UHGV virus genome: UHGV-0120889
Source: a virus
Strand: one strand, 5' to 3'
Length of the DNA: 64,000 nucleotides
Shown: positions 1 to 64,000 of the stretch, piece after piece
Layout: each line of letters opens with the position of its first letter
Position numbering within the stretch: position 1 is the first letter of the stretch
Notes under the pieces: model-generated
The model's input: the letters and a program-made list of their open reading frames with translations, nothing else
What the model was told of the DNA's origin: nothing
Database searches by the model: none
Made by a program: the position numbers and the translations under genes

Positions 1-22
1 TTCTACGTCTGTACTCTGCCAT
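1..22 (-). CDS. N-terminal tip of a leftward gene continuing beyond the window (partial)
   Basis: ATG at 22..20 overlaps the TAA stop of the 22..402 gene (coupled overlap); rest of ORF lies outside window. Confidence 0.25.
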
Positions 23-402
23 TATTCTAACCCTTGCTGTTCCTTGTAAAGATCAACCGGGGTGCCGTATACAAGTTGTAGCTCAGATCTCGCCCCAAGG
101 TTATATCTTCCAACCCTGCCCCAATATTGATCGTCTTTAAACGACAGCGCCATCAATCTACCTTTCGGTAAATCGTCTCTGTAATGCAGTCCGTCTAAAA
201 TATCTTGACAAGCTGTTACTTTTCTGGTTACTAAAGGGCTGTCACCTACCGGACCAAGAGATAACCACCAGGACTCATCCCTCTCATTCCATTGCATACG
301 CATTTCATACGTCTCATTGTCTAAAACAACACGCATGGTTTGATCAGGAAAGCCGTCAATGTCCCACACAAAGGTGATTATGCACCAATCTTTAAGTTCC
401 AT
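22..402 (-). CDS. hypothetical tail/baseplate-region protein (126 aa)
   Basis: ORF track; tightly packed in late operon downstream of tape-measure gene; no motif recognised. Confidence 0.45.
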   Translation of the reverse strand: MELKDWCIITFVWDIDGFPDQTMRVVLDNETYEMRMQWNERDESWWLSLGPVGDSPLVTRKVTACQDILDGLHYRDDLPKGRLMALSFKDDQYWGRVGRYNLGARSELQLVYGTPVDLYKEQQGLE

Positions 403-414
403 TACACGCTCCCC

Positions 415-1326
415 TTATTTTCCGTTAACTTTGTTGTAGTTTCCCTGCTCAGATGGGACTATGGTAGAAGGTCTTCCATATTCCTGATAATACCAATCCG
501 CAGCAGATTGAGTAACACCGTTTTCATCCGTCCACATCATAGATTTGTAGGGCTGCCACTCTTCTGCGGCATTTGTTGATGCAGTGTCTGCAAATGCCCC
601 TGTGTCCCTCTTGTTACCTACGTTACTGCCATTCTTACAGTCGTTGACAGCACCTTTTTGCTGGGTCTTGCCTACTTTCTTAGGGTTGCTGTATACAGTT
701 GCATTAACAACCTTGTTCAAGTAGAATGTGCGGAACTCTGTAAGTTCTACATCAAACACCATCGCAGCACCTTCACCAACAGACTTGTTGGCAGAAAGGC
801 TGGTTATGATGTAGTTCTCAAGGAGTCTCTCCTCGGTAACCAAAGAAACCAACTGGCGCTTATTAATGATCTCAGTCAAAGCCTCCAGTGCAGCGCCTGG
901 TCGCATAGACGCTGCAGGGTTTTTAGAGTCAGTATTCCTGTCAATGTAGTTTTGCTCATAGATTATATGTGGTGATGTATTTACCCTACCAGTAAAAGAA
1001 AATACACCATCTTTAATTACAGCGTGGTCTGACAGGGTAGATTTATCTTCCACCGCAAACCCAGTCTTATCAACAGAATGTTTGAAAGAGTAATTCTCAA
1101 CCTGATCGAAGATGATGGCAAGATCGTTAGTAAAGTTTTTACCCTTCATCTCCGTATTGCGACCACCATAGTTAAGACCGCTGACAAACATAGTGTACTT
1201 TACATCGCTTTCAGTTTGCTGTTCTGCCTTTTCAGCCTTTGGAGATTTAACCTCTTGAGGCTTGTACAGGTCTTTTTCATCAACTATATTGCTTGGCATA
1301 ACCTCTCCAGGACACTCCGATACCAT
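415..1326 (-). CDS. putative distal tail/baseplate protein (303 aa)
   Basis: ORF immediately downstream of tape-measure gene; position-based call only. Confidence 0.45.
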   Translation of the reverse strand: MVSECPGEVMPSNIVDEKDLYKPQEVKSPKAEKAEQQTESDVKYTMFVSGLNYGGRNTEMKGKNFTNDLAIIFDQVENYSFKHSVDKTGFAVEDKSTLSDHAVIKDGVFSFTGRVNTSPHIIYEQNYIDRNTDSKNPAASMRPGAALEALTEIINKRQLVSLVTEERLLENYIITSLSANKSVGEGAAMVFDVELTEFRTFYLNKVVNATVYSNPKKVGKTQQKGAVNDCKNGSNVGNKRDTGAFADTASTNAAEEWQPYKSMMWTDENGVTQSAADWYYQEYGRPSTIVPSEQGNYNKVNGK

Positions 1327-1364
1327 CTAAATATTGTATCATAAAATAGCCGTTTTTACAACAC

Positions 1365-1392
1365 CGATAAAATAAAGGGGGCCGGAGCCCCC
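1365..1392 (-). terminator. rho-independent terminator-like hairpin downstream of tape-measure gene
   Basis: GGGGGC-CGGA-GCCCCC stem-loop (1377..1392) followed on minus strand by U-rich tract (plus 1365..1376). Confidence 0.55.
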
Positions 1393-1405
1393 TATGTGCT
1401 GTTTA

Positions 1406-3742
1406 TTACCAAAGATCTGTTGACATAAAGTTAATATCTTTGTTATTCTCCCACTCAAGTTTTGCATCAAGTATTTTGCTAAACTCACCCTCATCTATTG
1501 AAATCGTGATTTTCCCATCACTAATCTCTAAAGGTAGCATTTCCATAGTTCTTAATTGAGAAGCAAAACCAGGGCCACCTGGCAACGGAAAAGTACCGCC
1601 CGGTAAGGTGTCCAAAGGATTAACAAATCCGTTACCTCCCGATATGATATCTTTGCGAATCATATCGCTGATAGTATCCAGCTGCTGATTTCTTTCACTT
1701 AGTGGGTTGTAACGGTCATTAAATAATTCCCCGGCGCTTAGTATTGTACCGATAATACCCAGCTTACCGAGCAGACCAACTTTGCCACCAGGTGTCTTGA
1801 GGCCACCTCCCCCTTTTCCTGCCGGAGCGCCACCACCAGATCCTTCTGTAGTAGCGGCACCTGCTACTCCAGCTGCACCCCTTAAAGATCTAAGGTATTT
1901 AAAGGTTTTTACAAGCATAGATACCATGACAAAACCTTTTGTTAGGGCGTTGACGACCAGCATGATGGCAGCAGCAAACCCTGCCCATTTAGCATAGCTA
2001 AAGGTGTCATGAAGCTCTTCAGAATATTCCTTCGTCTTAGCTGTTATGAACCCCCATTTAATCCCCCATTCAAGGAAAAACATGCGGATCTTGACTATAG
2101 TGTTGTTCAGTTCACCAACTACCCAGTTAAGGCCTCTCACAAACCCGCTAACAAAATCACCAGAGGCATCCCACACAAATTGCAGAGTCTCACCAGTGCG
2201 GATTAGTGTATAATAGAACTCTGTTAGTTCGTCAGACCAACGGGTGAACAGTTTCTGACGAGTCAGTTCGATAAAGGTTTTCAGTCTGTTTTCTGCCAGC
2301 ACGTTAGACTTCTGCATTCTTTCATAACCAGCTGCAGATGCCTCGTTCATGTACTTAGCCACATACTTCATGATCTTGGCTGTTTTAACCTCACCTTTCT
2401 TCATCATGTCCATGAACTGATCCATGGAAAGTTCAGAAAGACCAAAAGCCTCTTTGGTGGCCTTGATAAAAGGTTCGTATGCACCAGGCAATGCTTCAGC
2501 AAGTTGTTGCTTCAGTTCTTCGGACATTACCTGTCCTTTCCCGAGCATCTGTTGGATTGCCATAATACCGCGCTGGTATTTTACCTCATCGGCACCATAA
2601 GCAGCAGCATACTGGGAGTATGCAGAAAACAGCTCATGCACTTCCTGATTTGTCATCTGGTTTTTGGCGTTTACCGACATCTGGGCGTAACCTTGAAGAC
2701 CAGATTTGAGATCAAAACCAAGACGCATAGCCTCTTGCTGGACAAACGCAACCTCACTGTTGGCTTTGTTTGGATCTCCAGTGACAGCAGTAAGAGCAGC
2801 ACTTGCCCCCTCCATCATGTGACCGGATCTGTTAACCGCAGCAAATCCAGAAAAAGCTGTATACGCAGCTGTTGCATTAATAACAGATCTACGTAAGTCT
2901 CTCATGGCATCGCCTAGTGTAAGCGTTTGGCTGGTGGCGCTTTTAAACCCAGACTGCAGCGCTGACAGGTGGGCGTTAAAGGTTGACTTCTTCATCTCCC
3001 CGCGAGCAAACCTGGACTCTAACTCTGAGTATCCTGGCAAGCTTCCACGGAATCCGGCCCCATACTTGGCAGAAAGTCTTATCGCGGAGTTGTAGAGGTG
3101 GGTTCTCCTTGCCTCACGATCCGACATAAGCCTATTATCCATACCAGCTTTACTGTCTCTTCTTAGCTGTCTATGATAACGATTCATAGCGGCTGTCTGA
3201 GCTTTCACAAGGTTAGGGTCGGAAGCCACACCACCCATATTAGGGTTACCTGGGATATATTTGAAAGATTTGGCATTAGCCAAAACTCTTGCCTTAGGTG
3301 CCTTATAACCACCGTAAGACACTGGTGCAGATTTGGCAGCCTTTTTGGCCTCTTTAGCTTGCTGCTGGTAGAACTTACGCATCCTAGCCATTTCTGGATT
3401 TTTAGCGGTAAGATTACCTACAGCTTGTTTACGTCTCGCATTCTCCCTACGTTCTATTGCAGCCCTTACTGCAGCCTCTTTCTTGGCCTGTGCTACGCTC
3501 TCTCTGTGCAGTTTAGCATTTGCCTGAGATTGCTGTCTGGCAACCCTCTGCATTGTCTGCTGGGTTTTAACAGCTACCGCCTGCCATCTACTCATGGGGT
3601 TGGCTGAGTTAAAATCCTCGCCCAGTTTCCTGAACTCCCTCCCAATACTGCGAATTTTCTCTACAGCTTTTTTGTAGGAGGAGTTCTCTATCTCAAAGCC
3701 AATCTTGTTGACTGTTGTGGCAACTATTTTGTTTGTAGCCAT
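1406..3742 (-). CDS. tail tape measure protein (778 aa)
   Basis: Longest ORF of the tail module; Ala/Gln/Lys-rich helical N-terminal half, Gly-rich block (GSGGGAPAGKGGGGLKTPGG); preceded by chaperone-like ORF pair. Confidence 0.85.
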   Translation of the reverse strand: MATNKIVATTVNKIGFEIENSSYKKAVEKIRSIGREFRKLGEDFNSANPMSRWQAVAVKTQQTMQRVARQQSQANAKLHRESVAQAKKEAAVRAAIERRENARRKQAVGNLTAKNPEMARMRKFYQQQAKEAKKAAKSAPVSYGGYKAPKARVLANAKSFKYIPGNPNMGGVASDPNLVKAQTAAMNRYHRQLRRDSKAGMDNRLMSDREARRTHLYNSAIRLSAKYGAGFRGSLPGYSELESRFARGEMKKSTFNAHLSALQSGFKSATSQTLTLGDAMRDLRRSVINATAAYTAFSGFAAVNRSGHMMEGASAALTAVTGDPNKANSEVAFVQQEAMRLGFDLKSGLQGYAQMSVNAKNQMTNQEVHELFSAYSQYAAAYGADEVKYQRGIMAIQQMLGKGQVMSEELKQQLAEALPGAYEPFIKATKEAFGLSELSMDQFMDMMKKGEVKTAKIMKYVAKYMNEASAAGYERMQKSNVLAENRLKTFIELTRQKLFTRWSDELTEFYYTLIRTGETLQFVWDASGDFVSGFVRGLNWVVGELNNTIVKIRMFFLEWGIKWGFITAKTKEYSEELHDTFSYAKWAGFAAAIMLVVNALTKGFVMVSMLVKTFKYLRSLRGAAGVAGAATTEGSGGGAPAGKGGGGLKTPGGKVGLLGKLGIIGTILSAGELFNDRYNPLSERNQQLDTISDMIRKDIISGGNGFVNPLDTLPGGTFPLPGGPGFASQLRTMEMLPLEISDGKITISIDEGEFSKILDAKLEWENNKDINFMSTDLW

Positions 3743-3752
3743 GGTTTCCTCA

Positions 3753-3792
3753 TAATAAAAAGGGCCAGATCCCAGAAAAGGAATCCGGCCCT
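3753..3792 (-). promoter_or_regulatory. hairpin plus U-tract immediately upstream of tape-measure RBS (terminator/attenuator-like)
   Basis: Imperfect palindrome AGGGCCAGATCCC...GGAATCCGGCCCT at 3761..3792 with A-tract 3753..3760 on plus strand; sits between chaperone stop and tape-measure start. Confidence 0.4.
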
Positions 3793-3796
3793 TAGA

Positions 3797-4045
3797 TTAT
3801 CCTCTCCTGCGCTTAGCTTTCGCAGCAGCTGCGGCAGCCTTCTGCTCCCGCTCCATTTCCCTGTTTTGGACGGTATCTAGGAATTCTTCGATATCAAGAT
3901 ACTCACAGAGCTTCAGGAAATACGCCATATCTGCAAGATTTAGCGATTCAAAATTTTCCCCTTTGAAATTCTTGAGCACCCTGCACCAAAGAAAGTCGAA
4001 CCAGTTGAGTGAACTGTTCTTGGCTGCCCACTCACTGGCCCTCAC
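3797..4045 (-). CDS. tail assembly chaperone, downstream frame (possible frameshift extension)
   Basis: Small ORF between chaperone-like gene and tape measure; its frame stays open upstream into the 3' end of the 4057..4530 gene. Confidence 0.4.
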   Translation of the reverse strand: MRASEWAAKNSSLNWFDFLWCRVLKNFKGENFESLNLADMAYFLKLCEYLDIEEFLDTVQNREMEREQKAAAAAAKAKRRRG

Positions 4046-4056
4046 AACAGCCTTGC

Positions 4057-4530
4057 TTATTCCTGCTCTTCCGGAGTCTGATCCAGGTTGTTCACCTGCT
4101 GAATCATACCCATCTGCTGTAACATCTCCAGAAGGCTTCCTAAACCGTCTTGTGTGAAAAAACAGCCGTAGTTAACCTCCAGAACCTTACCTGCCAGCTT
4201 AATCATCTCCAGCAGATGCCCTGCAAACACAACATCCGGGTTAAGCTTATCCACACCATCTACGGTAATATCTTCGAACAAGATTTTAAATAGCTCTTCA
4301 ATAGAGTTATCATCAAGTTCTTGGAACAGGTAAGCCAGAGCTGTAGGAAGGACCTCTGCCATGTTCTGACCGCCTGAGATAATAGATCCACCGATAGCAC
4401 CTAGCGGGACAGCCACAATCTTACCGATTTTAGGCATGTTTTTCATTGCTTTCATCGGTCCCCAGTGGGTGATCACAAAGTTGTGCCCTGCTAAATCAAT
4501 CTCTGTTGTAGGTCTAAAGTTTATAGCCAT
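4057..4530 (-). CDS. tail assembly chaperone (157 aa)
   Basis: Conserved position between tube gene and tape measure; acidic C-terminus. Confidence 0.5.
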   Translation of the reverse strand: MAINFRPTTEIDLAGHNFVITHWGPMKAMKNMPKIGKIVAVPLGAIGGSIISGGQNMAEVLPTALAYLFQELDDNSIEELFKILFEDITVDGVDKLNPDVVFAGHLLEMIKLAGKVLEVNYGCFFTQDGLGSLLEMLQQMGMIQQVNNLDQTPEEQE

Positions 4531-4640
4531 TTTATAGCATCCTTATTAGTCATGTTGTGCACCATATTTGTGTATTTTACCATGATTATGGTGCATTGTC
4601 AATTTAACCTTTCAAGCAATTCAAGAACGTGTGTCAAAAC

Positions 4641-4675
4641 CATAAAAGCAAAAAGCCCCACCCGAAGGTGAGGCT
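4641..4675 (-). terminator. rho-independent terminator after tail tube gene
   Basis: AAGCCCCACC-CGAA-GGTGAGGCTT hairpin 4652..4675 with minus-strand U-tract (plus A-tract 4641..4651). Confidence 0.6.
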
Positions 4676-4692
4676 TATGCTAAAGTGTGCCC

Positions 4693-5166
4693 TTAGATAA
4701 TACCTGCAAGACCTGCGAGGCCAGTAAGAGCACCAGTGATGTTATCACGGTTGAGCCATGCATCCAGAATACCGATATCCCAGTCCAGCTGACCTACTTC
4801 GGTTCCGTAAGTCAGGTCAGGCTGTTTCTGGATCCAACCAATTGTGGAAATACCAGGGCCCTGGCTACCTTCCAGCAGAACCGGGAAGAATACCAGGCCA
4901 GTAATCGATGCCTGTTTCTGCCAGTCAGAAAGGTAAGCGTTCCATACAGAAGTGTTCTGCAAAGATACAGTCATAACACCAGATTGGTTACGAGACAGGG
5001 CAGCAGACATTTCGCCATCCACACCAACGTGAGGGTAGATGTTGTCTTCGTTTCTTGAAACAACGATCTTGGTGTCAGCAGCGAAGCCAGTGACACGCTG
5101 CTGCATCAGATACAGTTTGACCTTTTTAGGATCATAAGCATAAGGAGTTAAAATTTGAGTTTCCAT
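4693..5166 (-). CDS. tail tube protein (157 aa)
   Basis: Small ORF directly downstream of the 458-aa sheath-sized gene and upstream of chaperones (myovirus order sheath-tube-chaperones-tape measure). Confidence 0.55.
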   Translation of the reverse strand: METQILTPYAYDPKKVKLYLMQQRVTGFAADTKIVVSRNEDNIYPHVGVDGEMSAALSRNQSGVMTVSLQNTSVWNAYLSDWQKQASITGLVFFPVLLEGSQGPGISTIGWIQKQPDLTYGTEVGQLDWDIGILDAWLNRDNITGALTGLAGLAGII

Positions 5167-5176
5167 CTAGTCTTCC

Positions 5177-6553
5177 TTATTCAGTCATTGCAACAGCATT
5201 GGTGGATTTAGAACCAACTTTGTCCAGAAGGACGTTGATCCGGATACGAACGAAGTGCAGGGCGTTGTTATACACCAGTTCTACTTTCACACCTTCCAGA
5301 ACACGAGCAGCCAACTGATTGGTTGGAATCTCTGCACGTTTAGGAACTGTGATGATCGGGTCGTAGAACACATTGTTGTCTTCGTCAAAACCTGTCAGGA
5401 TCGCACCATTCTTAATGCCAGTGTTGATTGGGTTGTTCATCAGGACAGACTTGATAACCGGAAGATCATCATCAGACATCTTCATGCTTAAACCCATGTT
5501 GGAGCGACGATGCATGTACCCAAACATAGATTCTTCAGATCTGAACTTGATCCAGTGTGCAAAACGAATAGCGTCTGCATACTGACCTGAAGCACACTTA
5601 CCTTCCCAGAAAGCGCCAACACCGTTAATCATTCTGTAGAAGTTAACGTGGTTTTCCCAAATAGCCATACGCTGAGTTAAAGTCAGAGACGGTGCAATCA
5701 CACCTGGCATCTGTTTTAAGTGCAAGCTGTCGCCGTAGGACGGATCGTTGGATGCCATAGCACCTATGATACCACCCTCCGGGAAGTCCTTATCTGCACG
5801 AGGATCGTACATGCCAACACTGTCATATTGTGCAGCTTTCAGTTTGGTAGCGATGTTACTATCTTTGCCAGTCACATCTTCTGCAGTAGAGTAGACGTGC
5901 AGCTTGTAGTTGGCCTGAGCCCACTTAGCACATGCTTCAATGTCGGTGTGGTCTTCATGGCACAGGAAGTACCAATTGTCCCGCTCAGCATTGATCTTAT
6001 CAACTACTGTAGAAGGTTTTTCAGCATTGGCGATATTTTTAATTGTATAGTTACCAGTATGATAACCTACAGTGCAGTCACCAGTGATGGTGATAACACC
6101 GTCTTCAGCCGCTACAGTAATATCGTCCAAGTTATCATCTGCTTCGATTTTAGTCTTCATGGACTCTGCGATCTGAGTTGCAGCTGTCCCACCAGAGATA
6201 GGAACTATCAAAGAGGTATTGTAGCCACCTTTTGCAATAGTCATTACTACATCGGTATCAGCTGCGGCAGCAATACCTTTAAAATCTACAGTGGTTTTTT
6301 CTTTGGCCTGTCTGCCGATCATAACATATTGTGGAGGGAATACACCACCAAAAGCTTTTGCTGCAAACTCATACGCTGCAGAGCCTTGTGCGAAACCATC
6401 TTCCACCATCTGATCCAGCTCCGCATATACGCGAGCTCGCTCAGTAAAGTTGTTGTGGATAGCGATGAACAGGGGAGTTTCGAAACCTACAGTGTCAATA
6501 GGTTGGGTTCCGAGGTTAACTGTAACATCTACCACTTTATCTAAATATGGCAT
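5177..6553 (-). CDS. tail sheath protein (458 aa)
   Basis: Size and position upstream of tube gene; large ORF with no antisense competition; call by synteny. Confidence 0.6.
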   Translation of the reverse strand: MPYLDKVVDVTVNLGTQPIDTVGFETPLFIAIHNNFTERARVYAELDQMVEDGFAQGSAAYEFAAKAFGGVFPPQYVMIGRQAKEKTTVDFKGIAAAADTDVVMTIAKGGYNTSLIVPISGGTAATQIAESMKTKIEADDNLDDITVAAEDGVITITGDCTVGYHTGNYTIKNIANAEKPSTVVDKINAERDNWYFLCHEDHTDIEACAKWAQANYKLHVYSTAEDVTGKDSNIATKLKAAQYDSVGMYDPRADKDFPEGGIIGAMASNDPSYGDSLHLKQMPGVIAPSLTLTQRMAIWENHVNFYRMINGVGAFWEGKCASGQYADAIRFAHWIKFRSEESMFGYMHRRSNMGLSMKMSDDDLPVIKSVLMNNPINTGIKNGAILTGFDEDNNVFYDPIITVPKRAEIPTNQLAARVLEGVKVELVYNNALHFVRIRINVLLDKVGSKSTNAVAMTE

Positions 6554-6625
6554 TTGTTTCCTCTTAATATCTGTGCACGGATATCAAACACGCAGTGTAA
6601 TCATTACACTACACAATTATAACGA

Positions 6626-7177
6626 TTACTGACCACTGTCTGTAACCGATTTATCAGAATTGGGTGAAGGGAAGTGTGTGGTTATTTCAGCCTTAATTCC
6701 CTGAAGATCCTCAAAAGCCCCAATGTCTGTCTCAACAAACCTTACGTTAAATGTCAGCATTACCGTGGCTCTATTTTCATACGTCTGCTTATTCAACGGC
6801 ACTCTTTGAGGTGAGATTGTTGAATTGTTAGAGTAGGCAAAGCACGATCCCAGAGGGAAATACTTGTCATAAAACATTGGAAGGTTTATTGCTTGCAATA
6901 CTCTGCTAAGTGCAGCATATGCCCTGCCGCGATAAGCTGTTAACAGATAAGTAACAGTGTAACTGTGGGTGACGTAAGCATTACCTTCCGCATCTTGAAA
7001 CTCATTATCTTCCCAAGTGGTGGGATTGATCGCCAGGGTTTGCAAAAGTACAAACTCACCTTCCGGCTTCGGTATGGTAGAGCTTTCTGCCAGAACTACA
7101 GTTCTTCCTGTGGCAACCTTGACAAGCTTAGCGATGGTTGTTTCAAGATCAGAAAAAACTTTTTCGAAAGCTTCCAT
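6626..7177 (-). CDS. hypothetical virion protein (neck/tail-completion region)
   Basis: ORF track; between capsid genes and sheath gene. Confidence 0.4.
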   Translation of the reverse strand: MEAFEKVFSDLETTIAKLVKVATGRTVVLAESSTIPKPEGEFVLLQTLAINPTTWEDNEFQDAEGNAYVTHSYTVTYLLTAYRGRAYAALSRVLQAINLPMFYDKYFPLGSCFAYSNNSTISPQRVPLNKQTYENRATVMLTFNVRFVETDIGAFEDLQGIKAEITTHFPSPNSDKSVTDSGQ

Positions 7178-7602
7178 CAGTTTTCTCCTTCAGGCTCTTC
7201 TACCACAAAAAATCTATATCTTCCACCACCAGACGTGACATAAGCATCACATTTTAAAACGGTAAACCACTTCAGGTCACCACGGATGTCAGGCAGTTGA
7301 ATTTGATCAGCCATTGCATATGTTCCTTCGTCTGGACTATACAACTTGGTTGAGGAGTAAACTGTAAAAGCCTCGTACTGTCTGTCACCCTCAGGATTTA
7401 TCTGGGAGGAGTAATCTTTAGCTGCCCTTCCTGTCAACGGCTGCACAACACACTCTAAGACATCAAACTCTTCATACTCAAGTTCTAACCCCTCGTTGGC
7501 AAAAGGGCCACCAACTGTTTTGTTATACACTCTGTGGCGACCTTTGAATGTTTTACGAGGTATTAGTCTGTTCTTTCCTATCAGCTTATAACCTGCTGCC
7601 AC
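7177..7602 (-). CDS. hypothetical virion protein (neck region)
   Basis: ORF track; start overlaps stop of neighbour (coupled). Confidence 0.4.
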   Translation of the reverse strand: MAAGYKLIGKNRLIPRKTFKGRHRVYNKTVGGPFANEGLELEYEEFDVLECVVQPLTGRAAKDYSSQINPEGDRQYEAFTVYSSTKLYSPDEGTYAMADQIQLPDIRGDLKWFTVLKCDAYVTSGGGRYRFFVVEEPEGEN

Positions 7603-7618
7603 TCAACCCCCCTTATTT

Positions 7619-8089
7619 TTACTGTCCGATTTTAAAGGTTGCAGATTCAAGCAGCACATCGTAATGCCGCATAGCCTCGTTGAAGCCTTTCTCTTGTGCC
7701 CACTGCTCGCTAACAGTAGGATTACTAAACTGCCCAGCCTCAATAACAAACTGGATAGCTTTGGCCCCTGTGTCCCCCATCTGCTTAAGAATAGCCTCTG
7801 CACTCGATCCCCTAGCCATAGCTCTCAACAATTTTTCTGTCAAGGTCTGTAGTTGAGTACTATGAAATGCAAAAGCTGTCTCCATGAAATTGCGAACAGG
7901 CAGCCCGTTCCAACCGAAGTTGTGAATGGCTGCCAATGTTGCCATATTTAAGCCTGACGGGTGAGGTTCGTCATAAAAGCCGTAGGTTATTGTTTTACTT
8001 TCAAGTCTCACAAGCTCTTTGTAGAAGCGATCTAAACGCTTTAGGTTGAACCTTGTTTGACATTTAACCTTTAGCATTATATCCCTCAC
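7619..8089 (-). CDS. hypothetical virion protein (head-tail joining region)
   Basis: ORF track; late operon position. Confidence 0.4.
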   Translation of the reverse strand: MRDIMLKVKCQTRFNLKRLDRFYKELVRLESKTITYGFYDEPHPSGLNMATLAAIHNFGWNGLPVRNFMETAFAFHSTQLQTLTEKLLRAMARGSSAEAILKQMGDTGAKAIQFVIEAGQFSNPTVSEQWAQEKGFNEAMRHYDVLLESATFKIGQ

Positions 8090-8130
8090 TAATGTATTTT
8101 ACCACAAAGATGCATCAAAAGCAACAATTT

Positions 8131-8808
8131 TTAAAAACTGCGTTTGCGTCTTGGGTGGCGAGGAGGTTGGTTATTTAGACCACTGATAGGTGTAATCCCC
8201 TGGACATCGAACGGTCCGTTGCTGTTTTCATTAAATTTAACCCGAATTCCTTCGTCTACACGAACACCACCAATGATAATCATTCTGCTGTAAGCATCTA
8301 ACTCAGAATCTACATAGTCTGGGTGTGCCAGCAGCCAATCAAGAAAATCCTTCCATTGGGCGTAGGAAGATCCACCACGAATCTCTATGGTCTCATCACC
8401 TATTTTTTCCAGACGGGAAGTTATACTTGCATTACCACTGGACACTTCCTGCATCATCAGCCACCGCACAAGTTGCACAAGAACATTGTACTTAAGCAGC
8501 GGTAGCTTATCAGGATCTGCCGGATAATTTAGTTTCAACTTCTCCATGTCAAGGAATGTTTTAATTACCTCATCAGGGAGAGTTTCCTCATCAACATTGC
8601 CAAGCAATAACCTCATAATATCAATAAGAGGTTGGTCTGGATCAGGTTCCGGAGGCACAGGATCTTCTTTTGGTGGTTCTTCTGGGGTATCGACTACACC
8701 ATCATGGTTAGGCGGTGACGGGATAATCTCTTCATCTTCATACCATGCCATTTGAAAATACCTCGTAAAAATAAAGCCCCATTCCTGATTTGGAAGGGGC
8801 CTTAACAA
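8131..8808 (-). CDS. hypothetical virion protein
   Basis: ORF track; acidic Pro-rich central segment (PEEPPKEDPVPPEPDPDQP). Confidence 0.4.
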   Translation of the reverse strand: MLRPLPNQEWGFIFTRYFQMAWYEDEEIIPSPPNHDGVVDTPEEPPKEDPVPPEPDPDQPLIDIMRLLLGNVDEETLPDEVIKTFLDMEKLKLNYPADPDKLPLLKYNVLVQLVRWLMMQEVSSGNASITSRLEKIGDETIEIRGGSSYAQWKDFLDWLLAHPDYVDSELDAYSRMIIIGGVRVDEGIRVKFNENSNGPFDVQGITPISGLNNQPPRHPRRKRSF

Positions 8809-8810
8809 AA

Positions 8811-9638
8811 TTATGCCAGTGCAGCCTCAAAATCTTTCATCATATTTTGGAAAGTTTTTGCCTTACTTAAGGTAACACCGTACTCTTTAGCGAAGGTTTG
8901 GAGTGCATCTTTTGAACCACTTTTGTCATCTTCGTTGTTAAGAGCTGCGGCCTGTTTAAGGATTTCATCCTTATTCTCAACGGCTACAAATGAGGAAGAG
9001 GATACAGTCACATCTTGCGGATCTGCTACAGTAACTTCACCGTCACCACCAGGTTCAGTAGGACCTACAGGTGGCTCCGGCTCTGGTTCAGGCGGTGGAG
9101 CTATCGTAGAGACCAGTCCAAGATTTACAACCTGAGAACGTTTCTTAGGCCACTCAATGGTGAAAGTTTGGGTATCTTCTTCATAAACAATGTTGCATTG
9201 CTCATCGTTTATGGTCACTTTTTTAGGCATACCTTCAGGGTCCCACAGATGGCCCTCTGCCACGGAAACTTTGAAAGCAGCATCTACCTCTTTAAACACT
9301 GACGGAGTGAGTGTAATATTGACATCCCCGCTTTGCAGTGTTAAAGTGCTTTCATCAAGGTTCTCTGTGAAGAACAGAAGAATAACACCCATACGAATAG
9401 TTGAGATACCAGTATCAATTGGCAGGCCTGTGTGTTTTGCAATCTTCTCGAAGAAGTCTACAATCGTTCTGCACGGATAGTGAACACTGCCAATAACGAA
9501 TTCTGTTGGTGGCAGCAGGGCTGATAAACCAACATTGATTTCTGGATTGTATTGTGATAAAAATTGATAAAAACTTAACTGATTGTTGAAAACTCTTAAT
9601 AGAGGATCATACTCGACTGGATATACAGCTCTCTTCAC
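8811..9638 (-). CDS. hypothetical virion protein with Pro/Glu linker
   Basis: ORF directly downstream of major capsid gene; PPPEPEPEPPVGPTEPGGDG linker. Confidence 0.4.
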   Translation of the reverse strand: MKRAVYPVEYDPLLRVFNNQLSFYQFLSQYNPEINVGLSALLPPTEFVIGSVHYPCRTIVDFFEKIAKHTGLPIDTGISTIRMGVILLFFTENLDESTLTLQSGDVNITLTPSVFKEVDAAFKVSVAEGHLWDPEGMPKKVTINDEQCNIVYEEDTQTFTIEWPKKRSQVVNLGLVSTIAPPPEPEPEPPVGPTEPGGDGEVTVADPQDVTVSSSSFVAVENKDEILKQAAALNNEDDKSGSKDALQTFAKEYGVTLSKAKTFQNMMKDFEAALA

Positions 9639-9660
9639 GGGACACTCCTGTTAAACCCTA

Positions 9661-9694
9661 ATAAATAAAAAGGGGAGGGGAGAACCCCCTCCCC
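9661..9694 (-). terminator. strong rho-independent terminator after major capsid gene
   Basis: GGGGAGGGG-AGAA-CCCCCTCCCC hairpin 9672..9694, minus-strand U-tract (plus 9661..9671 ATAAATAAAAA). Confidence 0.7.
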
Positions 9695-9718
9695 ATATGG
9701 GATGAATCACCTTAGTGA

Positions 9719-10726
9719 TTATTCACTTTTCAGAGTTACTTTAACAACCAGCTCTGGACGGGTGTTAACTGCCAGCATAGAAGTTTCAGATTCAATCTTC
9801 TCTTCACGCAGGTATGCAGAGTGTTTATACCACATGTACAGTTCCTGTGCTGGAGTGTTTGCTTCGTTAACATCGTCTGCCGGAGCAAAGTGCAGCTGGA
9901 ACATCTGATCAATACCCATCGGCAGAATGCGAGCTTCTTTCTTAGGAATATTGCCAGAGATATCTTCGATAAAGGTGATACCTTTATGCTCAAACACACG
10001 GTATACGCTGTCTTGACCGCCAGCACCCAGACGGCGACGCAAAGGTTCCTGAGCAGAGCCGTAATAGGTGTATGCCAGTTCTACCAGCGGGTGATGAGTA
10101 ACAGCACTGAAGAACTCCGGTGAGCACAGGGCTACAATGCGATAGCCAGCTGCGTTATCACCAGCTTGCAGTGCGATGTGCAGACGAGCTTCTTCCAGAA
10201 CCTCCATAGGATCCTGATCTGCTTTTGCAGGGTCGATCTCAACAGACTTCTGAGACACACCCCACAGAGTGTAGTAATCATACTGGCAGGTAGCGTCACC
10301 AGGTGCATAGGATTTACCCAGAATAGCCTGGAACAGCGCTTTCTCACGCAGTGCTTCATGGGAAACACGGATACGGCGAACAACGCGGGTCACTACGTCC
10401 TGAACAGTTTTCGGAGCATCAGGGGTGAAGTAACGACGGAAGTTCTGGACATCTGCAGCAGTGATGCCTTTATCCAGAGGGAAGAACGGGATGTTCAGGT
10501 TTTTAACCTGAGCACGTTCATTACCAACGTAGTTACGCTCACCACCACGACGGCGTGCTGGAATGTCGGTTACAACTTCATCAACACGCTCAATCTGAGC
10601 AATTGTTGAGGTGCCGAGACGAGTTTCGAACAGATCCATACCGGTAATCAGGCGAAATTGACGCGGAACAAGGTCCAGAGTAGCACCTAAATCGACAATG
10701 CCAAATTCATCTTTACGAGTAATCAT
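9719..10726 (-). CDS. major capsid protein (335 aa)
   Basis: Size, position after scaffold/decoration-position genes and before a strong terminator; typical head-module order portal-protease-scaffold-(decoration)-capsid. Confidence 0.65.
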   Translation of the reverse strand: MITRKDEFGIVDLGATLDLVPRQFRLITGMDLFETRLGTSTIAQIERVDEVVTDIPARRRGGERNYVGNERAQVKNLNIPFFPLDKGITAADVQNFRRYFTPDAPKTVQDVVTRVVRRIRVSHEALREKALFQAILGKSYAPGDATCQYDYYTLWGVSQKSVEIDPAKADQDPMEVLEEARLHIALQAGDNAAGYRIVALCSPEFFSAVTHHPLVELAYTYYGSAQEPLRRRLGAGGQDSVYRVFEHKGITFIEDISGNIPKKEARILPMGIDQMFQLHFAPADDVNEANTPAQELYMWYKHSAYLREEKIESETSMLAVNTRPELVVKVTLKSE

Positions 10727-10778
10727 TTATTTCTCCAAAGTAAAACTTAAATATTTTTCCCGAACAATTTAGGGCTTA

Positions 10779-11165
10779 TTATTCACCAATAGTCTGGACG
10801 TGAACTTTGTTACCTAAAGCTTCCAACTTATCCAGAATTCTTTGGTCTGCTTTAGCTCCATCTGCACCTAACAGCATGTCTTTTGCAAAGGTGACACCAT
10901 GGACGGCAACAACCAGGTTATAGGATTGTCCTACTTCTAACGGTTTTGCAAGATGAACCGTACCAGCATCTTTGACAAGAGCACGGTCAACAAGAACGCC
11001 GTACACATCAGAACCGTCTGCGTTAGCGATGGTCCCGGTTTTTGTTACAACAGTGCCAGCGTGGTGATGCTCTGTCAGTGTTACCTTAATCTCTTTAAAA
11101 TTGTAGCCAGCATCGCTAGAATCAACTTTGCCGAGCACGATATCAGAATATTGAGCGGTAATCAT
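10779..11165 (-). CDS. hypothetical head protein (decoration-protein position)
   Basis: 128-aa ORF between scaffold-like and capsid genes; call by position only. Confidence 0.3.
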   Translation of the reverse strand: MITAQYSDIVLGKVDSSDAGYNFKEIKVTLTEHHHAGTVVTKTGTIANADGSDVYGVLVDRALVKDAGTVHLAKPLEVGQSYNLVVAVHGVTFAKDMLLGADGAKADQRILDKLEALGNKVHVQTIGE

Positions 11166-11185
11166 TTATTTCCCCCGTTAATGTC

Positions 11186-12163
11186 TTATTTGTTAGATTC
11201 TGCACGTGCACGAGCAAGTGCTTTTGCAACGTTTTCAGCAAGAATTTCTTCTGCGGATTTTGCAATATCATCCACAACAGGTTCGCCATCATTACCATGT
11301 TCAGTGGTGGCAAACTCTTCTTTGGTTTTATGCACCTCTGCTTCCAGCTCTTCAATTTTTGCTTGAGCTTTCTCCAGCATAGCTACGATAGGTTCGTTAG
11401 CTTTTTCCAGCATGAAGTCAACTAGGGTTGCATGATCTTCTTCACCAACAAAGCTTAAAGCTTGAGCCTTAGTCAGCATTTTAGCTTTTTCAACTTCAAC
11501 CTGGGCCTTGATGATTTCTTCAGCTTTACTCTGGGTTGCTTTCAGCTCTTCTACTTGCTTCAGCAGATCCAGATACTCTTTAGTTTTGGTTACGTCCACC
11601 GGATTCTCCTCGGTATTTGCGGATTTTGCAACATCATCCACCTCGGCAGTTTTATCCACCTCAGCAGGTTCCTGTACCGCCTTGATCAGGTTCCCTTCTT
11701 TATCGAAGAGATCAGCGGTTACTTGTTCAAAAATCTGTTGTGTTTTTAACAGGCTGTACTGATCTACCACACTAAGCTGCTTACCTTCTTTTGCAGCTTT
11801 ATGAATGGTCACGTTATCACAACGCTCTTCCAGCCATGCAATACAAGACTCTGCGTCAGCTTGCGCCCATTCCCAATCAGGATGCTCTTTGGCCCAAGCC
11901 TCCTCTTCAATCTCAAAACCAAGCATGTGTGCAAGTGCTTTAGCATCATCATACCACATATCGAAGAAACGACGCAGGTATTCTTCAAAACTAAGCTCCA
12001 CAGTAACTTGGCGAAGTGCCTTAACAATATCGTCTGTTAACTGCTCAGGCTTAAGATCACTCTTCATCAAAAGAGATACAGGTCTGTTGTTAGCGCTATA
12101 GCCTTGCGCCTTATGGCACAGGGCAATCCCCTTCTCTTTAATAGTAATCGTTTTTTCAGACAT
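11186..12163 (-). CDS. putative scaffolding protein (325 aa)
   Basis: C-terminal half strongly helical, Glu/Lys/Ala-rich (coiled-coil-like); located between protease-like gene and capsid gene. Confidence 0.45.
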   Translation of the reverse strand: MSEKTITIKEKGIALCHKAQGYSANNRPVSLLMKSDLKPEQLTDDIVKALRQVTVELSFEEYLRRFFDMWYDDAKALAHMLGFEIEEEAWAKEHPDWEWAQADAESCIAWLEERCDNVTIHKAAKEGKQLSVVDQYSLLKTQQIFEQVTADLFDKEGNLIKAVQEPAEVDKTAEVDDVAKSANTEENPVDVTKTKEYLDLLKQVEELKATQSKAEEIIKAQVEVEKAKMLTKAQALSFVGEEDHATLVDFMLEKANEPIVAMLEKAQAKIEELEAEVHKTKEEFATTEHGNDGEPVVDDIAKSAEEILAENVAKALARARAESNK

Positions 12164-12594
12164 TATTCATTGCCCTCTTCTACAACACTGATCCCGAAGT
12201 TTACGTTGGTAATTTCACCAGTTTCTTCATCAACATTACCTGTTGCCTGAATGCTTAGGCCACCAACAATGCCAGCCTTCTTAGCTTCCCATAATTCAGG
12301 ATTATTGTATTTAACTTTAGCAACCCAAGAGCCAGCCTTGATGACCTGCTCAGTGCCAATTACTACAACATCAAACTCTTCTTGAATCCACGTCTTTTCA
12401 ATAGTGAAAGCATCTGTAGAGGTCAAGTGAAAAAGGTTTTCAGAAACTAGGCCTGCGGCGTATGCTGCGTCCCAGTTATCTTTAGCCTTTTTGATGGTGT
12501 CTTTACTCATCCACTCACCGTGAGCATCTTTAGTGTCAGGCTCGTAGATGATTTCGTAGGAAATCATTTCTTCCTGTGGCATCTTATTCCCCAT
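12163..12594 (-). CDS. putative prohead protease, HK97-like (start chosen at internal ATG 12594)
   Basis: Motifs resembling HK97-family prohead protease (LFHL...; GIVGGLSIQA; FGISVVE); upstream part of the long ORF would overlap portal so internal start preferred. Confidence 0.45.
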   Translation of the reverse strand: MGNKMPQEEMISYEIIYEPDTKDAHGEWMSKDTIKKAKDNWDAAYAAGLVSENLFHLTSTDAFTIEKTWIQEEFDVVVIGTEQVIKAGSWVAKVKYNNPELWEAKKAGIVGGLSIQATGNVDEETGEITNVNFGISVVEEGNE

Positions 12595-12649
12595 GTGGAT
12601 TATTTTATCACGCCAAAGGAGGTTTTGCAACCCCCTGTGTTGATAATTT

Positions 12650-14206
12650 TTAATTTTCCATGTTGGATATGGAATTATCTCTGGTTGATGACATCTTAGA
12701 AGTGCCGTTGCCAGTGGATCCTGCAGCCATTCCATCACCAGCCCTACTGATGTCCTGGCCCAAGAGCTTCATCAGCTCTTCCTGATCCATGTCCTCGTCA
12801 AATCTTTCATCAAACCCGCCTACTTCAAGAATCTTATTAATTACTGCAGGAGTTTTTGGCAAGTAACCTACAGCACCGATCCTCTGGACAAACTTGGAGA
12901 AGCTCTCCATATCCACTTCTTCAATCAGACCAGGTTTCAGTTTAGGCATATCATCATCTTCAAGGATGATACCATTCAATGCCAGAAGCTGCGGAATAAG
13001 ATCTTTATTGAAGGCCTCAGTGATAATATCTATATCACGCTGAACAAAATGACCATGGATAGACTGTTTTGACTCAGACAGAGAGAAGGACCCAACGTTA
13101 TCGTTACCGAGGTTAATAAAGCCAGCACCGAAACGGTCAAGAATCGCCTTCTTACGGGCATCAATCAAATCTTTAGTGGAATACTGCTTACCCATACCGT
13201 CAACCCCCTTCAGGGTCATGGAGTAAAGCTCTTTACCAGACTTATCTCTATCAGACGGAAGTATAAAGAAACTTTGCTCACCACTATGGGCGTTTGCTGC
13301 GTCAAGCATAAGGTCTGCAACCATTCTCCCTTCCATTGAATTCGGGTCAATGCTGGCCTTGTTCAAAATATTGGAAGGAATTTTCAGCTCAAGCACACCA
13401 CCAAGGTCTTTGGAACAGCCAACAACCTCAAGGTTTTCAATCAGAACTTTCTCACGGAAAGATCTGTAGCAACCTATCATCGGTGACACACCTGCAGGGT
13501 TAGATTCTGTTCCTGACAGGGTCATGAGCATAAGCTTTTTAGCAGGGATGAAAATTTCAGGCTCATTAAAGCCTTTTGAAGGCATTGCAGCAAGAGGTCC
13601 AGCCCAGCGTGCATTCTGAGTGTTTAGAAATGCATTAGGTGATTGATAAATACCTGTCAGTGTTCTACTATTCTTGTCAAAGACAAACGGCTCTGATCTG
13701 GACAAACTGGCCTGAGGTCGGAATGCAATTTTATCAATAAGAAGCATCCCGGCATATTTACCTTCTTTCTCTCTGCGGTATACTTTCTCAAACAGTGAAA
13801 AACCATACTCGTTAAAGGTAGCTGCACTTCTTGCAATATCTCGAAGAGTTTGTTGGTTTGCCAAATTACGCAAAGAATACTCTATAAGCTCGGCAGCTTT
13901 CTTAGAGTCTTCACTTTTAACATTATAAAGGATCTTAAAATCATTAAATGCTTTCGTGATGAAAACATATTTTGTATCTAAGGCAGTAGCAACTGTGGAA
14001 TCACATTTCATAGTCTCCACTGTAGCAATCAGCTGAGGCCAACGCAATTCCTCAACCATCATAGATTGCGATTCTGCCATAATTTGGGAAAGTGCGCCAG
14101 AACCGATCTCACTCATACGAACATTATGAGTTGGTGCGCCTGCGTTCCCAGATTTATTCACAGTTTTGGCTGTGGCGTTGTGTTTCCTGCGGTTCTTTTT
14201 GGACAC
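12650..14206 (-). CDS. portal protein (518 aa)
   Basis: Large ORF between terminase and head-maturation genes; size typical of portal; synteny-based. Confidence 0.65.
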   Translation of the reverse strand: MSKKNRRKHNATAKTVNKSGNAGAPTHNVRMSEIGSGALSQIMAESQSMMVEELRWPQLIATVETMKCDSTVATALDTKYVFITKAFNDFKILYNVKSEDSKKAAELIEYSLRNLANQQTLRDIARSAATFNEYGFSLFEKVYRREKEGKYAGMLLIDKIAFRPQASLSRSEPFVFDKNSRTLTGIYQSPNAFLNTQNARWAGPLAAMPSKGFNEPEIFIPAKKLMLMTLSGTESNPAGVSPMIGCYRSFREKVLIENLEVVGCSKDLGGVLELKIPSNILNKASIDPNSMEGRMVADLMLDAANAHSGEQSFFILPSDRDKSGKELYSMTLKGVDGMGKQYSTKDLIDARKKAILDRFGAGFINLGNDNVGSFSLSESKQSIHGHFVQRDIDIITEAFNKDLIPQLLALNGIILEDDDMPKLKPGLIEEVDMESFSKFVQRIGAVGYLPKTPAVINKILEVGGFDERFDEDMDQEELMKLLGQDISRAGDGMAAGSTGNGTSKMSSTRDNSISNMEN

Positions 14207-14238
14207 AAGCTTTACCCCTCAAAACAGTATAACAAAAT

Positions 14239-14258
14239 AGCCCTCGTGTTAGAGGGCT
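14239..14258 (-). other. stem-loop between terminase and portal genes
   Basis: AGCCCTC-GTGTTA-GAGGGCT hairpin; weak U-tract so terminator function uncertain. Confidence 0.3.
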
Positions 14259-14308
14259 AGTATCTCCGATTACTCTATTCTACCACATCTAATTAAGATT
14301 GGCAACAC

Positions 14309-15397
14309 TTAGATAAAACGCTTGAACATAGAAGGTGATGAGATTGATGGAATCACACAAGGAAGTGCTACTTCCTCTTTCTCCAGGAAATTAATAGCAG
14401 AAGCTACACAGTCAGCCCAGTCGTCTTTTCTGTTAAATGTTGATCTTTCCCCGTTGAATTTTTCAAGTTCAGTCAGAAATGCTTCCAGAGTATCAGGATG
14501 GAAACTGGATTTTACAATCCTCACCATTCCTTGTTGGGCAAGATTGGCAAAAGGTGAGAACCTTGTCAGTTTAGATTTGTTGGAAGGCATTGGGTCTTCT
14601 TCAACCCTAAACCCTTCGGCAAGCAAGGATCTGGAGGAGGTTAAGAACTCACTCTTACCTGCCTGACCGGGGTCCACAGAGAATACGATTATACAATCAT
14701 CACCATCAAACTGCGCCTGTTTCCTGATGATCACATCTCGTTCACCAGCCTTTTTACAGAACTTGCCTTCTAGACCTGTGGAATACCTCCCGTCATCCAC
14801 GTTCTCAGGACAATAATCACCGGACAGGTAATAAAAGCCGTCGCTATCTTTACTTACCTTAACACTGGCGGTAAAGTCAGGAAATTTATTACCGGAAGTT
14901 CTCTCGGTTCCTGCCTTATCCCATGCCCTGCAAGATACTGATCCAAGGGGTACTCTATCGGCATCACGAAGGAAAGATCTTTGAAAATAGTTTGCGCCCT
15001 CAGGCTTTGCAAACCAGTTACCATGAAGAAGCTGAGCTTTTTCCAGTTCCGGCAGACCTTCAAGGAAAGCAAGGTATTCTGGGTTGTCTCTTAAGCAAAC
15101 AGGATTATCGAATATTGTTGCGCCTATAAACGAGAATGACAACGGTCTTGGCTTGATCTCCACACCAAGTCCGTTAACCGTGGTGTATTTCTCTATCAAC
15201 TCTTCTTTAGAGTCCCCCCAGATAAATTCACCGTCGCGTCGGATAAAATATCTTTTCTTACCGCATTTCTCCGGATCTGGATACCCTTCATCGTCCAACC
15301 ACCACCTAACCAGTTTGGCAAGCATGTGTTCTGAATCGGGGTTACAGCTGATAACCATTCTTGATGGATACTTTGACTGAGATCGCAGACGAGACAT
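14309..15397 (-). CDS. terminase large subunit, C-terminal (nuclease) segment; 5' boundary approximate (exon 2)
   Basis: Same strand, immediately downstream of the ATPase segment after a ~340 bp ORF-less gap; frame open upstream of first Met to 15433. Confidence 0.75.
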   Translation of the reverse strand: MSRLRSQSKYPSRMVISCNPDSEHMLAKLVRWWLDDEGYPDPEKCGKKRYFIRRDGEFIWGDSKEELIEKYTTVNGLGVEIKPRPLSFSFIGATIFDNPVCLRDNPEYLAFLEGLPELEKAQLLHGNWFAKPEGANYFQRSFLRDADRVPLGSVSCRAWDKAGTERTSGNKFPDFTASVKVSKDSDGFYYLSGDYCPENVDDGRYSTGLEGKFCKKAGERDVIIRKQAQFDGDDCIIVFSVDPGQAGKSEFLTSSRSLLAEGFRVEEDPMPSNKSKLTRFSPFANLAQQGMVRIVKSSFHPDTLEAFLTELEKFNGERSTFNRKDDWADCVASAINFLEKEEVALPCVIPSISSPSMFKRFI

Positions 15398-15746
15398 CAG
15401 ATAGTCTATCTGCTCCCATTCGAATTGTGTCGTTTATGTTCGGGCAAGGTCGCTAGTCTTGCCCCGCCATTTTCAGGCAGCTGCATGTCTCCATGCAGAC
15501 CAGACTATATCTTATAAGCGACAACAACCGCTTATCCTCCCGTTTCGAATCGCTTGATTCTACGTCTTTCGACTAGTCGTTGAACGTTCATCCTCTCGGA
15601 TGCTTCGCTGCGGATTATCTAAATTAACACACTGTTACCATACCTTCGATCTCTCTTCGAAGCCTCTATCATGTTACCATGACAGGTTGGTGGTATTAAT
15701 AGTAAAGATTTCCCCGCAATTAGGGAGGTTTTACGAGAGCTACAAA
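15398..15746 (-). other. ORF-less intervening sequence inside terminase large subunit gene (putative self-splicing intron)
   Basis: No ORF in any frame; multiple perfect hairpins (CTGCATG/CATGCAG, CTTCGA/TCGAAG, GGGCAAG/CTTGCCC); separates Walker-A/B ATPase part from C-terminal part. Confidence 0.5.
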
Positions 15747-16175
15747 TTAACCCTCATCGAAGCAAACCATGGTGTACTCAAGCCCTTGATGGTTAAGCTT
15801 ATCTTGTACATACTCCATGTGGCAGTATTTTACAACAGCTCCCTTTTTGCTTCTATCCCACTTGCCAGTGTTCGGATCAAACCGTGGAAAAATGAACTTA
15901 TGATCCTTCTCTCTGAACTTTGGCTTAATGTTTTCAGGCAGATCACTATAAATAGCTACCGCTTTAGGCCATAGTCCACCCTCACCTTCCAACTGCGGGG
16001 TTGTTCTTCGGAACATAACCACAGAGCTGTGGGGGTCATCAATAATTTTAAGTGGCATCAATTGCAAGAGGAACGACTTGCCAGACCCTGCGGCACCGCC
16101 GATTACCAAAATATCTGCATCGTTTTCGAGGATCATCTTCTGCTTTTCAGAACACGGTCCGTAAATCTTAGACAT
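15747..16175 (-). CDS. terminase large subunit, N-terminal ATPase segment (exon 1; 3' boundary approximate)
   Basis: Walker A VIGGAAGSGKSF and Walker B-like VCFDE motifs characteristic of large terminase ATPase domain. Confidence 0.8.
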   Translation of the reverse strand: MSKIYGPCSEKQKMILENDADILVIGGAAGSGKSFLLQLMPLKIIDDPHSSVVMFRRTTPQLEGEGGLWPKAVAIYSDLPENIKPKFREKDHKFIFPRFDPNTGKWDRSKKGAVVKYCHMEYVQDKLNHQGLEYTMVCFDEG

Positions 16176-16462
16176 TAACCGCTCTCCTTTGGAAACAGTG
16201 TTCTAATATAGTCTTGCAAAATGATCAATTTAGCTCTATCATTGCTACAAGACAGATTATTATCCCTCATAATGCCAGAATTCACTGCATCTGGCGCACC
16301 TTTCTTCAAAGGCATAGCTTTAGCAGGTGGTTTCATGGCACCTTCCGGGGGTTTAACAATCAACCTTCCTACATCCGGAGGGTCAATCTTGTATTCTCTC
16401 TCAACGTTGGTTGCACACCCACATAATAACAAGCACACAATAAACAGTGTAGCAACTCTCAT
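16175..16462 (-). CDS. o-spanin (Rz1-like outer-membrane lipoprotein)
   Basis: Signal peptide with lipobox-like LLLCGC, Pro-rich mature region, 4-bp overlap with preceding Rz-like gene. Confidence 0.6.
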   Translation of the reverse strand: MRVATLFIVCLLLCGCATNVEREYKIDPPDVGRLIVKPPEGAMKPPAKAMPLKKGAPDAVNSGIMRDNNLSCSNDRAKLIILQDYIRTLFPKESG

Positions 16463-16857
16463 CGATCCTCCTGATTGATACTCTCATTATAAATATCTAT
16501 AAGCTGATCAGGGAGTGTTGACTTCTTGCCTTCAGGTGACTGGAGGTAGATAATCTGCTTTTCTTTACCTGCCTTCTCAGCCATATTTAATTTATCCTGC
16601 AGATCAGAAAGGGATTTTTCAAGGTTTTTAACCTCCTCTGCGTGGCCCATTTTAATTTTGTCGGCCTGCTTTTGTTGCTGATCAAGGATCCGTTCCCACT
16701 TTAACTCTGTTGCTGACACACCCTCTTGGTAGGCTTCATTAAGCTTAAAGTTAAACCAATATACGGCTCCAAGATAAGCTGTACCTAGCGCAGCTGCAAA
16801 AACTAAACCTTTTATGATCCCTCTATACCTACTCAGCCATGTTAAAACTGAAATCAT
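16459..16857 (-). CDS. i-spanin (Rz-like)
   Basis: N-terminal TM helix (LVFAAALGTAYLGAVYWF) followed by charged coiled-coil region; paired with lipoprotein gene. Confidence 0.55.
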   Translation of the reverse strand: MISVLTWLSRYRGIIKGLVFAAALGTAYLGAVYWFNFKLNEAYQEGVSATELKWERILDQQQKQADKIKMGHAEEVKNLEKSLSDLQDKLNMAEKAGKEKQIIYLQSPEGKKSTLPDQLIDIYNESINQEDR

Positions 16858-16870
16858 TTTAAGGCTCCAG

Positions 16871-16906
16871 AAACGAAAAAACCCCGCAGCTATACAGCTA
16901 ACGGGG
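16871..16906 (-). terminator. rho-independent terminator upstream of spanin genes
   Basis: CCCCG...CGGGG hairpin 16882..16906 followed on minus strand by U-tract (plus 16871..16881). Confidence 0.5.
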
Positions 16907-16962
16907 CGGGTTAAAATTGAGTAACCTAAATAGATCGAAACTAACTAAAAGGAGACTAATAC

Positions 16963-17232
16963 TTATCGAGGCACTCGGTGGATGATTCTAACAGTAACTG
17001 CATTTTCATTCATCAAGTATGCATCTACATCTCTGTAAATATAAAACTTCTGCTCACTATCAACAACACAAGCTACCGCCCCTTCAGAGTTGTCTTCAAA
17101 AAAGACCACCACTGCATCGCAGCTGAGTTCATGATATGACTCTCGAAGATTTACAGCCAGAGGATTGAAATCGTCACGAAAATCTACGGTATGGGTTGGA
17201 TTTACACGCTCTACAATTTTAAGTGTATACAT
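16963..17232 (-). CDS. hypothetical protein (90 aa)
   Basis: Internal ATG at 17232 with AAGGAA RBS; longer ORF-track start would run into tRNA-Pro. Confidence 0.45.
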   Translation of the reverse strand: MYTLKIVERVNPTHTVDFRDDFNPLAVNLRESYHELSCDAVVVFFEDNSEGAVACVVDSEQKFYIYRDVDAYLMNENAVTVRIIHRVPR

Positions 17233-17278
17233 TTTAAAGGTTCCTTTTGTTTGTATATGTTTAAAGTATAACTGAAAG

Positions 17279-17355
17279 TGGTCTCCACGGAGTGATTCGA
17301 ACACTCGACCTCCTGATCCCAAATCAGGCGCTCTACCAAGCTGAGCTACGCGGAG
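17279..17355 (-). tRNA. tRNA-Pro (anticodon UGG)
   Basis: Manual cloverleaf: acceptor CTCCGCG/CGTGGAG, D-arm GCTC..GAGC, anticodon loop UUUGGGA, T-loop TTCGAAT, encoded CCA. Confidence 0.85.
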
Positions 17356-17366
17356 TATTTATTATT

Positions 17367-17441
17367 TGGTGGCCCTGGGTGGAATTGAACCACCGTCTGG
17401 CGATTATGAGTCGCTTGCTTGAACCTTCCAGCTACAGGGCC
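17367..17441 (-). tRNA. tRNA-Met (anticodon CAU; could be Ile-lysidine type)
   Basis: Acceptor GGCCCTG/CAGGGCC, anticodon loop CUCAUAA, T-loop TTCAATT, encoded CCA. Confidence 0.8.
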
Positions 17442-17442
17442 A

Positions 17443-17518
17443 TGGTGCTGATGGCAGGACTTGAACCTGCAACCTATTGATTACAAATCAATTGCACTAC
17501 CAATTGTGCTACATCAGC
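17443..17518 (-). tRNA. tRNA-Thr (anticodon UGU)
   Basis: Acceptor GCTGATG/CATCAGC, D-arm GCAC..GTGC, anticodon stem ATTGA/TCAAT loop UUUGUAA, T-loop TTCAAGT, CCA. Confidence 0.85.
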
Positions 17519-17524
17519 AAAAAA

Positions 17525-17623
17525 GGTGCTAGGTGATGGAATCGAACCACCTATGTATTCAACGACTACCTCGTCTATTTTCAGGATTAAAAATCCTCGC
17601 CCTTGCCAAAGGGCTTACCTAGC
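17525..17623 (-). tRNA. atypical tRNA-like gene (possible anticodon UUU; ~30-nt extra arm)
   Basis: Acceptor GCTAGGT/ACCTAGC, D-arm GCCC..GGGC, T-arm GGTGG-TTCGATT-CCATC present, but 99 nt long with oversized variable region and no encoded terminal A. Confidence 0.3.
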
Positions 17624-17721
17624 TCAGTATGTTGACCATGTTGCTAGTCGGCGATGACGACTGTAACATTTGATAATCCGGTTCTGCTTCCGGCTTTCGC
17701 TTAATTACAAGGTCAACAATA

Positions 17722-17812
17722 TGGCTGAGGGTAATGGAATCGAACCATCATCGAGTCATCCTCAACGGGACGGTTTTCAAGACCGCTTGAGCACCATTGC
17801 TCCCTACCCTCA
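17722..17812 (-). tRNA. tRNA-Ser (anticodon UGA), type II
   Basis: Anticodon arm GCGGT-CUUGAAA-ACCGT, long variable arm, T-loop TTCGATT, acceptor TGAGGGT/ACCCTCA, CCA. Confidence 0.75.
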
Positions 17813-17926
17813 TTTATAAACAATACTGATAATGACACTGATTTTCGAGCAGTTAGTGACTAGTATAAACGACGATAAATATCAATGCCATTATCTGTAT
17901 GATTTATGCATTTAAAACTATAAATT

Positions 17927-18013
17927 TGGTGGGGAGTGGTGGAGTCGAACCACCCGAGTCGTAATGACAATAGATTTACAGTCTACACCGCTACCTCTAC
18001 GGGATAACTCCCC
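17927..18013 (-). tRNA. tRNA-Tyr (anticodon GUA), type II
   Basis: Anticodon loop CUGUAAA and variable arm TGTCATTACGACTCG closely resemble bacterial tRNA-Tyr; acceptor GGGGAGT/ACTCCCC, CCA. Confidence 0.85.
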
Positions 18014-18017
18014 AATT

Positions 18018-18092
18018 TGGCACCCCGTACTGGACTCGAACCAGTGTCAACGGCTTAGAAGGCCGCTGCTTTATCCACTAAGCTAACAGGGC
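18018..18092 (-). tRNA. tRNA-Arg (anticodon UCU)
   Basis: D-arm GCTT..AAGC, anticodon arm GCGGC-CUUCUAA-GCCGT, T-arm ACTGG-TTCGAGT-CCAGT, CCA. Confidence 0.8.
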
Positions 18093-18150
18093 ACTGGGTG
18101 GCTTTCTTTTACACCTTAGCCGCCAGAAAAGGTGGGAGACCATGTTTACA

Positions 18151-18179
18151 ATATTACACTGTTAAGCAAAGTTTGTCAA
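18151..18179 (-). promoter_or_regulatory. sigma70-type promoter for tRNA cluster
   Basis: Minus strand TTGACA (18179..18174) - 17 bp - TAATAT (18156..18151), just upstream of first tRNA. Confidence 0.6.
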
Positions 18180-18188
18180 GAAAATATT

Positions 18189-18527
18189 TTAGCTATTGCT
18201 AACAGGTTGTATTTCTGTGGTAAATGGCATAAAAGGTGCTGGTTTTTCAGCCTCTTCTACTACCACCTCTTCCTCTTCACCAAACATCTCATCATATTCT
18301 TCCTGCATTCGGTCTGCCTTATCAAGAACATACTCTGCAATGCTTTGACGAATATTTTGTTTGGTTTTCGGGTCCAACATCAGCTCTCTTAGAACTTTGT
18401 GAGCTTCTGGAACCATCGCTATAAAAGATTCCTTCATATCGAGGATGTTCTTCTCTAGCTGAATGGCGTTGGACTCCTCTTTCAGAGGTCTGCCTCTACG
18501 GCGACGCTTTTTAGTTGTATCCGCCAT
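18189..18527 (-). CDS. hypothetical basic/acidic protein (112 aa; internal start)
   Basis: ATG 18527 with GGAGG RBS; N-terminal KKRRRRGRPLK basic patch, acidic C-terminus. Confidence 0.5.
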   Translation of the reverse strand: MADTTKKRRRRGRPLKEESNAIQLEKNILDMKESFIAMVPEAHKVLRELMLDPKTKQNIRQSIAEYVLDKADRMQEEYDEMFGEEEEVVVEEAEKPAPFMPFTTEIQPVSNS

Positions 18528-18877
18528 GTTTCCTCCATTATCACGTGATAGGTGGATTTTATCATAGCAAATACTGATTGTCAAGTTCGCCGCAGGGTGG
18601 TATTCCCTGCGACTTGTCCAGCGTCCTGGACCAGCAAGACCCAACAAGTGGGTTTTCCAGCTATACCCATTACCGCGCACAGGCTCGACCTTATTACAGG
18701 TTGGCTGGGGTCACATCGTCATGTGCTGGCTGCCCCTACCATTTTAAGTGTGGTGCACTATCAAGCCCTCTAAGGGGAACTCAGCTTTCTCCGAACCCTG
18801 TTTCAAAGCATCCGGAGATAAAAAGCCATCAAATTCATCTTTAAATTGGATATTCATCATGATACACGAAAACAACC

Positions 18878-19120
18878 TCATTGTAAAGCACAAATAAATA
18901 AAACATACTTGATTTGTTTGTTATCGGGCTCAGGGTAGAAGTAGAAGATCTTGCTATCACCGATCTGAACACCACCATCCCAACAGCATAGCCCATAACC
19001 CGTATTCATACAAGCTAAGTCGTTGGCAAAATCTATTGCATCATCCAGTGCACGAAATTCACCTTCATCTTCTAAATAATCCTCATTCATGGAACGAAAA
19101 ACGAGCTTAACCTTAAACAT
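18878..19120 (-). CDS. hypothetical protein (80 aa)
   Basis: ORF track. Confidence 0.4.
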   Translation of the reverse strand: MFKVKLVFRSMNEDYLEDEGEFRALDDAIDFANDLACMNTGYGLCCWDGGVQIGDSKIFYFYPEPDNKQIKYVLFICALQ

Positions 19121-19196
19121 AGCATTACCTGTAGACCTCGTAAGTTAAAATTGTATCACATCATATTGCAGATCTTATCAGGTAACATTATTTTTG

Positions 19197-19406
19197 TCAA
19201 CAGATTCCGGCCTTATCCCTCCTGTCTGCGTATTCTTTAATCGCAACCTCATCTGCATTGGTGACTAAATCTTCAAAGTAACTCTCAAGCTCCTCGTCAA
19301 TGTCAGGAAACCAACTCTTTTTCCTATCAGTGTGAATCGCAGACTTGTTGAATTTATTACAGTTCTTTGCTACCGGATTGTTCATTAATCGCCCCTCAGC
19401 GTTCAT
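19197..19406 (-). CDS. hypothetical protein (69 aa)
   Basis: ORF track; overlaps upstream gene stop. Confidence 0.35.
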   Translation of the reverse strand: MNAEGRLMNNPVAKNCNKFNKSAIHTDRKKSWFPDIDEELESYFEDLVTNADEVAIKEYADRRDKAGIC

Positions 19407-19974
19407 AGTAAATCTTATTTAACATTACCTCATCCTTTGCAGAAAGAATACCGAGATATGCATCACCGAACCTACCTGCAACAACCTCTACATGATACAT
19501 AACTTCGTTAATATCGTCAAGAGTGATAACTGGATGACCGTACCTCTCTGAGTATTGTCTCAGAGTGCGATGTAGGGAATCATCATCGTAGGCAGACTTT
19601 TTAATATCACAAACACGACGAATAGCCTTGATGTCGAAAAACCCTGTGCGATACCAACCAAGAAAAAGGTTTCGTACAGTGTCAACACCTACATCAACAC
19701 CGTCAAGAACCTTATCTACAAGATAGCTGTCATCCTTTGGACCTGCTTCCTTAGTTCGAATGTAGTTGCCATCTTTTCCTGGTGACAGCTCCTTCTCATC
19801 ACCAACCTGAATGCCATCATTTGGCGGTGTTAACCACTTATCCGGATGCTTACGATCACGAGCGTTAGAATGATTACGCTGGAAACCTGGCTTCCACTTG
19901 AAAGTTTTCTCCATCTGTTCTTCATTCTGATAACGTTTTGCAATCTTTTCACGGTCATCTTTGCGTGGACTCAT
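19396..19974 (-). CDS. hypothetical protein (192 aa)
   Basis: ORF track; GAGGAGG RBS upstream of ATG at 19974. Confidence 0.5.
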   Translation of the reverse strand: MSPRKDDREKIAKRYQNEEQMEKTFKWKPGFQRNHSNARDRKHPDKWLTPPNDGIQVGDEKELSPGKDGNYIRTKEAGPKDDSYLVDKVLDGVDVGVDTVRNLFLGWYRTGFFDIKAIRRVCDIKKSAYDDDSLHRTLRQYSERYGHPVITLDDINEVMYHVEVVAGRFGDAYLGILSAKDEVMLNKIYYER

Positions 19975-20480
19975 AGCTGCCTCCTCTTCAAGTTATAGAA
20001 AAACTCACTGTATCGCTTTGTAACGAGCTTTTCTATCAAACTGGTGCGATTGCCTTACCTGGTATAGTTTATATAGCTGTGGAGCGATTTAGGGGCCTTC
20101 TTGTCCGTTTCCACACATAAACTTCATCCAAGCTCGCGCGGGAGACTCTCAACCGACTCCTTACGGCGCTGGCAAGCTTTCGTCGGTGGTCCACATCAGT
20201 GCTCGGCCTTTGGCCTGCGCTATCGCTTCGCTCCCACACATGTTAACAGACCTTCATGTATGCACTTCTGTTATTGTGTGCACCAAGGAGGCCCGGCATC
20301 TCGCCCCTCGTAGGCGAGTGCCAATGAAGGGCCGACACTACCTATAGTAAGTAATAAATTTAAAACATGGTACTTAGGATCTAGTATATTCTACATAAGT
20401 TAAGTATATGTACTTAGTACCATAAGTACTAGATCTTTTATTTTTTTTTTATTATTTAGTTATTTTAGTTATATTCTTTA

Positions 20481-20567
20481 TGTGTCCGTATCACGGACAG
20501 TTAGTGTCCGTATTACGGACAGATGTGTCCGCGTGACGGACAGTAGTGTCCGTATCACGGACAGTTA
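20481..20567. repeat. array of four 17-bp palindromes TGTCCGT-N3-ACGGACA at ~21-22 bp spacing (operator/iteron-like)
   Basis: Read directly: TGTCCGTATCACGGACA, TGTCCGTATTACGGACA, TGTCCGCGTGACGGACA, TGTCCGTATCACGGACA. Confidence 0.8.
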
Positions 20568-20630
20568 CTAACCTCTGTTCCAGAGTGAACATAAAACATA
20601 CGAATCCTTATAGTACAGATATTTAAGTTT

Positions 20631-20990
20631 TTACTGGTCTAACCAGTTGTTGACATTCGAATAACTTCTTCTGGTGGCAAAACTTTGGAAAATGTGCATC
20701 TTTTTACCTCTCCCTTGTGTGGATATTTCAACCACTCCTGCACATTCTAAAGTTTTAACGCACGCTGCTGCTTTTGTTTTCTTTATCCCAATATCTGCTG
20801 CAATTTTCCTTGTGCTGGGCGTGAAGCGTGAATTTCCTCCAAGCTTATACCAGTTGTGCAGGTAGCAGTATACGATCTTGTCATATAAGTCAAGAACAAC
20901 AACCTCACCAGTTGTGTCATTCAAAACTTTTGACATAGACAGTATTTCAAGGGGGACTTTAAGATATAGCAGCTTATCCCCATCTTTCAT
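20631..20990 (-). CDS. putative HTH DNA-binding protein (119 aa)
   Basis: Helix-turn-helix-like segment (RKIAADIGIKKTKAAACVKTLECAGVV); adjacent to palindrome array. Confidence 0.45.
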   Translation of the reverse strand: MKDGDKLLYLKVPLEILSMSKVLNDTTGEVVVLDLYDKIVYCYLHNWYKLGGNSRFTPSTRKIAADIGIKKTKAAACVKTLECAGVVEISTQGRGKKMHIFQSFATRRSYSNVNNWLDQ

Positions 20991-21037
20991 ATCTCCTGAT
21001 TCTCCTTGTGTGGCAATTTTCTTTAAAATAGCAGGGA

Positions 21038-21592
21038 TTACTCCACGCTGTCAATAGCAAGACTCATTGCAATACGGTATGCCTCTTCTAATGGTAAGAG
21101 TCTCCCCCACACATCCCAACCGACATCAAACTGCCTGCCAAACAACTGCTGTGTGGTTCCGTGAGCATGACCGAACAGTTGGACCGATCCGTGAGGCTTT
21201 CTGTTCCACTTTGCAAACTGGTAATGGCTCATACAGATCAAATTCTTGTTGTGGCGAAGCTCGTAATAATCTACAACCTCATGACCGAACTCTTTCATAA
21301 TTCTGACAGTCGTCCTTGTGTCATGGTTACCACGAACAAGAATAATATGTCCGTTCAACATATTTAGAACATCTGGGAGCAATTTGTTAATATTCTTATC
21401 ATTAGTGCACGCAATATCTCCTAAGTGAAACACAGTGTCTGCAGGTGACACAACAGAGTTCCACTTGGTGATGATCCCCGCATTCATACTGTCAAGATTG
21501 TGATCATACTGAGATCTGTGTTTTTGACATGAGTCAAACTCCATGACCCGCTGGTGGAGAAAGTGTGTGTCGCTTGTTACAAAGTATTTCAT
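21038..21592 (-). CDS. calcineurin-like metallophosphoesterase (putative polynucleotide 2',3'/3'-phosphatase)
   Basis: Metallophosphatase motifs VTSDTHF, HLGDIA, VRGNHD, GHAHG; start at internal ATG 21592 with GAGGAA RBS. Confidence 0.65.
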   Translation of the reverse strand: MKYFVTSDTHFLHQRVMEFDSCQKHRSQYDHNLDSMNAGIITKWNSVVSPADTVFHLGDIACTNDKNINKLLPDVLNMLNGHIILVRGNHDTRTTVRIMKEFGHEVVDYYELRHNKNLICMSHYQFAKWNRKPHGSVQLFGHAHGTTQQLFGRQFDVGWDVWGRLLPLEEAYRIAMSLAIDSVE

Positions 21593-21599
21593 ACATTCC

Positions 21600-22010
21600 T
21601 CATTTAAGTTTAATGCAGTTTTTAAGCTGGCGTTCCATACGATCCACAACCCTGTCTGGAACATCATGAATGCTTTTACTACCATGGCGGTTTTCAACCA
21701 CGATTACGGTATAACTATACCCATGACTGATCGCCATGTCAATATATTCTTGCACATATTTTTCTTTTGTAAATGTATTACTTACCACGATACGGTCGTA
21801 TCCCATACGCATCATATCTTCTACGTTATCTTTGCACCATTTTGCTGCAAGTGTTACTTTACTTGCATCCCAGTTGTAATTTCCATCATCGTCGTACCAG
21901 AACATGTCGTTCTCAAAATGTGGATACAGACCTTCTAAAGATAGCGCACTTGCCAGTGTTGATTTGCCAGACCCTGGTAGACCACGCACGATATATAGCA
22001 TTTTAGACAT
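21600..22010 (-). CDS. P-loop polynucleotide 5'-kinase-like protein
   Basis: Walker A GLPGSGKST, VVSNTF and ENRHGSKS...R motifs resembling Pnk kinase domains; ATG 22010 with GGAGG RBS. Confidence 0.55.
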   Translation of the reverse strand: MSKMLYIVRGLPGSGKSTLASALSLEGLYPHFENDMFWYDDDGNYNWDASKVTLAAKWCKDNVEDMMRMGYDRIVVSNTFTKEKYVQEYIDMAISHGYSYTVIVVENRHGSKSIHDVPDRVVDRMERQLKNCIKLK

Positions 22011-22110
22011 AGTAATCCTCCGTTTTAATTTCAACGATAGTATACCTAACTGTTTTGTTAATTTCAAGTGTTGACACTAGGTTATTTGTGTGGCAGGATA
22101 GACTGACAAA

Positions 22111-23046
22111 ATGACAAATGAGGAACGTATGATGAAGTATTTTAATGCAGACGACCTAGTTGACAAAGGTCTTGTAACCAGCAGATATCACCCAGACCTT
22201 GGGTTAAAGATCTATAAATATGCCAGAAAAGTATTCTACAACAACTTATGGCATTTGTCTCCTCGATTACTGGAGTGCCGAGGCATTGTTGTCGGTAATG
22301 AAGGAAATGTTGTGGCATGGCCCTTTACAAAAGTGTTTAACTTGGGAGAAAACTCCACCAACCTGCCTGACAATAAGCTTGTGACGGCGGTAGAGAAAAA
22401 GAACGGATTCCTTGGTGTGGTGTCATCTCATAAAGGTGAACTATTGTTCTCAACAACCGGGTCTCTTGATTCTCCATATTGTAACCTTGCAAAGGAAACC
22501 ATCCAGGAGCAATGTGGTAATTTAGATCTTATCAAGAAGGTTATGGGCAATGAAAATATGACATTCATGTTTGAAATTTGTCACCCATCAGATCCGCATA
22601 TTGTTCAGGAAGATCATGGCGCATATTTGATAGGTTGCAGATATAATGATTCTGGAATAATGCTACCAGAAGCAGCTTTAGATTGGATTGCCAAATACCT
22701 TGGTGCAAAACGTCCTCACACTGTGCGTGAAATTCCGTTCAGTTATGCAAAAGAATTAGCTGCAGAAACAAGAGGTGAAGGGTATATGATTCGTAAGCCT
22801 TACTACCCTTATGATCTGCAGCTGAAGATTAAGTCTCCATACTATCTGGCACAGAAGGCCGTAATGAGGGGTAAAGCTTGGAAGATTTGGGATGATGATA
22901 TCTTTAAACGTGTTGACGAAGAGTTTTACGGCATGGTAAACTTCATTCGTAACAACTACACAGAGGATGTATGGAACTGCCTCCTGGAGCAGGAACGCCG
23001 TGAGATACTCGATTACTATTTCCACAACGAGAACTATATGCAATGA
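22111..23046 (+). CDS. RNA ligase, Rnl1-like nucleotidyltransferase
   Basis: Motif I KKNGF (lysine ~97), motif IV EGYMIRK, motif V LKIKSPYY; divergent from kinase/phosphatase genes. Confidence 0.6.
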   Translation: MTNEERMMKYFNADDLVDKGLVTSRYHPDLGLKIYKYARKVFYNNLWHLSPRLLECRGIVVGNEGNVVAWPFTKVFNLGENSTNLPDNKLVTAVEKKNGFLGVVSSHKGELLFSTTGSLDSPYCNLAKETIQEQCGNLDLIKKVMGNENMTFMFEICHPSDPHIVQEDHGAYLIGCRYNDSGIMLPEAALDWIAKYLGAKRPHTVREIPFSYAKELAAETRGEGYMIRKPYYPYDLQLKIKSPYYLAQKAVMRGKAWKIWDDDIFKRVDEEFYGMVNFIRNNYTEDVWNCLLEQERREILDYYFHNENYMQ

Positions 23047-23393
23047 AGAAGTTGATTGTGTGGCTAGATGACTTGAGAGATCCGTCAAAGTACGGGCTCC
23101 AAGACGCTGTTTGGCTAAAGAATTCCTCCGAGTTTATAGATTTTATTAACGATAATAGAAAGCTCTACAGACGCGTTTCTGAGTGGCATATGGACAACGA
23201 CCTTGGAGAGGTATTCGAAGGGTACGATTGCCTATCTATGTTGGAGGAAAAATTTGTATTTGGTAAGCCTCCTGTAGTTGACAACGTGAAGATTTTCGTG
23301 CATACTTCTAACCCATCAGCGGCTCGTAAATTCATGCTTGCAGCTGACTCGTTTAAAAAGTTTGGAATAGAGATTAAACAAAACATCTACTGA
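23043..23393 (+). CDS. hypothetical protein (116 aa)
   Basis: ORF track; overlaps ligase stop. Confidence 0.45.
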   Translation: MKKLIVWLDDLRDPSKYGLQDAVWLKNSSEFIDFINDNRKLYRRVSEWHMDNDLGEVFEGYDCLSMLEEKFVFGKPPVVDNVKIFVHTSNPSAARKFMLAADSFKKFGIEIKQNIY

Positions 23394-23401
23394 GGACACT
23401 T

Positions 23402-24163
23402 ATGCGACGACTGATTATTATCTCCGGTGCTGGTTTGAGCGCTGAATCTGGTATTCCCACTTTCCGATCTGGTAGCACTGCAATGTGGGAGAATTTCAGC
23501 ATCGATGAGGTGTGCAACATCCACACCTTTGCCAAGAACTACTATAAGGTGCATGACTTTTACAATGCACGTCGTGTAGCTTTAGGCAGTGTTGAGCCTA
23601 ACCTTGCACATCTTCGGATCGCTGAGTGGTATTCCCGCTGGTCTGGTCGTGTGATCAACCTTACCACCAATGTAGATGATTTGCTGGAGCGTGCTGGTGT
23701 AAAACATGAAGATATTTTACATGTCCACGGGTATTTGCCAGAAATAGTCTATGAGGACGATGAAGGAAGTGACGTCATTAAGGACATTGGATACTCTGAG
23801 GTAGACGCAGGAAAGTATACCTGGGTTAAGCCTAATGTGGTGTTCTTCGGAGAAGTAGCTCCGAAGTATACAGACATGTATGACCTGTTGACTTCTCTTA
23901 CGAGCAATGATATGGTTATCCTTGTAGGGTGCTCCAACACAGTTATCAATTTTAACTGGGAGCTATTCCCTGCCTGCAATAAGGGAACCAAACTACTGAT
24001 CGTTAATAAATACGACTCACAGCATCTAGAGGAGAATGGCATTTCACGTAGTGATATTTACCAGTATGAGGATCGTGGCATCCCAGTTTGGTTTAACGGT
24101 GCGGTTGATGCCTTCTCTGATAAAACATTCATTGAGACTGTAGAAAACTTTATGGAACTTTAA
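23402..24163 (+). CDS. Sir2-family (sirtuin-like) NAD-dependent protein
   Basis: NAD-binding motif ISGAGLSAESGIPTFRS, catalytic HG (LHVHGYL), FFGE and LVGCS motifs; no CxxC zinc-ribbon pairs visible. Confidence 0.7.
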   Translation: MRRLIIISGAGLSAESGIPTFRSGSTAMWENFSIDEVCNIHTFAKNYYKVHDFYNARRVALGSVEPNLAHLRIAEWYSRWSGRVINLTTNVDDLLERAGVKHEDILHVHGYLPEIVYEDDEGSDVIKDIGYSEVDAGKYTWVKPNVVFFGEVAPKYTDMYDLLTSLTSNDMVILVGCSNTVINFNWELFPACNKGTKLLIVNKYDSQHLEENGISRSDIYQYEDRGIPVWFNGAVDAFSDKTFIETVENFMEL

Positions 24164-24176
24164 AAGGAGACCTTTA

Positions 24177-24890
24177 ATGCTGAATACTAAATTAATTGAC
24201 AACCTGGAAAAACTATCCCAACCTGAAAACTACCTTTGGTCTGCCAACTGGGTGGAAAACTGGAACCGTGTGGCAGCTAAAGTGAAAAAATCATACACAC
24301 CATTCGAATTACAGCTTAGCTTCATTAAGGAAGAGTTCAATGAAGTTTTGGAAGAGCTGGAGAAAGGTGATGGTGGAGATCACCTGCTAAAGGAGGCCTG
24401 CGATCTTCACGTTGTCACAAGTTATGCAGCTTATCTTGTTAATGACAATCACGAAAAGTGGTCAAACCTGTTTGATAATCCACGAGGTCTTAAGTTCAAG
24501 ATCGGTGAGTTCTATGACACACTGATCGCTGCGAAAAACACATCCAAGCAAAGAGCGTCAGCTTACCGTTTAGCGGAGTTGTCAACAGCTTTGCTGTTCC
24601 AGCTTCGCGGCGATGTGTGCGGGATGATGCGTAAGGTTCTCAAATCGAATGACAGCAAGTTTGCACGGGTCAACCATCTACGGTATTCACACGGTGCCAG
24701 TGCAGATATGCCTGCTGAACAACTCATAGAGTTGGAGATTAAAGATCTTGAGCGACGCTTTGATGGTCGATATGAAGGTTTTGTTGCTAAGGAAGAATTC
24801 TACAACGGTAATAAAGTTATCATATTCCTTGACAGTAAAGGTAAGATCATGAAGCCTTCGAGCTTCAAGGATGTAGCAGAGTATATTTAA
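24177..24890 (+). CDS. hypothetical protein, possibly MazG-like NTP pyrophosphohydrolase
   Basis: EEFNEVLEELEKGDGGDHLLKEACDLHVV resembles MazG EExxE...D motif; weak. Confidence 0.35.
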   Translation: MLNTKLIDNLEKLSQPENYLWSANWVENWNRVAAKVKKSYTPFELQLSFIKEEFNEVLEELEKGDGGDHLLKEACDLHVVTSYAAYLVNDNHEKWSNLFDNPRGLKFKIGEFYDTLIAAKNTSKQRASAYRLAELSTALLFQLRGDVCGMMRKVLKSNDSKFARVNHLRYSHGASADMPAEQLIELEIKDLERRFDGRYEGFVAKEEFYNGNKVIIFLDSKGKIMKPSSFKDVAEYI

Positions 24891-24897
24891 CAACATG

Positions 24898-24920
24898 GCC
24901 GGGATTACCCGGCTTTACTT
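24898..24920 (+). terminator. rho-independent terminator
   Basis: GCCGGG-ATTA-CCCGGC hairpin followed by TTTACTT. Confidence 0.6.
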
Positions 24921-24923
24921 GTT

Positions 24924-25262
24924 GTGGAAAGTATGCAAGTGAGGCAGATAGTTATGTACAAGCACTCTAGAGATCTTGAAAACGATGCTGTGTTTGGGGA
25001 TCAGATGAAAGAGTTGGTTAAACTTATAGGCAGGATAGAGGATAAGTTTGACACTAAGATCTACATCGACAGCAAAGTATTCAACCACAAAATATGGACA
25101 AATCTGTGTGTTGGACTACATGGAGATAAAGATGTGGTAAATTTAGTTGTAATTAAGTTCATAGTGTGGCAGAATAAAACTATAAATTATTACGATCCAC
25201 ACCTGCTTGTTTACCCAATAAAAGATCTATTAGATAAGGAGGACTGCAATGCCGTTATTTAA
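24924..25262 (+). CDS. hypothetical protein (112 aa)
   Basis: ORF track (start may be ATG at 24933). Confidence 0.4.
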   Translation: MESMQVRQIVMYKHSRDLENDAVFGDQMKELVKLIGRIEDKFDTKIYIDSKVFNHKIWTNLCVGLHGDKDVVNLVVIKFIVWQNKTINYYDPHLLVYPIKDLLDKEDCNAVI

Positions 25263-25518
25263 TCTTGCTAAACCTGTAGAAGCACACCAGTTTGACGGAA
25301 GCTCTTCATCAGTATCTGATCTGCAACGGTGGATTGATACAGGTGTGTTTACATCGTCACCTGTTCGGACCAGAGATCTTCGTCGCATGTGTGAGCTTGT
25401 AGAGCCGTTTGGTAACCTAGTCTTGTACCAGGGTGATTGGCTTGTTGATTTTATGGGGGACTGGTTGGTAATGAGTAAAGAAGAGATGTTTAAAATTTTT
25501 AAGGAAGAGGCCGAGTAA
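25249..25518 (+). CDS. hypothetical protein (89 aa)
   Basis: ORF track; stop overlaps ligase start. Confidence 0.4.
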   Translation: MPLFNLAKPVEAHQFDGSSSSVSDLQRWIDTGVFTSSPVRTRDLRRMCELVEPFGNLVLYQGDWLVDFMGDWLVMSKEEMFKIFKEEAE

Positions 25519-26801
25519 TGCATCAAATCAAAACAACACTGTACGCACTGAACAAAGATGGCAGCTACCAACAGTGGAAAGTATTCACGGATGGTGATAA
25601 GGTTATCGTAGAGTTTGGCAAGCTTGATGGTAAACTGCAATACAAAGAGACGATCTGCACACCTAAGAACGTGGGTCGCGCCAATGAAACTACAGCTGAG
25701 CAACAGGCCGAGCTGGAAGCGATCAGTAAGTGGGAAAAACAGGTCCGACTCGGGTACGTGGAAAGTATGGAAGATTGTGAGCAAGGTGTTGATCTTTTAC
25801 CCATGTTGGTGCATGACTACCTGAAGCGTGGCAAGGCACTTAAATTACCTTGCTGGATCTTGCGTAAGTTAGATGGCCTTCGTCTACTTGTTGTTTTCCA
25901 GAATGGTGAGCCTAAATTTATTTCCCGTGGTAATAAGTCCTACCCTATTCAAGGAAAGCTTCTGGAGCAACTTCGCTCTTTCCACCTAACCACCGGGATT
26001 AAACAGCTCGACGGAGAGCTCTATATTCATGGTCTACCTCTGCAGAAAATAGTGTCTCTTGCTAAACGGTGGCGCACACAGGAAGAAATTCAGGCCGAGA
26101 TCGATAAAGACTACAAGGCAGATAAAAAACGCCGTCAGGCTGCGATTAAAGCAGGTTTAGCAACATACAAAAACTTCAACAAGGTGGACATTCCTGTTGA
26201 TGTTGAGCCTGTTCGTGATGATTTGCGTTACGGAGGGTACTGCAGCTACGACTTAGAGTATCATATTTTCGATATTCCTAGCGATAAGGTGTGGTGGGAT
26301 CCTGAAACAGAGTCTGGTCGCTGTAAGGATCTTATGGAGGCAAACGGTGCTATTACTTCTTTGATGCTTGATCATATTAAGGTTGTTGATGCAGAGCTTG
26401 CATATACGGTTGATCGGTGCGAAGAGTCTGTTGGTATATTTATGTCTGAAGGATATGAAGGTACCATTATGCGTAACTTCTGTGGTAAATATGAGTATGG
26501 TCAGCGAACATCTGAAGCATTGAAATGGAAAAAGTTCAACGACGCAGAGGTGAAAGTTATTGACGTTGAGAAAGATAAGAATGATGAAGGTGTTCTTATC
26601 TGTGTTGACAAGGAAGGTGTTGTTGTTAAAATGAAGATGAAAGGCACGCACGAGGAGCGTAGCTATGACAGGATGCAGGAAATGATCGGCAAGTTTGTCA
26701 CCTTCAAATATCAAGCAAGGACAGAAGACAACAACTACCAATTCCCTGTCGGTATCTGCGTCCGAAATGTTAACCCAGATACTTGGGAGGTTCTGGAATG
26801 A
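25518..26801 (+). CDS. ATP-dependent DNA ligase-like nucleotidyltransferase (427 aa)
   Basis: Motif I KLDGLR, motif IV EGTIMRN, motif V LKWKKF; larger than the Rnl1-like protein. Confidence 0.6.
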   Translation: MHQIKTTLYALNKDGSYQQWKVFTDGDKVIVEFGKLDGKLQYKETICTPKNVGRANETTAEQQAELEAISKWEKQVRLGYVESMEDCEQGVDLLPMLVHDYLKRGKALKLPCWILRKLDGLRLLVVFQNGEPKFISRGNKSYPIQGKLLEQLRSFHLTTGIKQLDGELYIHGLPLQKIVSLAKRWRTQEEIQAEIDKDYKADKKRRQAAIKAGLATYKNFNKVDIPVDVEPVRDDLRYGGYCSYDLEYHIFDIPSDKVWWDPETESGRCKDLMEANGAITSLMLDHIKVVDAELAYTVDRCEESVGIFMSEGYEGTIMRNFCGKYEYGQRTSEALKWKKFNDAEVKVIDVEKDKNDEGVLICVDKEGVVVKMKMKGTHEERSYDRMQEMIGKFVTFKYQARTEDNNYQFPVGICVRNVNPDTWEVLE

Positions 26802-26925
26802 TGTAGGATGGTTTAGTAGGTAACGGTAGCCAATTGAATGATGGTTTTTCAATTGGCACCTACATAACCACACTATGCAGTGTTGTTGATCGGGTTAGTT
26901 ATGAGCAAACTGGAGAGTATGAAAA

Positions 26926-27396
26926 ATGAAACTTGATAAAAATGTTCAACGAAAAGCTTTCTTGGATATGATCGCATATTCGGAAGGAACAGATAATGGT
27001 AGACAACCTACCAAGGATCGGGGGTACGATGTCATAGTCGGCGGCAAGCTGTTCAGCGATTACAGCAAGCATCCAGGTGTTTACGTTAAGCTAAATGCTA
27101 AACTTACCTCCTCCGCTGCTGGTCGTTACCAGGTTTTGGAGAAGTTTGCTAAACACTACATGAAACAGCTAGGATTACCAGATTTTGGCCCTGCCAGTCA
27201 GGACAAGATTGCGTTGCAACTGATCCGTGAGTGCAAGGCTCTCGCCGACATTGACGAAGGGCGTATCCACGAAGCTATCCGCAAATGCCGTTCCCGCTGG
27301 GCTTCGTTACCCGGCGCTGGATATGGTCAGCATGAACAGAAGATCGAGAAGTTGATCGAGGTGTTTAAAAAGGCAGGCGGCATTGTCCTGGATTGA
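26926..27396 (+). CDS. endolysin, lambda R-type lytic transglycosylase
   Basis: Near-identical motif string to lambda R: QRKAFLDM, SEGTDNGRQ, GYDVIVGG, GRYQ, WASLPGAGYGQ. Confidence 0.85.
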   Translation: MKLDKNVQRKAFLDMIAYSEGTDNGRQPTKDRGYDVIVGGKLFSDYSKHPGVYVKLNAKLTSSAAGRYQVLEKFAKHYMKQLGLPDFGPASQDKIALQLIRECKALADIDEGRIHEAIRKCRSRWASLPGAGYGQHEQKIEKLIEVFKKAGGIVLD

Positions 27397-27459
27397 TCAT
27401 TGACATAACCACACGGACGTGGTATTGTTACCTCATAAAATGTTATGGAGTGTTTAACC

Positions 27460-27666
27460 ATGAAAGATTTTCTGTTGGCAATTTTGTTCATGGCAGCATG
27501 TCTGGCCTGTGGTGTCGTGTTTGCAGGTGAAACAGCGTATCTTGTCGATGTGTATCGGGACAATGGTAAACGTATTTGCCTTTATGAGACAAGCCAAGGT
27601 GAGCTCTACGAGCTTGTGAAACAAGGCGAGGCAGGTTCCTGCCCTCGCACCCATTTCTTTGAATAA
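27460..27666 (+). CDS. small secreted/lipoprotein-like protein (68 aa)
   Basis: ATG 27460 with GGAG RBS; N-terminal hydrophobic signal-like segment with Cys (LFMAACLACGVVFAG). Confidence 0.4.
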   Translation: MKDFLLAILFMAACLACGVVFAGETAYLVDVYRDNGKRICLYETSQGELYELVKQGEAGSCPRTHFFE

Positions 27667-27675
27667 GGGGGATAC

Positions 27676-28140
27676 GTGGAAGACGGACGTTTAATGAGGT
27701 CTGAACGCAGGCTTATTGTGCAACTGATCCCAGAAACAGCTTGGTATAATAACCTCCGAAACGCTGTGAAGAAGAGTGAGTGGGATAAGATCCGTAAGAA
27801 GTGCTACAGAGAGGCAAACTACACTTGCGAGGTGTGCGGCGGTAAAGGCAGCAAACATCCAGTGGAGTGTCATGAACTTTACACTTTCGAAGAGGGAGTG
27901 ATCCGGCTTGTCGGACTGATAGCGTTGTGCCCAGATTGTCACACATCGGTACATCCTGGATTAGCAAATATCCGTGGAAAGTATGCTCAGGCAGTTAATC
28001 AGTTGGCTAAGGTGAATAAGATCACCAGAGGTATGGCAGAGGCGTATTACCGAGACTGCTTTGCAGAGTGGCGCGAGCTTAGTAAAGTTCCAGAATGGAA
28101 GACTGACTTTTCGTGGATAGAGGGTTACCTTGATAGCTAA
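27676..28140 (+). CDS. zinc-finger protein, possibly HNH-like nuclease
   Basis: CEVCGG...HPVECHELY...CPDCHTSVH Cys/His arrangement. Confidence 0.35.
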   Translation: MEDGRLMRSERRLIVQLIPETAWYNNLRNAVKKSEWDKIRKKCYREANYTCEVCGGKGSKHPVECHELYTFEEGVIRLVGLIALCPDCHTSVHPGLANIRGKYAQAVNQLAKVNKITRGMAEAYYRDCFAEWRELSKVPEWKTDFSWIEGYLDS

Positions 28141-28423
28141 GAGATCTGTAAAAGAGAAATTCGATAAGACAGCTTTTGTATTCGATACACCTCTGGACGA
28201 TATCATCAGGGGTATGCAAGCCTTGTATCGGAAGGCTGAATCTGAGCAGTTGTCTGAATCAGAACTTTACTGGCTTGGTTGGTGGGAGTTAAACCTGCCT
28301 AAAGCTGAAAGCTCTTGTCTGAGAACTGTTAAAACGTGCGCCCAAGAAAACGCTGCACTTGGAATCTACCACAAAAGGAAAAGATCAACAAAAAGCTCTC
28401 CAAGAAAGACTAAAAAGTCTTGA
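28130..28423 (+). CDS. hypothetical protein (97 aa)
   Basis: ORF track; basic C-terminus. Confidence 0.4.
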   Translation: MIAKRSVKEKFDKTAFVFDTPLDDIIRGMQALYRKAESEQLSESELYWLGWWELNLPKAESSCLRTVKTCAQENAALGIYHKRKRSTKSSPRKTKKS

Positions 28424-28449
28424 CAAAAGTGTTATTAATCTGATATTAT
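28420..28449 (+). promoter_or_regulatory. sigma70-type promoter
   Basis: TTGACA (28420) - 18 bp - TATTAT (28444). Confidence 0.55.
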
Positions 28450-28482
28450 CGGTCAGATATCTATAAACTAGGAGAACTAGGT

Positions 28483-28791
28483 ATGCTTAAAATTTTTATT
28501 GTTGAAGATAAAGATATTGTCCAGTTGTATGCAAACGAGAATCATAAAGGTATGATTCTGAAGAAGGCAAGCAACCTTCATGAAAACACAATTCAACCTG
28601 GCGATGTAATTAAGATCTGTGGTTATATGATACCGGACTCCTTGATGAAAATAACCCACCACTGGGGGTCTAATCCGTTCCTTTTTGAAAAGTATTGGGA
28701 TGTTGAGTCACTTATTGCAGGGAGTGATGATGCATTCCATTACAGCATCCAACCATCTTGCAGAATAACTAACAGGAGGGTCTTTGAGTAG
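28483..28791 (+). CDS. hypothetical protein (102 aa)
   Basis: ORF track; AGGAGAA RBS. Confidence 0.45.
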   Translation: MLKIFIVEDKDIVQLYANENHKGMILKKASNLHENTIQPGDVIKICGYMIPDSLMKITHHWGSNPFLFEKYWDVESLIAGSDDAFHYSIQPSCRITNRRVFE

Positions 28792-29923
28792 AGAATATCC
28801 ACTTATTGAGTCCATAGATTGTCTGGCTGATCTTCTTGAACCTGACGCTATAGTTTATTATGACTTCGATCAGGTTGCATATCAAGCTGCAGCAAGTTGT
28901 GAAAAAAGGACAATTGAGGTAACACACAAAGCCTCCGGACGTAAGAAGATGTTTAAAACACGAACAGAGTTCTGGGGGCGGCAGAAGAACACCGTTGGTG
29001 GTTGGCTAAAAGCTGAGAATACCAACCGTGAAGCCGCATGTAAAAAGTCTGGTAAGGAGTTTATTCCGTGGACACGTGAAGATTTTGATGTCTTGGATAT
29101 CCAAACACCTGACCCTGTAGAGAACTGCTTGCACACAATAAAATGTAAGGCAAATGCAGTTCTTAACTATCTTGGTATTCCGGAAGAGCGATGTGTCGGG
29201 GTGTTGGGAGGCACAGGTAACTTCAGACTAGATCTTCCAATGCCGGAAAGATACAAAGCCAACCGTAACAATACTCTTCGACCACTGCTGCTTGGAGATG
29301 CAAGACAGTATCTCCAAAAGCAGTATAATGCTCAAGTGATCAACGGTATCGAGGCTGATGACTGGTTAGCTATCCAGCAATTTGAAGGTTGGAACCACTA
29401 CCAAAAAACAGGTAAGTTCAACAAGTTTATTATCTCTATTGATAAGGACCAAAGAACACTACCGGGGCTTGTGTTCGATCCCATGCGAAACGATAAGGGA
29501 GATTTTGTAAGGGAAACCCCTATGCTGATCGATAACGGTATGGGGAACATCTTCATGAAGCCTAATGGAGAGGTTGGTGGTTACGGAATGCTGTTCTTCG
29601 GATACCAAATGCTGTGTGGTGACTCTGCTGACAACATCAAGCCGTATCAAGGACTTATCGGTAAGGGTAAGTTCGGAGATGCCTCAGCATTCTACCTACT
29701 GTCTCAGTGCAGCACTCCAAAGGAGATGTGGGTGGCTATTATTGATCAGTACAAGAAGTGGTTCCCGAAAGGTGTTGTTAAGTATACTGACTTCAATGGT
29801 ATTGATCGTAGAATCTCCGTAGGTCAATGGATGAGTATAATTTTTGACTGTTTGTATATGAAGCGAACATTCAATGATCAAACAAAACTTGTTAACGTTC
29901 TTAGAAATGTTGGAGCAATTTGA
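28784..29923 (+). CDS. 5'-3' exonuclease / flap endonuclease (FEN family)
   Basis: GIEADDWLA and LCGDSADNIKPYQGLIGKGKFG (H3TH GDxSDNIPGV-like) motifs. Confidence 0.7.
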   Translation: MSREYPLIESIDCLADLLEPDAIVYYDFDQVAYQAAASCEKRTIEVTHKASGRKKMFKTRTEFWGRQKNTVGGWLKAENTNREAACKKSGKEFIPWTREDFDVLDIQTPDPVENCLHTIKCKANAVLNYLGIPEERCVGVLGGTGNFRLDLPMPERYKANRNNTLRPLLLGDARQYLQKQYNAQVINGIEADDWLAIQQFEGWNHYQKTGKFNKFIISIDKDQRTLPGLVFDPMRNDKGDFVRETPMLIDNGMGNIFMKPNGEVGGYGMLFFGYQMLCGDSADNIKPYQGLIGKGKFGDASAFYLLSQCSTPKEMWVAIIDQYKKWFPKGVVKYTDFNGIDRRISVGQWMSIIFDCLYMKRTFNDQTKLVNVLRNVGAI

Positions 29924-30255
29924 TGACTAAAAATTCTGTAGATAACGCAATTATGGAAGCTGTTTTTGAGGATGATCACACAACAGGGACACTTAAAACA
30001 AAAAATACATTCGTTGTTGCCACAGGTATGTGGCGGTTGTATGAAGATGACACCATTTCATACATCCTGTACACGGATGATTACGCAGATGACCGTGTAT
30101 GGTCTGCTGTTTTAAAAGAGGATTGTGAGCTGATTGAGGGCGAGCGGTTATGCATGTTCACCAGTGTGGAAACAGATGTTAAGCTTTGCTCTCTCGTATT
30201 GTTCAAAGATAAGGCTTATGCTCCTGATGAAGGAGAGGAGGATGAGGAAGCATGA
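29920..30255 (+). CDS. hypothetical acidic protein (111 aa)
   Basis: ORF track; C-terminal EGEEDEEA. Confidence 0.4.
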   Translation: MMTKNSVDNAIMEAVFEDDHTTGTLKTKNTFVVATGMWRLYEDDTISYILYTDDYADDRVWSAVLKEDCELIEGERLCMFTSVETDVKLCSLVLFKDKAYAPDEGEEDEEA

Positions 30256-30881
30256 GAGAGCGTCTATTATCCATAGACCAGTCGTTGACACACACAGCTT
30301 GCGTTGTATGGGACGATGGAAAGCCTGTTCATAAGGTTGTGTTACGAACTCAAAGCTCATCTGCAAAAGAGAAGAAACCAGGGACGGTTTCTTTTGCAAC
30401 AGCTGCTGAGCGTATTGACTGGATCTGCAAACAGGTCAGATATTATATCCACACGCACGGCGTTGACACTGTAGTTATGGAAGGGCTTTCCTTTGGATCA
30501 CGCGGGGATGCCACACGTGAACTGGCTGGGTTGTTTTACGGTCTTGAAGTTATGCTTTGGGATGCCTTAGCTGATTGTGAAAATGACGGCCTGTTTAAGG
30601 TCCACACAGTGACACCAACAACTGCCAAAAAGTTTGCTCGTGGTCATCTTCCTGAGGAACTTGCTTTCGAGGAGAAGAAAAAGCTTGACAAAAAGACAGG
30701 TAAAGAGCATACTGTGAAGAAACCTGTTACGATGGATAAAAAGTTGATGGTTAAGGCCTGCGAAGTATCTGAACCTGGGTTCCTAGATGGGATCAATTTG
30801 GTACAAGGTAAGGCCGATCTCGCAGATGCTTATTGGATAGGCAGGGCGCATCTGGAGGGATTATCGCAAAGCGTAAAATAA
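30252..30881 (+). CDS. RuvC-like Holliday junction resolvase
   Basis: RuvC-pattern acidic residues: LLSIDQS (D), VVMEGLSF (E), DLADAYWIGRAHL (D) with overall RuvC-like spacing. Confidence 0.55.
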   Translation: MRERLLSIDQSLTHTACVVWDDGKPVHKVVLRTQSSSAKEKKPGTVSFATAAERIDWICKQVRYYIHTHGVDTVVMEGLSFGSRGDATRELAGLFYGLEVMLWDALADCENDGLFKVHTVTPTTAKKFARGHLPEELAFEEKKKLDKKTGKEHTVKKPVTMDKKLMVKACEVSEPGFLDGINLVQGKADLADAYWIGRAHLEGLSQSVK

Positions 30882-31438
30882 GAAAGAAAGCTGTCAAAGC
30901 CCCCGTTCATAACGGGTGGTTAAAAGATTCTAAGGACATAGCCAACTTTCGAAAAGAATTGTCAGAGGAGCAGGATGGTCTTGATCCTATCTTGTGCGAG
31001 CCACTTCGTAAGCCTTGTTTGGATCATGACCATCTGACTGGTCGTTGCAGGGGTGTTTTGTCCCAATGCACTAATACCTTTGAGGGGTATGTGCTTAAAT
31101 ACTGGATGAAATACTGTAACGAGTATACAGATTGCAGTTTATCAGAGGCGTTGCGCCGGATGGCTGACTATTTGGAGAAAGACTACAGCGACTTCCCGCT
31201 CCACAAAAACTACAGAGATGATATGACAAAGTTCTTGAGGAGATGCTCTAAAGCTACGATCATTGCACGAGCAGAATCAGATTTCAATCTTGTCATTAAT
31301 CCGGAGTGCACCAAGCATGAGGCTATTGAGTTCTACATGCAGGAGTTTATAAAGAAAACTGAGGAGAGAGATTTCTATGGGGATGAAAAAGGTATTCAAT
31401 CCTTGCGATTCAGTTCTGATCAGGATGAAATACCGTAA
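30833..31438 (+). CDS. endonuclease VII-like (T4 gp49-type) protein; start uncertain
   Basis: CEPLRKPCLDHDHLTGRCRGVLSQCTNTFEG matches endo VII H-N-H/zinc motif (LDHDH...RG.LC..CN); no clean ATG, TTG at 30833. Confidence 0.5.
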   Translation: MDRQGASGGIIAKRKIRKKAVKAPVHNGWLKDSKDIANFRKELSEEQDGLDPILCEPLRKPCLDHDHLTGRCRGVLSQCTNTFEGYVLKYWMKYCNEYTDCSLSEALRRMADYLEKDYSDFPLHKNYRDDMTKFLRRCSKATIIARAESDFNLVINPECTKHEAIEFYMQEFIKKTEERDFYGDEKGIQSLRFSSDQDEIP

Positions 31439-31598
31439 CTGGAAAGGTGTTGTTGCAGATCGCTGCGTTACTGAGCCTAATTTATGGTTTGGCTCTACAG
31501 AGTATCATAAAGAAGAGCAATGGTTGATGCGTGCCTTCGATGTAGACAAGGGCGAATATCGTGACTTCGCTTTAAAAGACATTCTTCAGTTTTACTAA
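31377..31598 (+). CDS. hypothetical protein (73 aa)
   Basis: ORF track; overlaps 3' end of previous gene in another frame. Confidence 0.3.
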   Translation: MGMKKVFNPCDSVLIRMKYRNWKGVVADRCVTEPNLWFGSTEYHKEEQWLMRAFDVDKGEYRDFALKDILQFY

Positions 31599-31610
31599 GG
31601 AATCTTAACG

Positions 31611-32594
31611 ATGATGACAAAGTTAACTCTTGAGCAAATTTTAACACTAAAGCAACAGGGATACACTAATAGACAAATTGCTCGTGAATTTTTAGGCCGT
31701 GAGTCACGTGAGAGCTGGATCCGACTACAGCTTAAACGTGCACAAGAGAATATGTCAGAGATTCTAGGAGAAGCAACGGAGCGCTTCCTTGAAGAGCACA
31801 AAGGTGCTAAAGTTTGGGTGTATGATACAGAGACATCTCCAACAAACGGCTGGTTCTTTGGGCACTATAAGACCAACATTCAAACCTGCGGTATTGAAAT
31901 TATGCCCTACATGCTAACTTTCGCAGGTAAGTGGTTAGACAGTCCTAGTGTGGTTGACTGCGCTCTTCCTGATTACAAAATGTGGGATGAGGATATTCAC
32001 AATGATCTCGAATTGATTCAGGATTTGTGGTATTATCTGGATAAATGTGATGTCGCAGTAGCCCACAATTCAGGTTTTGACTGTGGGTGGGCCAACCAAC
32101 GATTTGCATTTCACGGATTGCCTCCAACAAGCCCCTACAAAGAGGTTGACACCCTTAAAATGATCAAGAAGGCATTCCGTTTGAATGCAAACACTTTGGA
32201 GTATGCATGCAAATACTTCCAACTTGCCCGACAGAAACTGATTGACCACACATTTGAAATGTGGATCAAGTGTGTTCACGGTGATCTTGAGGCGTTTAAA
32301 CAGATGCGGGAGTACAATGTTGGCGATATCCTATCTCTGGAAGGCCTGTATTTGCTGGCTCGCCCGTTTGCTAAGCAGCACCCCAACATGTCATTGTACT
32401 ACCAGGATGAGGAGCCAAAAGTTCGTTGCCCACGCTGTGGTGGAGAACACCTTCACGAGGAAGAAGCTTTGGCGTATACTCAACTGAGTGCATTTAAAAC
32501 ATACCGCTGCGAAGGTTGTGGATCTGTTGTTCGTGACCGTAACAACATCCGCACCAGAGAAGAAATGAAAAATACCCTGATTCAGATAATCTAA
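31611..32594 (+). CDS. DnaQ-like DEDD 3'-5' exonuclease with N-terminal HTH and C-terminal zinc ribbon
   Basis: Exo I VYDTETS, Exo II AHNSGFD, Exo III YNVGD; N-terminal QQGYTNRQIAREF HTH; CPRCGG...CEGCGS. Confidence 0.55.
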   Translation: MMTKLTLEQILTLKQQGYTNRQIAREFLGRESRESWIRLQLKRAQENMSEILGEATERFLEEHKGAKVWVYDTETSPTNGWFFGHYKTNIQTCGIEIMPYMLTFAGKWLDSPSVVDCALPDYKMWDEDIHNDLELIQDLWYYLDKCDVAVAHNSGFDCGWANQRFAFHGLPPTSPYKEVDTLKMIKKAFRLNANTLEYACKYFQLARQKLIDHTFEMWIKCVHGDLEAFKQMREYNVGDILSLEGLYLLARPFAKQHPNMSLYYQDEEPKVRCPRCGGEHLHEEEALAYTQLSAFKTYRCEGCGSVVRDRNNIRTREEMKNTLIQII

Positions 32595-32602
32595 CAATTA
32601 TA

Positions 32603-32630
32603 GGGAGGCTTGCGCCTCCCTTTTCCTTTT
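32603..32630 (+). terminator. rho-independent terminator
   Basis: GGGAGGC-TTGC-GCCTCCC perfect hairpin followed by TTTTCCTTTT. Confidence 0.75.
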
Positions 32631-32639
32631 GGAGGAACT

Positions 32640-33458
32640 TTGAGCAAGAAAGAGTCCAACGACAAATACTACACAAACCCTGAGTATGCAGAATATCTTG
32701 TTGGTAAAGTAAAAGATAAGTATGGGAATTGTGCATACGTTGAGCCTTCTGCTGGAAGGGGTTCTTTTTCAAAACTATTTTCAGAGATACTGTCGTACGA
32801 TTTAGTACCAGATCCTGAATTTGAAGGACCAACACCGTGCATTCAGGCAAACTTCTTGGAGGTGCATCCCAAGGCAGATGTCTTCATAGGTAACCCACCA
32901 TTTGGCAAGAATTCATCCTTAGCTTGCAAATTCTTTAACCATTGTGCATCATTGCTAGAGCTTGGAGGGGCTATAGCCTTCATCTTGCCACGGACATTTG
33001 AAAAAATATTTTTTGCAAACAAACTGGACATGTCGATGCACCTTGTCTACAGCGAAAGGTGCCCTAAGAATTCGTTTTTACTTAATGGCAAACCTTATGA
33101 CGTGCCATGTGTTTTCCAAATTTGGGAGAAAAAGGCGTGCAATAGGGATCCTGTAGAGATTGGAGAGAATAAGTTATTTTCTTTTAGCACACCAGATGAC
33201 TACGACTTCTGTGTAAGACGTGTTGGGTATAATGCTGGAAAAGTATTGGGGGATGATGACCCAAAATCTGAAGAATCAACATATTTCATAAAATCTTTAG
33301 TTAACGGTGTTGACAGAGTGTTTGCTGAATGCTATTCTTCTTTTCAAGAAGAAGCAGGTAAGACTGCTGGAATGAAGAGTATAGGTAAGAAAGAACTACA
33401 ATACATTTTGGAGACCAGGTATGATCAAAAGCATAGACTTGACCAAAGAACTTACTGA
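32640..33458 (+). CDS. DNA methyltransferase (NPPF motif; N6-adenine or N4-cytosine), TTG start
   Basis: Motif I VEPSAGRGSF and motif IV FIGNPPFG; GGAGG RBS then in-frame TTG after the terminator. Confidence 0.55.
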   Translation: MSKKESNDKYYTNPEYAEYLVGKVKDKYGNCAYVEPSAGRGSFSKLFSEILSYDLVPDPEFEGPTPCIQANFLEVHPKADVFIGNPPFGKNSSLACKFFNHCASLLELGGAIAFILPRTFEKIFFANKLDMSMHLVYSERCPKNSFLLNGKPYDVPCVFQIWEKKACNRDPVEIGENKLFSFSTPDDYDFCVRRVGYNAGKVLGDDDPKSEESTYFIKSLVNGVDRVFAECYSSFQEEAGKTAGMKSIGKKELQYILETRYDQKHRLDQRTY

Positions 33459-33879
33459 TGCAAAAGCTTTTGGTGAGACAGCGGTACAAAGAGGACAGGC
33501 GATGGGACTGGCACTACCTTTCGTCTTAAAAGAGCACTTTACAGATTTTCAACTTATCAAAGGTGATAAGGGAATGCTTATCCTGGAGCATAAGTTGAGT
33601 AAGAAACGCTATAAAGTCGTTTTTAATTCTAAAGCTCCAACAAAACTGGGATTCAGAACTTACAATCTTAACCCATCCTACACTAAGGGTGTTGGAAGGG
33701 TAGAACAACAGCATTTCAGTGCCAGAGCTTCTTTAGCCCCTTTGATGCTAAATTTCTCAGGGGTGGCTTTAGGATACCTTGATAAGAAAAGGGTTCTTCA
33801 TGTTCGTTTCACAGACTTTGTAACGCTTTTAGCTAACAACGAGGTTGATGAGAAGGGACGTGTAAAAACAAACTTCTAA
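33421..33879 (+). CDS. hypothetical protein (152 aa)
   Basis: ORF track. Confidence 0.4.
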   Translation: MIKSIDLTKELTDAKAFGETAVQRGQAMGLALPFVLKEHFTDFQLIKGDKGMLILEHKLSKKRYKVVFNSKAPTKLGFRTYNLNPSYTKGVGRVEQQHFSARASLAPLMLNFSGVALGYLDKKRVLHVRFTDFVTLLANNEVDEKGRVKTNF

Positions 33880-33894
33880 TAACGCATAGTATGA

Positions 33895-34098
33895 TTGGAG
33901 ACCGAAATGACACTAGAGTTAACAATTCCAGACAGCTTTTCAGAAAACTTTATCCCAGAAATGATGAGTAAGATGCGATCATTGCTTGATCAGATTGAGG
34001 AGGCTGTTTGGGAAGACGATGCTGTAGTGGCTAACGAGCTGGTAGATAAGTGTAAAAGTATTATTGATGCAGTTGAAGAATACCACGGAGGTTTTTAA
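33895..34098 (+). CDS. hypothetical protein (67 aa)
   Basis: ORF track; GGAG RBS; stop overlaps next start. Confidence 0.4.
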   Translation: METEMTLELTIPDSFSENFIPEMMSKMRSLLDQIEEAVWEDDAVVANELVDKCKSIIDAVEEYHGGF

Positions 34099-34715
34099 TG
34101 GATATTATTGTTCTTAACGCCCCACCCAGCAGTGGTAAGGATCACATTGCAGATCTCTTGTTGGAAGCTATTCCTAACTCACACCACCGTGAGGTTAAGG
34201 AAATGCTCTTCAGTGTGGCAATTAAGGCAGCTGGTGTAACTCCTCAACTCTGGAATGCACTTTATGACGACCGCCACTACAAAGAAGAGCCTTGCCCTTT
34301 CTTAATGATAGACGGCAAGCATGTTTCTCCGCGAGAATGGATGATCCATTGTAGTGAAAATCTGATTAAACCTATCTTTGGTGAAGATGCTTTCGGTAAA
34401 GCCGCAGTCGCATCTTTGAAGAAAGATTTCCCTGAAGGTAAAGGGGTTATTGTTTACTCCGATGGGGGATTCAAAGAGGAGCTGGCATGCCTTAGCGAGT
34501 ACGCATACAGCACAGGTGGAGATCTGTTGTTGTTCCGTATTCACCGTGTAGGATATGACTGGGGAAATGATTCCAGAACCTATCTAAGTCTGGAAAAGAA
34601 CGGAATAAAAGGGGTTGAGTTTGATGTTGTAAACCCTGAAGGTGCACCTTGGGAGTGTGCATCGGAGATTGTGTGCAAGTATATTGATGCTAAAGAGGCC
34701 CAAGAAGAATGTTAA
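34098..34715 (+). CDS. deoxynucleoside monophosphate kinase-like P-loop protein
   Basis: N-terminal IIVLNAPPSSGKDHIADLL resembles T4 gp1 dNMP kinase P-loop (LSG..SGKDT.A). Confidence 0.5.
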   Translation: MDIIVLNAPPSSGKDHIADLLLEAIPNSHHREVKEMLFSVAIKAAGVTPQLWNALYDDRHYKEEPCPFLMIDGKHVSPREWMIHCSENLIKPIFGEDAFGKAAVASLKKDFPEGKGVIVYSDGGFKEELACLSEYAYSTGGDLLLFRIHRVGYDWGNDSRTYLSLEKNGIKGVEFDVVNPEGAPWECASEIVCKYIDAKEAQEEC

Positions 34716-35302
34716 TCGGAATTGATGTAGATCTGACACTGGTAGATTCAGGAACAGCATGGTGGGAGTGGTTGGAGCGTTTGTATGGTCCAGCCAGTAA
34801 GACAGTAGCTAAACCTTCTAATGGGCTAATGTATTACGATCTGTCAAAGTATTGGCCTGATCGTCCCAAAGAAAACATCATAGGACCTTTTGATTTCTGG
34901 AGTGATCCGTTCCTCTACGACTTCCTTAAGCCTGAAGAGGGGGCTATTGAGGTTATGAAAGATTTGGTGGCTCGTGGTCACAAGCTTGCATTTATCTCGG
35001 TATGCAAGAAAGGTCACCTTGCATCTAAATCAAGGTTCTTAAAGCGTTGGACCAGTGATTTTATGGATCTGGACGATCACACCCAGGGCCACGGCTTCTA
35101 CGCCACACATTTCAAAGGGAATGTGGCTGTAGATGTTATAATTGACGACAGGCATGAATACCTGAACCAATTCGCTTCACGACCTGAAGTTATTAAAATC
35201 CTAAAAGATACGCCTTATGAGCAATTCGAGGAGTTAAAGGTCAGTGTTGACTATACCGCTAATAGCTGGTATAAAATAGGAAAATTTTTAGAAGGTATTT
35301 GA
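34709..35302 (+). CDS. HAD-superfamily phosphatase (5'-nucleotidase-like)
   Basis: HAD motif I IDVDLTLVD (DxDxT), motif IV-like VDVIIDD. Confidence 0.5.
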   Translation: MLIGIDVDLTLVDSGTAWWEWLERLYGPASKTVAKPSNGLMYYDLSKYWPDRPKENIIGPFDFWSDPFLYDFLKPEEGAIEVMKDLVARGHKLAFISVCKKGHLASKSRFLKRWTSDFMDLDDHTQGHGFYATHFKGNVAVDVIIDDRHEYLNQFASRPEVIKILKDTPYEQFEELKVSVDYTANSWYKIGKFLEGI

Positions 35303-35303
35303 A

Positions 35304-35504
35304 ATGGGCAGATGTTCTAAAGGTGGCGATCCTGTAGTCAGATACGGTGACTGGCTAGAGGTGTATGATCTAGGAGGTAAGCTAGTGTATGCCTCTAGGA
35401 TCACCCAAGATATGTGCTCTGACATGTTCAACAGATACCTTGCATTTAAGGCCAACATAAACCCAGACGAAATTTCCAAAATTAAAACAAGGAGAGCTAA
35501 ATAA
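35304..35504 (+). CDS. hypothetical protein (66 aa)
   Basis: ORF track. Confidence 0.4.
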   Translation: MGRCSKGGDPVVRYGDWLEVYDLGGKLVYASRITQDMCSDMFNRYLAFKANINPDEISKIKTRRAK

Positions 35505-36487
35505 TGCTAAAACTGTGCACTGCAAAGATTATTGCTGACAGCATTTCCGAGAAAGGTAAGCGTATCACCACTTTTGAACTAGAGTATCCTCGAATTATTC
35601 ACTCAGAGCTTATGACGCACCGAGTGTTCAGCCGAAACGCCATGTCTTCCCGTGCAGTGCCTGTCGGCAAGATGCTGCAACAGATTGTGGAGAATCCGGC
35701 AATGCCAGTTCGCTTCGGTGTAAATAAGCGAGGAATGGAAGATGGTGGGGAACACGATCAAAAGATCCGTGTAGAGTACACTGACATGGAGCTAACTCCT
35801 GAAGAGTTTTGGAAAGAAGCTGCAAAAAACGCCGCTTGGCATGCAGAGAAGTTCGCCCTTGCTGGTTACCATAAGCAAGTATGTAACCGCTTAGTGGAGC
35901 CGTTCCAGCGCATGAAAACAGTTGTAACAAGCACCGAGTGGAATAATTTTTTCCACCTCCGTTGCTGGCACGATGCGGATCCTACGATTCAGATGTTAGC
36001 TAATTGTATGTGGGAGGCTCTTGAGAATAGCACTCCTGAAATCCTTAAACCGGGTCAATGGCACACCCCATATGTAGAGCACGTTTATTTGGACGGAGAG
36101 TTTAACTACGCTGTACGTGACACAGAAGGAAAGCTCTGCATTCTCGATACTAAAGAAGCTCTGTCTATCAGTGCTAGTTGCTGTGCACAAGTATCTTATC
36201 GAAATATTGACAGCACGTTTGAAAAGGCAGATAGTGTGGCTAAAAAATTGATTGGTGGGGATCGTATTCATGCAAGCCCTTACGAGCACCAGGCAACACC
36301 TATGGATCACGATAACGCAATGGAACGTTTAAACTACTACCTGTCTTCATGTGAAATCACACAAGACATCAGTACTTGGCAGGAAGGTGTAACCCATCAA
36401 GACCGTGATGGTAAATTCTGGTCTGCCAACTTTTGTGGGTGGGTTCAGCACAGACAACTGCTTAATAACCACTTCGTGAAAGGTTAA
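35504..36487 (+). CDS. thyX: flavin-dependent thymidylate synthase-like (ThyX-like)
   Basis: THRVFSRNAMSSRAVP resembles ThyX RHR...S.R signature; sits in nucleotide-metabolism block. Confidence 0.45.
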   Translation: MLKLCTAKIIADSISEKGKRITTFELEYPRIIHSELMTHRVFSRNAMSSRAVPVGKMLQQIVENPAMPVRFGVNKRGMEDGGEHDQKIRVEYTDMELTPEEFWKEAAKNAAWHAEKFALAGYHKQVCNRLVEPFQRMKTVVTSTEWNNFFHLRCWHDADPTIQMLANCMWEALENSTPEILKPGQWHTPYVEHVYLDGEFNYAVRDTEGKLCILDTKEALSISASCCAQVSYRNIDSTFEKADSVAKKLIGGDRIHASPYEHQATPMDHDNAMERLNYYLSSCEITQDISTWQEGVTHQDRDGKFWSANFCGWVQHRQLLNNHFVKG

Positions 36488-36516
36488 TCCTATCACAGCG
36501 ATAGGTAACTTTTGTG

Positions 36517-36545
36517 TTGACTAATAGTATTAGATAATCTATAAT
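36517..36545 (+). promoter_or_regulatory. sigma70-type promoter
   Basis: TTGACT (36517) - 17 bp - TATAAT (36540). Confidence 0.6.
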
Positions 36546-36546
36546 A

Positions 36547-37047
36547 ATGGCTCACTTTGTTGGTGAGCCAGAAATGGAGACAGATATGAGTAATGTTATG
36601 ATTCCTAAAAAGACATTTATTTCAGTTACTTTAGATTTTCTATCTACCGTCCCAGGGTTTAACGTTCGCACACGAAACGGTCTCCGAGCTGCACTCTTTG
36701 CCGTAGGGTTTGATTTAAAAAGTATTGATGTTCTTCGTGGAAAAAACGTTCGATGCAAAAATAAGCCAACACATTATCGAAAGGCAGATGTATTTGCTGG
36801 TGTCATGCGTGCAGACTTTAGATACCCACAAATGTATAACGGTGTAGATATTTTAGATGTAGATAAAGCACCTGGTGAGGCAATGCTTGTTCAAGATCTC
36901 CCGTATGATATCCCTGTAGAGGATCGTGTTAATGTAAGAAAGTATACAAAACAATCTGAAAAGGCTGAAGATATTCATATTGTTGATGAACCTTTCAATT
37001 TTGAAGATCTGCATCGCCTGGAAAAATTATTCGGTATTGAAAGCTAA
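36547..37047 (+). CDS. hypothetical protein (166 aa)
   Basis: ORF track. Confidence 0.4.
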   Translation: MAHFVGEPEMETDMSNVMIPKKTFISVTLDFLSTVPGFNVRTRNGLRAALFAVGFDLKSIDVLRGKNVRCKNKPTHYRKADVFAGVMRADFRYPQMYNGVDILDVDKAPGEAMLVQDLPYDIPVEDRVNVRKYTKQSEKAEDIHIVDEPFNFEDLHRLEKLFGIES

Positions 37048-37057
37048 GGTGGTGAAG

Positions 37058-37288
37058 ATGAGTCATAACTCCAAGTGGAAGGATCTTGGTTTTGCAAGTC
37101 GGGCAGAGTATGTTGGTTGGCTTTGGTTCAATGGCCTGACAAACGATATTAAAATGTATGATGATGTCTATTATGACGAGTATACAGGTAAAATTATAAA
37201 TATCTCTGTAGAAGAGGATACTTTTATCCAGCAAGATACTGATACCTGCCTTGATAAATACGTTAGTGAAGTGGAGGAAGCAAATTGA
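37058..37288 (+). CDS. hypothetical protein (76 aa)
   Basis: ATG 37058 with AAGGTGG RBS; stop overlaps nrdA start. Confidence 0.4.
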   Translation: MSHNSKWKDLGFASRAEYVGWLWFNGLTNDIKMYDDVYYDEYTGKIINISVEEDTFIQQDTDTCLDKYVSEVEEAN

Positions 37289-39600
37289 TCACCAAGGTAA
37301 TTAAAAGCAACGGATGTGAAGTGGCATTCGATCCAGAACGTTTAAATAAGGCAGCTATTTTCGGTGACGATGGTAACGGCAATTGGTCACATATTGCACT
37401 GGATGCCTACAAGCGGTTGTATGATGGATGTACAACCAAAGAAGTTAACCAAGCTATTATAGACTCTTGTGTTAGCCGTAAAGACGAAGCACATTCCCGT
37501 ATGGCTGGTCGTGTTCTTATTGGTCAGATCTATAAAGAGGCTTTTGGAGGGTTTACAAAGATCCCTTCCTTACCATCATTTTACAATGACATGGTTGAGA
37601 AAGGTTATTGGGAGGATATGGGTTATAGCTTTACCGAGCTGAACACTTTAGACGCTGTTATTGACCACAGTAAAGATCTCGGTTATGGCTATGCAGTCCT
37701 TAAACAGTTTCGCGACAAATACGGGATCAAGGATACTCTTAAAGACACCTTGTTTGAATCTCCCCAGATGATGTTTATGGGGATAGCAATGGCTGTCATG
37801 AAGAATATGCCGAAAGAACGTCGTATCAACGATGTTGTAAAATTATACACTTATCTGTCCGACTTAAAGATCAATGCCCCAACACCGTACTTAAACGGGC
37901 TGCGTACAGGTAAGACAGGGTATGCATCTTGTTGTGTAATAAAAGCTGACGATACAGCAAAATCTATTGGTGTGGCACGTGAAGTTGCGTACACAATGAC
38001 GGTTAACCAAGCAGGTATCGGCTACTACTTATCCTCAAGATCTGCAGGCGATGGTGTTCGTGGTAACACTATTAAACATATGGGTAAGATTCCATATTAT
38101 CGAGGTATTGATGCTGGGGTTAAGGAGAACAGACAACAATCACGTGGTGGTTCTGCAACAGTATCATTCCTTGCACTGGACCCGCAGATTGATGAGCTAA
38201 TCCGTTTGAGAAACCCTATGACTGTTGCTTCAAAAAGAATCAACACCATGGACTACTCCATCGGTATTAATAGGTCGTTTATCAACCGTGTGGCTAAGAA
38301 TTTAGATTGGATGCTTGTTTCTTATAAGCACGCGCCTCAACTGCATGAGGGTATCTTCACCATGTCTATGGAGGAGTTTGATGCAGAGGTTGATCGTATT
38401 GCTAAAGATGACAGTATTCCTAAAACATGGATCCGAGCCAGAGATCTTGCTGTTGAACTGATCACGCAGCGTACTGAGGTGGGAAGGCTGTATGTATACT
38501 GGACAGATGAGATGAATAGGCATACACCTTTTAAAGATGTGATCTATTCAAGCAACCTGTGTGCAGAAATAGCCCTCCCGACAAAAGGCTATTCAGATAT
38601 GCGTAATATCTTCAAGTACGATGTTGATGATGGTGAGGTTGCATTGTGCTTCCTGTCATCTCTTGTAGCTGGAAGGGTTACCCCAGAGGAGTATGAGGAT
38701 GTTGCATACTACACGGTGCTTATGATTGACAATGTTATGGAAATCATGACATATCCGTATGAAAATATGGAGAGCACTGTTAAAAAACGCAGATCCATCG
38801 GGGTTGGCCTTACCAATGTTGCACATTTTATTGCCAGCCACAAGGTTACTTACGGATCTCCTGAAAGTAAACAGCTCGTTCACGATCTTGCAGAACTTCA
38901 CAGCTACAGCTTGCATAAGGCAAGTTTACGGTTGGCAAAAGAGCGTGGTGTCTGCGAGTGGATGCATAAAACAAAATATCCAGAAGGTTGGTTACCAATC
39001 GACACCTATAACAAAGAGGTCGATAGCGTGGTGAAAGATCCTTCTCTTAAACAGGATTGGGAAGGGTTACGTAAAGAAATCATTGAGAATGGTGGGCTAC
39101 GTAATAGCGTTCTTGAAGCATATATGCCTAATGAAAGCTCTTCGCTGGCAACAAACACCACTAACGGGGTTTATCCTGTCCGTGAGCACATTATCTTTAA
39201 AAAGTCGCCACAAGGGCAGGTGCTGTTTATCGTTCCTGACTATGATGAGTTGAAAGAGTATTACACCTCGGCTTGGGACGTTGATACTAACGACATGATC
39301 GATATGTATGCCGTGATTCAAAAATTCACAGGTCAGGCAATCAGCGCGGATTTATACATAGACTACACCAAGTTGAAAGATGGTAAAATTTCAATGAAGG
39401 AGCAGTTAGGGTACCTTATCCGTGCCACTAAATTCGGGATGAAGACATGGTATTATTTAAACTCTAGGGTTGGTGCTGGTGACTCCTTGGCAGAGGAACT
39501 TCATGCCAAGAAACAGGCTGAAGATGAAACCAGAAAGAACTATCCTTTGATTGCAGATAGTTCAGTTGAAGATCCGTATTGCGAAAGCTGTGCACTATAA
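37285..39600 (+). CDS. nrdA: ribonucleoside-diphosphate reductase large subunit (class Ia NrdA)
   Basis: 771 aa; active-site region SSNLCAEIALP and C-terminal Cys pair (CESCAL) typical of class I RNR alpha; followed by nrdB. Confidence 0.8.
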   Translation: MITKVIKSNGCEVAFDPERLNKAAIFGDDGNGNWSHIALDAYKRLYDGCTTKEVNQAIIDSCVSRKDEAHSRMAGRVLIGQIYKEAFGGFTKIPSLPSFYNDMVEKGYWEDMGYSFTELNTLDAVIDHSKDLGYGYAVLKQFRDKYGIKDTLKDTLFESPQMMFMGIAMAVMKNMPKERRINDVVKLYTYLSDLKINAPTPYLNGLRTGKTGYASCCVIKADDTAKSIGVAREVAYTMTVNQAGIGYYLSSRSAGDGVRGNTIKHMGKIPYYRGIDAGVKENRQQSRGGSATVSFLALDPQIDELIRLRNPMTVASKRINTMDYSIGINRSFINRVAKNLDWMLVSYKHAPQLHEGIFTMSMEEFDAEVDRIAKDDSIPKTWIRARDLAVELITQRTEVGRLYVYWTDEMNRHTPFKDVIYSSNLCAEIALPTKGYSDMRNIFKYDVDDGEVALCFLSSLVAGRVTPEEYEDVAYYTVLMIDNVMEIMTYPYENMESTVKKRRSIGVGLTNVAHFIASHKVTYGSPESKQLVHDLAELHSYSLHKASLRLAKERGVCEWMHKTKYPEGWLPIDTYNKEVDSVVKDPSLKQDWEGLRKEIIENGGLRNSVLEAYMPNESSSLATNTTNGVYPVREHIIFKKSPQGQVLFIVPDYDELKEYYTSAWDVDTNDMIDMYAVIQKFTGQAISADLYIDYTKLKDGKISMKEQLGYLIRATKFGMKTWYYLNSRVGAGDSLAEELHAKKQAEDETRKNYPLIADSSVEDPYCESCAL

Positions 39601-39607
39601 TTTTAAA

Positions 39608-39627
39608 GGGGCTTCGGCCCCATTTTA
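39608..39627 (+). terminator. hairpin/attenuator between nrdA and nrdB
   Basis: GGGGC-TTCG-GCCCC followed by ATTTTAG; short U-tract, nrdB RBS immediately after. Confidence 0.4.
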
Positions 39628-39638
39628 GAGGTAGAATA

Positions 39639-40727
39639 ATGGCTGTATTTAATGCTGAGAACACCGCTCATAAAACTGGTGACTATCCGCTGTTTCTGGG
39701 ACAGCAAATGGGTATGTACGACTCTATCAACAAAAAATATCCACAACTGTTTGAACTATACAAAAAACAAAAAGAGCAAGATTGGGCAGAGGATGAAGTG
39801 GATTTGTCGCAATCTATTTCAGATTTTGTAACATGCTCAAAATCAACTTATGACGTGATGGTGCAGACCTTGATGTGGCAATGGGAGGCTGATAGCGTTG
39901 CGGCAAGATCGATCATCTGCCTCTTTTCACCATTCATCACTAATAGTGAGCTTTTCACTCTATTGATGAAACAGTCAGAGATTGAAGTTCTTCACGCACT
40001 AACTTACTCAGAGATTGTTAGACAATGCCTCCCCAATGCCCGTGAGATTATAGAAGAGATTCAGGAAAACCAAAACGTTCTGAGCAGATCCGGCGTTATT
40101 GTCAAATACATGCAAGAGCTTGAGGTTATTGGTGCAAAATACCGCCTGGATCCTTCTAGTGTTGAAGAAGATATTGTGCGGAAATGCATTCTTAGAGCGC
40201 TTTTTGCGCTTTTAGCTCTGGAAAGTATTGAGTTTATTGCAAGTTTTGCATGCACTTTCGCAGTAGCTGAACAGGGTATCTTTGTTCAGGTGGCGCAGCT
40301 TGTTCAAAAAATCATGCTTGACGAAATGCTACATTCGAAAGGTGATTTTGCCATCATTGATATCTTGCTTAATGATCCCGCATGGGAGAAAAGCTTCCTT
40401 GAGATAAAGGGGGAGTTAAAAGAGATTCTTGATGAAGTACGAACCAAAGAGTACGGTTGGAGTGACTATATTTTCAGCGAAGGAAGAGCGATTATAGGTC
40501 TTAACTCACCGTTGCTTAAAGAGTGGGTTGACTATAACTGCTCACCGATTTATGATTACTACGACATCGACAAAGACTTTGTGCCGCCAACAAAGGACCC
40601 GCTACCGTTTATGCAGGTGTGGATGAAACCTTCATTACAACAGACGGCGAACCAAGAAATGTCGAACACTGACTACCGCGTCAACACAACTGTTAACGAC
40701 GCTGAAGAAGAAATTTGGGAGTTTTAA
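39639..40727 (+). CDS. nrdB: ribonucleoside-diphosphate reductase small subunit (NrdB)
   Basis: ATG 39639 with AGAGG RBS; 363 aa helical protein adjacent to nrdA; di-iron ligand-like E/H motifs (MLDEMLHSKGD). Confidence 0.7.
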   Translation: MAVFNAENTAHKTGDYPLFLGQQMGMYDSINKKYPQLFELYKKQKEQDWAEDEVDLSQSISDFVTCSKSTYDVMVQTLMWQWEADSVAARSIICLFSPFITNSELFTLLMKQSEIEVLHALTYSEIVRQCLPNAREIIEEIQENQNVLSRSGVIVKYMQELEVIGAKYRLDPSSVEEDIVRKCILRALFALLALESIEFIASFACTFAVAEQGIFVQVAQLVQKIMLDEMLHSKGDFAIIDILLNDPAWEKSFLEIKGELKEILDEVRTKEYGWSDYIFSEGRAIIGLNSPLLKEWVDYNCSPIYDYYDIDKDFVPPTKDPLPFMQVWMKPSLQQTANQEMSNTDYRVNTTVNDAEEEIWEF

Positions 40728-40730
40728 TAT

Positions 40731-41009
40731 ATGAGCTGCGAAAAATCTTTTTTCATCATCATTTACGGTAAGGATAACTGCCCACATTGTGTCAGAGCAA
40801 AAGAATTTGCAATCAGCAAAGGTCTGCCTTTTGTATATAAGACACTTGGCGAGGGCTACACAAAAGAAGAGCTTATTGAGAAGTGCAGTCCAATCGTCCC
40901 CCGAACGTTGCCGCAGATCTTCTTAGAAAGCGATCTTGACAGTATCCATATAGGCGGTGCCGACGATTTCATCTCTTTTGTTAAGAATGGTTTTGGAGAG
41001 AAAAAGTGA
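40731..41009 (+). CDS. glutaredoxin/NrdH-like redoxin
   Basis: CPHC active-site motif in 92-aa protein between nrdB and nrdD. Confidence 0.65.
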   Translation: MSCEKSFFIIIYGKDNCPHCVRAKEFAISKGLPFVYKTLGEGYTKEELIEKCSPIVPRTLPQIFLESDLDSIHIGGADDFISFVKNGFGEKK

Positions 41010-41869
41010 AAGTTGTAAAACGGGACGGTAGAGAAGAGTTCTATAACGGAATTAAGGTGATCAAGGCGGCAGAGTCCGCCTTACTTGAGTCTGGACATAC
41101 TGAAGAAGAAGCTTACCGGATCGCTTGTGCGGTTAATGAAGTTGTTGCTAACAATCTGCCAACCGACCAGTGCACGATCTCTGTAAAAAATATCCATATC
41201 CTTGTTGAAGATGCTCTTATGGATATGGGTTTAAAATGTGCAGCCAGAGAATACATCCAGTATAGACAGACAAGAGATAATAACAGAGAGGCAGGTGGAA
41301 AACTACTTGCAGATATTAGTGGCTTCTTGGATCGAACTTGTGATGAATTTACAAAAGAAAACGCAAATAAGCCCACTAATCATGTACACACTCATCGTGA
41401 CCTGCTTGCAGGCATCCTTAGCAAACACCTTGCATCAACACAGATCCTGCCAGACCGTGTTTCAGAAGAGCACAATAAAGGCTTCATCCATGTGCATGAT
41501 CTTGACTACTTGATCAGTCCGTTAACAAACTGTTGTTTGGTAAATTATCCAGATATGTTGGAAAACGGATTCAACATTGGCAACGCCCATGTCAGTAAGC
41601 CGAAGTCAATAGGGGTTGCAACAACAATCCTTAGTCAAATCTCTAGCGCGGTAGCTAGTGCTCAATATGGTGGTCAGACTATGAGCCATATTGATCATTA
41701 TCTGGCACAGTATGCTGAAGCAACCTATGAGAAGAACCTTAAATTTTGCCAGGAACATTGGTTGCCGGATGCTGAAACTGTTGCAATGCAAATGACAGAT
41801 AAAGATGTATTTGACAGCATGCAGACTTTGCTCTATCAAATCAATACGTTAACCTCTGTCAACGGTTAA
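41006..41869 (+). CDS. nrdD: anaerobic ribonucleoside-triphosphate reductase NrdD, exon 1 (3' boundary approximate)
   Basis: ATP-cone start MKVVKRDGREE, IHVHDLD and NCCL motifs; ORF ends where intron-like sequence begins. Confidence 0.7.
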   Translation: MKVVKRDGREEFYNGIKVIKAAESALLESGHTEEEAYRIACAVNEVVANNLPTDQCTISVKNIHILVEDALMDMGLKCAAREYIQYRQTRDNNREAGGKLLADISGFLDRTCDEFTKENANKPTNHVHTHRDLLAGILSKHLASTQILPDRVSEEHNKGFIHVHDLDYLISPLTNCCLVNYPDMLENGFNIGNAHVSKPKSIGVATTILSQISSAVASAQYGGQTMSHIDHYLAQYAEATYEKNLKFCQEHWLPDAETVAMQMTDKDVFDSMQTLLYQINTLTSVNG

Positions 41870-42717
41870 CAAACTGGCCGTTGTAAAACTCTCCTAACCT
41901 CATAAGAGGGGTCGGTAAATCCGGCTAACGGGGAACGCTAAGGCGAAAGCTATGCCAATCCCGTGACTAGTTCTTACAGGAGTTGGAACGGTTGTAACGA
42001 CTAACGAAAGGCAGAGATGCTTGACAAACATTTCTGAACCAAGTAGTGTAGGGGTTAGTTGAAATACTAACTTCGAAATGGAGAGGCTCTATGAAAAAGA
42101 TCATTCTTAATGGTGAAGAATCGAACTATGTGATTGATGAGGTTGGAAACGTATACGGAAAACGTGGAATGCTACACCCAATATTGTGGGGAGGTTATGG
42201 AAAAGGTAACAAGCATGTTAAACGCCGTTATATGTACTCTTTCAACCACAAAGGTAAAAAGATTCGAATCCAAACCTCAAGGGTTGTTGCCTTGTATTGT
42301 TTGCCAGATGTCCCAGAAGACCCTGAAAACTGGGAAGTGAATCATAAAGATGGCAATACATTGAATGATCATCCGTCTAACCTAGAGTGGGTTTTGCCGG
42401 AAGATAATAAGAGACATGCTTTCCGAACAGGACTTTGTCCAGGTAAGTGCTATAGGAAAGTGCAGGCATACAAAGGGAAAATCTTGGTGGGTGAATATCC
42501 TTCACTCTATGCCTGTGCAAAAGCCTTAAATTTGAACGTAGGTAACGTTCACAGGGCTATCGAAGGAAATGCCGAAGGTAAGCATCTCACAATAAAGGGT
42601 TATTATCTTATTGAAGTAGAGTAAGAGATAGTCTGGCCCTGTGGAAACACAGGGAGGAGACAGCAGACTCCATTCATCACATTAAGTTTAGGACTAGATA
42701 CCTCGGTCTTTGGTAGA
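41870..42717 (+). mobile_element. putative group I intron in nrdD carrying an HNH homing endonuclease gene (boundaries approximate)
   Basis: ~850 bp interrupts nrdD between N- and C-terminal halves; contains free-standing HNH ORF; flanking non-coding parts are structured. Confidence 0.55.
42091..42624 (+). CDS. HNH homing endonuclease (intron-encoded)
   Basis: Classic HNH motif EVNHKDGNTLNDHPSNLEWV; located inside nrdD intervening sequence. Confidence 0.75.
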   Translation: MKKIILNGEESNYVIDEVGNVYGKRGMLHPILWGGYGKGNKHVKRRYMYSFNHKGKKIRIQTSRVVALYCLPDVPEDPENWEVNHKDGNTLNDHPSNLEWVLPEDNKRHAFRTGLCPGKCYRKVQAYKGKILVGEYPSLYACAKALNLNVGNVHRAIEGNAEGKHLTIKGYYLIEVE

Positions 42718-43926
42718 ATGATTACCAAAAACTACTTGAAAGTCCACAAAATGGGTCTTGGTGAAGAACGTATCACACCTGTGTTCCCTAAAGTGCTGTT
42801 CTTCCTGGAAGAGGGTGTCAACATGAACCCTGGGGATCCTAACTATGATTTGAAACGATTAGCTCTGGAATGCTGTGCAGAACGTATCTATCCTGACTTC
42901 GTATCTGTACCACTAAATAGAAAAGTGACAGGCTCGACAGATGGCAAAGTAACTAGCATGGGTTGCAGGAGTTTTCTTAGCAAATACAATGACTTGGAAA
43001 CAGGCGAGGAGAAATACCTTGGCAGATTTAACTTAGGCGTTGTTAGCCTTAACCTGCCAATGATTGCGGCAAAAGCTAAAACGGAAGGTGTTGATTTCTT
43101 TGCAGTTCTTGACGAATACCTGGATCTTGCATACGAGGCTCACCTTGTAAGGGTTAATCGTCTAAAAGGGACAAAGGCAGGGCAGAACCCTATCATGTGG
43201 TGTGAAGGCGCTCTTGCTCGCCTGGACCCTGAAGAGAGTATTGATAAACTCTTCTATGACGGGTACGCTTCCATCAGTATTGGGTATATTGGTGTGTATG
43301 AAACCTGTCAGATTTTGGGCAGAGAGGGTGACAAGGCTTTAGCTCTTGGAATCCTTCAGCACATGAGAGATGCTTGTGAGCGACACAAGAAGGAAAGTAG
43401 ACTAGCGTTTAGCTTGTACGGCACCCCTTCTGAGAGTCTATGCTATAAAGCTGCAACCTGTCTGGATCGTGAATATCCTGAAGTGTTGAAGCACGAGCAT
43501 GAATATCTCACCAACAGTTTCCATCAGCCAGTATGGATCAATAGCTCTCCTTTTGATAAGTGGGAGTATGAGGAAGGTTTTGCTATGATCTCCTCTGGTG
43601 GCAACATCGGATACGTAGAGACACCAAATCTGAAAAACAACTTAGATGCTTTGGAAGCTCTTGTTGATTTCGGATATAAACACATTATGTATTTTGGTAT
43701 TAACCAACCTGTGGATAAATGTCTCAAGTGTGGTTTCTCTGGTGAGTTCAGTGCAACAGCTAAAGGCTTTGTATGCCCAGAGTGTGGAAACCATGAAGAG
43801 GGAACGATCAGTGTAATTCGACGTGTGTCTGGATACCTTTCCAGTCCTAACTCCCGTCCTTACAATAAAGGTAAGCAAGCGGAAGTTATCGAGCGAGTTA
43901 AGCACTACGGAAGTTGTGGTTGCTGA
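42718..43926 (+). CDS. nrdD: NrdD exon 2 (5' boundary approximate; frame open from 42625)
   Basis: C-terminal zinc ribbon CLKCGFSG...CPECGN and glycyl-radical motif RRVSGYL. Confidence 0.7.
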   Translation: MITKNYLKVHKMGLGEERITPVFPKVLFFLEEGVNMNPGDPNYDLKRLALECCAERIYPDFVSVPLNRKVTGSTDGKVTSMGCRSFLSKYNDLETGEEKYLGRFNLGVVSLNLPMIAAKAKTEGVDFFAVLDEYLDLAYEAHLVRVNRLKGTKAGQNPIMWCEGALARLDPEESIDKLFYDGYASISIGYIGVYETCQILGREGDKALALGILQHMRDACERHKKESRLAFSLYGTPSESLCYKAATCLDREYPEVLKHEHEYLTNSFHQPVWINSSPFDKWEYEEGFAMISSGGNIGYVETPNLKNNLDALEALVDFGYKHIMYFGINQPVDKCLKCGFSGEFSATAKGFVCPECGNHEEGTISVIRRVSGYLSSPNSRPYNKGKQAEVIERVKHYGSCGC

Positions 43927-43989
43927 TTCTTGACAAAAGCCACAAGAATGTGGCATATTATTGACACACAGTGAGCTAGGAGGTGCAGT

Positions 43990-44106
43990 ATGTCATCAGG
44001 TATTTATAAAATTTGCAAGTGCGGCTGTAGTTGTAATCTTCGTTGGTGCAAGGCACTAGACGATTTTATTTGGCATTGCCCTAAATGTGATGCGGAGTAT
44101 CTATGA
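43990..44106 (+). CDS. small Cys-rich zinc-ribbon-like protein (38 aa)
   Basis: AGGAGG RBS 6 nt upstream; CKCGCSC...WHCPKCD; stop overlaps nrdG start. Confidence 0.45.
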   Translation: MSSGIYKICKCGCSCNLRWCKALDDFIWHCPKCDAEYL

Positions 44107-44576
44107 ACATTGCTGGATACACAGAAATATCTTACACCGAAGGACCAGGTATTAGAACTGCCTTGTGGGTATCTGGGTGCCCACACGCTTGCCCTGGTTG
44201 CTTTAATCAGGCATTTTGGTCAAAAGATAAGGGGAGGAAGTTCACTGAAGAAGACTTGCAAAAAATCTTGTCAGATTTAGATAACCCGTCTGTGTGCGGT
44301 ATCTCTCTACTAGGTGGAGAACCCTTAGCATACTATAATGAGCCAGATATTATTAGCCTGATGGAGAAAATTAAGGAAAAATTTGGTGACAAGAAAACTA
44401 TTCTTGTATATACTGGGTTCACATTTGACCATATCTCTAGTGATGTTCTTAAACTGGCTGATATCATCATTGACGGTAAGTATGTAAAAGATTTACCAAC
44501 CAAGAAACCGTTCCGAGGCAGTGATAACCAAAGAATGTTTAAAAAAGTATCAGGCGGTTGGGTTCAGGTAGACTAG
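44103..44576 (+). CDS. nrdG: anaerobic RNR activating protein NrdG (radical SAM)
   Basis: CPHACPGC cluster motif near N-terminus; 157 aa; directly after nrdD. Confidence 0.75.
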   Translation: MNIAGYTEISYTEGPGIRTALWVSGCPHACPGCFNQAFWSKDKGRKFTEEDLQKILSDLDNPSVCGISLLGGEPLAYYNEPDIISLMEKIKEKFGDKKTILVYTGFTFDHISSDVLKLADIIIDGKYVKDLPTKKPFRGSDNQRMFKKVSGGWVQVD

Positions 44577-44579
44577 TTG

Positions 44580-44609
44580 TTGACAAAGCTTTGTTGAGTT
44601 GGTTATAAT
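44580..44609 (+). promoter_or_regulatory. sigma70-type promoter
   Basis: TTGACA (44580) - 18 bp - TATAAT (44604). Confidence 0.6.
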
Positions 44610-44638
44610 TGCCGTAATGAAAGCAGAGGAGGTGCCAA

Positions 44639-44752
44639 ATGGCTAAAAAAGCCTTGAAGAAGGCGTACAAGAAAGAGATTGCGCTTGAGCTTAAGAAAAA
44701 ACACAAGCGTGAAAAGAAACATCATGAAGATGAAGAGGGGGTGCAACAGTGA
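44639..44752 (+). CDS. small highly basic protein (37 aa)
   Basis: GAGGAGG RBS; Lys-rich MAKKALKKAYKKEIALELKKKHKREKKHH. Confidence 0.4.
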   Translation: MAKKALKKAYKKEIALELKKKHKREKKHHEDEEGVQQ

Positions 44753-45099
44753 CACAAGAACGTATCGATTTGGCTAATAAGTTTGTAGATCTCATTTTGC
44801 CACGGTTAGTTACTCAACATGCAGATGCTATTTCTACTAATCTTGATGGCTTACGCCTAATGCTGAATCGCACAGATGACCCTCGTATTCGGGCTGATTT
44901 AGAAGCCTCTGCCAACAAACTGGAAAAGTTCTTGCAAGTAGACACGCAAGAAGCCTTGCACAAGATTATGGTGGAAGGTTTCTCTAAAGAATTTACCATT
45001 AAAGAGCTTAAGGAGCTGATCCACCAAGAAGAGATGAATATCCGAGTTCAGGCTGTTGCAAGCAGCATGGAAGCGGCTATTGAAAAACTGTTGCAGTAA
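44749..45099 (+). CDS. hypothetical protein (116 aa)
   Basis: ORF track (GTG start overlapping previous stop). Confidence 0.4.
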   Translation: MTQERIDLANKFVDLILPRLVTQHADAISTNLDGLRLMLNRTDDPRIRADLEASANKLEKFLQVDTQEALHKIMVEGFSKEFTIKELKELIHQEEMNIRVQAVASSMEAAIEKLLQ

Positions 45100-45137
45100 A
45101 AGTACTTGGCACATCTCAATCTGAAAGGAGTCCCAAC

Positions 45138-45926
45138 ATGGGTCGAGCTAAAGAAACAAAACGCATGCGTGATGAAGCTAGAGAGGCTCGCAAATCTGAT
45201 CGCCTGCGTAAGGCTGCTGAGAAATTTGCTGACGAAAGAGAGCACACCGCTCCAGCTCTCCGACCAATGAATAAGAAGCAGCAAAAGTATCTTGATTATC
45301 TAGGGTCACGTAAGATTATTATTGTAAACGGTGTGTTTGGATCTGGTAAGACATTCATGGCATCTGCATATGCAGGTGATCTTCTGCGTAAGAACGAGAT
45401 TGATAAGATTATTGTTGCACGTCCTTACGTTCAGACAGGAAAGACTTCAGGATTTAAACCTGGAAATGCAATGCAGAAACTGTGGCCCTATCTTCGAAGC
45501 ATGATGGACACGATTTGTCGTCGTGTTGGCAAAGGTGCTTTTGCCGCAATGCTGGGAGACGGTCAGAACAGCCGTATCGAGATTTGTGAAGTTGAAAGCA
45601 TTCGTGGTCGTAGTTTCGATGAGCGATGCTTTGTCCTGATTGACGAGGCACAGCAAACTAACCCTGAAGAAATGTTGTCAATTATCACAAGGATCTCTGA
45701 TCAAGCCACCCTTGTAATTATGGGTGATAATAGCCAACGTGACATCCCTGGTAAATCTGGCCTTGCATGGGTGACGGATTTCTTTACTCGTCATCCAGAT
45801 CCTGAGGTTGGAATGATCAGCTTTGATAGTCCAGACGATGTCGTTCGTTCTGGGTTGGGTCGTCAGATCGCACTCAATCTTATTGAGGATCGTGCAAATC
45901 ATATTTGGACCCCTGTTTCCGAGTAA
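45138..45926 (+). CDS. phoH: PhoH-like ATPase
   Basis: Walker A GVFGSGKTFMA, PhoH-like layout, Walker B-like VLIDEAQ. Confidence 0.75.
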   Translation: MGRAKETKRMRDEAREARKSDRLRKAAEKFADEREHTAPALRPMNKKQQKYLDYLGSRKIIIVNGVFGSGKTFMASAYAGDLLRKNEIDKIIVARPYVQTGKTSGFKPGNAMQKLWPYLRSMMDTICRRVGKGAFAAMLGDGQNSRIEICEVESIRGRSFDERCFVLIDEAQQTNPEEMLSIITRISDQATLVIMGDNSQRDIPGKSGLAWVTDFFTRHPDPEVGMISFDSPDDVVRSGLGRQIALNLIEDRANHIWTPVSE

Positions 45927-45970
45927 TACAGAAGGGTGGTTATTCCACCCTTAAATATCTAAAACAGTTG

Positions 45971-45999
45971 TTGACAAATAGGTAAGCTTTAGATATTAT
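45971..45999 (+). promoter_or_regulatory. sigma70-type promoter
   Basis: TTGACA (45971) - 17 bp - TATTAT (45994). Confidence 0.6.
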
Positions 46000-46027
46000 T
46001 ATCGGACAAAACAGAGAGAAGGACAGT

Positions 46028-46339
46028 ATGGCTACAATACAAGAGAAACTGAATAAAATATACTGCCTGTTTGTCTATAACGGCGAGACAATTTTGGCAA
46101 ATAAAGGATCCAAGAATGTGTGGACCAAGGACAGTGGTGGTAATATAATTAACTTAGCGTTGCTACGTGAGCGCCGACACAGATTCTTTATCGAGTCTCG
46201 AATTATTGAAAGCAGCACTTGCTACAGAACAGGCGATAAAGTAATTGTTGACAATGATACGTGGTATGTGGTAGACTGGCAATCATTGAGTTGTGATGCT
46301 TCTGACAATCGTAAGTATTCCCTAGTGATTGCTAAATAA
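46028..46339 (+). CDS. hypothetical protein (103 aa)
   Basis: ORF track. Confidence 0.4.
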   Translation: MATIQEKLNKIYCLFVYNGETILANKGSKNVWTKDSGGNIINLALLRERRHRFFIESRIIESSTCYRTGDKVIVDNDTWYVVDWQSLSCDASDNRKYSLVIAK

Positions 46340-46399
46340 AGGTAAATGTGAATCAGGTTTAAATAAATAGCTTTCAACTTCCAATATTAAGGATTTCTC

Positions 46400-47449
46400 A
46401 TGAATTTAACACCTCGCAGCACCATGGTACACGGCATGAAAGAAAAACAGAACGGTTTCGAACCTATGAGTAATAAAATGTTTGGTATGCCGGGTGGTAT
46501 TATGGAAACATACAGCTACCCAACACCTGTTGTTGACCACGTTCTTTATATCGACGATTTGGAAGACCTGCAGGATCATATGTCTCGTCTGCAGACGATC
46601 CGTATGGCTCAGCCGGAAGAAAGCATTCGGGTGATCATCAATAGCCCTGGGGGTTGCGTGAACATTGCAATGGCTTATCTACAGGCATTCCGCGAGTCTC
46701 AGGCAAGCGTTGTTGCACATGCTGAAGGGATGTGCTGCTCTGCGGGAACAATCTTATGGCTGGGTTGTAAAGAACGCACTGTGGCTCCGGACACAGAATT
46801 TATGTTCCACTACTATCAAGGTGGCACCTATGGTAATGGTGTGAACATGAATACTCAGGTCAGCTACTGGAAAAAACGTTTTGAACGCCTGATCGAAAAA
46901 TACTACGGTGGGGTGCTGACAGAAGATGAGATCGCATCCATCACAGCTGGTGGTGAAGTGTGGTTGGACGGAGAGGAGCTGGCAGCTCGAACTGGAGCCA
47001 TCGTTCTGGATGAAGGCAACATACAGCGCATCCAGAACGGACAAAAACCTAAAAAGCTTTTGGCAAAAGGTGATGAAGAAGGTGTGCTAGGTGAAGCAGG
47101 TCTTCCGGAGATTCACCAGTGCACCTCTTTAGATGAGCTAGTTCATGCTGTTGAATCTGCAAAAGCGGGTGGTTCGAAAGGTGATGTTCACACTGTGTTC
47201 CTGAACCTGCAGATGGAAAGTGGTGAGACCGTTAAGATTGCCTTAGGCGAGATTACCTCAGAAGATCTGCAGCGATTCTCTGTCGTTGAACTTCAAGACA
47301 TTCTGTCCCAATTGAAGACAACCCTGAACGGCGGTGAAGAGGTTAAGGTAAAAGATAAGACTCGCAAGCGTCTGGTGGACAATATTATTAAAACAGCAAA
47401 AGAGCTCAATGAAAAAATCCTGGGTGCAGGAATTGTCGAAGAAGCTTAA
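46400..47449 (+). CDS. ClpP-like serine protease (S14/S49 fold) with N- and C-terminal extensions
   Basis: INSPGGCV, GMCCSAGTIL (Ser) and FMFHYYQGG (His) align with ClpP catalytic core motifs. Confidence 0.65.
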   Translation: MNLTPRSTMVHGMKEKQNGFEPMSNKMFGMPGGIMETYSYPTPVVDHVLYIDDLEDLQDHMSRLQTIRMAQPEESIRVIINSPGGCVNIAMAYLQAFRESQASVVAHAEGMCCSAGTILWLGCKERTVAPDTEFMFHYYQGGTYGNGVNMNTQVSYWKKRFERLIEKYYGGVLTEDEIASITAGGEVWLDGEELAARTGAIVLDEGNIQRIQNGQKPKKLLAKGDEEGVLGEAGLPEIHQCTSLDELVHAVESAKAGGSKGDVHTVFLNLQMESGETVKIALGEITSEDLQRFSVVELQDILSQLKTTLNGGEEVKVKDKTRKRLVDNIIKTAKELNEKILGAGIVEEA

Positions 47450-47462
47450 ACATTAATTCTAA

Positions 47463-47487
47463 AGCCCTCTTCGGAGGGCTTTTATGA
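47463..47487 (+). terminator. rho-independent terminator
   Basis: AGCCCTC-TTCG-GAGGGCT hairpin followed by TTTATGAT. Confidence 0.55.
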
Positions 47488-47500
47488 TCTGGAGATTTGC

Positions 47501-48034
47501 ATGACTTGTGCTCGAAAACCTGATGAACAACGTAACGCCTACGATGAGTATGTGACACCGGAGTGGTGTGCAGAAGGGCTGTACGACCTTATTCCGTTCC
47601 CAGAAGACTGGACCTACTTAGAGCCTTGCAGGAATAGTGCCTCAGGTGTGTTCTACTCCCGTATGCCGTTAGGATCTGCATGGGGAGAAATCCAAGAAGG
47701 TGTTGACTATCTGAATACAGAATACAACCATGTTGACTGTATTATCACCAACCCACCATACAGTTTGGCTCGTGAGTTTGTAGACAAGGCGTTGAAAGAT
47801 GCTGACGTAGTTATTATGCTTTTGCGTCTTAATTTTCTGGAAAGCAAAGCCAGATTTGAATGGTGGCTTGATAATGCACCTACCACTGTGATCACAATAT
47901 CTAAGCGTCCATCTTTTCAATCAAATGGCAGAACTGACGGGCAAGCATATGCATATTTTGTGTGGGATAAGAAAAACCGTTTAGGCTTGCCGCCATTTAT
48001 GTGGTTGGCACCCCCAGAGGTAGACCTGAAATGA
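47501..48034 (+). CDS. small DNA N6-adenine methyltransferase-like protein (NPPY)
   Basis: Motif IV IITNPPY plus upstream YVTPEW; 177 aa. Confidence 0.55.
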   Translation: MTCARKPDEQRNAYDEYVTPEWCAEGLYDLIPFPEDWTYLEPCRNSASGVFYSRMPLGSAWGEIQEGVDYLNTEYNHVDCIITNPPYSLAREFVDKALKDADVVIMLLRLNFLESKARFEWWLDNAPTTVITISKRPSFQSNGRTDGQAYAYFVWDKKNRLGLPPFMWLAPPEVDLK

Positions 48035-48315
48035 AAATGAGTGCTAAGGACAAATTACACCAGCTAGCGCTAAAACGCCCTGTAACGCTCCCTGACGAGC
48101 TTAACTCCATTTATGATGCGATTGTAGGGGAGATACAAAATAAAGCGTTAGCAGGCTTTCTGGGGTGCGGATTTTCGATAAATCTACCCTCGCATCTCTC
48201 AGATTACTTCCCGCACATTGTTGGAGATTTAAGGGCAGGAGGTCTGCAGGTAGATGTTGTTGGCATCTCCCCAGAGAAAAATAATACGGTTGCCTACTTG
48301 ACAGTAACCTGGTAG
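48031..48315 (+). CDS. hypothetical protein
   Basis: ATG 48031 overlapping methyltransferase stop (ATGA). Confidence 0.4.
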   Translation: MKMSAKDKLHQLALKRPVTLPDELNSIYDAIVGEIQNKALAGFLGCGFSINLPSHLSDYFPHIVGDLRAGGLQVDVVGISPEKNNTVAYLTVTW

Positions 48316-48351
48316 TTGTGTATTGTTGTTTTCAACAAGAGGGGGTCATTT

Positions 48352-48591
48352 ATGTACAAGTCATTTTCAATCTACTCAAGACAGGCGAAACACTACACAG
48401 AGATCCTGATCACTCAGAAAAAATTTGTGGAAGGTGAGTGGGAATATCACCATAAAATGTTGCGTCCAGACTGGGTTTTTGATAGACTTATTGCTATGAT
48501 CCCTCTCGGAGAAGTATACCCTCTGACAGCCCATCGCGATGCTTGGGATTTAATTGATTACATAGATTCATTTAAGGAGCCTAGATTATGA
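48352..48591 (+). CDS. hypothetical protein
   Basis: ATG 48352 with GAGGGGG RBS. Confidence 0.4.
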   Translation: MYKSFSIYSRQAKHYTEILITQKKFVEGEWEYHHKMLRPDWVFDRLIAMIPLGEVYPLTAHRDAWDLIDYIDSFKEPRL

Positions 48592-48986
48592 AGATTGAGA
48601 TTACTAAAGAAGGTAAGAAAGTGTCCGGCAACTATGCAACAGTAATTCGGGATTTAATGTTTGAAGCCACCAAGATCGGTACATCTAAAGTTGGTCAAAC
48701 TGTTAGTGTGAAAAGTAATATCTCCACAGGAGAGAAGGTATTCATTGTGGTCAAAGGGCAGGATCCCGTGGAAGGAACAGTGGGCCGAGGTGGCTACCTG
48801 TGCATTTCTGAAGAGCCGCGTATGTTAGTGGCTGACGCTACTATGGGTGGGAAACGTGTGTGCGAGGCGGATGAGGTAATGATTATCCAACCTGTTGATC
48901 CAGATGACCCAGCAACTTGGGTGGTAGGAAATGAAATCTTCTCTTTAGAAGAGTTATCCTTCCCAGCACCGCGCTCTGTTCAGTAA
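48588..48986 (+). CDS. hypothetical small protein (MKIEIT N-terminus)
   Basis: ORF track. Confidence 0.45.
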   Translation: MKIEITKEGKKVSGNYATVIRDLMFEATKIGTSKVGQTVSVKSNISTGEKVFIVVKGQDPVEGTVGRGGYLCISEEPRMLVADATMGGKRVCEADEVMIIQPVDPDDPATWVVGNEIFSLEELSFPAPRSVQ

Positions 48987-49023
48987 TAATTTATCTTACC
49001 AGGGACGGTAGGTAGGAGGTAGC

Positions 49024-49257
49024 ATGAAAGTTAAATTTCTTACAGATTTAGGGTACCCTTCCTTGGTTGACTGTGTTGGTAAAATTGTGGAAGCAAAACG
49101 GCTATCTGCAAACGAGAATGTTGTCCTGGTTAAAGGGAAGGATTTACTAGCTGCAGGTGCAGAGTCTGGCAGGATCTCTCCTGATTATATGTATTACCTA
49201 TCTTTAAGTAATCTGCCAGAGCGAGGCGGTAAAGGCCTTGAAGTTGTGGAGGAGTGA
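49024..49257 (+). CDS. small acidic protein, paralog family member
   Basis: MKVKFLTD N-terminus and acidic C-terminus GLEVVEE shared with other family members. Confidence 0.45.
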   Translation: MKVKFLTDLGYPSLVDCVGKIVEAKRLSANENVVLVKGKDLLAAGAESGRISPDYMYYLSLSNLPERGGKGLEVVEE

Positions 49258-49787
49258 CAGGTATGCTTCTGATTAACTGGGAAGACCTCTATGGGGACAA
49301 AGACCCTGTTGCGTTTGTTGATCGTAGGTGGAGATACACTGAAGAACAACTGGCGGCAAAAAATTTAACTGCAAAACGCAGAAAGATCATCCAGTGCAAG
49401 TACAAATACGCACAGTTTGCTGCAAAAGTGTCTCCACAAATCGAGAGCTTTGTGCTTAAATTGTATGACGAGTACCTCAAATTCAAATTGGATTTTGTGC
49501 AGGTGTACCGTGCACAGGTACGACCAGATACCAACATATGTAGATGGAAGGTTGTTTGTGACGGTAAAGATTTGCCGCTCAGCTTGACAATTGAGTGGCG
49601 TTATGGGTATCATGAGTGTGGTCTGTATGATATTTGGGATGTCATTGTAGATCCTGCTAAGCACCTGAACACAGAGGAGCTGGAATATATCAATAAGATT
49701 ATTCTTGATATGTTTTTCAGCTACACCCGTGAAAACTCTGGGAAAGAACGGGATAATTTTCTTGACACCCTCAGCGACCATTTGTAG
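49254..49787 (+). CDS. hypothetical protein (177 aa)
   Basis: ORF track. Confidence 0.45.
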   Translation: MTGMLLINWEDLYGDKDPVAFVDRRWRYTEEQLAAKNLTAKRRKIIQCKYKYAQFAAKVSPQIESFVLKLYDEYLKFKLDFVQVYRAQVRPDTNICRWKVVCDGKDLPLSLTIEWRYGYHECGLYDIWDVIVDPAKHLNTEELEYINKIILDMFFSYTRENSGKERDNFLDTLSDHL

Positions 49788-49790
49788 TAT
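49762..49790 (+). promoter_or_regulatory. sigma70-type promoter (overlaps 3' end of previous gene)
   Basis: TTGACA (49762) - 17 bp - TAGTAT (49785). Confidence 0.45.
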
Positions 49791-49817
49791 ACAATTTAAC
49801 CTACAAAGGGAGGCCCA

Positions 49818-50045
49818 ATGAGTATAAATGTTGTGCTAATAGGTTACCTGGTAATATCCGTTATAACAGCGGTATTCTTGACAGGTATATGCATCGTGTC
49901 CAGACGAAGGGTGAAGTTTGATGATTTTATCACCATCATCACTGCTGCGCCTTTTTGGCCTGTTGTTATCTTCATCGTAATAATGTGCCTAGTTGATTAC
50001 TACAAGAATATCCGGAAGGAGAGTAGGGATGGAGACCACACCTAA
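49818..50045 (+). CDS. small membrane protein (two predicted TM helices)
   Basis: Hydrophobic stretches VVLIGYLVISVITAVFLTGICIV and IITAAPFWPVVIFIVIMCLV. Confidence 0.45.
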   Translation: MSINVVLIGYLVISVITAVFLTGICIVSRRRVKFDDFITIITAAPFWPVVIFIVIMCLVDYYKNIRKESRDGDHT

Positions 50046-50181
50046 AACTGTTTATACTGTTCTTAAAGAGATTGCGTTCTACGCAGATCTTAGCCAGGCA
50101 CCTTTATGGGAAAAGAGCATGTATTTAAAATGGTGCGTTAATTTAGGGAGACCTTCCAGTGTTTCAAGCCATGTTTATTGA
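50029..50181 (+). CDS. hypothetical small protein
   Basis: ATG 50029 with GGAAGGAG RBS; overlaps previous gene by 17 nt. Confidence 0.35.
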   Translation: METTPKTVYTVLKEIAFYADLSQAPLWEKSMYLKWCVNLGRPSSVSSHVY

Positions 50182-50278
50182 GATGCTATCTGGGGTATTG
50201 TTACTGGTAGCCATCTTAGGTGGTGCAGTTCTGATGTATAACTATCTTGAAAAAGGAGACAGCAATGGCAAAAAATAA
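50171..50278 (+). CDS. micro-ORF encoding hydrophobic peptide (35 aa)
   Basis: MFIEMLSGVLLLVAILGGAVLMYNYL; no clear RBS. Confidence 0.3.
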   Translation: MFIEMLSGVLLLVAILGGAVLMYNYLEKGDSNGKK

Positions 50279-50450
50279 ATCTTTAGAGCAGGCTGAAAAC
50301 CTTCTCCACGAGCTGGTAAAGGAGTGGAAAGTTGAATACTCAGATTTTAATGCACGAGAGGGTGAAGATTATTGGCCTACGGAGCGCTCAGAGGGCGAAT
50401 GGTATCAAGATTTTATAGAGTGGTTATATCAGACGTGCGATGAGGGGTGA
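50265..50450 (+). CDS. hypothetical protein
   Basis: ATG 50265 with AAGGAG RBS. Confidence 0.45.
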   Translation: MAKNKSLEQAENLLHELVKEWKVEYSDFNAREGEDYWPTERSEGEWYQDFIEWLYQTCDEG

Positions 50451-50908
50451 CGATGTTTGTTAAATATGTAAAAACGTGCCTCAACAGTCTTGGCAGAGAG
50501 CATTGGTACACCTTACTTGAAAAAGGAGAAATTTTAACAAAATCTGGAAAGATAACTTTGATACCCTTGGACGATAAAGACCCGTCACTCCTTGTCATAG
50601 ATGATTACGTTACAGGTGTGTCGTACGAGGTCTCTGTGGAGAGGTTAATACGCAGAGCTGGCGGCCCTTATGACCGAAGAGAGTATATTTTCGATTCTGT
50701 TACAGAGAAGGAAGATCCGTCTCTAATGTTCAGGATGGTAATCAGGGATATGAAATCATCTATAAATAGGATCGTAAAGGACATTAAGGAGCCTTTTAGG
50801 GTAAAAGTTAAGAAGTTTTTTGATTCTAAGATTAACATACTTGCCGTTGTGCTAGGCGTAATTCAACTTCTGTTAATTTTGCACTATCTTGAACTGTTGT
50901 TTAAGTAG
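50447..50908 (+). CDS. hypothetical protein with C-terminal TM segment
   Basis: ORF track; C-terminal NILAVVLGVIQLLLILHYL. Confidence 0.45.
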   Translation: MTMFVKYVKTCLNSLGREHWYTLLEKGEILTKSGKITLIPLDDKDPSLLVIDDYVTGVSYEVSVERLIRRAGGPYDRREYIFDSVTEKEDPSLMFRMVIRDMKSSINRIVKDIKEPFRVKVKKFFDSKINILAVVLGVIQLLLILHYLELLFK

Positions 50909-50968
50909 TGTGCAATAAGGCACAAAGGATGTGCCATAACTAAATAAACTAAGAAAGAGGTAGAGAGA

Positions 50969-51316
50969 ATGCCAAAGATTAAATCGATATTAATGTGGGT
51001 AGCTGTTGTAGCTTTTGTAGGATACTGGACTTGGGAAACTGAATTAAAAGATATTGGATATACTAGTTTTGAGAGCAAGGCGTGCATTGGTATAACCGAT
51101 GCGTTCAGGCAAAATGCTATGGATCACGAATGTGTTGATGCAGATATAGATGAGAAACTGTCTAAGGACAAAGATTTTTACCATGGGCATGCTTTGCTTG
51201 ATAGTGGTGATACTGTAGAGTTCTGGTCGTGGTTCCGTGAAGATGGAACAATAAAAACAGCAGTAAAGATCTCTAACAAAGAGTTAATGCTGTTGCAGCA
51301 GAAGGAGGCTCAATGA
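50969..51316 (+). CDS. hypothetical protein with N-terminal TM/signal segment
   Basis: AGAGG RBS; N-terminal ILMWVAVVAFVGYW. Confidence 0.45.
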   Translation: MPKIKSILMWVAVVAFVGYWTWETELKDIGYTSFESKACIGITDAFRQNAMDHECVDADIDEKLSKDKDFYHGHALLDSGDTVEFWSWFREDGTIKTAVKISNKELMLLQQKEAQ

Positions 51317-51600
51317 TCTGGATATCCTATGCTGATGGCACCATGCTGTATACTGCAGGTACCAGATATGAAGTTCAGGAGAACGATAAAAAATTTATCG
51401 TAAGAACATTTGACAAGGACGACAACCTTTTGCTAGAATTGACTTACAAGGTTGGAGAGGTATCCAATATCCAATTGGATTGTGGTCATAAAGATAATCC
51501 ACTCAAAAAACCTGGAATAGGCAAGGCTTCAGAAGAACGTTTGTCTCGTATTGCAGAAAGCGTTTCTACACAAAAATCTAAGAAGGGGACTAGAAAATGA
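51313..51600 (+). CDS. hypothetical protein
   Basis: ORF track; coupled overlap. Confidence 0.4.
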   Translation: MIWISYADGTMLYTAGTRYEVQENDKKFIVRTFDKDDNLLLELTYKVGEVSNIQLDCGHKDNPLKKPGIGKASEERLSRIAESVSTQKSKKGTRK

Positions 51601-51791
51601 AAAACTTACGTTTTAACACTTATTACTACAACACATTGAATGATTTGTACTATATTGTTCGAAGTAAAAGTCCTGAAACAGTCCTATTCTGCCGTGAACC
51701 TTTCAAAGGGGAGGAAGTAGAGTCTGAGATGAATGTTAGCCAAATCACCTCTTTGTTGCTCTCAGGCGCAATGGAAGAAGCAATATTCTAA
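51597..51791 (+). CDS. hypothetical protein
   Basis: ORF track; coupled overlap. Confidence 0.4.
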   Translation: MKNLRFNTYYYNTLNDLYYIVRSKSPETVLFCREPFKGEEVESEMNVSQITSLLLSGAMEEAIF

Positions 51792-51809
51792 ACCGGGCGG
51801 GAGGGTTTT

Positions 51810-51995
51810 ATGAAGCACTATTGCCTGTCTGGTAGAATGGGTGCAGATTGTGATTGGGTTTTCTTAAAACTTGTCAGCATTCGAGAGTTCATCCCAGAGG
51901 AAGAGCAAGAAAGCGAGCTGATGTCATGGATCAACCATTATGGTAACACTTTTCGACATGTTAAGGTAGAAGAGTTGCCAAGCGAGGCTGATTGA
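51810..51995 (+). CDS. hypothetical protein
   Basis: ORF track. Confidence 0.4.
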   Translation: MKHYCLSGRMGADCDWVFLKLVSIREFIPEEEQESELMSWINHYGNTFRHVKVEELPSEAD

Positions 51996-51997
51996 CT

Positions 51998-52087
51998 ATG
52001 ATTGCATCAATATTAACGTTTATGGGTGGCGTGGCATTCGGATTCATTGTTTGCCTGTTTATAGTGATTATGTCTATGCGAGGCTGA
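51998..52087 (+). CDS. micro-ORF encoding hydrophobic peptide (29 aa)
   Basis: MIASILTFMGGVAFGFIVCLFIVIMSMRG; fills gap between genes. Confidence 0.35.
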   Translation: MIASILTFMGGVAFGFIVCLFIVIMSMRG

Positions 52088-52090
52088 ATT

Positions 52091-52387
52091 ATGAAACTTT
52101 TTGAGTGGTTTAAAAAGTTTAAATATAAAGCTGTAGCCATCGTGCCGTGGTCAATTCAGTGGGTTGATGAAGGTGGTCTACCAATACCTGGTGACAAAGA
52201 TACTGGGTACTGGATTATGATGGAGAACGGGTTTGGAAAGCGAAAGTATACGTGCACAAACTCTACTCGATCTGCACTTAATAGAGTGCCTGGTTACAAA
52301 CTTATGGTTGTGTGGAAAATGTCAGGCGTCCCTCCAGCCAATGCTCAATTTCTTACTGACAATCCTACCACGGTAGAGGAAGATTGA
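52091..52387 (+). CDS. hypothetical protein
   Basis: ORF track. Confidence 0.4.
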   Translation: MKLFEWFKKFKYKAVAIVPWSIQWVDEGGLPIPGDKDTGYWIMMENGFGKRKYTCTNSTRSALNRVPGYKLMVVWKMSGVPPANAQFLTDNPTTVEED

Positions 52388-52671
52388 TAATGAAAAAGAT
52401 TAACAGTAGTGAAGTCGAGTTTAAACTTGTCGGAAAAGGCACTTACTGGGAAGTTCGTCAAAAGGTATATTTGTTCGGTCTTATTCCTTACTGGTCTAAA
52501 TTCTACTGGGGAGCTAACGAGTGGGGAAGATACGCCACCAAATCAATGGCACTTATTGGTATAGCAGAGTACATTGCAGCCAGAGATAGGGTTGGAGACA
52601 CTTATTACTATACTGCGGACGATATTCGTAACAGTGTTTACGTCCCACAACCACCTGATAGAGACCGTTGA
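52384..52671 (+). CDS. hypothetical protein
   Basis: ORF track. Confidence 0.4.
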   Translation: MIMKKINSSEVEFKLVGKGTYWEVRQKVYLFGLIPYWSKFYWGANEWGRYATKSMALIGIAEYIAARDRVGDTYYYTADDIRNSVYVPQPPDRDR

Positions 52672-52882
52672 TGAAAGTTAAAGTTTTAGATTCAAGCTTC
52701 TATATTGGTCAGGAGCCCTTAGTGGGGAAGTGTTTACTGCTGTCCCTAACGAAGATTACCCCGACCTTTTAAAAATAAAAGGAGCAGACCTGATCACCGC
52801 TGGTGCACCTGAATATTATTTCGGGGAAGAGTCCTATTATACCTTTGGGGTAGGGTCAGATGCAGATATTGTAGAGCTGTGA
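52671..52882 (+). pseudogene. frameshifted member of the small acidic protein family (or programmed -1 frameshift)
   Basis: 33-codon ORF MKVKVLDSSFYIGQEP... stops at 52770; -1 frame continues KIKGADLITAGAPEYYFGEESYYTFGVGSDADIVEL with family-type C-terminus; junction in TTTTAAAAATAAAA run. Confidence 0.4.
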
Positions 52883-52894
52883 TGGGTAACCGTT

Positions 52895-53293
52895 GTGAAA
52901 AATAAACTGTTCAAAGTTACAATGAAAATTCGCGGAGCTTGGAGCGTAAAGCAAGGGCGTATTCCAGAATTTGAGAAAGACTTCTACGTAGTCTCCACCT
53001 CGGAGGAGGCTGCATGCTGGCAAGCTGGCTATGCCTATGCAAGAACCTGGTACGAAGGATACCAGACTGGGGGCTATGACGGAGAAATTATCAGCAAGGG
53101 TGTAGAAGAAATTAATGTGTTGACAAGTGAAAAAGTTTTTGTTATAGTGCATCCAGATTCCAGAGTGAAGCATTACTGGAATGCCAGAACAAAAACTTGG
53201 ACACCGTTTGCAGATTCTGCTACGCCACTTTTAAACCAGAAAGCTCTTGACTCTGCCCCAAGTTATGGGGTTGTTGAAGAAAAGCTAAACTGA
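52895..53293 (+). CDS. hypothetical protein, paralog of 55100..55495
   Basis: Shared C-terminal motif HP.S...YW.....WTP....AT.L with 55100..55495. Confidence 0.45.
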   Translation: MKNKLFKVTMKIRGAWSVKQGRIPEFEKDFYVVSTSEEAACWQAGYAYARTWYEGYQTGGYDGEIISKGVEEINVLTSEKVFVIVHPDSRVKHYWNARTKTWTPFADSATPLLNQKALDSAPSYGVVEEKLN

Positions 53294-53310
53294 AACAGTG
53301 AGGTGCCACT

Positions 53311-53601
53311 ATGATGGATTTAGTTCTGAATATTGATAACGCAGGAGAGCTTAAAGACGATGGTGTAACAAGCATGGACAAACCCTGCTCTGCCGAGGTT
53401 GACTCAAAATGGACCTACAAGTTTGACGGAGAGATCTTCGCAAATGATGAGAAGGTTGTAGATGCTGCAGCCATTTTGAACGCTTTAGGGTACGACCCTG
53501 TGAATTCTTTGATCAAGGATCCTGTTGAGTTTGCAGAGTATGTTCGAAAAATGGCAGATCTTGCTGTGGATATTTTAAAAACTATCGATAACAAGCTGTA
53601 A
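53311..53601 (+). CDS. hypothetical acidic protein
   Basis: ORF track; AGGTG RBS. Confidence 0.4.
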   Translation: MMDLVLNIDNAGELKDDGVTSMDKPCSAEVDSKWTYKFDGEIFANDEKVVDAAAILNALGYDPVNSLIKDPVEFAEYVRKMADLAVDILKTIDNKL

Positions 53602-53607
53602 AAACTG

Positions 53608-53636
53608 TTGACACAACGCTTCAGATTTAGTATCAT
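53608..53636 (+). promoter_or_regulatory. sigma70-type promoter
   Basis: TTGACA (53608) - 17 bp - TATCAT (53631). Confidence 0.55.
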
Positions 53637-53683
53637 TGTTTTCAAAGAGGGTTTGGTTCCCTCTTCTTTAAAAGGAACACGTT

Positions 53684-54001
53684 ATGCAAATTGAAATCAC
53701 TGGCAACGTAGAAATCACTGAAGGTATGGTGTCTTTCATTTCCCACAAAATGTCTAAGCTGGAGCGTTTGCACCCCTCTGCCAACTATGCACGTGTGAGT
53801 GTAAAAGTTGAAAATGATCACCAGGAAGTTATGGCGTTCATTTTTGACAATTCCGGAAAAGAAGTTATTGCCAAAGCTAAAGGTAGCGATGCTTACGAGG
53901 CAACTGACCGTATGGTAGATGTTGCAGCACGTCAGCTGGCTAAATGTGGTGGAAAGAAAGGTAAGGGGAAAGGCAAAGTAAAGATTGACTTTGTAGAATG
54001 A
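53684..54001 (+). CDS. ribosome hibernation promoting factor / RaiA (YfiA) homologue
   Basis: MQIEITGNVEITEGMVSFISHKMSKLE...AKGSDAYEATDRMVDVAARQLAK matches HPF/YfiA family pattern (ITG..EIT....KL....D.Y.A.D....RQL.K). Confidence 0.7.
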   Translation: MQIEITGNVEITEGMVSFISHKMSKLERLHPSANYARVSVKVENDHQEVMAFIFDNSGKEVIAKAKGSDAYEATDRMVDVAARQLAKCGGKKGKGKGKVKIDFVE

Positions 54002-54138
54002 GGTGCTACAATGAGCGTGATTAAGAAATTAGTCCCAAATGTAGAGATTGCATGCTTTGAAATTATGTTTGCAATCGCAGTTGTAGTTAATGTGTTAGGT
54101 TACGGCTATTAATATCAAATAATTGAGGAGACCTCTAA

Positions 54139-54408
54139 ATGAAAATTAAATTATTCAAAACTGAGCTGGCAGACAAAAACTGTGGACTGGTTGAAGGCAT
54201 GATTGTTGAAGCACAACCAGTGGACTATATGAAGGTGGTTCGTGATGCCCTGGGTGAAGGTTTTGATCTGATGGAGCCAGCTCTGCGAGAAGATGTTATC
54301 GAGATGGCTAAAAAGCACACACCTGAGGGTTTGGTGGTGTTTGTTGCACCTGGTAATGGAGAAGAGTTGATTGTAACTCCTGATGTGTATGAGATTGTAG
54401 AGGAATAA
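54139..54408 (+). CDS. small acidic protein, paralog family member
   Basis: MKIKLFKT N-terminus; C-terminus TPDVYEIVEE. Confidence 0.45.
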   Translation: MKIKLFKTELADKNCGLVEGMIVEAQPVDYMKVVRDALGEGFDLMEPALREDVIEMAKKHTPEGLVVFVAPGNGEELIVTPDVYEIVEE

Positions 54409-54499
54409 TCCTGCTTGGATTAGCATACTTCCTCGCTAAGGAAGATTTGTAATTATTTGTGGGAAAGGAATCCCAATCTCTTACCAGAGGTGATACTAT

Positions 54500-54763
54500 A
54501 TGATTGTTTATTTTAAAACTTCAGGTGGATACCCTGATTCTCAAAGCTTGATCGGAAAAACGTGCACAGCATACTCACCTCTTGATGAGGAGGTAAGTGA
54601 TATTCTACGAAATATGTATCGGATTGACCCCCAAGAAGCTTTTGATCAAAACCTTGTATTTGTCAAGGGCTCAGACATGAAGTCTTTGGGAGCATTCCCT
54701 GAAGCAGATGATGATGCCGTTTATTCGTTCATGACTCCTTTTGAAGCTATGGTTGTTGGGTGA
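54500..54763 (+). CDS. hypothetical small protein
   Basis: ORF track. Confidence 0.4.
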   Translation: MIVYFKTSGGYPDSQSLIGKTCTAYSPLDEEVSDILRNMYRIDPQEAFDQNLVFVKGSDMKSLGAFPEADDDAVYSFMTPFEAMVVG

Positions 54764-54767
54764 TAAT

Positions 54768-55100
54768 ATGAAAGTACGCTTTATTGGTGAAACAATTCCT
54801 GTGCATCTCCGGTCTCCTGAGGATTCTGCAGATCTTGCATCTCAAAAGGCGAGAGGTTATGATAAGAAAGTAACCTCAACTGATGTAGTGCTTGAGGCTA
54901 CTAGTCTACCTGACCCTGCTGCATTCTTTAATCATTATGGGTACTATTTCAGCAATCTGATGAATATCGGTGAGCTTGTGTTTATTAGTGGTGGAGAGAT
55001 TGTTAGCAAGCTTGGCGGCGATCCGGATGTCTTTCATGAAACCTGTCCTTTTGCATTTGTGGTAGGTTCAGATGTGGAAGTTATTGAGGAGGTGCGGTAA
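54768..55100 (+). CDS. small acidic protein, paralog family member
   Basis: MKVRFIGE N-terminus at internal ATG 54768; C-terminus SDVEVIEEVR. Confidence 0.4.
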   Translation: MKVRFIGETIPVHLRSPEDSADLASQKARGYDKKVTSTDVVLEATSLPDPAAFFNHYGYYFSNLMNIGELVFISGGEIVSKLGGDPDVFHETCPFAFVVGSDVEVIEEVR

Positions 55101-55495
55101 TGGTAAGCCTATACCGTGTTGAGTATAGCTCAGATACTGTATACAACGTAAGAAGCAAAGATCGCAGCGACAGAGTGCAAGAAATGTATGTTCTTGCCGA
55201 CAGTCCGTTATCTGCAGCGTTCAAGGCAGGGGCTCTTGCATCTCGTTGGAAATTTGAAGGCGGATCTTTCTATGAAGAAACCCTTGAAGATTCTGTTGTT
55301 ATTTCTTCTGTAGAGGTTTCAGATGACTACGAAGGGAAAAAGTTCGTAATGCGGCACCCACACAGCAACATTGCGTACTACTGGGATGTTCTGAACAACG
55401 AGTGGACCCCAGATCTTCAGAAGGCTACTGTGCTAACACCGTTTTTGGCAGATAAGTTCCCACCAGAAGGTAATTTATCCGCACTGTTTCAGTAA
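55100..55495 (+). CDS. hypothetical protein, paralog of 52895..53293
   Basis: Shared RHPHSNIAYYWDVLNNEWTP...KATVLTPFL motif block. Confidence 0.45.
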   Translation: MVSLYRVEYSSDTVYNVRSKDRSDRVQEMYVLADSPLSAAFKAGALASRWKFEGGSFYEETLEDSVVISSVEVSDDYEGKKFVMRHPHSNIAYYWDVLNNEWTPDLQKATVLTPFLADKFPPEGNLSALFQ

Positions 55496-55513
55496 TTTTC
55501 TTGCACACAGGTG

Positions 55514-55544
55514 TTGACAACGCCAACCCTGTGTGAAATAATAC
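55514..55544 (+). promoter_or_regulatory. sigma70-type promoter
   Basis: TTGACA (55514) followed 18-19 bp later by ATAATA/TAATAC. Confidence 0.45.
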
Positions 55545-55574
55545 CTTCATCTTAACAAGACAGGAGACCGATTG

Positions 55575-55832
55575 ATGAAGATTAAATTGAAAAACCTTGA
55601 AACGGCAGAGATTCAGGACGGTGTTGATTTCCGTTCTAAAGATGGTGACATCTTAGAGGTAAATATTCCAACCTACGAGCTGATTAAAGGTTTTGGCAAC
55701 GTTCCGGAAGAGGATATTACAGAAATTCTTATGATGTTGATTCTTGACGGAACTGTGTTTGTAGGTGAAGGTGAGAACGCTATTGCAATCCCAGGCCATT
55801 TTTATGAAGTAGTTGACGAAGAGGTGCTGTAA
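55575..55832 (+). CDS. small acidic protein, paralog family member
   Basis: ATG 55575 with GGAGA RBS; MKIKLKN N-terminus; C-terminus FYEVVDEEVL. Confidence 0.45.
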   Translation: MKIKLKNLETAEIQDGVDFRSKDGDILEVNIPTYELIKGFGNVPEEDITEILMMLILDGTVFVGEGENAIAIPGHFYEVVDEEVL

Positions 55833-56183
55833 ATGAAAGTAGAAATTACTGGTTTTGATGTTAATGTGGTTCCGGAAGATATTTTAGCTAAACTTCCGGA
55901 AGGTTTTGGTAACGGTGTTGTGGTGGATGCTGTTCCTCCTACTAAAGACATTCTGCTGCAGTATGGTGTAGCAGAGGAAGATGTCGATAAAGTTCTTACA
56001 ATGATGGCAATCGATCGTGTTGTCGTTGTTAAAGGTCTCGATAATTTTGAGAGTGATCCACTGATTATTCGTGGAGATGACTACAAAATCATCGATAATG
56101 AAGGCCAAGAGTTCTATGAGCCTTGTGCAGAAGATATTCTTAACTTATTACTGGAAGCAGGCACCGAAGAGGAGGACGAATAA
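55833..56183 (+). CDS. small acidic protein (MKVEITG N-terminus)
   Basis: ORF track; acidic C-terminus EEEDE. Confidence 0.4.
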   Translation: MKVEITGFDVNVVPEDILAKLPEGFGNGVVVDAVPPTKDILLQYGVAEEDVDKVLTMMAIDRVVVVKGLDNFESDPLIIRGDDYKIIDNEGQEFYEPCAEDILNLLLEAGTEEEDE

Positions 56184-56512
56184 TGAAGATTGACCCGTTA
56201 CTGAAGGCTCGTGCAGAAAAAGCGTACACCATTAAGTTGACCAACTTGGTTCCTACTTGTCATCCGGATGTAGGTTGGCCCGAAGGTTTGGTGGAGGGAA
56301 CTGTAACAGCTGCATACCTTCCTAACATCAAATACCTCATGGAAATCTTGGAGCTGGATGAGGAAACGGCAGAAGAGTTCCAGTTGGACATGAAACAAAG
56401 TGGGACTCTGGTTATTCACGGGTGGTACAATACTAAAGATGTAGAAGACCCTCTGGTAACTTCTAATCTGGCATATGAAATCTTAGGGCCTTTGAACCTG
56501 GAGGAAGACTAA
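56183..56512 (+). CDS. small acidic protein
   Basis: ORF track; coupled overlaps on both sides. Confidence 0.4.
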   Translation: MKIDPLLKARAEKAYTIKLTNLVPTCHPDVGWPEGLVEGTVTAAYLPNIKYLMEILELDEETAEEFQLDMKQSGTLVIHGWYNTKDVEDPLVTSNLAYEILGPLNLEED

Positions 56513-56799
56513 TGAAAGATCTGGTTAAGATTAAGATTAAAGATACCAATGGAGAACTCAGCCATTTTGGAATTAATGATGGTGACGAGCTGATCGCACA
56601 CCTGCCTACCAAGGAGGTTGTAAGCAAAGCAGTTGCCGGAGAAGAAGCTGCAATGCAGGCTGCAGGTGTGGATGAAAACTATGTAGCTATGTGCATGTGC
56701 CGAGATCAGGTTGTTCTGTATAAAGCGTATCGACCAAACGGAGCCACGGAGTGGCTTGTATTCCGACCCGAAGGATATGAAATCTTAGAGGCACTATGA
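56512..56799 (+). CDS. small acidic protein, paralog family member
   Basis: MKDLVKIKIKD N-terminus; C-terminus PEGYEILEAL. Confidence 0.4.
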   Translation: MKDLVKIKIKDTNGELSHFGINDGDELIAHLPTKEVVSKAVAGEEAAMQAAGVDENYVAMCMCRDQVVLYKAYRPNGATEWLVFRPEGYEILEAL

Positions 56800-56879
56800 T
56801 AAATCTTGCCAAGGTTGCAACGGCACTGTTAATTATTTGCTGGTCAGTAACCTTAACACTGTGTCTTGTATTTCAGTGA
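56796..56879 (+). CDS. micro-ORF encoding hydrophobic peptide (27 aa)
   Basis: MINLAKVATALLIICWSVTLTLCLVFQ; ATG overlaps previous stop (ATGA). Confidence 0.3.
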   Translation: MINLAKVATALLIICWSVTLTLCLVFQ

Positions 56880-56888
56880 GGTGCTTGT

Positions 56889-57152
56889 ATGAACATCCTG
56901 ATGTGGGTTATAGCAGTGGCGTTTGTTGCATGTTTTTGCTGCTGGGTTGCGGTGAGGATTTCTGTAGCTACCCTTCGGAAGTTGGGGTTCTCAGAATGGG
57001 ATATTAATATCCTTTCTTTTCGCAATGAAACAATCTCAGCCGCCCTGCTTTGTAAGAAATTTAAGTGGGAACCTTGTGAGGTCATGAGCTATCTAAGAAC
57101 AGGCGATATCCCTGAAAGATTTAAAAAAGTTCTTGACGGCAAGGATAAATGA
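56889..57152 (+). CDS. small membrane protein (N-terminal TM)
   Basis: GAGGTG RBS; N-terminal ILMWVIAVAFVACFCCWVAV. Confidence 0.45.
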   Translation: MNILMWVIAVAFVACFCCWVAVRISVATLRKLGFSEWDINILSFRNETISAALLCKKFKWEPCEVMSYLRTGDIPERFKKVLDGKDK

Positions 57153-57180
57153 CAGTATAGTGACTAACAAGAGGTGAGGG

Positions 57181-57321
57181 GTGACTGATTTTACTGAAGC
57201 TTTAATGATGGCCTTGTCTGTTTTAGCGCTATCGGTGTGTTTTGGGGCGTTATTCACATCTCTGGTTAAAGTTTTACATACAGTATTATTACCCAAGGAG
57301 CGCAGTAATGACGAAGATTGA
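57181..57321 (+). CDS. micro-ORF encoding hydrophobic peptide (46 aa; GTG start)
   Basis: GAGGTGAGGG RBS; ALMMALSVLALSVCFGALFTSLV; 3' end overlaps next gene. Confidence 0.3.
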   Translation: MTDFTEALMMALSVLALSVCFGALFTSLVKVLHTVLLPKERSNDED

Positions 57322-57559
57322 CTTGAATGCTGGTGATCATGTTGTTGTCAAATGCGTTGGAGATTATCTTGGATTCACAATCGGCAATACTTACGAGGCG
57401 GTAGTGGCGAAGGTTTATCATGATAAAGTCCTCAGTCTTGTATTTGACTGTGATGATGACGGAGATGACCGTTACGTCTGTGAGGTGCTGGCTCGTGACG
57501 ATAGTGAAGACCAGAAATTCCTGGTTATTGAACTGAACGGTATTTTTGTAGAACGTTAA
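57308..57559 (+). CDS. hypothetical protein (83 aa)
   Basis: ATG 57308 with AAGGAG RBS. Confidence 0.45.
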   Translation: MTKIDLNAGDHVVVKCVGDYLGFTIGNTYEAVVAKVYHDKVLSLVFDCDDDGDDRYVCEVLARDDSEDQKFLVIELNGIFVER

Positions 57560-57587
57560 TTTAAAACAACATAAGGAGACTCTTACT

Positions 57588-57893
57588 ATGGCTAAATCTA
57601 AAGTTGAACTGTTCACCTCTCTTCCTTCTGACACTGCAGAACGTGATCGCCTTCGCAAAACAATTGAAGAACTGGTGGAACTCCAGCTTCAGATTAAAGA
57701 TTTGAAAGATGCCATCAAGGATATCATTCTTGTTGAGAAGCAGGATCATCTGTATTCTCCTAAATTCATCAAATCTTTGGTGGCTACAGAGTTTGATATC
57801 CGCTACGAAGCTGAAAAACGTCGCGCTAAGATTGAAGAAGAGGTTGAGCACATGTCTGAGGCAGACATTCTGTTCAAACGCTCTGTAGAATAA
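57588..57893 (+). CDS. hypothetical coiled-coil protein
   Basis: AAGGAGA RBS; helical charged sequence. Confidence 0.45.
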   Translation: MAKSKVELFTSLPSDTAERDRLRKTIEELVELQLQIKDLKDAIKDIILVEKQDHLYSPKFIKSLVATEFDIRYEAEKRRAKIEEEVEHMSEADILFKRSVE

Positions 57894-57894
57894 T

Positions 57895-58266
57895 ATGGCA
57901 GAGGGGCCCCTCTTTCACTATTTGCAAAAGGAACCAGCTATGAGAATGCCAATCACTGTGAAAGAGCTAAATGAACGTGATGCAGGTGGTCTATGGCCTG
58001 CACGAAAAATCCGCTGCGTCTATATGAAAGAGAATCTTGAACATCTTGATCAACAGATCAAGGTCGGTGATATTTTCGAGGTCTTCTATTCCAATCGTCG
58101 CAACTGGGAAACCATTCAGCCTTCTGGTTTTGTTCTTGCCAAACTTGACACTGGAGAAGTGATTATTCCTGGGTTGGATATTGTCTTCGAAATTATCCAG
58201 GAGTGGGATCCGGATAAGATTAGATATGAAGAGTTATTCGGTGAAGGTATTATCAAACCTGTGTGA
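57895..58266 (+). CDS. hypothetical protein (start may be 57940)
   Basis: ORF track. Confidence 0.4.
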   Translation: MAEGPLFHYLQKEPAMRMPITVKELNERDAGGLWPARKIRCVYMKENLEHLDQQIKVGDIFEVFYSNRRNWETIQPSGFVLAKLDTGEVIIPGLDIVFEIIQEWDPDKIRYEELFGEGIIKPV

Positions 58267-58574
58267 GGTGGATTATGTCTACAAAGGCGGCTAAATACTC
58301 CTATATGCCATCAACCTCTGCAGAGGTAGACTTTAGTTTCGATGTGTTTCCACTGTTTGAGGTGGTTCTGGCATACCCAACAATACTATCTACTCCTGAA
58401 TCACTTGTGCCTGTTAAGTTGCAGAACGCTATGCATTCCATGCACTACAACAACAAATGTAGGCACAGATGGTGTCAGGACGAGGAAAAAGATTTGGATA
58501 GTTTGAGAGATTTTGACAGTCACCTTTTGACACCTTTCAGCTACTCCAACCTTGATAAGCCCTCGTGGGTATAG
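58263..58574 (+). CDS. hypothetical protein
   Basis: ORF track. Confidence 0.4.
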   Translation: MRWIMSTKAAKYSYMPSTSAEVDFSFDVFPLFEVVLAYPTILSTPESLVPVKLQNAMHSMHYNNKCRHRWCQDEEKDLDSLRDFDSHLLTPFSYSNLDKPSWV

Positions 58575-58598
58575 CAAAATATCAAATTTAAGACACCT

Positions 58599-58627
58599 AG
58601 GACGCTCTGTGGCGTCCTTTTCTTTAT
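58599..58627 (+). terminator. rho-independent terminator ending the plus-strand gene block
   Basis: AGGACGC-TCTGTG-GCGTCCT hairpin followed by TTTCTTTATC. Confidence 0.65.
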
Positions 58628-58787
58628 CTGGTGCACGATTGCATACCTTGGGTAGTTAATCTCATTACAGAGCGTTTAAGAGCTCCCTACAAACAACTCC
58701 ATATTTCGAGCGTAGCGAGAACGCACGTCCGTTTTGACCCAAATCACCATACGCTCGGATTTTAACCAAACCCTCGCGGCGTTTCTG

Positions 58788-58816
58788 TTGACACATTGCC
58801 GATCCAGTGATAGTAT
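58788..58816 (+). promoter_or_regulatory. sigma70-type promoter
   Basis: TTGACA (58788) - 17 bp - TAGTAT (58811). Confidence 0.5.
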
Positions 58817-58848
58817 CCACACATAGTTTGTAGAATATGGAGTACACA

Positions 58849-58938
58849 ATGAGAACATTGTCCGAAGTTTTAGTGGTGATCCTGATGATCATTACGTCCA
58901 TAGTGGCTGTTGCCGGAATACTCACGGGTGGAACATGA
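58849..58938 (+). CDS. micro-ORF encoding hydrophobic peptide (29 aa)
   Basis: MRTLSEVLVVILMIITSIVAVAGILTGGT; stop overlaps next ATG (ATGA). Confidence 0.35.
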   Translation: MRTLSEVLVVILMIITSIVAVAGILTGGT

Positions 58939-59147
58939 TAAACACACATGCATCTGAAGAGACATCCAAAGGAGTGACTATATGTCCCTTGACTGAGCCA
59001 GTGAAAGAGGAAAACTTCGATTCTGAAGATTCTCCATCTTCGCTCCAGGTAGATCCTGAGGTTGATGACCTAACGTGGGAGGACATCGTAGATATCTGGT
59101 TCTCTATTATGCCTGAGCACGAAGAGTTCAGGGGCGGCAGACTATGA
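58935..59147 (+). CDS. hypothetical acidic protein (70 aa)
   Basis: ORF track. Confidence 0.4.
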   Translation: MINTHASEETSKGVTICPLTEPVKEENFDSEDSPSSLQVDPEVDDLTWEDIVDIWFSIMPEHEEFRGGRL

Positions 59148-59186
59148 AGCACCGAGCCCACACAGGTTCCTCATGCTAAAGCATGG

Positions 59187-60376
59187 CCTGAAGAGGCAAA
59201 CGTGCATAATTCCAGCGTATTGGAACGCATAAAACCCTGTTCACACTCTCATTTTCCAGAGGAGATTTCATGAAGATAGAAATATTTGGTGGAGCTGACA
59301 ACACTCGTGGCCTGATTTACCTTGAATTCGAGGAATCATACCTGCCAGAGGTGTTAAATATAGACTCTGTTGCTGAGGCTTTGGGAGTAAACCCTAAAGA
59401 ACTCCACTCTTGTGCTGAGATCGATGGTTGGGAAGAGACCATGAACATTGATTTCAGTGAAGTAGAGGATGAACCGCTGGACTGACACACAATTAGCTGC
59501 CCGGCTAAAGTGCTGGAAGCACCTATAACACATCTTTCAACTAAATTTCCTACCACCACAATCACTTACCTCCCACACATGACTGTTTGCTTGTTTAGTG
59601 AGCAGTCATGCCTTGACATTCTTGCCTATCTTGATAAAATTAAGTTCTTCTCTTTTCTTTTACCGAGTAATTCGGGTTTTCTGTTCTCTTCGGTTTGAAG
59701 GGGTATGGAGATACACCTGAGTGAACAGGGTGAACAACCGAACCTTTGGCTATGGCATTAGCATGGCGAAGCGGACGGGTGACGAAAGAGGGGCCGGAGG
59801 ACACCAGTCACTGCCATATGATATATGGGTGATAACCTGAAGAGTCTGAATAAGTGTTTAAGTACCAGTCAGAGGAAAAGGTGAATGGTAGCCGAAGGGG
59901 GAGGGGGGTTTCTTGTATCTTTAATTTGTATATTATGTATACACTTGTAAACCAACACCATCTGAATTTGTTTACCACAGAAAGCGGATAGAGACAAATA
60001 TTACCTATTAAACTTGAATTATTTATAGAAAATACCACAACACCACTTAAGTATTTGATTTTACACATAAATCCTACAGATATTCACCCTCCATATTTAA
60101 CATACTTGTAACATATTCCATACTCTACCTGTCTGATCAATTTCCCCAACTACACCCACCATATTTTCCCTGTCTGTACCACCCCTGACCCGCCGGGAGT
60201 CCCGTCATATCTGGCTTTCCAGCAAATATCACACCCACAAATATCATTGCCTGAAGAGGGTTTCATCCCATAATACATGCCTTACCTGAAGAGCGCTTCA
60301 TACACCACGTAAATTTTTTAATTGACCCCCTCCCCGCCGCCGGAGAGGTTGTCTTTTCCCACACAGACCTGAAGAG
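59187..60376. repeat. five dispersed copies of 9-mer CCTGAAGAG in an ORF-poor region
   Basis: Exact copies at 59187, 59836, 60250, 60285, 60368 (all same orientation). Confidence 0.8.
59270..59485 (+). CDS. small acidic protein (MKIEIFGG N-terminus)
   Basis: GGAG RBS; N-terminus like family members. Confidence 0.4.
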   Translation: MKIEIFGGADNTRGLIYLEFEESYLPEVLNIDSVAEALGVNPKELHSCAEIDGWEETMNIDFSEVEDEPLD

Positions 60377-60903
60377 TCAGTCAGAAATATCTGAATGGAC
60401 CCAATTCTGCCCTGTCATGAGCGGTAGCGACTGGAGTGCTGCCAGGCGGACGAAATGGGAATACTTCTCATTCTTATAATAATTCTCAAATATCGAGGCA
60501 GTGAGGAAAATTAATAGGTGAGGCCGTTCACACAGTGGCACAACATTTGCAACCTATCTTGTGGGGGTGAATGAGAATACCTATCATTGTGAGAATAGTT
60601 ATCATTACGGGCAATTTAACATAATACCCATTATGCGCACCACTGGCGATCCATACAGGGATTGATAACATGAGTTACAGTTTACGCATATAACAATCAT
60701 ATTTCTTACTATTTGTGTGGGATATAGTTAGCAGCCGATAGATTAGATATTGACCTGTGGACTTCCAACCATCTAGACGTCTAAACGCCCACACAACAAG
60801 GATTATACATACATTACTGAATGTAAACAGGGCCGCAAAAATGCTACCATACCAGTTTGTAAATTTTTCATGCAGCACTTGACAAAGAGGAGGAAAACTT
60901 GTC

Positions 60904-61028
60904 TGACATAATGTGACCTAACTGACACAACATGACACTTTTACACACCTATTAGTTTACACACTGGATTGTTTACATTCCTGATTGTTCACATGCTAAC
61001 CATTTACATGATTGACTGTTTACACACC
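60904..61028. repeat. iteron-like arrays: TGACA x4 then TTTACA(C/T) x6 at ~16-bp spacing
   Basis: TGACA at 60904-60937; (T)GTTTACA-type units starting 60940, 60955, 60972, 60988, 61003, 61019. Confidence 0.7.
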
Positions 61029-61036
61029 GATAATCA

Positions 61037-61287
61037 GCCATGCCATTCGTTTGCATGACAATAATTATACATGACAATAATCGCACTGATTATAATTAGC
61101 ATGACATAATATAAAAGCAGGGCAACTATTAGCAGATCTATAGTTGCCTTGCTTGTCATGTCATGATTAACTAAATACAAGGCAACTATGATCTGATTAA
61201 TAGTTTGCAGACAAACTATCACGGGGGTGATGGTTACTGCTTTTATATTATGTCGCGACTCCGTCGCGCCATGCCATTCGTTTGCAT
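61037..61287. repeat. 251-bp element bounded by perfect 20-bp direct repeats with nested inverted repeats
   Basis: GCCATGCCATTCGTTTGCAT at 61037..61056 and 61268..61287; inner 15-bp inverted repeat 61106..61120 / 61237..61251; palindromes GGCAACTAT-N10-ATAGTTGCC (61121..61148) and 61181..61208. Confidence 0.8.
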
Positions 61288-61949
61288 AGTTGCCTTATTG
61301 TTACAGGTAAAATAATTGTATTGTTAATTATTTCTTATCTTTCTATTAGTCATCTAATGATTCCAGTTAGTATAGTAACGTACAGTAAACATTAGACGAC
61401 TAAAGATTTCTCTGCTTATGATAACCTAACGTGACAATTTCAGACTGTTTACGAAAAATGTTGACACCTGAGCTGATTTATGTTATGCAGTTTACACGAA
61501 TAATTATTTTATGCAGGTATTGACTATTCCGTTATTCTATGGTTGGAATAAATACTTAGCAGACTATAGAATGGTGAGCGTACGTAAATTCTGAGATCTG
61601 TCGGCTATAGTTATACTCGATTTTTCACGTAGAACACGCTTTTTGGTTTGTGTAAGTGTATGACTTATAAAGATTTTTAGTTGTTGACAAGATATTGGAG
61701 ATGTGCATCAGATTAAATTTTGTGCAATAGCTACATTACGTGCACTTTTGGAAGAAAAAACGTGTAAAAATGGCCCTGCTACCACACAATGAAAGATTAT
61801 GCAATAGTTATTTTATATGTATATTTGTACAGTGTGTGGGATTAATGGCTAGTCAATTATTCCACTTGCCAGGTAGGGCCGTTTATGGTAGGAGAAGAGC
61901 AGACAAAAAGAAAGGGGCCTTTAAGCCCCTTGATAATTCAATTAAGAAA

Positions 61950-62369
61950 TTATAATGATTCGTATATTTCAAAAATCCGATTTGCCAGGTCGTTACGGTA
62001 GCGGAATTTTTCATCACGCTTGATCATTAAATCCTTATAGCCGTACTCTTTAAGCACTTCATTAACTTTATGGCGGCATACCTGCATATTATCTTGAGCG
62101 TCACCAATAAATCTGTTGCTATGGTGCATGGCTTTAATTTCTTCTTCCAGGACCAGGGCAACTATGCGGACCGGATCAAGCTGATAGGCGGTAACATCCA
62201 TGCGGCATTGTAAACGGCTTTTTACGTCTGCCACCGGATATACTGCAACCTCTTCCCCGTCAACATTGACAATAATTAGTTTACCATCGATTTCGAATCC
62301 TTTCGCCGCCGGACCGTGACAAAAAGCGTTATCAAAGCTATATGCCGGATTATTAGATTTAATGTTCAT
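61950..62369 (-). CDS. hypothetical protein (139 aa)
   Basis: ORF track. Confidence 0.45.
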   Translation of the reverse strand: MNIKSNNPAYSFDNAFCHGPAAKGFEIDGKLIIVNVDGEEVAVYPVADVKSRLQCRMDVTAYQLDPVRIVALVLEEEIKAMHHSNRFIGDAQDNMQVCRHKVNEVLKEYGYKDLMIKRDEKFRYRNDLANRIFEIYESL

Positions 62370-62513
62370 GGTGTTTTTACCTCTTAGTTAATTTTCTTAC
62401 AACTTCCCTTCAAAAAAGAATATAGCAAAACTGCCGATCCCTGTCAACCAGGGATAGCATAATTTTTATGTGATCAAGGGGCTTTATTGCCCCTGACCAT
62501 GTAACTTGTTGTA

Positions 62514-62777
62514 TTATTTGTTGCTCATCCAGTTTTCCCAAGCTGCCTGATAATCTGCCTCACTACGGCGGATCTCTTCTTGCTCTTCAAGGCGGATCTC
62601 TTCTTCCAGGTACCCCAAGATGTCAGCCTTTTTAGTCTGGCGTAGCATCCAGTCATCTTTTTTGCGAGTGAAGATCTTATAAGCTTTCTCGCAAACCTCT
62701 TTTTTGCTACCTTTCTGGACTTCAAGAACACGATAAGCCATATATTGAACTAATTTGAGCTGATCAAGACGTTTCAT
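62514..62777 (-). CDS. hypothetical protein (87 aa)
   Basis: ORF track. Confidence 0.45.
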   Translation of the reverse strand: MKRLDQLKLVQYMAYRVLEVQKGSKKEVCEKAYKIFTRKKDDWMLRQTKKADILGYLEEEIRLEEQEEIRRSEADYQAAWENWMSNK

Positions 62778-62837
62778 GATGTTTACCTCTTTGTGCGGTT
62801 CTGATTAGTGGGCCTTTTGGCCCGTGTCATTATCTTA

Positions 62838-63110
62838 TTACTTATGACGGCAGAGTTCAAGCGTTTTTAATTGATAATCTTCCTCAGCTTGGAGTACGAC
62901 CGCCTCGATCATTTCGTTGGCATTGTTAAAGCCATAACCTTTAGCGAACTCATCCGCGCCACCTTCGTGATCATGTTCTGCGTTCATCGCTTCCACAAAA
63001 TGGAATTCCAAATTGTTGAGGTAGGGGCTTGATGTTCCGTCCTCTTTTTCGATGAGATCCCAAATAGCATTAAAACGTGATTCGACTTCTTGATTAATCC
63101 AGCTTGACAT
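62838..63110 (-). CDS. hypothetical acidic protein (90 aa)
   Basis: ORF track. Confidence 0.45.
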   Translation of the reverse strand: MSSWINQEVESRFNAIWDLIEKEDGTSSPYLNNLEFHFVEAMNAEHDHEGGADEFAKGYGFNNANEMIEAVVLQAEEDYQLKTLELCRHK

Positions 63111-63327
63111 AGTGTTTTCCTCTCTCCTGGTTGTTGTGTGGGCACTTTTGCCCCTTCAAGATAAATGTTACCTCACCCCATGGCAGATGTCAACGGTTTT
63201 TATAGTTCTTATATGACAGGCAGGCCCGGTGATTGTCTCCCCCTGTTCCCAAGTGCCGCCCGTTTAATAAGAATAGCAAAAGGGGCCGAACAAGTCAACC
63301 CCAAAATCAGTACCAAAACACTTTTAT

Positions 63328-63639
63328 TTATACGGTCCGATCATTGGCCTTTGTCCAGGACCTGGCGATCCGTTTCCCGGTCACCTGGAACGGAGGCTGC
63401 ATTGTGTGTAATGAGTCCAGAGTAAGGGAGGACCGTTTACGGCGTATCTTCAGGATCGCTAACGTATTGTCCATCTCACGGCCAGGTCCTGGGCGGTATG
63501 GTGTGCCTCCAGCGTTAAGGTTGATGATCTCATGTATTGAGATCCGGCGTTGTTTTGCTTCCGCATCTTTGAAGATAGCCAGCGGAGGCGCTATGCGTTG
63601 CCGATACCAATCTAAAACGGTTGGCGTAATAGCGATCAT
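63328..63639 (-). CDS. hypothetical basic protein (103 aa)
   Basis: ATG overlaps stop of upstream gene (ATGA); unusually GC-rich. Confidence 0.4.
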   Translation of the reverse strand: MIAITPTVLDWYRQRIAPPLAIFKDAEAKQRRISIHEIINLNAGGTPYRPGPGREMDNTLAILKIRRKRSSLTLDSLHTMQPPFQVTGKRIARSWTKANDRTV

Positions 63640-63827
63640 ATTTTACCCCCTATGTAGTCCGGTCGGTTTTTCTCTGTCATACGCTTAAGCAATTCTTGCA
63701 TGTTGCTTATGGCTTGTAGTGTATCCTCTTCAAGGGATGAATCAAGATAATCAGGATCATTCTTCACCTTGCAATGATTATGATAACGCAGTACCGCCAG
63801 TACTTTTTTAACTTCTTCCGCTGTCAT
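63636..63827 (-). CDS. hypothetical protein (63 aa)
   Basis: ORF track. Confidence 0.4.
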   Translation of the reverse strand: MTAEEVKKVLAVLRYHNHCKVKNDPDYLDSSLEEDTLQAISNMQELLKRMTEKNRPDYIGGKI

Positions 63828-63835
63828 TATCGCGC

Positions 63836-63970
63836 CTAAAACAATGAGTTAATATATAACACCAGATCGCTGACTACCAGGACAACATTAATCAGCACAT
63901 ACCTAACCATAAAGGGAAAGATCGCCAACATTGCCGCCACGATCCCCATGGTAATAATTATCTTTCTCAT
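63836..63970 (-). CDS. small membrane protein (44 aa)
   Basis: ATG at 63970; hydrophobic MRKIIITMGIVAAMLAIFPFMVRYVLINVVLVV. Confidence 0.35.
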   Translation of the reverse strand: MRKIIITMGIVAAMLAIFPFMVRYVLINVVLVVSDLVLYINSLF

Positions 63971-64000
63971 GGTTAACGGTTCACGTAAGTTTTCCCGTTT

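Follow-up and report, generated by a model that had tools for sequence, protein, structure and literature searches.

In rrn operons, the leader decamer boxC (UCUGUGUGGG, as checked in the rrnB leader and in PMC10250234) follows a canonical boxA at a distance of 18-19 nt and forms the GU-rich 5' strand of a long-range leader-trailer helix of 25-40 pairs, which closes a domain of untranslated transcript, has its partner strand in the trailer beyond an rRNA and is reported to be kept by interchange of Watson-Crick and wobble pairs. BoxC itself was reported not to be required for antitermination (PMC2724277). HK022 put and lambda nut, whose sites also contain a boxC, exemplify structured RNAs placed early in a long phage transcription unit. 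Long, multi-hairpin untranslated RNA beside an origin is found in ColE1 RNA II, the T7 primary origin and T4 oriF and oriG, which are origin-priming or origin-activating transcripts, and origin-adjacent hairpins with conserved loops and covarying stems, located on the strand exposed by the departing fork, characterise the ssi signals of the G4 and phiX174 types. In an rV5 relative, phage PhiTE, a non-coding RNA locus, pseudo-ToxI, is reported to act by mimicry (PMC3475682).

Here, we analysed a 303-nt element (minus strand, 20037-20339; AGUGUCGGCCC ... CACCAGUUUG) in a stretch of viral DNA of 64,000 nucleotides, which we call the window. The DNA belongs to an E. coli phage of the Vequintavirus (rV5-like) group, in which the element occupies part of the 655 intergenic bp that separate two minus-strand genes, at 20990-20631 and 19974-19396. 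Our best explanation, which we put forward tentatively, is a structured non-coding RNA domain of the minus strand, most likely the folded 5' part of a leftward transcript and a member of an undescribed family.

RESULTS

Extent and genomic context of the element

A preliminary description had marked 20041-20340 as a GC-rich, hairpin-dense non-coding segment, and our analysis confirms this. The GC content is 0.55 in 20100-20299 and 0.49 in 20000-20199, against 0.32-0.35 directly upstream (20300-20599) and about 0.37-0.46 in the neighbouring genes, and the limits given earlier nearly coincide with those that we set by conservation and by homology to about 119 Vequintavirus genomes and a plasmid, L009. 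The 5' edge is marked by the 13 bases preceding it (20340-20352), where diversity is the highest of the region (pi 0.20); a likeness to a T7 promoter (CTTACTATAGGTAG) falls in this variable stretch and was discarded. Model R1 matches once only in the 64-kb window, which thus holds no second copy, and 20037-20339 contains no tandem repeats; only the AT tract and the iterons described below carry them.

The region upstream resembles an origin of replication. Repeat analysis revealed four iterons of 21-22 bp (20482-20567), each with the 15-bp palindrome GTCCGTNNNACGGAC, spaced by 22, 21 and 21 bp; any other match to this palindrome in the window has at least two mismatches, and in conservation the iterons rank second within the region (pi 0.017). 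Between iterons and element (20353-20480) lie an inverted repeat (20367-20377 with 20413-20423) and an A/T-rich tract (20436-20480; GC about 0.32), which together show a diversity of pi 0.0125. Directly upstream of the iterons, the minus-strand gene 20631-20990 encodes a 119-aa protein of the HTH_36 replication-initiator family, named replication initiation protein in RefSeq and matching Pfam HTH_36 as well as phrog_12838, phrog_8102 and phrog_428 ('replication initiation protein'). The locus therefore has the initiator-family gene, the helically spaced repeats and the adjoining AT tract of an iteron-type (lambda-like) origin, about 30-140 nt upstream of the element, and judging from these sequence features a replication origin is likely to lie beside it.

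Downstream, an untranslated conserved spacer with a ribosome-binding site (19975-20036, minus strand; pi 0.037) leads to a 192-aa gene (19396-19974, minus strand; phrog_12226) that is confined to Vequintavirus. Neither strand of 19800-20800 contains a terminator-like site, sought as a GC-rich hairpin followed by a U tract, and transcripts carrying the element are therefore expected to enter gene 19974-19396. Upstream of the element no convincing promoter was found; a TAnnnT hexamer has no -35 element and is missing in the divergent phage. ARAGORN detected neither tRNA nor tmRNA in the region and placed all seven tRNAs at 17279-18092.

Conserved helices

The 5' hairpin domain (20290-20333, minus strand) consists of three stacked helices, H1 (GGCCC/GGGCC, 20329-20333 with 20290-20294), H2 (GGCA/UGCC, 20319-20322 with 20295-20298) and H3 (CUCGCC/GGCGAG, 20313-20318 with 20300-20305). 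All 15 pairs are intact in each of the six distinct sequences, compared with 36-48% paired in slid controls, and in plasmid L009 two pairs have changed on both sides from G-C to U-A. The stem CTCGCC-CCTCGTA-GGCGAG that had been picked out from the window sequence is thus real and corresponds to H3, kept by compensatory change in the plasmid homologue, while H1 has no covariation support because it never varies. The diversity of the hairpin (pi 0.021) lies below that of the flanking genes (pi 0.046-0.057). The presence of this rV5-type hairpin on L009 implies genetic exchange.

The core is bounded by a closing helix, in which the GU-rich, boxC-like 5' strand UGUGUGGGAG (20231-20240, minus strand) pairs with CUCCCGCGCG (20135-20144, minus strand), a pairing that is recovered by RNA minimum-energy folding. 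Among 17 distinct sequences 94.8% of its cells are paired, and U-G occurs at three positions, in 17/17 sequences at two of them and in 15/17 at the third; true double changes are few because the pairs are mostly invariant. Two groups of plasmids, types 1 and 2, carry related cores, and in type 2 at least eight closing-helix pairs are kept, as judged by eye, through one-sided changes to G-U and a matched UG/CG expansion. Enclosed by this helix is the core stem-loop (domain 20152-20187, minus strand), whose stem C (ACCGAC/GUCGGU, 20182-20187 with 20152-20157) is 100% paired, with G-U in two sequences, and three of its six pairs differ on both sides between phages and plasmids (GCUGCC/GGCAGC). 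Stem C is capped by a 24-nt loop, GAAAGCUUGCCAGCGCCGUAAGGA (20158-20181, minus strand), which apart from one G/U position is the same in phages and type 1 plasmids, and alongside it the junction sequences are also kept in phages and plasmids. In type 2 plasmids the loop is a different one of 18 nt on an 8-bp stem, GUCCGGAU/AUCCGGAC, so the invariant loop is not essential to the whole family.

For the core model as a whole, 93.2% of cells are paired (34-47% with partners slid), these pair counts coming from an alignment that had been fitted to the model's own structure; its covariation score of 0.157 was reached by 0/500 shuffles, which scored 0.075. Core diversity is pi 0.027, again below the 0.046-0.057 of the flanking genes, so that the 5' hairpin and the core carry about half the variation of their neighbours. 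Phages, type 1 and type 2 plasmids effectively amount to three lineages of low diversity, and the compensatory changes hence represent few independent events. RNAalifold on the phage clade alone was uninformative (covariation term +0.41; stem C missed), and an apparent covariation of GGAC/GUCU was dropped, as it conflicts with the closing helix.

The remaining parts are less constrained. A hairpin at 20244-20273 (minus strand; UAACAGA ... UCUGUUA), predicted in the minimum-energy fold, is variable (pi 0.086) and dispensable: by eye, AACAGA/UCUGUU is replaced by GACAGC/GCUGUU in a divergent IMG/VR phage, and in Murica and typing phage 5 an 18-nt deletion (20260-20277) takes out the 5' arm. The 3' domain (20037-20134, minus strand) is predicted to form a long imperfect hairpin and is variable (pi 0.094) apart from the conserved CCCCUAAAU at 20087-20095, with AAG(G/C)CCCCUAAAU(C/G)GC common to phage and plasmids. 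The 24-nt loop may pair with this domain, a possibility suggested by 8/8 matching positions in phage Aya, 6/8 in the window and 9 contiguous ones in the plasmids. The complementary ends proposed earlier (GGGGCCTTC/GAAGGGCC) did not hold up, as this pairing is not conserved among relatives: at most five contiguous pairs (CCUUC/GAAGG) can form, changes in the 3' partner are uncompensated, and GGCCC finds a better explanation in its local pairing with GGGCC in H1. The helix UUGGUGC/GCACCAG of the minimum-energy fold is broken in most relatives and was likewise rejected.

RNA or DNA, and which strand

Folding energies gave z = -1.9 for the minus strand, -1.6 for the plus strand and -2.0 for the 5' 207 nt; the strand folded as DNA gave z = -2.15. 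Because the fold is only about 2 standard deviations better in energy than shuffled sequences, the case is carried by the comparative evidence. The comparative structure lies within 0.6 kcal/mol of the RNA minimum-energy fold, and its helices are recovered with RNA energy parameters, whereas DNA parameters miss the closing helix and stem C. The minus strand, and RNA over DNA, are favoured by the closing helix, since the GU-rich UGUGUGGGAG pairs with CUCCCGCGCG through three U-G pairs; on the opposite strand the U-G pairs of the closing helix and stem C turn into A-C mismatches. One-sided changes to G-U likewise point to the minus strand, which is also that of the flanking genes. In the plasmid modules we found loops of the C(UACG)G and C(UUCG)G types, and such UNCG-type loops stabilise RNA, not DNA. 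The view of the segment as structured RNA rather than coding DNA is thus supported both by the non-coding codon pattern described below and by the comparative alignment that had been suggested as a check, in which compensatory changes appear in the core stem (3/6 pairs) and the 5' hairpin (2 pairs).

Coding potential

The gap contains ORFs of 31-70 aa, two of which, of 31 and 56 aa, are labelled hypothetical proteins in GenBank records of BASEL-collection phages. These two (20338-20243 and 20239-20069) are open in most Vequintavirus copies, and both indels found (18 nt and 3 nt) are divisible by three. Against their translation, both start with GTG and have no ribosome-binding site, nearly every change alters the amino acid, and the variable sites are spread evenly over codon positions (9/7/7 and 15/20/16), with none of the third-position excess of the flanking genes (20/11/53 and 13/12/33). 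Moreover, in the most divergent phage copy, from IMG/VR, one ORF is frameshifted and has lost its start, the other is interrupted by an internal premature stop, and the plasmid homologues do not keep the ORFs. With both a third-position excess and a kept reading frame missing, a protein-coding gene was ruled out. The earlier impression that the segment holds no credible ORF is thereby upheld, and no remnant gene came to light either.

Comparison with known RNA families and the rrn leader

A scan of 19900-20700 against Rfam, which had been proposed as a further check, was negative: none of the curated families, among them riboswitches, ribozymes, 6S, tmRNA, RNase P, C4/CI and GOLLD/ROOL, reached its gathering score, and with E allowed up to 10 the strongest hit was rli43, whose 23 bits compare with a gathering score of 100. 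The plasmid non-coding region gave nothing in Rfam. We therefore conclude that the element is not a known family. The suggestion of a ribozyme-like element found no support, as there is no Rfam ribozyme match and the hammerhead-like CUGAUG is not conserved. A likeness to the E. coli type I-E CRISPR repeat (GAGUCUCCCGCGCGAGC...) was dismissed because the hairpin of that repeat cannot form.

One resemblance is to the rrn leader. In the window, CAUGUGUGGG matches rrn boxC at 8/10 positions; the exact decamer starts plasmid modules, and plasmids L013 and L034 share 13 nt identical to the rrnB leader. As in the leader-trailer helix, a GU-rich 5' strand belongs to a long-range helix that closes a domain of untranslated transcript, with pairing kept by Watson-Crick/wobble interchange. 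The element differs in that its helix has 10 pairs, its partner strand CUCCCGCGCG lies about 95 nt away and no canonical boxA stands 18-19 nt upstream, and its sequence shows no broader likeness to rrn operons. Indeed, boxA (UGCUCUUUAACAA or CGCUCUUA) has no match with up to three mismatches in 19975-20630; the nearest likeness seen by eye, AGCUCGUUACAAA (about 20012-20024), has four mismatches, lies downstream and was rejected. The boxC decamer with up to two mismatches is not enriched in the window (68 found, 51 expected). In L013, TGTGTGGG occurs in 9 copies against 0.37 expected, all oriented with the local direction of transcription, and one of them lies in the capsid-operon leader, about 175 nt past a perfect TTGACA-17-TATAAT promoter.

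Like HK022 put and lambda nut, the element is a structured RNA placed early in a long phage transcription unit; unlike them, it lacks a boxA and an N-like protein, and it does not resemble put. A nut-like order (CUCUUCAGG, hairpin, CCUGUGUGGG) is present elsewhere in the window, at about 59140-59195 on the minus strand.

Distribution and plasmid homologues

Is the element confined to this phage group? We found it in about 119 Vequintavirus records at 90-100% identity, and outside phages only in 13-kb circular E. coli 'plasmids', such as CP148565 and CP020521. Their products include neck, tail and tape-measure proteins related to those of rV5, with identities to window genes of 45% (Neck1), 50% (gp048-like protein) and 25% (tape measure), as well as a lambda-O-like initiator and a distant capsid protein. 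Phage and plasmid initiators are both HTH_36 proteins matching phrog_8102 and phrog_428, with 30% identity over 81 aa between the 119-aa protein and the plasmid Rep protein, and the order four iterons, AT tract, element is the same in both. On this gene content the plasmid-like elements look like putative satellites of rV5-like phages.

The plasmid homologues are modular hairpin arrays in the origin regions, where they sit upstream of the promoters of the next operon and not inside a mapped transcript; the capsid-operon leader, about 2.5 kb away from the iterons, likewise holds boxC-type modules. The arrays covary strongly, with 6/11 pairs changed on both sides and 98.2% paired. Model R1 recovers all phage copies and scores 145.8 bits in the window, 57-71 bits in type 1 plasmids and, weakly, 16-23 bits in type 2 plasmids. 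Members of the family have in common a core framed as UGUGUGGG ... AUGUGGA - stem - loop - stem ... GAGUCUCCCGCGCG, whose stems covary, and phage elements and plasmid hairpin arrays together appear to form an undescribed RNA family. Besides a 24-nt match to 60471-60494 (E about 0.01), the core is the only DNA-level similarity of the plasmid non-coding DNA to the phage.

A host-derived fragment was excluded by blastn against 5,426 E. coli genomes, which returned four phage-like plasmids only and no chromosome. R1 has no match in four phage contigs with a phosphoesterase 63-65% identical, one of which, L036, has neither a long non-coding gap nor iterons. Exact-pattern scans of viral, genome and metagenome collections retrieved only rV5-like and plasmid-like contigs (two of the latter, of 13.9 and 15.5 kb) and chance matches of 21-24 nt. 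A literature search brought up no paper that deals with this region, with satellites of rV5 or with these plasmids, and none in which the core sequences are printed; the label 'non-coding' was given to a different, 2.6-kb region (Kropinski 2013).

DISCUSSION

The 303-nt element is conserved, non-coding and built from covarying helices with a preference for the minus strand. With no terminator before the next gene, it is most likely the leader part of a longer RNA; the predicted leftward transcript would carry it in its 5' part, followed by small ORFs and the tRNA cluster. We infer that its function is most likely that of a folded leader RNA docking a shared factor. As to how this could work, we speculate, with considerable doubt, that the long-range boxC-like helix would act like the rrn leader-trailer helix and fix the fold during RNA synthesis, that the stems would only display the invariant loop and junction sequences, and that loop and junctions would be the docking site for a host or phage factor needed by phage and satellite. 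The effect might be on the transcript itself, namely its stability and uninterrupted elongation through a long, largely untranslated and highly structured region.

Phage and plasmids have related HTH_36 initiators, and in both the element comes directly after the four iterons, the AT tract and the inverted repeat and is oriented alike, which raises the question whether the RNA is instead linked to the origin. It could activate the AT-rich unwinding region by transcription, or be a primer, a pre-primer or a copy-control RNA, which satellite-like plasmids would copy in order to replicate upon helper infection. We regard this as unlikely. It fits with the core being nearly the sole DNA-level likeness between plasmid non-coding DNA and phage, and with the opposite strand of the plasmids, on which a weak promoter-like site (9/12) lies near the rep promoters and terminator-like hairpins adjoin the AT tract, the geometry of a primer heading to the origin. 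Like ColE1 RNA II, the T7 primary origin and T4 oriF/oriG, the element would be a long multi-hairpin untranslated RNA beside an origin. Unlike ColE1 RNA II, however, its favoured strand is transcribed away from the iterons and not towards a start site, and the origin-ward strand cannot form the closing helix because U-G becomes A-C. The element also has no antisense RNA I-like partner and no sequence or Rfam similarity, and its probable neighbouring origin is of the iteron and initiator type. In phages no plus-strand promoter is conserved, an extended -10 (TGGTATAGT, plus strand, 20060-20068) being lost in Aya, L022 and the IMG/VR phage, and a ColE1-type primer RNA was rejected on the grounds of strand and promoter. 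The boxC-type modules far from the iterons, in the plasmid capsid-operon leader, argue further against a role at the origin.

A trans-acting RNA in the conflict between helper and satellite or between phage and host is, in our view, improbable. Such an RNA would be a decoy or sponge for a protein (a Nus-type protein, an RNase or a defence factor) or a kissing partner of a satellite RNA, used by the phage against the satellite or the reverse. The loop would suit this role: phage and type 1 plasmids share it despite their different stems, and it holds the self-complementary AAGCUU and GCGC. In addition, the arrays are modular with repeated boxC-like motifs, phage and plasmid versions recombine (L009), and PhiTE pseudo-ToxI offers a decoy-RNA precedent in an rV5-related phage (PMC3475682). 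However, no terminator delimits a discrete sRNA, no partner or target was found, the element is not a tandem repeat, and the helper-satellite relation is itself putative. ToxI-type RNAs are tandem 36-nt repeats processed by ToxN; the element has neither a tandem repeat nor a toxin partner, and with no tandem repeats of about 34-36 nt in 20037-20339 we rejected a type III toxin-antitoxin RNA.

We give still less credence to a signal in single-stranded DNA, in which hairpins of the lagging-strand template would form a priming or helicase-loading site of the ssi or primosome-assembly type, copied by the plasmids to capture the helper replisome. The element resembles G4-type and phiX174-type ssi signals in adjoining the origin, here in both systems, and in its invariant loops and covarying stems, which would suit recognition by a helper protein; its structure-forming strand runs 5' to 3' away from the iterons and would thus be the lagging-strand template for a departing fork. 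The z of -2.15 for the DNA fold agrees with this reading, and the strand contains GCGAAGC, a very stable DNA mini-hairpin. In contrast to ssi signals, the helices of the element need U-G pairs and are unrecovered with DNA parameters; as DNA, the closing helix would hold three G-T mismatches in 10 pairs. The UNCG-type loops of the plasmid modules, the single orientation and the presence of same-family modules in an operon leader far from the iterons likewise disfavour it.

Finally, two small proteins (31 and 56 aa) as in the BASEL-collection annotation, or a decayed gene remnant, are very improbable in view of the codon pattern and the broken frames.

Returning to the leader RNA, a wider interpretation, which we consider unlikely, is that this origin-near RNA of the lytic rV5-like myoviruses is a recognition RNA common to helper and putative satellite, with the invariant loop read by a phage or host factor. 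The 13-kb satellites, an undescribed plasmid-borne family equipped with capsid, neck, tail-tip and tape-measure genes of their own, would then have copied the RNA into modular boxC-type arrays of hairpins and so plug into the replication or transcription of the helper. If true, this would be molecular piracy at the level of RNA, with rrn-leader mimicry as its building principle.

In summary, a 303-nt intergenic element of rV5-like phages has the conservation, covarying helices and strand preference of a structured RNA, next to a probable replication origin. rV5-like phages are widely used model and therapeutic coliphages with unexplained non-coding 'wastelands', one of which can now be described as a defined RNA with testable helices. 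A further outcome is a family of plasmid-like elements of 13 kb that have this RNA core and tail-gene homologues in common with rV5. Should they prove to be satellites, this phage group would have its first described examples, and the common RNA would be the obvious candidate for the linking signal. Moreover, that mobile elements repeatedly use the rrn boxC decamer as the 5' strand of long-range helices is relevant to the purpose of boxC itself.

Results

The window derives from a Vequintavirus, an rV5-like phage. Two minus-strand genes, 20990..20631 and 19974..19396, leave 655 bp between them, and in this gap we delimited by homology a structured, non-coding element of 303 nt on the minus strand (20037-20339), which occurs once per genome. 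An 801-bp query around it matched 119 phage records at 90-100% identity. The preliminary description had placed a GC-rich, hairpin-dense segment at 20041-20340 and read it as a structured RNA rather than a gene. Homology confirms these limits as well as its example stem (CTCGCC ... GGCGAG), which is helix H3 of the 5' hairpin; GC content is indeed 0.55 in 20100-20299 versus 0.32-0.35 directly upstream and about 0.4 in genes. The element is a real feature and the structured-RNA interpretation holds, with covarying helices and no coding signature.

Among nine Vequintavirus genomes, nucleotide diversity (pi) is 0.021 in the 5' hairpin (20290-20333) and 0.027 in the core, compared with 0.046-0.057 in the neighbouring genes. 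It reaches about 0.09 both in the variable hairpin (20244-20273), which an 18-nt deletion can remove, and in the 3' domain (20037-20134), and 0.20 in the 13 bases directly upstream, which sets a sharp 5' boundary. Predicted thermodynamic stability by itself is weak evidence for the structure (z about -1.9 to -2.0 relative to chance).

The helices were derived by comparing phage copies with the plasmid copies described below. The 5' hairpin consists of H1 (GGCCC/GGGCC), H2 (GGCA/UGCC) and H3 (CUCGCC/GGCGAG); in the plasmid locus L009, H2 reads GUCA/UGAC and H3 reads CUCUCC/GGAGAG, i.e. two double changes from G-C to U-A, and none of the 15 pairs is broken in any of the six distinct sequences. 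The core stem (stem C, 20182-20187 with 20152-20157) is ACCGAC/GUCGGU in phages, with G-U in two of them, versus GCUGCC/GGCAGC in type 1 plasmids, so that three of its six pairs are altered on both sides. The comparative alignment proposed in the preliminary description thus yields compensatory changes in both hairpins. The 24-nt core loop, GAAAGCUUGCCAGCGCCG(U/G)AAGGA, is identical between phages and type 1 plasmids; type 2 plasmids carry at the core-stem site an unrelated 8-bp stem, GUCCGGAU/AUCCGGAC. When 18 copies were aligned to R1, a covariance model built from the phage core, 93.2% of cells (100% in stem C) were paired versus 34-47% with slid partners, and the covariation score was 0.157 versus 0.075 in shuffles, 0 of 500 of which reached it; since R1 itself shapes the alignment, and no more than about three lineages exist, these figures reflect few independent events. 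The core is surrounded by a closing helix, UGUGUGGGAG/CUCCCGCGCG (20231-20240 with 20135-20144), 94.8% of whose cells are paired; as it is nearly invariant, it is backed by kept pairing and not by double changes. Read by eye, type 2 plasmids retain at least eight of its pairs, through changes to G-U together with a UG/CG expansion that is matched on the two strands. Enforcing the comparative helices gives a fold energy of -104.9 kcal/mol versus -105.5 kcal/mol for the free optimum.

The invariant loop (20158-20181) might also form a pseudoknot with the 3' domain (20104-20118): of the 8 positions of CUUGCCAG/CUGGCAAG, all 8 pair in phage Aya and 6 in the copy of the window, and in plasmids the loop forms nine contiguous pairs with GGCCUUCUGGCUGC.

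Does the element belong to a known RNA family? The covariance-model scan suggested in the preliminary description, run against Rfam, gave no match in the element region, and a permissive scan added nothing meaningful there; ARAGORN called no tRNA or tmRNA in it. The seven Rfam matches in the whole window are six tRNAs and one group I intron (15481-15759, minus; RF00028, 84.3 bits, full-length model match). Seven tRNA genes cluster at 17279-18092 (minus), and for a 99-nt tRNA-like gene at 17525-17623 ARAGORN calls a 4-base anticodon, while databases label it tRNA-OTHER or tRNA-Lys.

Relatives in plasmid-like elements

Searching complete E. coli genomes and PLSDB with blastn, we identified patches about 85% identical in circular 'plasmids' that measure 13.2-13.7 kb. 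A further record of 39.6 kb, perhaps a trimer, holds three copies, and two metagenome contigs (13.9 and 15.5 kb) are the same kind of element. The family loci are L009, L010, L013-L016, L020, L024 and L032-L034 (CP020521, CP043822, CP148565, CP035869, CP134895, CP178698, CP074841, AP045055, JBUCKS010000006 and the two contigs). Exact-pattern scans of viral, genome and metagenome collections found nothing beyond phages and these plasmid-like elements, the core model had no match in four contigs from a more distant phage group, and L036, the one of these four inspected, has neither a long non-coding gap nor iterons. Host DNA as the source is ruled out by the absence of matches in E. coli chromosomes.

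The plasmids carry 16 genes, and about 2.3 kb of their DNA is non-coding. Their capsid protein is of a distant HK97 type (22% identical to capsids of 140-150-kb myoviruses), and three proteins resemble products of the window: Neck1 (45%, gene 7649-8071, rV5 counterpart gp056), phrog_5197 (50%, gene 613-1236, probably gp048) and the tape measure (25%, gene 1883-3400, gp049). The initiator is a lambda-O-like HTH_36 Rep; no terminase or portal was recognised among the genes. We found no literature on these plasmids and read them as putative satellites of rV5-like phages, or as defective relatives. In their arrays the core is one unit among strongly covarying hairpin modules, in which 6 of 11 pairs are altered on both sides and 98.2% are paired.

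In plasmid L013, the first hairpin, followed by TTTCATTTGT (6877-6905, minus, opposite to the array), and a G-rich hairpin adjoining the AT tract (6792-6815, minus) look, by sequence, like terminators for transcription towards the iterons.

Likeness to boxC

Each plasmid module opens with (C/U)UGUGUGGG, several with the exact decamer UCUGUGUGGG; by the definition in PMC10250234 this decamer is rrn boxC, which forms the 5' strand of the leader-trailer helix of 16S rRNA. Thirteen nucleotides are common to L013, L034 and the rrnB leader. L013 holds nine copies of TGTGTGGG versus 0.37 expected, all pointing in the direction of local transcription to either side of the iterons, one of them in the capsid-operon leader about 175 nt past a perfect sigma-70 promoter. 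At the equivalent position the element in the window has CAUGUGUGGG. The boxC-like strand there would, as in the rrn leader-trailer helix, be the 5' side of a long-range helix around the core. Unlike in a Nus-dependent antitermination signal, no canonical boxA was found in the element region, and rrn boxC is reported to be dispensable for antitermination (PMC2724277); we therefore take the parallel to be one of long-range helix type and not of membership in such signals.

TGTGTGG is present 28 times in the window versus 9.1 expected. In the ORF-free region (about 59100-61950, minus; rV5 104013-106618 of Kropinski 2013), CTCTTCAGG has five exact copies on one strand within 1.2 kb, with about 0.5 expected in the whole window; one adjoins an exact boxC (CUCUUCAGGUCUGUGUGGG, 60358-60376), and another (59140-59195) is followed by a hairpin and then by CCUGUGUGGG, the arrangement of a nut site. 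CCTCTTCAGGCAAT occurs once in every 13-kb plasmid. A marginal 24-nt match (E about 0.01), TTCTT(A/C)TAA(T/C)AATTCTCAAATATC, links 60471-60494 in this region to non-coding L013 5781-5804, and also to L015, L016 and L034. By eye, 60900-61300 (minus) contains the short repeats (G)TGTAAAC (five times), CAAACGAATGGCATGGC (twice) and GGCAACTAT/AGTTGCC (several times).

Discussion

We consider it likely that the element acts as RNA from the minus strand. The closing helix contains three U-G pairs and stem C has G-U variants, all of which become A-C mismatches if read on the plus strand; the comparative helices are recovered with RNA parameters and missed with DNA parameters; plasmid modules carry UACG and UUCG loops on a C-G closing pair; and, in phage and plasmids alike, the flanking genes are read from the favoured strand.

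We infer that the element is transcribed as the folded 5' part of the leftward transcript, and that its stems display the invariant loop, together with the junction sequences, to a factor common to phage and plasmids. The boxC-like helix would set the fold co-transcriptionally, the effect being stability and unbroken elongation through a long untranslated structured region; there is no terminator between the element and the 192-aa gene. We propose such a leader role only tentatively.

The element lies next to a probable replication origin. Upstream of it, a 119-aa HTH_36 protein (20631-20990, minus) matches replication-initiator PHROGs and is named replication initiator in RefSeq. Its gene is followed by four palindromic iterons, GTCCGTNNNACGGAC, spaced by 22, 21 and 21 bp and found nowhere else in the window, and then by an A/T-rich tract and an inverted repeat. 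Together (20353-20567 and 20631-20990) these form a probable lambda-type replication origin; skew analysis had failed to locate the rV5 origin (Kropinski 2013). The plasmids share this layout, in the order four iterons, AT tract, GC hairpin, array, and a related initiator is encoded close by. In the window, 21038-23046, directly upstream of the initiator gene, encodes an RNA-repair set of phosphoesterase, polynucleotide-kinase-like ATPase and RNA ligase (other strand).

An RNA linked to the origin is a second reading, somewhat less probable than the leader role. A trans-acting decoy or cross-talk RNA appears unlikely, and a single-stranded-DNA priming signal still less likely. That the element codes for protein is highly improbable: the 31-aa and 56-aa ORFs annotated inside it, on the minus strand, in BASEL-collection phage records have GTG starts without a ribosome-binding site, their variable sites are spread evenly over codon positions (9/7/7 and 15/20/16) versus the usual third-position excess in the flanking genes (20/11/53 and 13/12/33), and in the phage copy that diverges most, one is frameshifted and the other interrupted by a stop, in line with the preliminary description, which saw no credible ORF. 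MZ501048, MZ501061 and other BASEL-collection Vequintavirus records annotate three small 'hypothetical protein' CDS across the intergenic region; two lie inside the element and lack a coding signature, and the third (20491-20592) is made up of iterons.

We found no literature on the element and no described family that fits it. We would class it as a new structured-RNA family that uses a known building principle, the boxC-type long-range helix, and occupies a familiar type of site (an iteron origin, an operon leader). The unexpected part of the finding is its link to a family of satellite-like plasmids.

Follow-up and report, generated by a model that had tools for sequence, protein, structure and literature searches.

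The RepA protein of PLE, a satellite of Vibrio cholerae, binds semi-palindromic iterons with its N-terminal domain, the structure of which is 4RO3 (PMC7145576). RepA is needed for PLE replication, and deletion of the iterons abolishes it (PMC7145576; PMC8263062). By BLASTP, PLE RepA is not evidently similar in sequence to the RepA_N proteins (PMC7145576). In the RepA_N plasmids, the N-terminal domain of the initiator binds four tandem Rep boxes, the origin lies beside or inside the initiator gene, and replication requires the C-terminal domain of the protein (PMC5703833). Plasmid pPR9 has a functional initiator which binds DNA through an HTH_36 domain (PMC5703833).

In ori lambda and in the Rep_3 origins (pPS10, R6K, RK2), sites in a register of ~22 bp abut an AT-rich region near the initiator gene. 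The lambda O and Rep_3 proteins carry extra domains that recruit helicase loaders, and Rep_3 iterons are bound by monomers. DnaA boxes are common in plasmid origins and are not universal near iterons. Plasmid initiators commonly both initiate replication and regulate transcription. Closely spaced palindromes that a dimeric HTH protein binds cooperatively are also known from the lambda OR/OL operators, which the array described here resembles.

Here we describe a palindrome array in a 64,000-nucleotide stretch of viral DNA (UHGV-0120889; the whole stretch is called the window). The product of the adjacent gene, the counterpart of rV5 ORF79, resembles the N-terminal DNA-binding domain of PLE RepA, a domain that Odn of ICP1 has as well, but it lacks the C-terminal domain that is thought to recruit the replisome in PLE. 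The three PLE iterons are ~30 bp long, whereas the rV5 sites are 17 bp long, are spaced by 21-22 bp and number from two to six. PLE is a satellite, whereas the rV5-like element is a 136-kb virulent myovirus which encodes its own polymerase and T7-type primase-helicase. With the RepA_N plasmids of Firmicutes (pSK41, pTZ2162) the rV5 protein shares the N-terminal winged-helix fold, and the semi-palindromic iterons that RepA_N and PLE systems carry in tandem within or next to the initiator gene have a likeness here in the four 17-bp palindromes. However, the Pfam RepA_N model (PF06970) did not match the protein, which also lacks the C-terminal domain that interacts with primase. In pSK41 the gene itself contains the Rep boxes, between the parts that encode the two domains, whereas the rV5 array lies outside. 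The inverted sub-repeats of RepA_N iterons converge on poly-A, whereas the rV5 centres TATCA, TATTA and CGTGA do not; convergence of this type was seen in the sites of phage phiPMW (GGACAAAATGTCC) and of the Erwinia group (TCAATTTGA).

With ori lambda and the Rep_3 origins the locus shares the register of its sites, the abutting AT-rich region and the nearby gene for an initiator-like protein. Transcription crosses the locus as it crosses the lambda origin, and the AT-rich tract contains an oriC-type 13-mer, as in classical iteron origins. It differs in having no DnaA boxes, which classical iteron origins often have, and in palindromes that imply dimers, in contrast to the monomer-bound iterons of Rep_3 systems. 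The architecture is that of the textbook; one unusual trait is that a large virulent phage has an initiator-like protein which lacks the effector domain.

Results

A unique palindrome array in an rV5-like phage

Positions 19900-21100 of the window were 99.8% identical to Escherichia phage rV5_ev147 and matched 119 phage records, nearly all of them Vequintavirus (rV5-like myoviruses, ~136 kb). Judged by this similarity, the source of the window is an rV5-like E. coli phage (Vequintavirus). For the genome scans the window was combined with the remaining 73 kb of rV5_ev147 flanks, giving ~136 kb; the flanks and the window have zero overlap, so "genome" here denotes a composite and not one contiguous genome. 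The features of the locus are collected in Table 1.

Table 1. Positions and properties of the features at the locus, numbered by window position.
Feature	Position	Strand	Sequence or size	Remarks
ORF77	19396-19974	-	192 aa	first gene downstream of the module; genus-restricted
G+C-rich stretch, AT-rich tract to ORF77	20070-20339		270 bp, 55% G+C	no credible ORF; highly conserved across Vequintavirus
AT-rich tract, candidate DNA unwinding element	20340-20481		~19% G+C	directly abuts site 1
Match to E. coli oriC 13-mer consensus GATCTnTTnTTTT	20432-20444	+	GATCTTTTATTTT	exact; sole exact match in the window, 0.12 expected
Palindromic site 1	20483-20499		TGTCCG-TATCA-CGGACA	exact match; in 12/13 genomes, missing from navn (unit deletion)
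Palindromic site 2	20505-20521		TGTCCG-TATTA-CGGACA	exact match; right half CGGGCA in most relatives
Palindromic site 3	20526-20542		TGTCCG-CGTGA-CGGACA	exact match; missing in bov10K2 and JES2013, duplicated in typing phage 14
Palindromic site 4	20547-20563		TGTCCG-TATCA-CGGACA	exact match; in 13/13 genomes
Spacer, gene stop to array	20568-20639		72 bp	diversity 0.111, at or above third-codon-position level
Small winged-helix protein gene (rV5 ORF79)	20631-20990	-	canonical product 116 aa (P0001)	
Sigma-70-like promoter	21025-21054	-	TTGACA-18-TATTTT with TG	upstream of the ORF79 gene; positional counterpart of rV5 P76 (DQ832317)

The pattern TGTCCG-N5-CGGACA had four exact matches in the window, with start-to-start spacings of 22, 21 and 21 bp. 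Even at ≤1 mismatch only 0.03 matches were expected in the shuffled 64-kb window, and none of 100 shuffles reached four. An earlier note on this DNA had described four TGTCCGT-N3-ACGGACA sites 21-22 bp apart. The number and spacing of the sites were confirmed, but the 7-bp half-site has to be shortened: 6 bp are strictly common, and site 3 (TGTCCGC...ACGGACA) is asymmetric at the seventh position. The array can also be parsed as eight half-sites which alternate in orientation every 10-11 bp. A search of the rest of the genome showed the array to be unique, with no further site at ≤1 mismatch in the window or in the ~136-kb composite; the composite contained two 2-mismatch matches, which looked like chance occurrences.

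The array begins ~77 bp downstream of the canonical stop of the minus-strand ORF79 gene. The surrounding non-coding gap extends from 19975 to 20639, and the coordinates agree with the original description of an array in a non-coding region, downstream of an HTH gene and beside an AT-rich tract. Some records (naam, Alma) annotate the repeats merely as 'repeat_region'. The assembly MG065672.1, an rV5-like genome labelled Campylobacter phage A141, has window 20567, the final base of the array, as its first position. Since other assemblies start elsewhere, a break of the assembly at the repeat is more probable than a physical end.

Selection on the array and the adjoining tract

The array was present in 13 of 13 genomes inspected, always in a 21-22 bp register and in two to six copies: two in navn, three in bov10K2 and JES2013, six in O157 typing phage 14, and four in most. 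Non-conservation in related phages had been named at the outset as an observation against the proposed function, and the array was kept in every related genome inspected. The copy-number pattern fits unequal exchange between units. Among the 50 sites compared, the half-sites and the central T were invariant save for two recurrent single changes, and the remaining centre positions and the linkers were variable.

Pairwise diversity was 0.020 for the array and 0.026 for the AT-rich tract, compared with 0.073-0.084 (3-4 times the array value) at third codon positions of the flanking genes. Since the diversity of both is below that of third codon positions, the sequence comparison indicates purifying selection on the array and the AT-rich tract, and not on the spacer, which is the fastest-evolving stretch of the locus and has strongly conserved sequence on both sides. 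The spacer is probably the junction or scar of an ancestral rearrangement (inversion) that set the gene tail-first against the array.

Over 60, 100 or 140 bp, no duplex of the window is less stable than the AT-rich tract (~20342-20481). Its nearest-neighbour ΔG over 100 bp was -101.3 kcal/mol, compared with -109.1 for the runner-up and a mean of -132.8 (sd 6.0), a difference of 5 sd from the mean and of 7.8 kcal/mol from the runner-up. It was also less stable than every 100-bp stretch in the fetched rV5_ev147 flanks. The match to the oriC 13-mer consensus (PMC4451416) was noticed post hoc; the 13-mer was found in all 12 Vequintavirus loci and was absent from the rest-of-genome loci L018 and L019. 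No DnaA boxes (TTATNCACA, ≤1 mismatch) were found within 19975-20640.

Other repeats were observed in the same tract. GTACTTAG/CTAAGTAC occurs three times in 50 bp at 20370-20436 (4 in the whole window), and these copies are flanked by two GATC-containing inverted repeats (GATCTAGTA / TACTAGATC). A second factor, or Dam/SeqA, may act at these sequences. AGATCTTTT is conserved in the AT-rich tracts of the Erwinia, Klebsiella, 4MG and GAP31 relatives as well. A homopolymer at 20441-20450 is T10 here and T5-T9 in relatives.

The G+C-rich stretch on the other side of the tract folded slightly better than its shuffles (z -2.65), RNAalifold detected only one two-sided covariation, and rV5 and Murica lack 18 nt at the predicted hairpin tip. 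A search of Rfam over the intergenic region gave no family at gathering or relaxed thresholds; a match to rli43 was dismissed (23 bits, threshold 100). This stretch may serve as a long leader for ORF77, encode a structured RNA or belong to the origin region. A hairpin with a 12-bp stem (ATAGAAAAACTC / GAGCTTTTCTAT) was observed at 19995-20036, in leader sequence shortly before the ribosome-binding site of ORF77; as it has no T-run, it is not a terminator.

A small winged-helix protein similar to initiator domains

The ORF79 gene product has 116 aa in all relatives, and the ORF in the window has 119 aa. An extra T at 20701-20705 (T5, compared with T4 in all relatives) frameshifts the last ~20 codons, and the canonical stop would fall at 20640-20642. 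The homopolymer differences at 20701-20705 and 20441-20450 are either sequencing errors or real variants. If the T5 variant is real, the C-terminal tail of the ORF79 protein would be dispensable.

Records label the gene as 'putative transcriptional regulator' or, in RefSeq, as 'replication initiation protein'. A Pfam scan gave HTH_36 at the cut-off (25.1 bits) and DUF6945 below it (26.9 bits, cut-off 28). In PHROGs, the protein fell into family 12838, 'replication initiation protein', and all matches were replication-initiator or unannotated families; there were weak matches to the N-terminal parts of four more initiator families, lambda O-like among them. The sole significant match in a PDB sequence search was 4RO3 (E 2.5e-6). 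An AF2 model built from a 16-sequence alignment reached a pLDDT of 82.6, compared with 43 for the single sequence. When this model was searched with Foldseek, the top matches were chains A and B of 4RO3, followed by the staphylococcal RepA_N domains 4PQL, 4PT7 and 5KBJ, which were interleaved with CodY and CadC; 4PTA was also among the matches. The N-terminal-domain fold, a winged helix of the RepA_N/DnaD-like kind, spans 104-110 residues of the 116-aa protein, which has no C-terminal effector domain, and neither a paralogue nor a fused version was found elsewhere in the genome. On the predicted fold, the ORF79 protein is a stand-alone homologue of the iteron-binding N-terminal domain of RepA_N-type initiators. 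Homologue searches, both word-indexed and exhaustive (HMMER), returned only close copies (84-96% identity) or remote ones (25-35%), and a scan of IMG/VR with the ORF79 protein found no relatives.

Equivalent modules in other phages

In cultured phages outside the genus, each homologue of 25-35% identity lies beside phased palindromes of its own. In Erwinia phage pEp_SNUABM_01 (Henunavirus), two copies of TGCTCA-ATT-TGAGCA, 23 bp apart, are located just upstream of the ATG of gp227 (BLASTP E 2e-7), and an AT-rich tract and a sigma-70-like promoter precede them. The layout is the same in Klebsiella phage KPP-1 (Mydovirus; 105 aa, E 9e-6), which has an alignable site region, and in Escherichia phage 4MG and Cronobacter phage GAP31 (Seunavirus; ~67-68% identical to gp227), which have the conserved core TCAATTTGAG. 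In Pseudomonas phage phiPMW, three 23-bp-phased copies of GGACA-AAA-TGTCC lie 85 bp upstream of the gene (gp115). No homologue was found at the syntenic position of the phapecoctavirus Nernie.

The AT-rich tract adjoins the sites in all three sister genera, Henunavirus, Mydovirus and Seunavirus (Vequintavirinae), where the two sites lie between the sigma-70-like promoter and the start codon, ~20 bp or less from the ATG. Compared with these genera, the gene of the rV5-like phages is inverted relative to the sites-plus-AT-rich unit. These sequence comparisons indicate that the module, consisting of an AT-rich tract, 21-23-bp-phased palindromes and a small RepA_N-like gene, is old. That half-site and protein differ together is in favour of a cognate pair, and we consider it very probable from the sequences that the array is the binding-site set of the ORF79 protein. 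Because the sites-plus-AT-rich unit stays intact while the gene flips, a function of the unit as such is favoured.

Metagenomic homologues (P0010-P0021, from loci L015 and L016) are longer, at 182-217 aa, and several have long acidic C-terminal tails that end in ...EAPF, ...EEPF or ...PPWEA; the rV5 protein has no such tail. By analogy, these tails appear similar to the protein-recruiting tips of SSB and T7 gp2.5. In one metagenomic sequence the gene of the homologue has a primase-helicase gene on one side and a PolA gene on the other. Within 5 kb, locus L015 had no array, and locus L016 had just a weak two-copy 22-bp repeat and no clear array.

Transcription across the locus

The early leftward operon consists of PNK, phosphoesterase and ORF79, followed by ORF77 and the tRNA cluster. 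Transcription from the promoter upstream of ORF79 crosses the ORF79 gene, then the array and then the AT-rich tract. No promoter of at least 9/12 overlapped the array on either strand, with 8/12 candidates nearby at best, and the rV5 annotation has no promoter at the array. The array cannot serve as an operator for ORF79's own promoter, and simple autorepression is inapplicable because the array is downstream of the gene. The AT-rich tract ends in a -10-like TATATT located 7 bp before site 1, at the position of a conserved TATAGT in the Erwinia, Klebsiella, 4MG and Cronobacter relatives.

ORF77 had no match in Pfam, NCBIfam or the PDB. Since the order in pSK41 is DNA-binding domain, origin, effector domain, ORF77 might by analogy be the missing partner of the ORF79 protein, as a split-off counterpart of the RepA_N C-terminal domain.

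The minimum of the genome-wide cumulative GC skew was at window 22050, 1.5 kb from the array, and coincides with a switch in transcription direction (divergent transcription). The authors of the rV5 genome had sought the origin by GC skew and failed, and ascribed every skew change to transcription (PMC3606486). In the literature searched, no mention of an origin or of iterons in Vequintavirus or phiPMW was found.

Discussion

The array had initially been proposed to be either a cooperative operator or a set of origin iterons. This proposal is strengthened by its conservation, purifying selection and uniqueness, by the RepA_N-type family and fold of the adjacent protein and by the palindromes beside the homologues. 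Of the two functions, the evidence leans to iterons, because no promoter is present at the array in the rV5-like phage and the least stable duplex of the genome abuts it. We propose, with a probability of about one half, that the array and the abutting AT-rich tract are the iteron-plus-unwinding-element core of the phage replication origin. This origin reading is favoured by the protein family, by the phased repeats next to the weakest duplex with its 13-mer, by the single locus, by the toleration of 2-6 copies, by the lack of a promoter at the array and by the nearby skew minimum. An iteron origin calls for at least three sites in helical register (~21-23 bp) and an adjacent AT-rich element; both are found here (22/21/21), and the register is preserved in the 2-, 3-, 4- and 6-copy variants.

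We infer binding, melting and a role in replication from the observed architecture, conservation and protein family and fold. Dimers of the ORF79 protein would bind each TGTCCG-N5-CGGACA site, and the 21-22 bp phasing would place two to six dimers on one face of the DNA, allowing cooperative binding, bending or wrapping. The resulting stress, together with read-through transcription from the upstream promoter, would open the AT-rich tract with its oriC-type 13-mer, so that the T7-type primase-helicase and polymerase of the phage could enter. Several observations count against an origin: the protein consists of a DNA-binding domain and nothing more, DnaA boxes are missing, the sites of the sister genera are at the position of an autoregulatory operator, the skew minimum is confounded by transcription, the 13-mer is a post hoc match, and two metagenomic homologues lack a clear array.

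A bolder version of the origin reading is that the initiator has been reduced to its DNA-binding domain, and that a 116-aa RepA_N-like protein fires the origin of a virulent 136-kb myovirus. In-phase wrapping by two to six dimers and read-through transcription would then have to open the oriC-like 13-mer alone, and we regard this version as unlikely. The module could also double as a transcriptional roadblock which couples early gene expression to origin firing, and origin and transcriptional roles are not mutually exclusive.

The main rival is a purely transcriptional one, in which the ORF79 protein is a small repressor and the four sites are a cooperative operator or roadblock. The array would then control either read-through, in which transcription of the early leftward operon continues into ORF77 and the tRNA cluster and further downstream, or a weak rightward promoter in the AT-rich tract which gives RNA antisense to ORF79. 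We consider this possible, though on the unlikely side. A bare DNA-binding domain is of repressor size, palindromes suit a dimeric repressor, and the array sits within a long co-directional transcription unit (PMC3606486). As in operators of the lambda OR/OL type, the sites of the Erwinia, Klebsiella, Escherichia 4MG and Cronobacter phages lie in the gene's own leader, and the -10-like TATATT before site 1 has its counterpart in the TATAGT of these relatives. However, the array of the rV5-like phage follows the gene instead of preceding it and overlaps no reasonably good promoter on either strand, and the nearest relatives of the protein in sequence and fold are replication initiators and not regulators or repressors. 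A purely transcriptional function also leaves unexplained why the least stable duplex stays with the sites despite the reorientation of the gene, and one target locus in 136 kb speaks against a global regulator.

At the RNA level, the palindromes could be a row of hairpins in the 3' UTR of the ORF79 mRNA, which stabilises or processes the transcript in the manner of REP/BIME elements. The array follows just after the stop codon in the transcribed direction, its single strand forms stable hairpins (z = -7.7 against shuffles), and the common site 2 variant CGGGCA still pairs (G-U). We nevertheless find this explanation highly improbable. The half-sites keep an identical sequence in all units, beyond mere complementarity; double changes that compensate each other were not observed, and pairing is disrupted in the FV3 variant TGCCCG. 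The strict 21-22 bp register across the copy-number variants has no obvious RNA rationale, the homologous modules of relatives are upstream of the gene, and a cognate-looking DNA-binding protein is encoded next door.

Small terminases also have N-terminal winged-helix domains that act on repeated sites. That the array is the pac site of a headful-packaging phage, and the ORF79 protein its missing small terminase subunit, is very unlikely: the rV5 genome is circularly permuted (PMC3606486) with its small terminase unannotated, the large terminase gene is ~4.3 kb from the array and the MG065672 assembly starts exactly at the array end, but the RepA_N-like domain fills all 116 aa and leaves no room for an oligomerisation core, terminase structures are absent among the fold matches listed, spanins and tRNAs lie between the gene and the large terminase, and other assemblies start elsewhere.

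Few E. coli myoviruses are isolated as often as the rV5-like phages, which serve in typing, biocontrol and therapy and the origin of which has never been located. The locus provides a candidate that consists of one protein, one 17-bp site and one 140-bp melting region. If the origin reading is correct, the locus would help in engineering rV5-like phages and in constructing replicons dependent on them. The known range of the RepA_N-like origin-binding domain, now Gram-positive plasmids and Vibrio satellites, would also grow to include large virulent coliphages, and the question would arise of how an initiator without the effector domain works. If the array is a repressor array instead, it would be a regulatory checkpoint inside a long leftward transcription unit.

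Additional observations

A 137,565-bp rV5-like genome, CP057073.1 (102789-103136), is on record as a 'plasmid', classed as non-mobilisable, of an E. coli isolate obtained from pooled faeces of cattle. Either the isolate had a contaminating infection, or this supposedly virulent phage persists as an episome in a carrier state; the record is a hint that the module could support episomal carriage.

The large terminase gene (14309-16175) is split by a group I intron at 15481-15759 on the minus strand (Rfam, 84 bits), which has already been described for rV5 (PMC3606486). A cluster of seven tRNA genes is located at 17279-18092 on the minus strand. It includes a tRNA-like gene of 97-99 nt (17525-17623), to which ARAGORN assigned a four-base anticodon and which other records list as 'tRNA-OTHER' or tRNA-Lys.

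What the first reader, a model, noticed from the sequence alone, without database searches (positions are those of the whole stretch)
21038..23046. Split Pnkp-like healing enzymes plus Rnl1-like RNA ligase: a tRNA repair cassette beside the tRNA cluster
Three adjacent genes encode a calcineurin-type metallophosphoesterase (VTSDTHF, GDIA, GNHD, GHAHG), a P-loop protein with polynucleotide-kinase-like motifs (GLPGSGKST, VVSNTF, ENRHGSKS) and, divergently, a ligase with Rnl1-like motifs (KKNG, EGYMIRK, LKIKS). Together these are the activities of the T4 Pnkp/Rnl1 pathway that reseals tRNAs cut by host anticodon nucleases. Here the healing enzyme is split into two polypeptides and the phosphatase is metallophosphoesterase-type (as in bacterial Pnkp) rather than the HAD-type of T4. 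The cassette sits 3 kb from the phage tRNA genes and a second, DNA-ligase-like gene lies at 25518.
Basis: partly seen in the sequence, partly recalled or inferred. Interest (0 to 1): 0.8.

Follow-up and report, generated by a model that had tools for sequence, protein, structure and literature searches.

The report
Phage RNA break-repair gene cassette
An rV5-type E. coli phage carries a six-gene kit (kinase, metallophosphoesterase, Rnl1-type RNA ligase, cREC, sirtuin, MazG-like) predicted to re-join RNAs such as tRNAs cut by host defence nucleases. It is real and widespread, but it was already described by comparative genomics for this very phage group and has never been tested biochemically.

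Summary
Three intact genes sit at the stated place: a metallophosphoesterase (21038-21592, -), a 136-aa PNK-clade P-loop kinase (21600-22010, -) and, divergently, an Rnl1/Trl1-clade RNA ligase (22111/22129-23046, +). All the quoted motifs are present.

Ligase, kinase and MPE travel together in six phage lineages beyond rV5 and in 55 of 80 metagenomic viral loci. Twelve loci fuse the kinase to the ligase. Streptomyces phages pair the same ligase family with a classical kinase-HAD Pnkp.

The MPE belongs to the uncharacterised aq_1665 family, not the lambda/Pnkp type.

Iyer et al. 2022 (Viruses 14:1977) already described this neighbourhood "prototyped by Escherichia phage V5" as a predicted NAD-linked RNA-repair system. 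Verdict: real, sensible, already known in silico, untested in vitro. Interest is modest.

The parts
21038..21592 (-). Metallophosphoesterase of 184 aa, the predicted RNA 3'-end healing enzyme (2',3'-cyclic or 3'-phosphate removal).
   Evidence: Pfam Metallophos and Metallophos_2 above cutoff; phrog_547 'phosphoesterase' at 5e-51. All MPE metal and catalytic motifs are invariant in 38 homologues: D8, H10, D59, N89-H90, H123, H142, H144. The closest solved relative is Aquifex aq_1665 (1XM7) at 1.4e-28. It lies 7 nt downstream of the kinase.
21600..22010 (-). Stand-alone PNK-clade P-loop kinase of 136 aa, the predicted RNA 5'-OH kinase.
   Evidence: AAA_33 at 2.4e-10; phrog_2071 at 1.6e-57 and phrog_505 'polynucleotide kinase' at 6.8e-10. 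Invariant residues are the P-loop G15-K16-S17-T18, D35, N78-T79 and E106-N107-(R108)-H109. The profile's matches covering most of the kinase are Pnkp1, PSTK, T4 Pnk and CthPnkp kinase. The top Foldseek hits are T4 Pnk and CthPnkp, TM 0.62-0.68. It is fused to the ligase in 12 of 80 loci.
22011..22128 (.). Divergent intergenic region between the kinase and the ligase; the GC-skew sign changes here.
   Evidence: A minus-strand promoter-like site TTGAAA-17-TATACT lies at 22067-22039, upstream of the kinase. A TTGACA sits at 22071-22076 on the plus strand. Shine-Dalgarno sequences flank both genes. The skew flips between the 20-22 kb and 22-24 kb bins.
22111..23046 (+). Rnl1/Trl1-clade ATP-dependent RNA ligase. 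The ORF is 311 aa; the likely start is 22129 or 22132, giving 305 or 304 aa.
23043..23393 (+). cREC domain protein of 116 aa, a predicted cyclic-phosphate-processing receiver-like phosphoesterase. It is translationally coupled to the ligase by an ATGA overlap.
   Evidence: PF20274 cREC_REC at 4.5e-15; phrog_1479 at 5e-35. The motifs WLDDLRDP, FDNDLGE, HTSNP and a conserved K are shared by relatives.
23402..24163 (+). Sirtuin of 253 aa with no zinc-ribbon cysteines. It is NAD-dependent and has been proposed as a Tpt1/KptA-like 2'-phosphate remover.
   Evidence: PF02146 at 3e-27; phrog_2162 at 9e-110. It scores below all the CobB equivalog cutoffs. GAGLSAESGIPTFR, TTNVDDL and HVHG are present, and no CxxC pairs occur in the sequence. 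The proposed role comes from Iyer et al. 2022.
24177..24890 (+). MazG-like nucleotide pyrophosphohydrolase of 237 aa, the last gene of the ligase operon.
   Evidence: phrog_671 at 3.6e-22, with no Pfam hit. It is listed as part of the neighbourhood by Iyer et al. 2022.
24897..24914 (.). GC-rich hairpin (GGCCGGG-ATTA-CCCGGCT) directly after the MazG-like gene; the probable operon end.
   Evidence: Terminator-like site called on both strands.
17279..18092 (-). Phage tRNA cluster (Pro, CAU-Met/Ile, Thr, Lys-UUU with a long extra arm, Ser, Tyr, Arg-UCU). This is context, not part of the cassette.
   Evidence: ARAGORN, Rfam and folding.

Best explanation
This is a phage RNA 'heal-and-seal' repair cassette.

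**Background (established knowledge).** Host metal-independent endoribonucleases, such as the anticodon nucleases PrrC and RloC and many toxin or defence RNases, leave 2',3'-cyclic-phosphate and 5'-OH ends.

**Inferred steps.**
1. The 136-aa PNK-clade kinase phosphorylates the 5'-OH.
2. The aq_1665-type metallophosphoesterase, possibly with help from the cREC protein, converts the cyclic or 3'-phosphate end into a ligatable 3'-OH.
3. The Rnl1/Trl1-clade ligase is adenylylated on K96, transfers AMP to the 5'-phosphate and seals the break.

Kinase plus MPE is thus a split functional equivalent of T4 Pnkp, whose phosphatase is HAD-type.

In rV5-type phages the ligase is co-transcribed with cREC, a Zn-less sirtuin and a MazG-like hydrolase. 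These add an NAD-linked accessory branch whose chemistry is unknown. The published proposal is that cREC opens the cyclic phosphate to a 2'-phosphate, and the sirtuin then removes it from the joined RNA as Tpt1/KptA does.

**Shown here:** gene identities, catalytic residues, fold classification, operon layout and conservation of the module across phages. **Inferred:** every enzymatic step, and the RNA substrate (tRNA).
For: **Ligase.**
- Its profile hits only T4 Rnl1 in the PDB (1.7e-13).
- All nucleotidyl-transferase residues are invariant.

**Kinase.**
- The P-loop, the Asp35 general-base position and the ENRHG lid region are invariant.
- Its best matches covering most of the kinase, by sequence profile and by structure, are T4 Pnk, CthPnkp kinase, Pnkp1 and PSTK.
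- It shares 27.6% identity (E 1e-8) with the kinase half of a bona fide kinase-HAD Pnkp from Streptomyces phage Stanimal.

**MPE.** The active-site motif set is complete.

**Conservation of the module.**
- Ligase, kinase and MPE lie within a few kb of each other in phi92, PAK_P2, Vibrio phage River4, Acidovorax ACP17 and Acinetobacter Ab_121, as well as in rV5-likes. These are six distinct taxa.
- Of 80 IMG/VR loci with this ligase, 67 carry the kinase, 61 the MPE and 55 both.
- Twelve loci fuse the kinase N-terminally to the ligase.
- Streptomyces phages pair the same ligase family with a classical kinase-HAD Pnkp instead of kinase plus MPE.
- The same kinase-MPE pair sits next to an Rnl2-type RNA ligase (PF09414) in freshwater viral contigs.

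**Operon and published prediction.**
- The ligase and cREC genes overlap by ATGA, and the operon is tight and ends in a hairpin.
- An independent published prediction covers this exact neighbourhood (Iyer et al. 2022). The same group made the general point that calcineurin-like enzymes can replace HAD phosphatases in phage RNA repair (Iyer et al. 2021).
Against: - No biochemical or genetic test exists for any of these proteins, and none was found in the literature searches.
- The MPE belongs to the uncharacterised aq_1665 family, not to the lambda-phosphatase/CthPnkp group known to act on 2',3'-cyclic-phosphate RNA ends.
- The kinase's separation from small-molecule kinases is modest: TM 0.62-0.68 against 0.50-0.53, and profile E-values of only 1e-4 to 1e-5.
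- The family has no residue at the position of T4 Pnk Arg38. This is my own reading of the alignment.
- The 12 loci with a kinase-ligase fusion have no MPE nearby, so the MPE is not obligatory.
- An ATP-dependent DNA ligase is also a frequent neighbour.
- The ligase lacks most of the T4 Rnl1 C-terminal tRNA-specificity domain, so tRNA as the substrate is an assumption.
Confidence: 0.75

Rival explanations
1. A yeast-like, NAD-dependent 2'-phosphate pathway is the main route in this phage (the Iyer et al. 2022 model).
1. cREC opens the 2',3'-cyclic phosphate to a 3'-OH/2'-PO4 end.
2. The kinase phosphorylates the 5'-OH.
3. The Trl1-like ligase joins the ends and leaves a 2'-PO4 at the junction.
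4. The sirtuin transfers ADP-ribose from NAD+ to remove that 2'-PO4, as Tpt1/KptA does.
5. MazG, the MPE or both clear the ADP-ribose by-products.

In this model the MPE is peripheral rather than the 3'-healing enzyme.
For: - The ligase, cREC, sirtuin and MazG-like genes form one tight operon with an ATGA overlap.
- The sirtuin keeps its NAD-binding and catalytic motifs but is not a CobB equivalog and has no Zn ribbon.
- The prediction is published.
Against: - cREC, Sir2 and MazG accompany the ligase in only 10, 11 and 13 of 80 loci. All of those are relatives of rV5 or phi92, so shared ancestry could explain the linkage. Kinase plus MPE, by contrast, accompany the ligase across unrelated lineages.
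- cREC and Sir2 do not strictly co-occur: phi92-type loci have cREC without Sir2, and some loci have Sir2 without a detected cREC.
- No sirtuin has been shown to act as an RNA 2'-phosphotransferase.
- The His-Arg-Arg triad that enforces the 2'-PO4 requirement in fungal LIG was not tested in this ligase.
Confidence: 0.2
2. The kinase and MPE heal DNA ends (5'-OH, 3'-phosphate) for the nearby ATP-dependent DNA ligase, for example during replication or repair of nuclease-damaged phage DNA. On this reading the RNA ligase is functionally separate.
For: - A homologue of the window's DNA ligase lies within 8 kb of the RNA ligase in roughly half of the surveyed loci, and 2.5 kb away in the window.
- T4 Pnkp and CthPnkp kinases act on DNA as well as RNA (established knowledge; DNA-bound structures appear among the hits).
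- A weak MPE match to the ligase-associated nuclease MPE/PdeM.
Against: - The fusions join the kinase to the Rnl1-type ligase, never to the DNA ligase.
- Kinase-MPE pairs occur next to Rnl2-type RNA ligases where no DNA ligase is nearby.
- The PdeM and MPE-nuclease matches are far below cutoff (20.6 bits against 150).
Confidence: 0.1
3. The genes are functionally unrelated neighbours in an early-gene or anti-defence island. The ligase serves mainly as a tail-fibre attachment factor, like the second activity of T4 gp63. The kinase and MPE act on nucleotides or NAD/ADP-ribose-derived signals.
For: - Database names carry 'tail fiber attachment catalyst' over from T4 gp63.
- Iyer et al. call the kinase merely 'a nucleotide kinase'.
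- In 36 of 80 loci the trio lies beside the NARP1 NAD+-reconstitution genes.
Against: - The kinase-ligase fusions and the replacement by a bona fide Pnkp argue for one shared pathway on polynucleotide ends.
- The characterised NARP1-associated phosphatase is a Macro-domain protein, not an MPE.
- The window itself has no NARP1 genes.
- The tail-fibre label is inherited annotation with no evidence for this family.
Confidence: 0.07

Closest known systems
Sirtuin-centred phage RNA-repair neighbourhood, type 2, 'prototyped by Escherichia phage V5 and Proteus phage Mydo' (Iyer, Burroughs, Anantharaman, Aravind 2022, Viruses 14:1977, section 3.7.3 and Fig. 5f)
   Same: The gene set is identical: T4-like tRNA ligase, cREC, kinase, sirtuin, MazG and calcineurin-like phosphoesterase. 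The phage group is the same: the window is 99.9% identical to an rV5 derivative.
   Different: There is no difference in content. My survey suggests the kinase and calcineurin-like MPE are the widely conserved partners of the ligase (55 of 80 loci), rather than 'occasional' ones. The sirtuin, cREC and MazG genes are the lineage-restricted additions.
T4 Pnkp + Rnl1 tRNA repair pathway, which counters PrrC
   Different: - The healing enzyme is split into two polypeptides.
- The phosphatase is a binuclear MPE, not a HAD-type DxDxT enzyme.
- The ligase is not a T4 RnlA equivalog (39 bits against 242). It has motif I KxNG and a C-terminal helical tail of about 65 aa in place of T4's 120-aa tRNA-specificity domain.
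- Extra cREC, sirtuin and MazG-like genes are present.
Bacterial Pnkp-Hen1 (Clostridium thermocellum) and Pnkp1-Rnl-Hen1 (Capnocytophaga) RNA repair systems
   Same: They share the kinase + metallophosphoesterase + ATP-dependent ligase logic. The kinase profile matches Pnkp1 and the CthPnkp kinase.
   Different: - The bacterial systems put the activities in one polypeptide with an Rnl4-type ligase domain, or use a separate Rnl. Their MPE is lambda-phosphatase-like, and Hen1 2'-O-methyltransferase is an obligatory partner.
- No Hen1 was seen among the neighbouring ORFs.
Fungal/plant Trl1 (LIG-KIN-CPD) with Tpt1
   Different: The domain order is reversed in the fusions. There is no 2H CPD domain; cREC and/or the MPE stand in for it. 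There is no Tpt1/KptA; a sirtuin is the proposed substitute. Whether the ligase requires a 2'-PO4 is unknown.

Membership tests
Rnl1-type ATP-dependent RNA ligase (Pfam PF09511 RNA_lig_T4_1; T4 Rnl1/Trl1-LIG clade) | Profile match above the curated threshold | tested here: met
   55.7 bits against a cutoff of 28.3, covering model positions 1-227 of 227. The family profile hits T4 Rnl1 at 1.7e-13 as the only significant PDB family.
Rnl1-type ATP-dependent RNA ligase (Pfam PF09511 RNA_lig_T4_1; T4 Rnl1/Trl1-LIG clade) | Covalent nucleotidyltransferase motifs: the motif I lysine (KxxG), the motif III/IIIa Glu, motif IV EG, motif V KxK, and the Rnl1-specific upstream Arg and Lys | tested here: met
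   K96-K-N98-G99, E155, E223-G224, K239/K241, R57 and K74 are invariant in 45 sequences. They align to T4 Rnl1 K99, E159, E227-G228, K240/K242, R54 and K75.
Rnl1-type ATP-dependent RNA ligase (Pfam PF09511 RNA_lig_T4_1; T4 Rnl1/Trl1-LIG clade) | Fold closer to Rnl1/Trl1 than to other RNA-ligase clades or DNA ligases | tested here: met
T4 RnlA equivalog (NCBIfam TIGR02308) | Score above the equivalog cutoff, and the full-length C-terminal tRNA-specificity domain | tested here: not met
   39 bits against a cutoff of 242. Only about 65 helical residues follow motif V, compared with about 120 in T4 Rnl1, and 263 of 311 residues align.
RNA ligase activity | ATP-dependent sealing of 5'-PO4/3'-OH RNA ends | not testable with these tools
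   Requires biochemistry.
T4-type bifunctional Pnkp (kinase + HAD phosphatase) | P-loop 5'-kinase domain with the catalytic Asp | tested here: met
   GxxGxGKS/T and D35 are invariant. T4 Pnk is the top structural hit. E 1e-8 to the kinase half of the Stanimal Pnkp.
T4-type bifunctional Pnkp (kinase + HAD phosphatase) | Fused HAD (DxDxT) 3'-phosphatase domain (PF25109 HAD_PNKP) | tested here: not met
   The protein is only 136 aa with AAA_33 alone. A T4-type Pnkp query finds only the kinase gene in the window. By contrast, Stanimal gp205 carries HAD_PNKP at 2e-52.
Bacterial Pnkp (CthPnkp-type) / Pnkp-Hen1 system | Kinase, lambda-phosphatase-like MPE and ligase domains in one polypeptide | tested here: not met
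   There are three separate genes. The MPE profile matches aq_1665 (1e-28) but no lambda-phosphatase or CthPnkp phosphatase chain at E≤0.01.
Bacterial Pnkp (CthPnkp-type) / Pnkp-Hen1 system | Hen1 2'-O-methyltransferase partner | tested here: not met
   None of the nine neighbouring proteins scanned has a methyltransferase domain. Only 19.4-26.8 kb of the window was scanned.
Calcineurin-like metallophosphoesterase superfamily | Motifs DxH / GD / GNH(D/E) / H / GHxH | tested here: met
   D8-x-H10, G58-D59, G88-N89-H90-D91, H123 and G141-H142-x-H144 are invariant in 38 sequences. The Pfam scores are above cutoff.
Sirtuin-centred phage RNA-repair neighbourhood type 2 (Iyer et al. 2022) | Co-located sirtuin, T4-like tRNA ligase, cREC, kinase and MazG (with or without a calcineurin-like phosphoesterase) | tested here: met
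   All six genes lie within 21038-24890. The window is an rV5-type phage, which the paper names as the prototype.
Trl1/Tpt1-type 2'-phosphate ligation pathway | Ligase dependence on a 2'-PO4, enforced in fungal LIG by the His-Arg-Arg triad | not tested
   I could not make a residue-level superposition on CthLIG with the available tools. Conserved basic residues exist in the C-tail (K249, R253, R296), but their equivalence to the triad is unknown.
Trl1/Tpt1-type 2'-phosphate ligation pathway | A Tpt1/KptA 2'-phosphotransferase | tested here: not met
   No KptA-family hit appears among the cassette proteins. A sirtuin is the only NAD-using enzyme present, and substitution of a sirtuin for Tpt1 is hypothetical.

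The most novel reading that the evidence does not exclude
In rV5-type phages two healing routes coexist. One is the widespread kinase + MPE module, which gives T4-like 3'-OH/2'-OH healing. The other is a ligase-cREC-sirtuin-MazG operon that runs a yeast-like 2'-phosphate route, in which a zinc-less sirtuin uses NAD+ to strip the junction 2'-phosphate. That would be a biochemical activity never shown for any sirtuin, and a bacterial-virus analogue of Tpt1. This is the published but untested Iyer et al. hypothesis. My data neither exclude it nor strongly favour it.
Probability: 0.18. Interest if true: 0.8.

Novelty: already known. Interest (0 to 1): 0.3.

Why it matters
tRNA- and RNA-cleaving effectors (PrrC, RloC, PARIS, Cas13, HEPN/PIN toxins) are a major arm of bacterial immunity. 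Phage RNA repair is the only experimentally known direct reversal of such damage, and it has been studied almost solely in T4.

This ligase family occurs in 683 sequenced phage genomes, usually together with the small kinase and the MPE. The split kinase/MPE/Rnl1 module is therefore probably the commonest phage RNA-repair design, yet none of its proteins has been assayed.

Biochemical validation would extend the T4 paradigm to many therapeutic-candidate phages, including Vequintavirus, Pakpunavirus, the phi92 group and Vibrio phages. It would also test whether a sirtuin can act in RNA repair. As a discovery from this window, however, it repeats existing annotation and a published comparative-genomics prediction.

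Tried and rejected
- **Single-sequence PDB searches.** Those for the ligase and the kinase gave nothing useful; family profiles were needed.
- **MPE as the NARP1-associated phosphatase.** I considered whether the MPE is the NARP1-associated 'phage phosphatase' of Osterman et al. 2026. I rejected this because that enzyme is a Macro-domain Poa1p homologue. The window also has no Adps or Namat homologues.
- **MPE as a lambda/CthPnkp-type or PdeM-type enzyme.** It is not: only aq_1665 matches strongly, and PdeM scores 20.6 bits against a cutoff of 150.
- **Other RNA-repair genes in the window.** I looked for Rnl2, a T4-type Pnkp and an HD phosphohydrolase using homologues from related loci. There were none apart from the kinase itself.
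- **Literature.** I could not retrieve Burroughs & Aravind 2016 (NAR 44:8525). Searches for experimental work on Vequintavirinae RNA repair returned nothing relevant.
- **MPE structure.** No MPE model was made because the structure-prediction quota went to the ligase and the kinase.
- **Plus-strand promoter.** No sigma-70-type promoter passing the scan threshold was found upstream of the ligase. Only a TTGACA at 22071 without a good -10 is present.
Full report
**Origin of the window.** The 3.8 kb around the finding is 99.9% identical to Escherichia phage rV5_ev147/ev156 and 97-99% identical to over a hundred other Vequintavirus genomes. In those records the genes are already named 'phosphoesterase', 'polynucleotide kinase' or '3'-phosphatase, 5'-polynucleotide kinase', 'RNA ligase (1 and tail attachment protein)' and 'Sir2'. 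The carefully annotated BASEL phage RudolfGeigy is one example.

**The observation.** Their true starts differ from the longest-ORF starts.
- The MPE is 21038-21592 (184 aa).
- The kinase is 21600-22010 (136 aa, preceded by GGAGG).
- The ligase most likely begins at 22129 or 22132, after a GAGGA.
- The kinase and MPE are 7 nt apart on the minus strand, and the ligase diverges from them across about 118 bp.
- The GC skew changes sign exactly here. The cassette therefore straddles the junction of two large, oppositely transcribed gene blocks.

**Ligase.**
- Pfam RNA_lig_T4_1 matches end to end (8e-15), and phrog_562 matches at 2e-66.
- A single-sequence PDB search found nothing. A 45-member family profile hit T4 Rnl1 at 1.7e-13 and no other ligase.
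- That alignment places R57, K74, K96, E155, E223-G224 and K239/K241 on T4 Rnl1 R54, K75, K99, E159, E227-G228 and K240/K242. All are invariant in the family.
- It is nevertheless not a T4 RnlA equivalog (39 bits against a cutoff of 242). Motif I is KxNG, with the N invariant. The region after motif V is a helical tail of about 65 residues rather than T4's 120-residue tRNA-specificity domain.

**Kinase.**
- It matches AAA_33 (2.4e-10) and, more weakly, the PHROG polynucleotide-kinase family (6.8e-10).
- The family is very large: at least 7,989 hits, mostly about 130-aa 'predicted kinases'.
- The P-loop, D35, N78-T79 and the ENRHG segment are invariant.
- In the profile-against-PDB search, the matches that cover most of the kinase are Capnocytophaga Pnkp1, PSTK, T4 Pnk and the CthPnkp kinase. 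The best E-values go to the stand-alone RNA 5'-OH kinases of Mucorales fungi. Gluconate, shikimate and adenylate kinases match only around the P-loop.
- The AF2 model (pLDDT 84) is closest to T4 Pnk and CthPnkp (TM 0.62-0.68) and less close to small-molecule kinases (about 0.50-0.53).
- The preference is consistent but not overwhelming.

**MPE.**
- All the canonical motifs (DxH, GD, GNHD, H, GHxH) are invariant across 38 homologues.
- The closest solved structure is the uncharacterised Aquifex aq_1665 (1XM7, 1.4e-28).
- Lambda phosphatase and the CthPnkp phosphatase do not appear at E≤0.01.
- The parallel to bacterial Pnkp therefore holds only at superfamily level.

The ligase stop codon overlaps (ATGA) the start of a cREC 'cyclic-phosphate processing receiver' gene (PF20274, 4.5e-15). 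Three features follow:
- a sirtuin after an 8-nt gap (PF02146, 3e-27), with NAD-binding and catalytic motifs intact, no Zn-ribbon cysteines, and scores below all the CobB cutoffs;
- a MazG-like pyrophosphohydrolase after a 13-nt gap (phrog_671);
- a GC-rich hairpin at 24897-24914.

The functional unit is therefore 21038-24890: a leftward kinase-MPE pair and a rightward ligase-cREC-Sir2-MazG operon.

**Comparative evidence.** tblastn finds the ligase family in 683 phage genomes. I inspected six distant representatives.
- Five carry homologues of the ligase, the kinase and the MPE within a few kb. They are phi92 (Stephanstirmvirinae), PAK_P2 (Pakpunavirus), Vibrio phage River4 (Demerecviridae), Acidovorax ACP17 and Acinetobacter Ab_121. 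The genes usually run co-directionally in the order MPE-ligase-kinase.
- The sixth, Streptomyces phage Stanimal, instead pairs the ligase with a bona fide kinase-HAD Pnkp (AAA_33 plus HAD_PNKP at 2e-52). This is the natural 'swap' expected if kinase plus MPE equals Pnkp.

The survey of 80 IMG/VR loci encoding this ligase gave these counts within ±8 kb:

| Feature | Loci (of 80) |
|---|---|
| Kinase | 67 |
| MPE | 61 |
| Kinase and MPE | 55 |
| Kinase fused N-terminally to the ligase (about 430 aa) | 12 |
| cREC | 10 |
| Sir2 | 11 |
| MazG-like | 13 |

- None of the 12 fusion loci has the MPE nearby.
- The cREC, Sir2 and MazG loci are all relatives of rV5 or phi92.
- The same kinase-MPE pair (profile E about 1e-48 to 1e-72) occurs in freshwater viral contigs. 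In one set an Rnl2-type RNA ligase lies 1.8 kb downstream.
- The kinase-MPE pair thus behaves as a portable end-healing module that associates with RNA ligases of different families.

**Literature.**
[quoted passage not shown] They propose that the sirtuin removes 2'-phosphates as KptA does.
- Their 2021 jumbo-phage paper already states that calcineurin-like and HD enzymes can replace HAD phosphatases alongside ATP-grasp RNA ligases and polynucleotide kinases, and it defines cREC.
- I found no experimental work on these proteins.

**Verdict.** But the cassette is larger than stated, the MPE is not of the bacterial-Pnkp type, the ligase is not a close T4 Rnl1 orthologue, and the system has already been annotated and published as a predicted RNA-repair neighbourhood for this exact phage group. 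Novelty: already known (in silico). Interest: 0.3, with the main residual value being that the biochemistry, especially the sirtuin step, is untested.

Noticed in passing
window 17525-17623 (-): A 97-99-nt tRNA that ARAGORN reports as 'tRNA-???' with a 4-base anticodon. It is in fact a tRNA-Lys(UUU): the anticodon loop is UUUUUAA. It carries a roughly 26-nt variable region containing a 5-bp hairpin (GACGA-GGUAG-UCGUU). Rfam tRNA scores 35.5 bits, and the cloverleaf plus extra arm folds at -34.2 kcal/mol (z = -3.7). tRNA-Lys(UUU) is the target of PrrC and PARIS, so an oddly shaped phage copy next to an RNA-repair cassette may be a nuclease-resistant replacement.
   Followed up: partly
window 15481-15759 (-); flanking ORFs 15747-16175 (-) and 14309-15397 (-): A group I intron (Rfam RF00028, 84 bits, full-length model) splits the terminase large-subunit gene. 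The upstream ORF matches Terminase_6N positions 2-104. The downstream ORF matches positions 117-211 plus the RNaseH-like Terminase_6C domain.
   Followed up: partly
L003 (phi92), L004 (PAK_P2), L005 (River4), L007 (Ab_121) and 36 of 80 IMG/VR loci (L009-L088): In relatives, the ligase-kinase-MPE trio lies within 8 kb of a PRPP-synthetase-like plus NAMPT-like gene pair. I take this pair to be the Adps + Namat pair of the NAD+ reconstitution pathway NARP1. RNA repair and NAD+ restoration thus form a recurrent anti-defence island. The window itself has no NARP1 genes.
   Followed up: partly
L048, L049, L051, L054-L056, L058-L060, L065-L067 (e.g. L049 7530-8822 +): Natural fusion proteins of about 430 aa with the mini-kinase N-terminal to the Rnl1-type ligase. 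This reverses the domain order of Trl1 LIG-KIN. None of these loci has the MPE within 8 kb, so their 3'-end healing enzyme is unknown.
   Followed up: partly
L092-L094 (4001-5055 and 6856-7977), L002, L089-L091: The same kinase-MPE pair, with overlapping or adjacent genes, occurs in freshwater and other viral contigs. In L092-L094 an Rnl2-type ligase (PF09414 and PF21189) lies 1.8 kb downstream. The healing pair is therefore not tied to one ligase family.
   Followed up: partly
GenBank records MG065653, MG065655, MG065658, MG065666, MG065672 and others: About 18-23 records named 'Campylobacter phage', with Campylobacter jejuni as the stated host, are 96-98% identical to this E. coli rV5-type phage over the cassette. 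The host label looks doubtful; contamination or mis-assignment is possible.
   Followed up: no
window ~22000: The GC skew switches from negative (1-22 kb) to positive (22-58 kb) exactly at the kinase/ligase divergent intergenic region. This marks the boundary of two oppositely transcribed gene blocks, and possibly a replication-related switch.
   Followed up: no
window 17367-17441 (-): The tRNA with anticodon CAU is called Met by ARAGORN. The equivalent tRNA is annotated as tRNA-Ile (ATA codon, implying lysidine modification) in the BASEL record. Its identity is unresolved.
   Followed up: no
window 27676-28140 (+): A 154-aa ORF with CxxC...H...CPDCH spacing typical of HNH-type homing endonucleases, but no Pfam hit at 1e-3. 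RudolfGeigy annotates 'putative homing endonuclease' genes in the region downstream of the endolysin.
   Followed up: no
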